Part shown: positions 1 to 6,510 of the stretch, piece after piece | Numbering within the stretch: the first letter of the stretch is position 1 | Layout of the letters: each line of letters starts with the position of its first letter | DNA from: a virus | Direction: 5' to 3' (one strand) | Virus record (IMG/VR): IMGVR_UViG_3300045988_011095 | Span: 1 to 6,510 of that record | DNA length: 6,510 bases | Program-made: the position numbers and the translations under genes | The notes under the pieces: model-generated | Seen by the model: only the letters and a program-made list of their open reading frames with translations | Told to the model about the DNA's origin: nothing | Databases searched by the model: none

Positions 1-119
1 AGACCACCAACGATTGCCAGAAGTAGGAAGAGTTTGAACAATATTTCCATAACCAAGATAGCTCAACAACTTAAAAGCCAAATCTCCACGGTTAAAGCCA
101 AATGAATTCGCAAAAAAAC
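1..119. repeat. Terminal redundancy: left copy of the circular-genome overlap, identical to 6392..6510
   Basis: Base-by-base comparison shows 1..119 (agaccaccaacgattgccag...gcaaaaaaac) equals 6392..6510 with no mismatch. This implies a 6391-nt circle. The repeat lies inside the VP1 ORF and keeps its frame. Confidence 0.95.
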
Positions 120-540
120 CAGAATCAGCAGGGCTATTAGAAGAACCATTCAAACGATAAAGGATAAAATTCAAAACACTTAAAGACACAGAAGGCAAAT
201 AAGTTCCAAGCGACAGATTCTTAGTCAAAGACAAAGCTTGAACTTGATTAACGTCCTGCATCTGAGTCAACACAGAAGGAGCGGACTTCCAAAGAAGCCG
301 TAACGGCACAGCATAGAAATCAAAGTATTCACGCAAACGGGTATAAGCAGAAGTTTCAACGGGCTGAGTACGAGTAAAATACTCAATGCTGAATCTATAC
401 TTGTCACCGGGCATAGAAATATCCCAATAAACGGGAAGAAGCTCACCAACTTTCGCAGTAAATGCATTTTTGCGTCCAATATCAAATCCAGAACGATGCG
501 GACGATTTTGAAGATTGGACATTCCAGTATAAGAAGCCAT
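1..540 (-). CDS. VP1: Major capsid protein VP1 (F-like), N-terminal 180 codons; the ORF leaves the left edge and continues at 6391 across the circular junction (full protein 616 aa)
   Basis: ATG at 540..538. My hand translation is MASYTGMSNLQNRPHRSGFDIGRKNAFTAKVGELLPVYWDISMPGDKYRFSIEYFTRTQPVETSAYTRLREYFDFYAVPLRLLWKSAPSVLTQMQDVNQVQALSLTKNLSLGTYLPSVSLSVLNFILYRLNGSSNSPADSGFFANSFGFNRGDLAFKLLSYLGYGNIVQTLPTSGNRWWS. There is no stop, and it ends on a codon boundary at position 1. It is in frame with ORF 5081..6472 and shares the peptide AFKLLSYLGYGNIVQTLPTSGNRWWS. The FD..(K)xFT..xGeLxPV..PGD....R..P...Y....VP.RLLW pattern is the conserved Microviridae capsid N-terminus. The ORF is missing from the track only because it has no in-window stop. 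Confidence 0.93.
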   Translation of the reverse strand, partial: MASYTGMSNLQNRPHRSGFDIGRKNAFTAKVGELLPVYWDISMPGDKYRFSIEYFTRTQPVETSAYTRLREYFDFYAVPLRLLWKSAPSVLTQMQDVNQVQALSLTKNLSLGTYLPSVSLSVLNFILYRLNGSSNSPADSGFFANSFGFNRGDLAFKLLSYLGYGNIVQTLPTSGNRWWS

Positions 541-573
541 AAAACAAAAATTAAAAAATTAAACAATGAAGGG

Positions 574-2271
574 TTAGTCCTGATAAGAAAAGATACCAAA
601 CATATCATTAATCTTCTTGTGCTTAACCTTATCTCGACATTTCATCAATGAAGCAGCAGCCAAGCGACGAACAAGAGGAAGTTTATAGTAGGGTTCTTCC
701 TTATCACGGACAGACCTATTATAACGAAAAGAATAATTACGAAGTTCAAAATCTACCAAATCCTTATCATTAGAATCTTCCAAGGTTTGATAAAAATCTA
801 CAAGACGCATATAATCATAACGATTCCAAAAAGTAACTATTTTTTCAGAAATTATTCGTAAGAATCTTTCTCGACAAAAGAGTTCTCCTCCAGAAGTGCC
901 GCTGGACCAGAAGAGTCCTGAACATCCATCTGTTGAATATGTTCGAATAAATTTTGCAATTCCGAGGAAAAAGCGATAGACGCGGGAGAGACGGTGAGTA
1001 GTTTCCAAATCAACACCATCATACAAACGACATTCAGTAAGAATGAGAACATCACTATGCGGTAAATTCGCTTGAGGAGATAACAAGTTCTTAAATTCAT
1101 TTGATTTTCCATAATTATCTACATAATTTAAATACTGTTTACAAAAAGACAAAAGACTTTGCTTTGAATTTTCAACAAACGGATCACATCCTATATCAGC
1201 GCATCCGCTACGAATGACTCGTGCGGGTGCTGTGAACGCAGCAAATAATAACTGATAAATACTCGATGGAGATTTACGAATAGCGTCTGAAAATCGGGGG
1301 AATAATCGAAGGAGATACGGCCACGAAGGTTTAAGAATCCGAAAGTAGCCATCCCGTTCAATGCGTACTCCATTAAGACACTTATCGGTAACTTCATCAA
1401 TTTCGGATACTCGCACCTTTCGAGGGAAGAGATTTGACTCTGTAAATCCAATGGAGTGGAAGGATTTTGGGCGCAAAAATCTTGGCATCTCTGTGTAAAA
1501 AGAGGGTAAAGCGACAAAGCTATTAACATACGACGCAACATAAGGTGCTGCGAATCCTCGCGAGAGTGTCGCATCACAACGGCCATAAGACCAAGCTTTA
1601 GATACATTTTCAAGAATAGTTTTCGAGAACTGTTCGGAATTGGAAAACAATAACAAATGCCAATGCGGGCGATAACTCGTCGGCCCATATTCTGATACAG
1701 CGTAGTAACGTAATTTCTCATAAGGGTAATAACTTCTTAAACGTTTCAAAAATAAATCAAGGTCACGATTACAAATATAAGGAATCCTATTCGGAACATT
1801 ATGATTAATCTTACTCATAATAGAGAGGAATTCCTTAGGCTTCATAGGATAAGAAAACCGAACCTCAGGGTCCTTAAAAGTACGTTCAACAGTAGAATTT
1901 TTCAGCTTGATAGAAGCGGAGCGAGGAACGCTACGAAAACCAAACAAATAACGATTACTGTCACAAGGGTCCAAGTTATTAATATCGGGAACGCAGGATA
2001 CATCTGCAATATCATCCGTACAAGTTTCGATAATCGAAACCTCCAAAGTAGGAAGAAAGCAAGGAGCATAAGTAAGAGTGACAAAATATACAAAACGGAA
2101 TTGAGCAGAATAAGTAGTAAGCAGGTTTGTCTGAATACCGGAACGACGAAGAACGCATGAAGGACAAGTACCACAAGAAACAACAACAGGTTCATGCGTA
2201 TACTTATTGACAACCGTACGAGGATTCTGGCAACGAGTTACCAACTTATTCTGTAATTCCTTAGTAATCAT
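574..2271 (-). CDS. VP4: Rolling-circle replication initiator VP4 (phiX174 gpA-like, HUH superfamily), 565 aa
   Basis: All three RCR motifs are present in order. Motif I is FVTLTY (aa 63-68, nt 2068..2085, checked against the DNA). Motif II (HUH) is HWH in RPHWHLLLF (aa 203-205, nt 1657..1665, checked). Motif III is YVASYVN, with two Tyr three residues apart (aa 244/248, nt 1522..1542), as in phiX174 gpA YVAKYVNK. The ATG overlaps the stop of the upstream ORF (ATGA at 2268..2271). Confidence 0.93.
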   Translation of the reverse strand: MITKELQNKLVTRCQNPRTVVNKYTHEPVVVSCGTCPSCVLRRSGIQTNLLTTYSAQFRFVYFVTLTYAPCFLPTLEVSIIETCTDDIADVSCVPDINNLDPCDSNRYLFGFRSVPRSASIKLKNSTVERTFKDPEVRFSYPMKPKEFLSIMSKINHNVPNRIPYICNRDLDLFLKRLRSYYPYEKLRYYAVSEYGPTSYRPHWHLLLFSNSEQFSKTILENVSKAWSYGRCDATLSRGFAAPYVASYVNSFVALPSFYTEMPRFLRPKSFHSIGFTESNLFPRKVRVSEIDEVTDKCLNGVRIERDGYFRILKPSWPYLLRLFPRFSDAIRKSPSSIYQLLFAAFTAPARVIRSGCADIGCDPFVENSKQSLLSFCKQYLNYVDNYGKSNEFKNLLSPQANLPHSDVLILTECRLYDGVDLETTHRLSRVYRFFLGIAKFIRTYSTDGCSGLFWSSGTSGGELFCRERFLRIISEKIVTFWNRYDYMRLVDFYQTLEDSNDKDLVDFELRNYSFRYNRSVRDKEEPYYKLPLVRRLAAASLMKCRDKVKHKKINDMFGIFSYQD

Positions 2272-2576
2272 TTTCTATTAGTAAAATCAAGTTCCATTTG
2301 ACGAGGCTTACGACCACGAGCAAAAGAAATATGAACAAATGTACGATATTTTATAAGCTGGTCAAATTTAAAAGGAGAACCTTTAATCTTCAAGATAAAA
2401 CCGTCAACAGAAGAATCGACAGGTTTTAGATCAATGGCATCACCGGTCAAGTGCTGAGATGTTTTAGAACCATTACACATATCATTCTGTTCTTCAGTAC
2501 GAAAAGCGGAAGTAACAGTAAAATGAATATTCCGACGGAGAAGCCACTCAACGAATTTCATTAATTCTAGATTCAT
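2268..2576 (-). CDS. Small zinc metallopeptidase of the M15/LAS type (VanY / D-Ala-D-Ala carboxypeptidase-like fold); candidate peptidoglycan hydrolase (endolysin), 102 aa
   Basis: SAFRTEEQNDMCNGSKTSQHLTGDAIDL matches the S-x-x-R...N...G..x-S-x-H-x-x-G-x-A-x-D signature of peptidase_M15-type cell-wall peptidases. The candidate zinc ligands are H42 (nt 2451..2453), D49 (nt 2430..2432, H-x6-D spacing) and H82 in FVHISF (nt 2331..2333); all three codons were checked in the DNA. There is no signal peptide and no extra binding domain. Third codon positions are T-rich, as in the other genes. Confidence 0.72.
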   Translation of the reverse strand: MNLELMKFVEWLLRRNIHFTVTSAFRTEEQNDMCNGSKTSQHLTGDAIDLKPVDSSVDGFILKIKGSPFKFDQLIKYRTFVHISFARGRKPRQMELDFTNRK

Positions 2577-2579
2577 GAC

Positions 2580-2669
2580 TTACGAAAATATTTGAGCAAT
2601 AGACGTAAGAAGACTGACAGCAGCTGCAATAACTGCAGACCAAATTTTAGATTTAGTTTCACTTTTCAT
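2580..2669 (-). CDS. 29-aa single-pass membrane peptide (MKSETKSKIWSAVIAAAVSLLTSIAQIFS); candidate holin-like or membrane-disrupting partner of the peptidase
   Basis: ATG at 2669..2667, TAA at 2582..2580, 3 nt upstream of the peptidase ATG. It has a Lys-rich N-terminus followed by a roughly 20-residue hydrophobic stretch. Third positions are strongly T-rich (AGT ACT TCT ATT TCT GTT ATT GCT GCT AGT CTT CTT TCT ATT GCT), matching the genome-wide coding signature. The track's 62-aa version (TTG at 2768) extends into a frame that lacks this bias and overlaps the better 57-aa ORF. Confidence 0.5.
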   Translation of the reverse strand: MKSETKSKIWSAVIAAAVSLLTSIAQIFS

Positions 2670-2832
2670 CAGGTATAGCTTTAAATGTTGAACATTGAGA
2701 AATGATAAGAATACAATCTGGACGAAGATTTGAAGAAACAAATGCAGAAACTTCGTCAACAGATACAAGAACAGTTTCGTTCTGATTAGGATTTACCTTT
2801 GACTGGATAGAACACAAATAATACTTTTCCAT
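2659..2832 (-). CDS. 57-aa hypothetical protein, first gene after the promoter (MEKYYLCSIQSKVNPNQNETVLVSVDEVSAFVSSNLRPDCILIISQCSTFKAIPDEK)
   Basis: Hand translated: ATG at 2832..2830, TGA at 2661..2659. It falls below the ORF-track length cutoff. Third positions are T-rich (TAT TAT TGT TCT AAT CCT AAT ACT GTT CTT TCT GTT GTT TCT TTT GTT TCT AAT CTT CGT GAT TGT ATT CTT ATT TCT). Its end overlaps the start of the 29-aa peptide by 11 nt. I recognise no family. Confidence 0.5.
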   Translation of the reverse strand: MEKYYLCSIQSKVNPNQNETVLVSVDEVSAFVSSNLRPDCILIISQCSTFKAIPDEK

Positions 2833-2858
2833 AAACTTAAAAATTTAAAATGAACATT

Positions 2859-2870
2859 GTTTTTAAAAAC
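2859..2870. repeat. Perfect 12-nt A/T-tract palindrome GTTTTTAAAAAC at the predicted transcription start region
   Basis: Read directly. A near-identical copy, GTTTTTAAAAAAAC, lies 32 nt away at 2891..2904. The two copies bracket the -7 box. Confidence 0.8.
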
Positions 2871-2874
2871 AGTA

Positions 2875-2907
2875 CAAAGATATAAATCAAGTTTTTAAAA
2901 AAACAAA
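2875..2907 (-). promoter_or_regulatory. Candidate Bacteroides-type promoter: -33 TTTG (2907..2904), 21-nt spacer, -7 TATCTTTG (2882..2875)
   Basis: The minus strand reads catTTTGtttttttaaaaacttgatttaTATCTTTGtactg. This fits the Bacteroides consensus TTTG-N19-21-TAnnTTTG. It sits in an approximately 18% GC spacer, about 43 nt upstream of the first ATG of the gene string (2832). The -7 motif alone would be expected a few times by chance in a genome of this composition; the support here comes from the paired -33 box and the location. Confidence 0.45.
2891..2904. repeat. Second copy of the A/T-tract palindrome (GTTTTTAAAAAAAC), inside the promoter spacer
   Basis: Read directly. It differs from the 2859..2870 copy by two extra A. 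Confidence 0.75.
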
Positions 2908-2950
2908 TGCTCATATAACTTATTAACATAAATAACCAATAAGCTGGATG

Positions 2951-3052
2951 GGTGGCAGGCTGGTCTGTGAGTTTGCGTATATAAGACAAGAGAAGACCGA
3001 AAGCGATGAGTTAAATCGCTTTCCCGTTGGGCAAACTCATGTAGGTTTCACC
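2951..3052. other. Structured domain I: three nested helices
   Basis: The outer helix is GGTG 2951-2954 with CACC 3049-3052. The middle helix is TGAGTTTGC 2968-2976 with GCAAACTCA 3031-3039, and on the + strand it can extend by G2967-T3040 and T2966-G3041 wobbles. The inner hairpin is GAAAGCGAT 2999-3007 with ATCGCTTTC 3015-3023 and a 7-nt loop, gagttaa. An alternative pairing, ATGAGTT 3006-3012 with AACTCAT 3034-3040, competes with both inner helices. Confidence 0.5.
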
Positions 3053-3125
3053 AAATATACAGAGACTTTAAGGAATTTTTTATTATTATGCTCGCTGTGC
3101 TCGCACGTTCTTCACTGCGTTCATC

Positions 3126-3167
3126 ACTTAGGCGGTTCTTCTTCCTCCGGACTTGAACCGTTTAAGT
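3126..3167 (+). other. 13-bp hairpin with a 16-nt pyrimidine-rich loop (ttcttcctccggactt); contains tandem G-T wobbles that exist only on the + strand
   Basis: ACTTAGGCGGTTC 3126-3138 pairs with GAACCGTTTAAGT 3155-3167. G3131-T3162 and G3132-T3161 are wobbles on the + strand and would be C-A mismatches on the - strand. Confidence 0.55.
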
Positions 3168-3195
3168 AAATCGGCCAGACGGGGTCGCAAGCGAC

Positions 3196-3205
3196 GGGGT
3201 GTATA
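3196..3205. repeat. GGGGTGTATA direct repeat, copy 1; part of GACGGGGT-N7-GACGGGGTGTATA
   Basis: Read directly. GACGGGGT occurs at 3178..3185 and 3193..3200, flanking the GTCG-CAAG-CGAC mini-hairpin. GGGGTGTATA recurs at 3330..3339. Confidence 0.8.
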
Positions 3206-3239
3206 GCAGCGACGAGAGAGAACAGTTCTCCGAGAGATT

Positions 3240-3267
3240 GCTTACGCGTTGCAAGCGTCAAGCTTTT
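3240..3267 (+). other. Hairpin GCTTACGC/GCGT(C)AAGC followed by TTTT on the + strand (weak terminator-like element for a hypothetical + strand transcript)
   Basis: 3240-3247 pairs with 3255-3263 (8 bp, C3259 bulged, 7-nt loop), then TTTT follows at 3264..3267. The T-run is short and I found no + strand promoter, so the hairpin is solid but a terminator role is speculative. Confidence 0.25.
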
Positions 3268-3293
3268 AGGATGGCAGTACTATAGCCTAACGG

Positions 3294-3331
3294 CTCTGAT
3301 TCCAGTCGACGGAGTCTCCCGGAATTCAGGG
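3294..3331. other. Hairpin CTCTGATTCC / GGAA(T)TCAGGG enclosing a 17-nt loop
   Basis: 3294-3303 pairs with 3321-3331 (10 bp, including a T3295-G3330 wobble on the + strand, with T3325 bulged). The loop is agtcgacggagtctccc. Confidence 0.45.
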
Positions 3332-3339
3332 GGTGTATA
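3330..3339. repeat. GGGGTGTATA direct repeat, copy 2
   Basis: Identical 10-mer, 134 nt downstream of copy 1. Like copy 1, it starts at the 3' foot of one hairpin and runs into the next helix. Confidence 0.8.
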
Positions 3340-3357
3340 ACCACGCTATGCGTGGTT
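3339..3357. other. Perfect 8-bp hairpin AACCACGC-tat-GCGTGGTT
   Basis: Read directly: 3339-3346 pairs with 3350-3357, with a 3-nt loop. Confidence 0.6.
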
Positions 3358-3371
3358 GCCAAAAGTTACTC

Positions 3372-3409
3372 CAAATAACAAAACCCGGCACGTATCAAGT
3401 ACGGCCGGG
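3372..3409 (-). terminator. Rho-independent terminator of the gene string, 24 nt downstream of the VP2 stop
   Basis: The GC-rich stem is 3384-3389 and 3391-3394 paired with 3400-3409 (10 bp, A3390 bulged, 5-nt loop). On the minus strand it is followed by TTTTGTTATTTGG (3383..3371). On the + strand it is followed by an A-run, so it is orientation-specific for the minus strand. Confidence 0.6.
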
Positions 3410-3432
3410 CAAATGTAAAAAAATTAATCAAA

Positions 3433-4581
3433 TCAATGATTATAATTATGATTATAATTAGTACTAGAACTTGTGCTATGACTAGTGGACTGAGAGAATG
3501 ACTTAGAAATAATCCTACGAGGTAAGAAATTACCTATAGTATTACCAATACTAGTGCCATAATCAATCCATTTATCAGCATCAAAATACTTATACCTCTT
3601 CTTTTCATTTCTAGAACGATACCAGTCTTCAATATTCTTGCTTCGAGCATTATCTTGAGAAAGACCGAGCTTGAGTTCTTCATTATGATAAGCAGCAGAA
3701 GATTGATTAGCGGCAATATTAGCAGCAATTTGAGACTCAGCAATACGAGAAGCAACCTTATTAGAAATGTTTTGACCACGAGCACGAGCAGCGGCTAGAA
3801 CTTCCTCAGCTAGAGACTTTTTAGCATTAGCATAAGAAAGATATCCAGACGCCATACGTTGATAATAATCCGCAGCCTTAACATTCAAATCAAGTTGTTG
3901 ATTTTGGTCAAGATACTTATTTAAAATACCTTTAGACTCATTATCAAGAAGCATACCAGAATGTTGAGCGCGCATAATAAGACCAGTCATTGCCATGTTA
4001 TCAACTTCTTGTTGTTCCTTAGCATAACCAAGTTGAGCGCGAGCCAAGCCGGTAGATTTCAAATAATTACGAGTTTCATCAGTAAGCTTTCCCCAATCAA
4101 TATTAGAAAGAGTTTCCATAGCCTTAGCATCAGCAAGTTGCCGAGCGCCTTGCAATTGAGATTTTTCAGATTGAATCAACTCATATTGGAAAATGTTACC
4201 AATGGAAGAACCTATACCGGAATAATCAGCCTGAAAAGGCTGCATAACAGCATTTCCAGAAGAAGTAGCAGCAGAACCAGTACCAACAGATTGAGCTACA
4301 CCGGCGGAACCACCATTCATCATCAGATAAGGATTCAAACCAGCTTCTTCGAGACGTTGACGTTGCGCGGATGCAGTATTATATGCGTTTTCCTTGTTCC
4401 ACATATTTTCCTGAAAATCGCGCTGCTGCATAGCCATACGCTCGTTAAACTGGTTGTTCATCTGGTTAATCTTATAATTCATCTGGTTAGTCTCCTTGAC
4501 ATTTTGTCTATTCTGCGAGTTCTGAAGAGCAGAAGAACCAAGGCCAAAGAGACCACCAGCGATTGAACCAAAAATACCCAT
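3433..4581 (-). CDS. VP2: VP2-like minor capsid / DNA pilot protein, 382 aa
   Basis: It has a Gly-rich hydrophobic N-terminus (MGIFGSIAGGLFGLGSSALQ), then a Q/N-rich segment, long predicted helical A/Q/E-rich segments and a low-complexity S/T/N tail. Its size, composition and position next to the capsid and scaffold genes fit microvirus VP2/H-type proteins. Its ATG overlaps the upstream stop (TAATG, 4579..4583). The assignment rests on composition and synteny, not on a motif. Confidence 0.65.
   Translation of the reverse strand: MGIFGSIAGGLFGLGSSALQNSQNRQNVKETNQMNYKINQMNNQFNERMAMQQRDFQENMWNKENAYNTASAQRQRLEEAGLNPYLMMNGGSAGVAQSVGTGSAATSSGNAVMQPFQADYSGIGSSIGNIFQYELIQSEKSQLQGARQLADAKAMETLSNIDWGKLTDETRNYLKSTGLARAQLGYAKEQQEVDNMAMTGLIMRAQHSGMLLDNESKGILNKYLDQNQQLDLNVKAADYYQRMASGYLSYANAKKSLAEEVLAAARARGQNISNKVASRIAESQIAANIAANQSSAAYHNEELKLGLSQDNARSKNIEDWYRSRNEKKRYKYFDADKWIDYGTSIGNTIGNFLPRRIISKSFSQSTSHSTSSSTNYNHNYNH
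3436..3459. repeat. Perfect 12-nt tandem duplication (atgattataatt x2) at the 3' end of VP2, encoding NYNH-NYNH before the stop
   Basis: Read directly: 3436..3447 equals 3448..3459. On the minus strand this is AAT TAT AAT CAT AAT TAT AAT CAT TGA. Confidence 0.9.
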
Positions 4582-5063
4582 TATTCAGCAGAAGCAGCAT
4601 TAGCGGAAGCAGCGGCCGCTTTTTCTGCCTCTTGTTTAGCGGTTTCAGCGTCAATTAAAGATTGAGCTTCAGATTCCAATTTTTCAGCACAAGCTGACAA
4701 CTCTTTAGACCAAGCAAGGATTTCAGAAGGAGACTGAATATAACGAGAACGAACAGTAGACAAAAGGTCGTTATCGGACATAGTATCCATTATTTGCTGA
4801 AGCTGAGAAGGAGATTGTTTACTTTGTCCAAACTTAGAAGCTACATCAATACCAGCACGTAATGCCAAGTCTTTGGCATGAAGAATCAAATGAATATCAG
4901 AAGTATAACGTACCGGACGAGATTCGTCAGTATCATCAATTTCTACACGAAGCTGTTCCGTAGAATCAAACTGTGGAGCAACTGCAAAATCATCAGGCTC
5001 GACATTAGGAATAAGTCCAGAACCTTGTTCCAAACTATTCAAATTATTAAATTTTCCAATCAT
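4581..5063 (-). CDS. Acidic roughly 160-aa protein between VP1 and VP2; possible internal scaffolding (VP3-like) protein
   Basis: This is the track ORF 4581..5090. Its start at 5090 is a TTG that overlaps the VP1 stop, whereas the first ATG is at 5063..5061 (MIGKFNNLNSLEQG...), 17 nt after the VP1 stop; I prefer the ATG. The protein is D/E-rich with an Ala/Glu-rich helical C-terminus (AETAKQEAEKAAAASANAASAE). The scaffold role is inferred only from size, charge and position. Confidence 0.6.
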   Translation of the reverse strand: MIGKFNNLNSLEQGSGLIPNVEPDDFAVAPQFDSTEQLRVEIDDTDESRPVRYTSDIHLILHAKDLALRAGIDVASKFGQSKQSPSQLQQIMDTMSDNDLLSTVRSRYIQSPSEILAWSKELSACAEKLESEAQSLIDAETAKQEAEKAAAASANAASAE

Positions 5064-5080
5064 AATCAAAACAAAATTTA

Positions 5081-6510
5081 TTAAGCCCAACCATCAGCAG
5101 ACAAATTACGGGCAACATAACAACCAATATAAGAGTTAACCAAAAGCTGGTCAGTATCCCAAGTAGAATCCGCATTAACTCCAAATATCGAATCAAGAAC
5201 AGAAGGATTAACCTTAAAGAACTTATAATTCAAAACAACATTGTTATTCTGATTAACATCACCTTCATTGTATCCAAAACCAAACCATCCGGAAAGGAGA
5301 GACTCCGTAACAGGAGATACCCAAGATTTGAGAGTAGTAGTAAAGGCACCATTGATAACATCAAGCTTGGTCTTCCAATTAAAGTAACGAGGATTATAAC
5401 CAGCATTAAACAGATTAACTATAGAGGCTTTCGGAGAATTGAAAATCTGTGTCATAGGGAGAGTTTCCATACCAATATTATCAAACTCGGGAATAGGAAG
5501 GGATTCCGCATCAGTTACCAACAATTGACCATCCTGACCAGTGATAGTATAATCAAGCAAAGGAACGGCATGATAAATACACATAACGACACAATGTTCG
5601 TTAGTAGTGTATTCAAAAGTGCCATTACCGGCACCGACACCTTTACCAGCAATAACAGCAGTATCACCTTCTCCAGCAAGATTATTATTGACAACTTCAC
5701 TGATATCAAGATTACGGGAAATACCACCGATATAAGTACACAAATTGGAAAGAGACTGTGGTAAGTTCACACCAAAGTGCTTGCGAATCTGCTCACGATA
5801 ATCGGTATCACCAGACTGACTGATTTCTTTCCAACGTTGAAGGGCCTCAGCTTGGCGAAGAGCAAGAACAGAGAATTGAGATTTAAGGGATGACAAATCA
5901 ACATGAAGCTTAGAACCTGCAGGTACAGTATTAGATGCAGAAGCATCAAATGCAAAAAAGGGAACCGGAGCAGTACCATTAGTAACAGCAGAAGCAATAG
6001 ATACAGTACTATTTTTCGAGTCTTTTCCCAAAAGGACGTCAGAATCTCCAAAAGAACCTATATCAATAACAGAAACATCACCAAATTGAGAGTTTGGGAG
6101 AACACCCATTAACATGTCTTTGTTCCAATTACAATATTTGAGGTCAAACATTGTGTCAGATTTCCAATAGGAAGAAGAAGATACAGGAATAGTAGAAGTA
6201 GTAAATATAGAAGGAGCAGTACCAGAATAGTAATCTACATTATAAGATGAAGGATTGGATTTTTCCCATTGAGACCAACGGAAAAAGTCTTGATAAATTT
6301 TCTGATAAGCAAGAATAGGGAAAATATTAACAACAGTATTTTGAATATAGGCCTGAGTATAAGAAGAAGAAGTGTTATACTTCAAAGACGTAGACCACCA
6401 ACGATTGCCAGAAGTAGGAAGAGTTTGAACAATATTTCCATAACCAAGATAGCTCAACAACTTAAAAGCCAAATCTCCACGGTTAAAGCCAAATGAATTC
6501 GCAAAAAAAC
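5081..6510 (-). CDS. VP1: Major capsid protein VP1, C-terminal part (the ORF enters from the right edge; the true N-terminus is at 540..1 across the circular junction)
   Basis: The frame stays open from the window edge: 6508..6473 reads FFANSFGFNRGD upstream of the track's TTG 'start' at 6472. It contains the capsid-family motif LRQAEALQRWKEISQSGDTDYREQIRKHFGV (ALQ.W.E....G..Y.EQI..HFGV) and NWNKDMLMGVLPNSQFGD. TAA stop at 5081..5083. Confidence 0.93.
   Translation of the reverse strand, partial: FFANSFGFNRGDLAFKLLSYLGYGNIVQTLPTSGNRWWSTSLKYNTSSSYTQAYIQNTVVNIFPILAYQKIYQDFFRWSQWEKSNPSSYNVDYYSGTAPSIFTTSTIPVSSSSYWKSDTMFDLKYCNWNKDMLMGVLPNSQFGDVSVIDIGSFGDSDVLLGKDSKNSTVSIASAVTNGTAPVPFFAFDASASNTVPAGSKLHVDLSSLKSQFSVLALRQAEALQRWKEISQSGDTDYREQIRKHFGVNLPQSLSNLCTYIGGISRNLDISEVVNNNLAGEGDTAVIAGKGVGAGNGTFEYTTNEHCVVMCIYHAVPLLDYTITGQDGQLLVTDAESLPIPEFDNIGMETLPMTQIFNSPKASIVNLFNAGYNPRYFNWKTKLDVINGAFTTTLKSWVSPVTESLLSGWFGFGYNEGDVNQNNNVVLNYKFFKVNPSVLDSIFGVNADSTWDTDQLLVNSYIGCYVARNLSADGWA
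6392..6510. repeat. Terminal redundancy: right copy of the circular-genome overlap, identical to 1..119
   Basis: See feature 1..119. Confidence 0.95.

Follow-up and report, generated by a model that had tools for sequence, protein, structure and literature searches.

How does a small single-stranded DNA phage of gut Bacteroides get out of its host? Lysis by a single gene of the phiX174 E type is the textbook route for a microvirus. Microviruses that infect Bacteroides rank with the most abundant phages in the mammalian gut, and we know of no established lysis route for microviruses outside the phiX174 group. The locus described here gives the question a concrete form, in which a candidate wall hydrolase lies directly behind the gene of a very small membrane peptide. 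The window, by which we mean the whole 6,510-nt stretch that was analysed (positions 1 to 6,510 of IMG/VR record IMGVR_UViG_3300045988_011095), represents an entire microvirus genome, a circle of 6391 nt that is closed through a 119-nt terminal repeat, and the minus strand holds every gene. The host is a Gram-negative Bacteroides, as a prophage copy is found in a 112-kb contig with a GyrA 96% identical to that of B. heparinolyticus. The relevant features are the following.

2875 to 2907, minus strand: candidate promoter motif comprising TTTG, a 21-nt spacer and TATCTTTG; a match to the consensus.
2659 to 2832, minus strand: 57-aa ORF, a small beta-beta-alpha-beta protein, the first gene of the operon; hypothetical in GenBank relatives.
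2580 to 2669, minus strand: 29-aa single-pass membrane peptide, MKSETKSKIWSAVIAAAVSLLTSIAQIFS; from hydropathy, in-frame pN/pS and synteny.
2268 to 2576, minus strand: 102-aa truncated zinc peptidase of the M15_3 family (LAS type), ligands H42, D49 and H82; from Pfam, PHROG and AF2.
2268 to 2271, minus strand: ATGA overlap of the peptidase stop and the VP4 (Rep) start; from the ORF coordinates.
574 to 2271, minus strand: VP4, the 565-aa replication initiator (Rep), downstream in the same coupled string; from Pfam PF23343 and PHROG 942.

The TGA of the 57-aa ORF sits within the first codons of the peptide ORF (ATGAAAAGTGA), and apart from this 11-nt overlap the peptide ORF is free-standing. Its TAA stop is 3 nt ahead of the peptidase ATG, and the 4-nt ATGA overlap of peptidase and VP4 is also present in GenBank relatives. 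Thus the positions and spacing of the ORFs, and the translational coupling of peptidase to VP4 that a first-pass annotation had read from the sequence, are borne out by the coordinates. That annotation had also placed the module directly after a promoter, and a motif search agrees. Upstream of the 57-aa ORF, at a distance of 43 nt, is a Bacteroides-type motif (TTTG, spacer, TAnnTTTG); the pattern is matched three times in the window where 0.52 matches are expected, and the match at 2875–2907 is the only one within the intergenic region. As a consensus match it is a candidate Bacteroides-type promoter.

The three ORFs had been regarded as a single module. They are indeed kept together in all close relatives, and on the comparison of these sequences the pattern is not a chance arrangement. 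Yet they do not form an indivisible unit, as members of the 57-aa family, and also peptides of this kind, occur in relatives without the peptidase. The 57-aa ORF has a pN/pS of 0.26 (51 sequences) and its AF2 model a pLDDT of 88.2; aligned, the family proved too diverse for a pattern scan. We considered it as a component of lysis and find no support for that, since its model has no significant fold match, it belongs to no Pfam or PHROG family, and it occurs where there is no peptidase. It is probably a core gene of the lineage that is not specific to lysis.

The 102-aa protein matches Pfam PF08291 (Peptidase_M15_3) with an E value of 1.3e-10 and 41.8 bits, above the cut-off of 23.2, and PHROG 894 ‘endolysin’ with an E value of 3.4e-15. 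Its AF2 model (pLDDT 89.5) has the LAS or hedgehog/DD-peptidase fold. Foldseek finds 1lbu (the best match, E 2e-3), LdcB, LysB4, ShhN and VanY in the PDB, all weakly with TM scores of 0.4–0.5, and 34 viral M15A peptidases in BFVD at E<=1e-3. The M15/LAS assignment made from the letters, for which Pfam and AlphaFold had been named as checks, therefore stands under both. So does the proposed H-x6-D...H zinc site: the motif S-x-H-x-x-G-x-A-x-D (S40, H42, G45, A47 and D49), together with H82 and R26, is invariant in 71 homologues, 50 from microviruses and 21 from tailed phages, and the first zinc motif aligns with those of T5 EndoT5, 1lbu and ChiX. The protein has no signal peptide or transmembrane segment, as had been noted before; its N-terminus is non-hydrophobic, and residues 3–14 form a helix of the fold in the model.

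The domain is not complete. The PF08291 match spans profile positions 42–108 of 108 and is preceded by just 17 residues, so that positions 1–41, the N-terminal third of the domain, are missing; tailed-phage homologues have ∼40 additional N-terminal residues. The glutamate of the DQLIxE motif of the tailed-phage homologues falls in a loop deleted from the window peptidase, the aspartate of the classical M15_3 HxD is Ser84, and Tyr77 does not vary across the 50 microvirus sequences. With the N-terminal third absent and no recognisable general base, the protein is best described as a putative murein hydrolase. Loss of catalysis through the missing Glu and Asp is not sustained, since the plaque-forming microvirus phiHBP1 shares the tyrosine substitution and the metal triad is invariant, and it remains as a caveat.

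The peptidase type is already known in gut microviruses and is not new. M15_3 peptidases were described in Alpavirinae and Gokushovirinae from the gut, with a proposed endolysin role and several independent horizontal acquisitions (Roux et al. 2012, PLoS One 7:e40418, PMC3394797); beside the gene that study reports no more than an ‘unknown ORF’, in 5 of 11 genomes, and does not describe a membrane peptide. The enzyme is routinely annotated in GenBank relatives, and phages of Stenotrophomonas and Burkholderia have homologues that carry the annotation endolysin. The view in the first-pass annotation that such ORFs had been noted in microviruses was thus correct. An alignment-based search of GTDB species genomes found no relatives of the peptidase. 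The isolated Bacteroides fragilis microvirus phiHBP1 (PMC13064476, GenBank PV598014) infects a comparable host and encodes an M15A metallopeptidase that also falls in PF08291; as in the window enzyme, Tyr replaces the DQLIxE Glu. The phiHBP1 enzyme is longer, at 134 aa compared with the 102 aa that remain without Pfam positions 1–41, and the setting differs: the phiHBP1 gene comes after Rep and a 54-aa ORF and has no transmembrane peptide beside it, whereas in the window it is upstream of Rep and behind the peptide.

Is the 29-codon ORF a gene? Over a 19-residue segment its product has a mean Kyte–Doolittle hydropathy of 1.87 and a Wimley–White octanol sum of −5.7 kcal, with a net positive N-flank and two residues beyond the helix. 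Every variant of the peptide has the transmembrane helix and the positive N-flank, with 0–2 residues following the helix, and the peptide is predicted to lie N-in/C-out, without a domain outside the membrane. The ORF has a pN/pS of 0.097 in its own frame, compared with 1.1–2.1 in four of the five other frames and 0.19 in the codon-aligned antisense frame. Purifying selection is stronger than on the peptidase (0.10 against 0.29; 0.285 before rounding), and the physical character of the peptide is retained as the sequence diverges to ∼25% identity. On this pattern of substitution the 29-aa ORF is a genuine, strongly conserved membrane peptide gene, and the single-pass peptide proposed earlier has been upheld. 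It matches nothing in Pfam or PHROG, the PHROG lysis families included, and is not similar to phiX174 E.

The gene is absent from the annotation of curated GenBank relatives, and some records overwrite it with an over-extended peptidase CDS, a point of consequence for annotation. Among such records, the 124-aa N-extended peptidases of Dulem viruses 226 and 243 were considered as fused transmembrane enzymes and rejected, as the extension is non-hydrophobic and runs across the conserved peptide ORF in a different frame.

How constant is the association of peptide and peptidase? The peptidase lies directly behind the peptide in 57 of 57 IMG/VR loci and in all 35 GenBank records of a second clade, clade B, so that the conservation for which a synteny survey had been suggested is found. 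Diverged peptides of 26–29 aa also precede the peptidase in other clades, where the enzyme is only ∼50% identical. Within the clade of the window and in clade B, every locus with the peptide also has the enzyme. Beyond these, bajarodmic virus 429 and Dipodfec virus 499 have a 26–30-aa peptide between a 53/55-aa ORF and Rep and no peptidase; their two peptides are separated by five synonymous and four conservative changes, and the Rep of bajarodmic virus 429 has no close relatives in IMG/VR. Judged from these two genomes, a peptide of this kind can persist where the peptidase is missing. At the equivalent place Dulem viruses 245 and 263 have membrane or lipoprotein-like proteins of 63–65 aa, again with no peptidase.

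The peptide has a likeness among bacterial proteins. The smalltalk proteins (NCBIfam NF033879; Pfam DUF6486, PF20096) are Bacteroidales peptides of ∼30 residues, with the same length and host group as the window peptide, a basic N-terminus, a conserved Trp and one hydrophobic helix. Profile–profile comparison by hhalign relates the microvirus peptides to smalltalk/DUF6486 with a probability of 90.8% and an E value of 1.2e-6, a score reached by none of 200 column shuffles. The peptides of bajarodmic virus 429 (29.3 bits) and Dipodfec virus 499 (25.0 bits) pass the NF033879 cut-off of 24.7, while the window peptide itself has no match to the smalltalk or DUF6486 models even at E<=10 and so lies below both thresholds. 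There are differences. A C-terminal lipobox-like [AS]-Cys is present in six of eight chromosomal smalltalk members, and no microvirus variant has a cysteine. The hydrolase neighbour of smalltalk is Amidase_2 and that of the window peptide M15_3; upstream, the place of the 57-aa protein is taken by an HU-HIG gene.

In Bacteroides chromosomes 9 of 25 smalltalk/DUF6486 genes adjoin a gene for a signal-less Amidase_2, and 10 of 20 Amidase_2 genes have a smalltalk/DUF6486 neighbour, an adjacency that is non-random given genome sizes of 3.5–6.8 Mb. More than half of the chromosomal smalltalk genes have no adjacent hydrolase, and these usually follow a HU-HIG DNA-binding gene. As smalltalk-type peptides adjoin either Amidase_2 or M15_3, one peptide family pairs with two unrelated wall hydrolases in a holin-like manner. 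The microvirus peptides of 26–30 residues and chromosomal smalltalk may form a single family of minimal membrane gates that resemble signal peptides and let signal-less peptidoglycan hydrolases through, the M15_3 of the phage and the Amidase_2 of the host, a generalisation that we offer tentatively and think more doubtful than not. Were it right, no smaller class of holin would be known. In microviruses that have no peptidase, the peptide could release the smalltalk-linked amidase of the host for lysis. More remotely, a Cys-less, uncleavable mimic of a signal peptide might jam lipoprotein processing and so act as a single-gene lysis protein.

We propose that peptide and peptidase constitute a miniature holin–endolysin cassette, a two-component lysis system in a temperate, Bacteroides-infecting microvirus of the Alpavirinae type, and we would give this reading an even chance of being right. 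A single promoter would drive a translationally coupled string of 57-aa protein, 29-aa peptide, 102-aa peptidase and Rep. The peptidase, a horizontally acquired and cut-down M15_3 enzyme, would be made in the cytoplasm with no export signal, its presumed targets being the peptide stems or cross-links of host murein. The peptide would insert so that its basic N-terminus stays in the cytoplasm and its C-terminus reaches the outer face of the inner membrane, accumulate, and oligomerise through its small-residue face (S11-A15-S19-S23). Permeabilisation or depolarisation of the membrane would then give the enzyme access to the wall, and lysis would follow. The peptide is the best candidate for getting the peptidase across the membrane and bursting the cell; that it permeabilises the membrane, that it works with the enzyme, and when it does so are matters that we infer.

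The peptide resembles a holin in being a small phage-encoded transmembrane protein whose gene adjoins that of a candidate endolysin across a 3-nt gap. It lacks the highly charged, hydrophilic C-terminal tail that holins typically have in the cytoplasm, its charge being at the N-terminus. To our knowledge no characterised holin is as small as 26–29 aa, and all are far larger. The cassettes of tailed phages that pair a holin with an M15 endolysin, such as the T5 holin and L-alanyl-D-glutamate peptidase (PDB 2mxz), likewise have the gene of a small membrane protein beside that of a signal-less M15 peptidase. The window differs from them in its 29-residue, one-helix peptide with no cytoplasmic C-terminal tail, in having no spanin, and in being a 6.4-kb ssDNA phage known here from sequence. 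A cellular parallel is provided by ChiW and ChiX of Serratia marcescens (PDB 5opz), a holin-like protein with an M15-type L-Ala-D-Glu endopeptidase. By sequence the window peptidase has only three matches in the PDB, of which ChiX is one, and a weak one (E 0.37); the pair functions in chitinase secretion rather than in lysis, and the holin in it has the usual size. Protein E of phiX174 and other single-gene lysis proteins are also small single-pass membrane proteins of small phages, but the window peptide is encoded in its own ORF and not overprinted, is one third of the length of E, and is accompanied by a muralytic enzyme.

The conserved, coupled peptide–peptidase pair provides a concrete two-gene hypothesis for lysis by the microviruses of Bacteroides. 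If the peptide does act in this way, ssDNA phages can lyse by the same two-component scheme as tailed phages, the lower size limit of holin-like proteins moves down, and the smalltalk/DUF6486 family, of which Bacteroides genomes have many copies, gains a function. A literature search on microvirus holins and on the function of DUF6486 or smalltalk found nothing relevant. Several observations weigh against the cassette: the two relatives that keep the peptide without the peptidase, the peptidase of phiHBP1 with no adjacent membrane peptide, the majority of chromosomal smalltalk genes with no neighbouring hydrolase, the failure of the window peptide to reach the smalltalk/DUF6486 thresholds, and, in the peptidase, the missing Pfam positions 1–41 and general-base residues and the weak PDB fold matches.

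What else might the two genes do? The peptide-only genomes of bajarodmic virus 429 and Dipodfec virus 499, and the 63–65-aa membrane or lipoprotein-like proteins of Dulem viruses 245 and 263, are what would be expected if the peptide were itself a self-sufficient lysis or killing effector, either blocking a membrane step of envelope synthesis or depolarising the membrane in the manner of a type-I toxin, with the peptidase as an optional accessory that speeds breakdown of the wall. The greater constraint on the peptide than on the enzyme is consistent with this, as is the repeated horizontal gain of the peptidase (PMC3394797). Yet neither the clade of the window nor clade B has the peptide without the enzyme, the stop-to-start coupling with a wall hydrolase and the parallel of smalltalk and amidase both point to joint action, and no similarity to phiX174 E or PHROG lysis families is found. 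We judge this explanation unlikely, although it deserves to be taken seriously.

Distinctly unlikely in our view is a membrane role for the peptide that has nothing to do with lysis, for example superinfection exclusion, tethering of replication or assembly, or whatever smalltalk does in the chromosome, with the peptidase acting independently. The many smalltalk genes that follow a HU-HIG gene and have no hydrolase beside them fit such a role, and so do the location of the peptide in an early operon with Rep and the absence of an adjacent peptide in phiHBP1. It leaves unexplained how a signal-less hydrolase reaches the wall, why adjacency and coupling are invariant in more than 90 loci, and why smalltalk and Amidase_2 adjoin so often in genomes of several megabases.

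The peptidase might instead be a virion-associated enzyme that opens the wall at entry. Among the Foldseek matches are M15A domains that form fusions with Gp5-type baseplate or tail proteins from tailed phages, which in principle allows a function in entry. In the window the 102 residues stand as a separate protein, unfused to VP1 or VP2; related lineages do without the enzyme, and its free tailed-phage homologues are annotated as endolysins; we know of no microvirus virion that carries an enzyme. We regard an entry function as improbable.

It is very improbable that the 29-codon region is no gene at all and functions as a nucleic-acid element, such as a leader or translation-coupling device for the peptidase. 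The flanking genes have a pS of 0.42–0.48, roughly twice the 0.24 of the ORF, which suggests some extra constraint at the nucleotide level, and a single locus (L006) has a nonsense codon and an 8-nt duplication; against this stand the in-frame constraint and the retained physical character at ∼25% identity. Least probable of all, and largely refuted, is a SAR-type signal-anchored endolysin made by read-through at the one in-frame stop (TAA GTC ATG): the window ORFs share a frame with only TAA and one codon between them, but a stop is always present (TAA in 48 and TAG in nine of the 57 loci), the frame differs in five of these 57, with gaps of 13, 16, 32 or 56 nt, the peptide stop overlaps the peptidase ATG out of frame in clade B, and no fused version occurs among 107 loci, in all of which a stop separates the ORFs.

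Tiny membrane ORFs are also seen beside M15_3 genes elsewhere. Two tailed-phage contigs have transmembrane ORFs of 31–37 aa directly upstream of M15_3 genes, and a crude survey by hydropathy only gives a transmembrane ORF as a neighbour in 8 of 21 tailed-phage cases, which we take as a hint.

One probable family of tiny membrane peptides directly precedes two unrelated peptidoglycan hydrolases that lack signal peptides, an M15 peptidase in phage and an Amidase_2 enzyme in the chromosomes of the host group. Holins, too, are found next to wall hydrolases of unrelated kinds. The window carries the phage version of the arrangement. A terminal repeat of 119 nt closes its 6510 bases into a circle of 6391 nt, and all its genes are encoded on the minus strand.

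5081-6508, running on into 1-540, minus strand: VP1 capsid protein
minus strand: scaffold-like protein, 169 aa
3433-4581, minus strand: VP2 pilot protein
600 nt, listed between VP2 and the 57-aa ORF: non-coding island
2659-2832, minus strand: 57-aa ORF
2580-2669, minus strand: 29-aa ORF (the peptide)
2268-2576, minus strand: 102-aa peptidase
574-2271, minus strand: VP4/Rep

The closest GenBank records are Dulem viruses 236 and 257 and bajarodmic viruses 410 and 1134 (about 83-85% nucleotide identity), the nearest relatives being faecal microviruses from lemurs and rodents. An integrated copy with a near-identical gene set is found in a 112-kb bacterial contig (L091, ENA, 112,699 bases) whose GyrA is 96% identical to that of Bacteroides heparinolyticus. 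Thus this is a temperate microvirus of the Alpavirinae type that infects Bacteroides. The integrated copy is complete (L091:9400-15900), flanked by the gene of a TPR protein downstream of gyrA and by a Usp-family gene. The window aligns with it throughout except at 2847-2949, and the attachment or recombination point therefore probably lies in or adjoining the part of the intergenic region nearest the promoter.

The coordinates and junctions that the first-pass annotation gave for the three ORFs were all correct on re-examination. The TGA of the 57-aa ORF sits inside ATGAAAAGTGA, within the first codons of the peptide ORF; the TAA of the peptide is followed by GTC and then by the ATG of the peptidase, whose own TGA overlaps the VP4 start as ATGA. 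These junctions are unchanged in all four GenBank relatives. The promoter proposed ahead of the three ORFs matches the Bacteroides consensus. The pattern TTTG-N17-23-TAnnTTTG occurs three times in the window (0.52 expected), and the sole intergenic match is 43 nt upstream of the 57-aa ORF. The other two are at 2336-2366 and 1747-1775 on the minus strand; one of them is within the peptidase gene, about 65 nt ahead of the VP4 start, and might serve Rep as an internal promoter. There is also a terminator-like hairpin at 2401-2422 on the minus strand.

Is the peptide a genuine product? It is unannotated in the Dulem and bajarodmic records, and called as a 'hypothetical protein' in some metagenome-derived ones. 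The ORF is real and conserved. Its sequence is nearly invariant across 58 distinct loci of the window's own clade, clade A, and its pN/pS of 0.097 in its own frame is that of coding-type selection. Four of the other five frames give values of 1.1-2.1, the exception (0.19) being the codon-aligned antisense frame. The corresponding ratios are 0.285 for the peptidase and 0.264 for the 57-aa ORF, so that the peptide is more constrained than both. Synonymous sites across 2580-2669 have diverged about half as far (pS 0.24) as those of the genes on either side (0.42-0.48), which hints at some nucleotide-level constraint in addition to that on the protein, perhaps from coupling or from ssDNA or RNA structure. 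Every variant contains a 19-residue window with a mean Kyte-Doolittle hydropathy of at least 1.77, agreeing with the single transmembrane segment originally assigned. The N-terminal flank is always net positive and only 0-2 residues follow the helix; from these properties a tail-anchored helix oriented N-in/C-out is predicted. In the clade A peptides, small residues at i+4 spacing (S11-A15-S19-S23) form a ladder. In one IMG/VR relative (L006:3230-3330) codon 4 of the peptide is changed from GAA to TAA, together with an 8-nt tandem duplication; either the genome is naturally peptide-null or its assembly is at fault.

How general is the pairing? The peptidase lies directly behind the peptide in all 57 IMG/VR loci in which the peptide was found. 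Clades in which the peptidase is only about 50% identical (IMG/VR L048-L053, Dulem 226/237/238/243/254/255, mar56, mar62 and OP549867) have a peptide of 26-29 aa in the equivalent position, for example MKSNNIWKIIIGAVSAALGYVLNAIGL, and here its stop codon usually overlaps the peptidase ATG. In Dulem viruses 226 and 243 (L088, L089:1138-1512; PP511396, PP511322) the annotated 124-aa CDS, labelled 'peptidase' or hypothetical, is over-extended. Its annotated start is 63 nt too early, and it overprints the conserved peptide ORF of 28-29 aa that ends at 1204; the true start is likely the ATG at 1201. Two tailed-phage contigs (L064:3737-3832 and L078:3720-3833) contain single-TM ORFs of 31 aa and 37 aa with basic C-termini that run right up to an M15_3 peptidase gene, and these are possible very small tailed-phage holins.

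A peptide of this kind also occurs without the enzyme. Bajarodmic virus 429 has no M15 gene, nor has Dipodfec virus 499, but in both genomes a peptide of 26-30 aa, MSKVWKEIVRAIITAAISVLTTLGIM, is kept between Rep and a 53/55-aa homologue of the 57-aa ORF. Five synonymous and four conservative changes distinguish one copy from the other. The two peptides pass the NCBIfam model NF033879 'smalltalk protein' (29.3 and 25.0 bits; cut-off 24.7), and fall just short of the threshold of Pfam DUF6486. The window peptide scores below both thresholds, yet a profile of the peptidase-linked peptides aligns with eight chromosomal smalltalk peptides with an hhalign probability of 90.8%, a score attained by 0 of 200 column-shuffled profiles. 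It is therefore a probable distant relative of smalltalk, and we do not count it as a member.

Five Bacteroides and Parabacteroides genomes contain 25 smalltalk genes, with 1-14 copies in each. Nine of these adjoin an Amidase_2 gene without a signal peptide, and 10 of the 20 Amidase_2 genes in the same genomes have a smalltalk neighbour. The gene upstream of smalltalk usually encodes an HU-HIG DNA-binding protein, giving a recurrent cassette of HU-HIG gene, smalltalk/DUF6486 peptide and signal-less Amidase_2 (chromosomal loci L234, L236, L238, L241 and G001-G005), often with a DUF4248-like small ORF on the opposite strand. Six of eight chromosomal peptides have a C-terminal lipobox-like [AS]-Cys, which the phage peptides lack.

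The peptidase itself is already known. In 11 Alpavirinae and Gokushovirinae from the gut, Roux et al. 2012 (PMC3394797) described peptidases of the M15_3 family, showed their horizontal acquisition and proposed a role as endolysin that later papers have repeated. The gene is labelled 'peptidase' in the GenBank relatives, and public data hold >1600 homologues, mostly on contigs of roughly 6.2 kb. The searched literature yielded no description of the coupled tiny peptide or its smalltalk/DUF6486 link.

Assignment to the M15/LAS peptidases is borne out by Pfam PF08291 (41.8 bits; cut-off 23.2) and by PHROG 894 'endolysin'. From 71 sequences AlphaFold predicts its structure with a mean pLDDT of 89.5. 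The model's Foldseek matches in the PDB are 1lbu (E 2e-3), followed by LdcB, LysB4, ShhN and VanY, consistent with a LAS-type fold at TM scores of only 0.4-0.5 for all; 34 viral M15A peptidases also match at E<=1e-3, including those of other microviruses and domains fused to tail proteins. The proposed zinc triad H42/D49/H82 is invariant in 50 microvirus and 21 tailed-phage homologues, as are S40, Q41, G45, A47, R26 and N31. The window peptidase matches only profile positions 42-108, and the tailed-phage homologues have ~40 extra N-terminal residues. The window enzyme has lost the loop bearing the conserved Glu of their DQLIxE motif, and Ser takes the place of the Asp in the classical HxD, so that no general base can be named. 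Tyr77 is invariant across the microvirus set. The same Tyr is present in phiHBP1, a plaque-forming microvirus of B. fragilis, and thus the variant active site is compatible with a working phage. phiHBP1 (L229:84-654, PV598014) is the only cultured Bacteroides microvirus, and all its genes apart from VP1 are labelled hypothetical; its M15_3 peptidase is the 134-aa ORF at 84-488 (62.6 bits). Unlike that of the window, this gene follows Rep and a 54-aa ORF, and has no adjoining small TM ORF.

The window enzyme has neither signal peptide, as first noted, nor TM segment, and in a Gram-negative host it can act only after crossing the inner membrane. A miniature holin-endolysin pair is the best-supported mechanism, with about an even chance of being correct. 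Peptide and peptidase would be co-translated from an early operon, and accumulation of the peptide would trigger lysis. The peptide might instead be the primary lysis or killing agent with the enzyme as accessory; this is unlikely, and is favoured by the relatives that keep the peptide without a peptidase. A non-lytic role in the membrane, likewise doubtful, ranks next; many smalltalk genes have no hydrolase beside them, and phiHBP1 has a peptidase with no adjacent peptide. That the enzyme serves entry is distinctly improbable. A non-coding peptide ORF is essentially excluded by the frame-specific selection. Read-through fusion of peptide and peptidase is essentially excluded on other grounds: each of 107 loci keeps a stop between the two ORFs, and their relative frame varies.

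The 57-aa ORF had been placed in the same lysis module, for which we see no evidence. It is conserved (pN/pS 0.26) and its product is modelled with confidence as beta-beta-alpha-beta (pLDDT 88), with no match among structures or Pfam and PHROG families; its homologues occur beside a membrane-protein gene in relatives that lack the peptidase. Dulem viruses 245 (L230:4175-4372) and 263 (L231:4657-4848), also without peptidase, encode membrane proteins of 63-65 aa in the equivalent place, beside an ORF of the 57-aa family. A basic/TM segment at the N-terminus of each closes with a lipobox-like QAC or QSC and is followed by a tail rich in Ser, Thr and Asn; these proteins may be the tiny peptide's counterparts among lipoproteins.

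Follow-up and report, generated by a model that had tools for sequence, protein, structure and literature searches.

To our knowledge, the start site of complementary-strand synthesis has been established for the enterobacterial microviruses alone (phiX174, G4, and relatives). Priming is carried out by DnaG primase in G4, by RNA polymerase in M13 and at plasmid ssoA, and by the PriA primosome in phiX174. The single-strand origins of plasmids (ssoA, ssoU, ssoT, ssoW, and ssi) are non-coding, strand-specific, structured elements of 150–300 nt that are read by the host, come in alternative types, and move between replicons with unrelated Rep proteins. GCGNAGC and GCGNNAGC mini-hairpins lie where primase starts on the G4 (GCGAAAGC) and St-1/alpha3 (GCGTTAGC) origins, a CCGAAGG mini-hairpin occurs in ssiA, and such mini-hairpins bind SSB poorly (PMC13037366). 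Checking G4 directly, we found its origin in a 136-nt intergenic island (58% GC versus 46% for the genome); the primer site as annotated carries CGGCGAAAGCCG. For the Bacteroidota-associated microviruses of the gut, which are far more abundant, the literature notes merely "hairpins of uncertain function" (PMC9865509). Bacteroidetes microviral proviruses have no integrase, as a preliminary description of the present locus had correctly stated, and use dif/XerCD (PMC3091885).

The locus examined here lies in IMG/VR record IMGVR_UViG_3300045988_011095. The window, i.e. the whole 6,510-nt stretch that was analyzed, comprises a 6391-nt circle plus a 119-nt terminal overlap and carries all genes on its minus strand. 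A GC-rich, helix-dense non-coding island (2941–3370) takes up 6.7% of the genome; its GC content is 48.6%, versus 16.8% in the spacer (2840–2940) and 37.9% in the remaining genome, bearing out the contrast first estimated as 49, 18, and 35% (island, spacer, and genes). The island itself was thereby confirmed as described, and its placement between the operon terminator and the operon promoter is right for the window's lineage; the element always occupies the single gap separating the operon end from the promoter. Real genes show mismatch rates of 0.25–0.32 at codon position 3 and 0.05–0.10 at position 2, a pattern missing from the island ORFs 2948–3169(+), 3124–3261(−), and 2837–2989(−), in agreement with a non-coding island. 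Protein-like conservation of ORF 2948–3169, named in the preliminary description as potential counter-evidence, was looked for and not found. Since more than 130 independent microvirus assemblies carry the island, it is not an assembly chimera. An Rfam scan of both strands of the window returned no match at E ≤ 1, ARAGORN found no tRNA or tmRNA in the window, and scans of the window for sigma-70 promoters and simple terminators yielded nothing relevant. The features referred to below are as follows.

2875–2907, minus strand: promoter of the gene operon, Bacteroidota-type TTTG-N21-TATCTTTG, flanking the island and outside it
2919–2937, no strand assigned: candidate dif-like (XerCD) attachment region left of module A, uncertain for the window's genome
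2950–3055, minus strand: module A, a three-way junction plus the small hairpin A3, found in 129 loci
2968–2975 with 3032–3039, minus strand: outer helix of module A
3001–3021, minus strand: hairpin A2 of module A
3023–3031, minus strand: hairpin A1 of module A
3044–3052, minus strand: small hairpin A3 of module A
3056–3197, minus strand: module B, an optional insertion, found in 21 loci
3089–3105, minus strand: hairpin B1, with tandem G·A on the minus strand
3127–3166, minus strand: long hairpin B2, with the inner mini-hairpin TCC-GGA-GGA at 3143–3151
3184–3195, minus strand: hairpin B3, with a CTTG loop on the minus strand
3198–3338, minus strand: module C, found in 141 loci
3216–3231, minus strand: hairpin C4 of module C
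3241–3262, minus strand: hairpin C3, which toggles between C-G and U·G
3284–3295, minus strand: hairpin C2, AGCC-GTTA-GGCT on the minus strand, with three compensatory pairs
3296–3329, minus strand: hairpin C1, UA to CG in 30/85 relatives, with a minus-strand G·T wobble fixed in 85/85
3339–3372, minus strand: module D, the most widespread unit, an 8-bp hairpin (3339–3357) plus the conserved tail GGAGTAACTT
3384–3409, with T-run 3372–3383, minus strand: intrinsic-terminator-like hairpin read from the sequence, ending the operon and bounding the island

Both flanking signals reported earlier were supported. The promoter (2907..2875, minus strand) fits the Bacteroidota consensus TTTG-N21-TAnnTTTG, and the pattern TTTGN{18,22}TANNTTTG matched the window twice versus 0.23 times expected by chance, the second match lying at 2366..2336 on the minus strand. 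The terminator (3409..3372) combines the hairpin at 3384–3409 with a minus-strand T-run, and was missed by the simple scan because of its bulge and large loop. Relatives conserve this hairpin; its loop reads GTAGTGATAC in 72 distinct ones, GTACTCGATAC in seven, and GTACTTGATAC in two. The window's own terminator loop holds a CTTGATA core, which we take to resemble the phiX174 and pC194 nick site; this is a minority variant, most relatives having AGTGATA, and was discarded as a nick-site candidate. Promoter type and literature together suggest a Bacteroidota host; when genome contigs were scanned with the putative att half-site of the bacterium, a single match came up, in a Dojkabacteria MAG, and it is ascribed to chance.

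The att site is the immediate neighbor of the island. Two of the relatives are integrated prophages (L139 and L121); their crossover is dif-like and lies 60–110 nt left of module A, with the island intact inside; CAATATCAG.AGAATGTTTAATATAAATAA occupies the dif-like position in both prophages and in the free relatives L002, L004, L005, and L050, and the window has the related TTATTAACATAAATAAC there. None of the prophages found belongs to the sub-lineage of the window itself. The distance between the dif-like att site and module A is 10–110 nt, and in Microvirus mar45 the element lies ~70 nt from a dif-like motif. CTXphi is likewise an ssDNA phage without integrase that uses host XerCD at dif, but there two inverted dif-like sites pair and the crossover falls inside the fold. 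No inverted second partner site was found here, and in L139 and L121 no crossover lies within a fold of two such sites. The earlier proposal that the island is itself a folded-ssDNA attP is therefore not supported in that form. Direct AAATAAC repeats flanking the island, considered as the base of a CTXphi-like fork, are not conserved.

The island is a composite of module A (2950–3055), an optional module B (3056–3197), and modules C plus D (3198–3372), with defined cassette borders (TTTnAGG...GTTACT). The stem-loop array described earlier is real, although it numbers about 12 stem-loops rather than the eight given as a minimum; the supposed AT-rich linker (3053–3089) is actually the 5′ part of module B, and the following "second domain" consists of B, C, and D. 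Only ~15–18% of relatives carry module B, which is partly deleted between TTTAAGG/TTTAAGT direct repeats in L119, L151, L025, and L127. A T-loop-like GGUUCAAGUCC in this module was considered as a tRNA-like element and rejected, there being no ARAGORN or Rfam match. Between the shared borders GGTGTWTAGC and GGTGTATAACC, alternative fillings C′ (L028, L037, and L047) and C″ (L076) occur. The D hairpin has the minus-strand consensus AACCGCGC-GNA-GCGTGGTT, i.e. d(GCGNAGC), and stands without other modules in Dulem virus 262. L074 carries tandem duplications.

Single-sequence thermodynamics are modestly beyond chance (z-scores as RNA of −2.9 plus and −3.1 minus; as DNA −1.3 plus and −1.6 minus), and the real evidence for the fold is comparative. 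Among 85 non-redundant relatives, 98.6% of cells pair across 50 minus-strand pairs in nine helices, compared with 25–42% in slid controls. Twelve of these pairs change on both sides, a number reached by 0/500 shuffles; module B contributes seven pairs with both-side changes and a covariation score also reached by 0/500 shuffles. The outer helix of module A changes from GAGTTTGC/GCAAACTC to GACTTTGC/GCAAAGTC in mar63, A2 replaces GC by UA in 34/85 relatives, A3 occurs as GGC/GCC, GAC/GTC, GGT/ACC, and GAT/ATC, and A1 shows compensatory changes as well. The covariation check suggested in the preliminary description thus supports the helices, and these substitution patterns indicate that the island structure is under selection. 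A brute-force search for complementary columns proved too noisy, the sequences being too conserved, and a long-range GACG/CGTC pairing was dropped (11 A·C cells, few compensations).

Judging by wobbles and loops, it is the minus strand that folds. The G-U versus A-C asymmetry test calls this strand, with 257 G·T versus 17 A·C cells and two wobbles nearly fixed; the one in D is present in 81/85 relatives. In each element, four to five hairpins are capped by C(GNA)G or C(GNNA)G loops. The D loop is GNA in 81/85 (GCGTAGC, GCGAAGC, or GCGCAGC) and specifically GTA in 57/85, A3 reads GGC-GAA-GCC in 83/85, A1 reads CCC-GNA-GGG in 78/85, and C2 has a GN(N)A loop in 82/85, mostly GTTA or GTCA and not RNA-type GNRA. 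Across 95 genomes, such mini-hairpins reach 12.2 per kb on the T-rich strand inside the element, versus 0.157 per kb elsewhere on that strand (a 78-fold enrichment) and 0.35 per kb on the element's other strand. The window's copy is degenerate, its only canonical mini-hairpins being C2 (3284–3295) and the inner part of B2 (3143–3151), with non-canonical loops in D (ATA) and A1 (AAC). Two observations count against the minus-strand call. Predicted minimum free energies favor the plus strand in 92/94 elements with RNA parameters (mean 9.5 kcal/mol) and in 85/94 with DNA parameters (2.65 kcal/mol), and the outer stem of B2 has plus-strand G·T pairs, so that the minus strand is interrupted there by an AA/CC internal loop. 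In the window's lineage, the folded minus strand is the gene strand and presumably the packaged one.

Scans with the D-hairpin pattern returned 52 IMG/VR stretches (~45 true elements) and 73 metagenome loci, with true matches confined to microvirus genomes or microvirus prophages and 0 matches in 185,579 bacterial species reference genomes. Larger IMG/VR contigs matching the 17-mer had unrelated flanks and were set aside as chance matches. Blastn of the window against phage records retrieved gut microviruses only. When the window was compared by blastn with the whole genomes of L098, L124, and L037, nothing but the element matched (85–89% over 158–170 nt), and L047 and L037 share 92% nucleotide identity over 313 nt. 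The proteins of two cassette-sharing lineages are 23–34% identical over short stretches; Rep aligns at 30% over just 66 residues and measures 565 versus 355–397 aa. These comparisons indicate that the cassette is exchanged between unrelated microvirus lineages. Modules A and C equal the genes in conservation (83–85% identity), and nearly all lineage genomes retrieved, retrieval being by A or D motifs, keep at least C/D.

We consider the chances about even that the island is a host-recognized ssDNA-to-dsDNA origin on the phage single strand. Among the three functions proposed earlier, a G4- or phiX174-like complementary-strand origin is the best supported, because the gene (T-rich) strand folds, the loops are those of DNA mini-hairpins, and the cassette is swapped between unrelated phages; that DNA and not RNA does the folding, that this strand is packaged into the virion, and that it serves priming are all steps we infer. 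Circular ssDNA would enter the Bacteroidota host and be covered by host SSB, while the GC-rich hairpins with G-N-A or G-N-N-A loops would stay folded and SSB-free. A host priming enzyme (DnaG primase, RNA polymerase, and the PriA primosome are candidates) may then read this hairpin landmark and lay an RNA primer, from which a host polymerase would finish the complementary strand. Since a host factor rather than the phage Rep would read the signal, the cassette would work in any microvirus of the same host. Both the swapping of the cassette among unrelated lineages and the presence of modules that are optional or have alternatives (A, B, C, C′, C″, and D) agree with this.

The island is close in kind to the oric of G4, St-1, alpha3, and phiK, also a GC-rich, helix-dense non-coding island in a compact microvirus genome, with several viral-strand hairpins and GCGNAGC or GCGNNAGC mini-hairpin motifs. 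St-1 and alpha3 share the GTTA loop of the island's C2 (PMC13037366). The present island is likewise intergenic and non-coding (between the terminator at 3384–3409 and the promoter at 2907..2875), and carries the mini-hairpins at the level of the family (three to five per element; in the window itself C2 and the inner part of B2 only). Its conserved hairpins fold on the gene strand, which would be the encapsidated one under the family rule, although eight genomes show the opposite arrangement. The island differs in being two to three times larger (300–430 nt), in having four to five mini-hairpins instead of one and modules that are optional or alternative, in lying between operon terminator and promoter instead of between capsid and spike genes, and in belonging to a phage of a presumed Bacteroidota host, priming being proposed from analogy. 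Inspection of the G4 origin sequence by eye revealed no resemblance beyond the loop motif. With the phiX174 primosome assembly site (n′/PriA, in the F–G intergenic region) the island shares the family, a viral-strand hairpin in a non-coding gap, and, if it is an origin, the role; the phiX174 site, however, is a single ~55-nt PriA-dependent hairpin that forms no array, lacks the mini-hairpin signature, and does not resemble the island. Plasmid sso elements and the RSF1010 ssiA resemble it as strand-specific, structured cassettes shared by replicons with unrelated Rep, presumably host-read here as there, and ssiA has the CCGAAGG mini-hairpin found in A1 and the inner part of B2, but they are plasmid-borne rather than phage-borne and show no sequence homology to the island. 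The commonest D hairpin (GCGTAGCGTGG) contains TAGCGT, which we take to be the ssoA loop motif CS-6; a 6-nt match of this kind could be chance.

The orientation of the cassette also bears on the origin reading. Eight genomes, Microvirus mar40, mar45, and six gut-metagenome genomes (L037, L098, L105, L124, L142, and L146), carry the cassette in reverse orientation to their genes, with its minus-strand features retained. As far as we know, the coding strand is assumed to be packaged in every characterized microvirus; if this holds for the eight genomes, their hairpins are on the wrong strand, which counts against an origin. The strand opposite the folded one is A-rich in 117/117 genomes regardless of gene orientation, and four-fold sites of the gene strand are 52–67% A in inverted genomes versus 61–65% T in the window's lineage. 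Reading the T-rich strand as the packaged one is weakened by a control, the cultured gokushovirus phiMH2K, whose coding strand is also A-rich, so base composition cannot decide the packaged strand. In phiMH2K we also observed an intergenic GCGTCGAAAGACGC on the coding strand. It is possible, though rather doubtful, that the cassette marks the encapsidated strand and that the eight inverted genomes package the strand complementary to their mRNAs. They would then be the first negative-sense Microviridae, and the cassette a sequence-only predictor of packaging polarity. Structured RNAs and negative-sense polarity were also sought in the microvirus literature, with no relevant result.

Among the alternatives, the one that survives best, unlikely as we judge it, is a structured non-coding RNA from either strand, acting as a regulator, as an antisense RNA, or as a protective operon 3′ end made by terminator read-through. 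Covariation alone does not tell RNA from ssDNA, G·U wobbles come as naturally to RNA as G·T wobbles do to DNA, and the RNA fold predicted to be more stable is that of the plus strand. RNAalifold proposed a plus-strand closing helix (GGGUGGC/GGUUGCC) with G·U to A-U changes, which proved unsupported, with one-sided changes only; plus-strand G·U pairs in module A were likewise spurious, as columns 116–118 covary perfectly with 122–124 in a local GRY-GAA-RYC hairpin. Transcription could reach the plus sense in some genomes: in the inverted lineage it immediately follows the stop codon of Rep, no terminator being evident, and is probably transcribed, and in L139 and L121 a Usp gene of the host is directed at the plus sense of A-B-C. 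A Bacteroidota-type TTTG...TAnnTTTG promoter, however, is absent from both strands of the island, as is, noted above, any Rfam match. The strand with the wobbles lies downstream of the terminator in the window's lineage and antisense to the genes in the other, so that as RNA it would have no consistent expression route. The triloops are of the GNA type and the tetraloops GNYA, not GNRA or UNCG, and cassette orientation is independent of transcription direction. The independently transcribed ncRNA suggested earlier thus gained no positive support and is retained at lower confidence.

A role for the island, or for its D hairpin, as the viral-strand (rolling-circle) origin nicked and re-ligated by the phage Rep, perhaps beside a complementary-strand origin, appears improbable. 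A nick site must be on the packaged strand, which would explain an orientation independent of the genes; rolling-circle origins often place the nick in or beside a hairpin, and D with its flanks is the most invariant part and the only one present in Dulem virus 262. Double-strand origins are, however, normally Rep-specific, and here the same cassette (85–92% identical) serves lineages between which Rep can hardly be aligned. The island yielded no conserved motif resembling a nick site, and optional or alternative modules typify host-read single-strand origins, not Rep origins.

A selfish or neutral cassette (an ssDNA miniature transposable element), or an element condensing the genome in the capsid, with no role in replication initiation, would account for the modular mosaic distribution, the defined borders, the movement between lineages, the tandem duplications in L074, and the direct repeats that mediate deletions in module B; we nevertheless hold it to be very improbable. 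With no copy of the D pattern in the 185,579 bacterial species genomes, the element is not a host-borne MITE or PATE, and the multiple host-genome copies of an IS200/IS605-derived PATE or MITE were not found. The conservation of A and C with their compensatory changes argues that purifying selection acts on the fold, in a genome whose size is strongly constrained, and the near-universal presence of at least C/D in the genomes retrieved by A or D motifs also speaks against a dispensable passenger. Least probable of all is a part in lysogeny, as an XerCD accessory sequence at the adjacent dif-like site or a CTXphi-like folded attP: phages without integrase do integrate beside a dif-like host site (PMC3091885), but adjacency to dif is weak evidence where all non-coding functions are forced into one intergenic gap, the crossovers leave the island intact, and double-stranded accessory sequences would not yield hairpin covariation or a strand-specific wobble bias.

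Read as a complementary-strand origin, the island gives gut Bacteroidota-associated microviruses a conserved candidate start site with its modules and strand defined. Such origins would circulate as host-specific cassettes among unrelated phages, like the single-strand origins of plasmids, and the mini-hairpin DNA signature would extend from coliphages to another bacterial phylum. The element would be needed for Bacteroides ssDNA vectors or for gut microviruses resurrected from sequence.

The window is one complete microvirus genome, a circle of 6391 nt (terminal overlap 119 nt), with all genes on the minus strand in the order small ORFs, M15 peptidase, Rep (REP_ORF2-G2P domain), major capsid protein, scaffold protein and pilot protein. 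Annotated gut microviruses from the faeces of lemur, rodent and marmot are close relatives. The Bacteroidota promoter consensus has two matches in the window (0.23 expected by chance), and, as the preliminary description had placed it, the GC-rich hairpin island (2941-3370) falls exactly between the operon promoter and terminator. The claimed compositional contrast also held: the block has 48.6% GC, the spacer beside it 16.8% and the rest of the genome 37.9%. Module borders were drawn from an alignment of relatives.

2907..2875, minus strand: Bacteroidota-type promoter TTTG-N21-TATCTTTG, consensus match
3409..3372, minus strand: terminator ending the operon, a hairpin followed by a T-run
2950-3055: module A, three-way junction plus small hairpin
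3056-3197: module B, in only 21 of ~140 loci
3198-3338: module C, with alternative fillings C' and C'' between identical borders
3339-3372: module D, the commonest unit, which can stand alone

About 80% of relatives carry an A-linker-C-D form of ~300 nt; the window has the longer form, A-B-C-D, in which module B can be partially deleted via direct repeats. In hairpin B1 (3089-3105) a 2x2 mismatch is conserved, which on the minus strand forms tandem G·A pairs; the variant in relatives L002 and L116 instead has a fully paired stem (CCGGAC/GTCCGG), and an extra AGCGCGAAGCGCT mini-hairpin takes the place of the AT-rich linker. In relative L074, part of module C is repeated in tandem (~2900-3250).

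Three other features of the operon were recorded. The second promoter match, an exact TTTG-N..-TAnnTTTG (2336-2366, minus strand), lies within the peptidase gene upstream of Rep and may act as an internal promoter. Ahead of Rep, an ORF of 102 aa (2268-2576, minus strand) has a Peptidase_M15 domain (E 1.3e-10), overlaps the Rep start by 4 nt and presumably encodes a lysis enzyme. On the gene strand the terminator hairpin loop (3384-3409) reads GTACTTGATAC, including CTTGATA, known as the core of the nick site in phiX174 and the pC194 family; the loop is GTAGTGATAC in most relatives and flipped in one (L065), and its occurrence in the window is probably a coincidence.

By pattern scan and BLAST the element was traced to 16 GenBank microviruses, ~65 IMG/VR genomes and 73 metagenomic contigs, with human gut as the main source. 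Because it recurs in many independent genomes, always in the same genomic gap, a chimeric assembly is ruled out. Individual contigs did show irregularities. L130 is an inverted duplication that probably arose during amplification, and in L083 and L100 microvirus genomes are concatenated or chimeric. In L089 a microvirus is fused, at the stop of its capsid gene, to bacterial genes (ATP synthase, epimerase), perhaps as a chimera or through an atypical insertion. ORFs in the block lack the third-position excess shown by every real gene of the genome, and indels of length not divisible by three are frequent, bearing out the earlier non-coding call. In GenBank, Dulem virus 257 (PP511330, 2580-2783) has a 67-aa 'hypothetical protein' spanning modules A and C; given the hairpin covariation and the missing codon-position signal in the window's island ORFs, it is probably an annotation artefact. 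The island is real, conserved, structured and non-coding.

Single-sequence folding against shuffles gave z ~ -3 as RNA and ~ -1.5 as DNA on either strand, and comparative evidence is stronger. Across 85 non-redundant A-C-D elements in minus sense (nine helices, 50 pairs), 98.6% of cells showed standard pairing, and 12 pairs (115 cells) had changed on both sides; none of 500 shuffles matched these values, and slid controls reached 25-42%. Module B added seven pairs changed on both sides. The structure is under selection. The wobble asymmetry test that had been proposed identifies the minus strand as the folded one, with 257 G·T cells against 17 A·C cells (plus-strand wobbles); two wobble positions are nearly fixed, and at two C-G and U·G interchange in 30-50% of the sequences. 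Against this call, most elements are predicted to fold with lower free energy on the plus strand, and the B2 outer stem carries G·T on the plus strand. An apparent plus-strand G·U helix in module A was discarded as an artefact, its columns covarying perfectly with a local hairpin around a GAA loop (GGC/GCC, GAC/GTC, GGT/ACC, GAT/ATC).

Read on the minus strand, the terminal loops follow the pattern G-N-A or G-N-N-A with a closing C-G pair:

D loop, 81/85: GCGTAGC, GCGAAGC, GCGCAGC
A3 loop, 83/85: GGCGAAGCC
A1 loop, 78/85: CCCGAAGGG
C2 loop, 82/85: mostly GCC-GTTA-GGC
B2-inner loop, minus strand: TCC-GNA-GGA

By sequence, these loops belong to the 'mini-hairpin DNA' family, d(GCGNAGC) and d(GCGNNAGC). 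Across 95 genomes, mini-hairpins occur at 12.2 per kb on the folded strand of the element, versus 0.157 per kb on that strand outside the element and 0.35 per kb on the element's opposite strand; the alternative fillings bring their own (ATGCGAAGCAT in C', GAGTCGAAGACTC in C''). The window's own copy is partly degenerate (D loop ATA, A1 loop AAC, A3 closing pair T-A) and retains only two canonical mini-hairpins. Others lie on the coding strand in a non-coding gap of cultured phiMH2K (GCGTCGAAAGACGC, 2982-2995) and on the gene strand of Dulem virus 262 (GAACGTCAGTTC, CGCGTAGCG and CGCTCCGCAAGGAGCG, 2331-2562), and the signature may be general to microvirus non-coding regions.

Mini-hairpins are extraordinarily stable as DNA and bind SSB poorly; they have been described where primase starts in the complementary-strand origins of G4 (GCGAAAGC) and St-1/alpha3 (GCGTTAGC) and, as CCGAAGG, in ssiA of RSF1010 (PMC13037366). 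In our own check, the G4 origin occupies a 136-nt intergenic island with 58% GC, against 46% for the whole genome, and its annotated primer site carries CGGCGAAAGCCG. Of the functions first proposed, a complementary-strand (ssDNA-to-dsDNA) origin is the best-supported reading, to which we give an even chance: conservation, structure, mini-hairpin loops and cassette behaviour speak for it. The mini-hairpin array, presumably on the packaged strand, would be recognised by a host priming enzyme, and conversion of ssDNA to dsDNA would start there. This mode of action would resemble that of G4-type and plasmid sso/ssi origins; the island differs from them in size, modularity and host phylum, and we noticed no sequence homology (G4 was compared by eye). 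That the island instead encodes a structured ncRNA seems unlikely. RNA is expected to favour GNRA or UNCG loops, whereas C2 loops are for the most part GTTA, GTCA and GCCA; the loop types point to DNA as the folded molecule.

A second microvirus lineage (5.7-6.7 kb, other gene order, Rep of 355-397 aa) carries C-D or B-C'-D directly after the Rep stop codon. In whole-genome blastn between the lineages the element is the sole match (85-89% over 158-170 nt; 92% over 313 nt for genomes L047 and L037), and protein identity between the two lineages is 23-34% within short stretches. Compared in this way, the island behaves as a host-specific cassette. Plasmid single-strand origins are read by host enzymes, not Rep; like them, the island is exchanged among replicons with unrelated Reps and has alternative types and optional modules. 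Such exchange and modularity argue against a Rep-specific viral-strand origin, and a Rep or viral-strand origin is quite improbable. A selfish or structural cassette is a still fainter prospect: a scan of 185,579 bacterial species genomes with the D pattern gave no hit, so we dropped a host gene or host-borne miniature transposon.

Integration into a bacterial chromosome was seen twice: contigs L139 and L121, both metagenomic, hold prophages that have a Usp-family gene on one side and genes for TPR proteins and DNA gyrase A (gyrA) on the other. The L139 prophage is bounded by dif-like direct repeats, CAATATCAGGAGAATGTTTAATATAAATAAC and CAATATCAGGATTATGTTTAATATAATGCC:

L139, 1668-1700 and 8172-8205: dif-like repeats CAATATCAGGA..ATGTTTAATATAA
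L121, ~5925-5960: left junction (the one read), same dif-like motif as L139

These junctions agree with the XerCD/dif model published for such phages (PMC3091885; PMC7062461). An identical motif, taken as attP, lies 60-110 nt left of module A in free relatives (L002, L004, L005, L050). The crossover lies outside the island, which stays intact in the prophage; this weakens the earlier suggestion that the island is the crossover substrate, and an accessory role in XerCD recombination is the least probable of the alternatives. The window has a related but different dif-like motif (2919-2937); the prophages seen belong to other sub-lineages.

In the eight genomes of the second lineage (L001 (mar40), L007 (mar45), L037, L098, L105, L124, L142, L146) the cassette runs opposite to the genes and retains its minus-strand wobbles and GNA loops; the number of independent events behind these genomes may be small. 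The strand that encodes all genes of this inverted lineage is A-rich, with 52-67% A at four-fold sites versus 61-65% T in the window's lineage, and the strand opposite the folded one is A-rich in 117/117 genomes. Among controls, coding-strand four-fold sites are 63% T in phiX174, 50% T in Chp2 and 47% A in phiMH2K, so composition alone is no proof of polarity. The cassette may mark the packaged strand, and the eight inverted genomes may be negative-sense microviruses.
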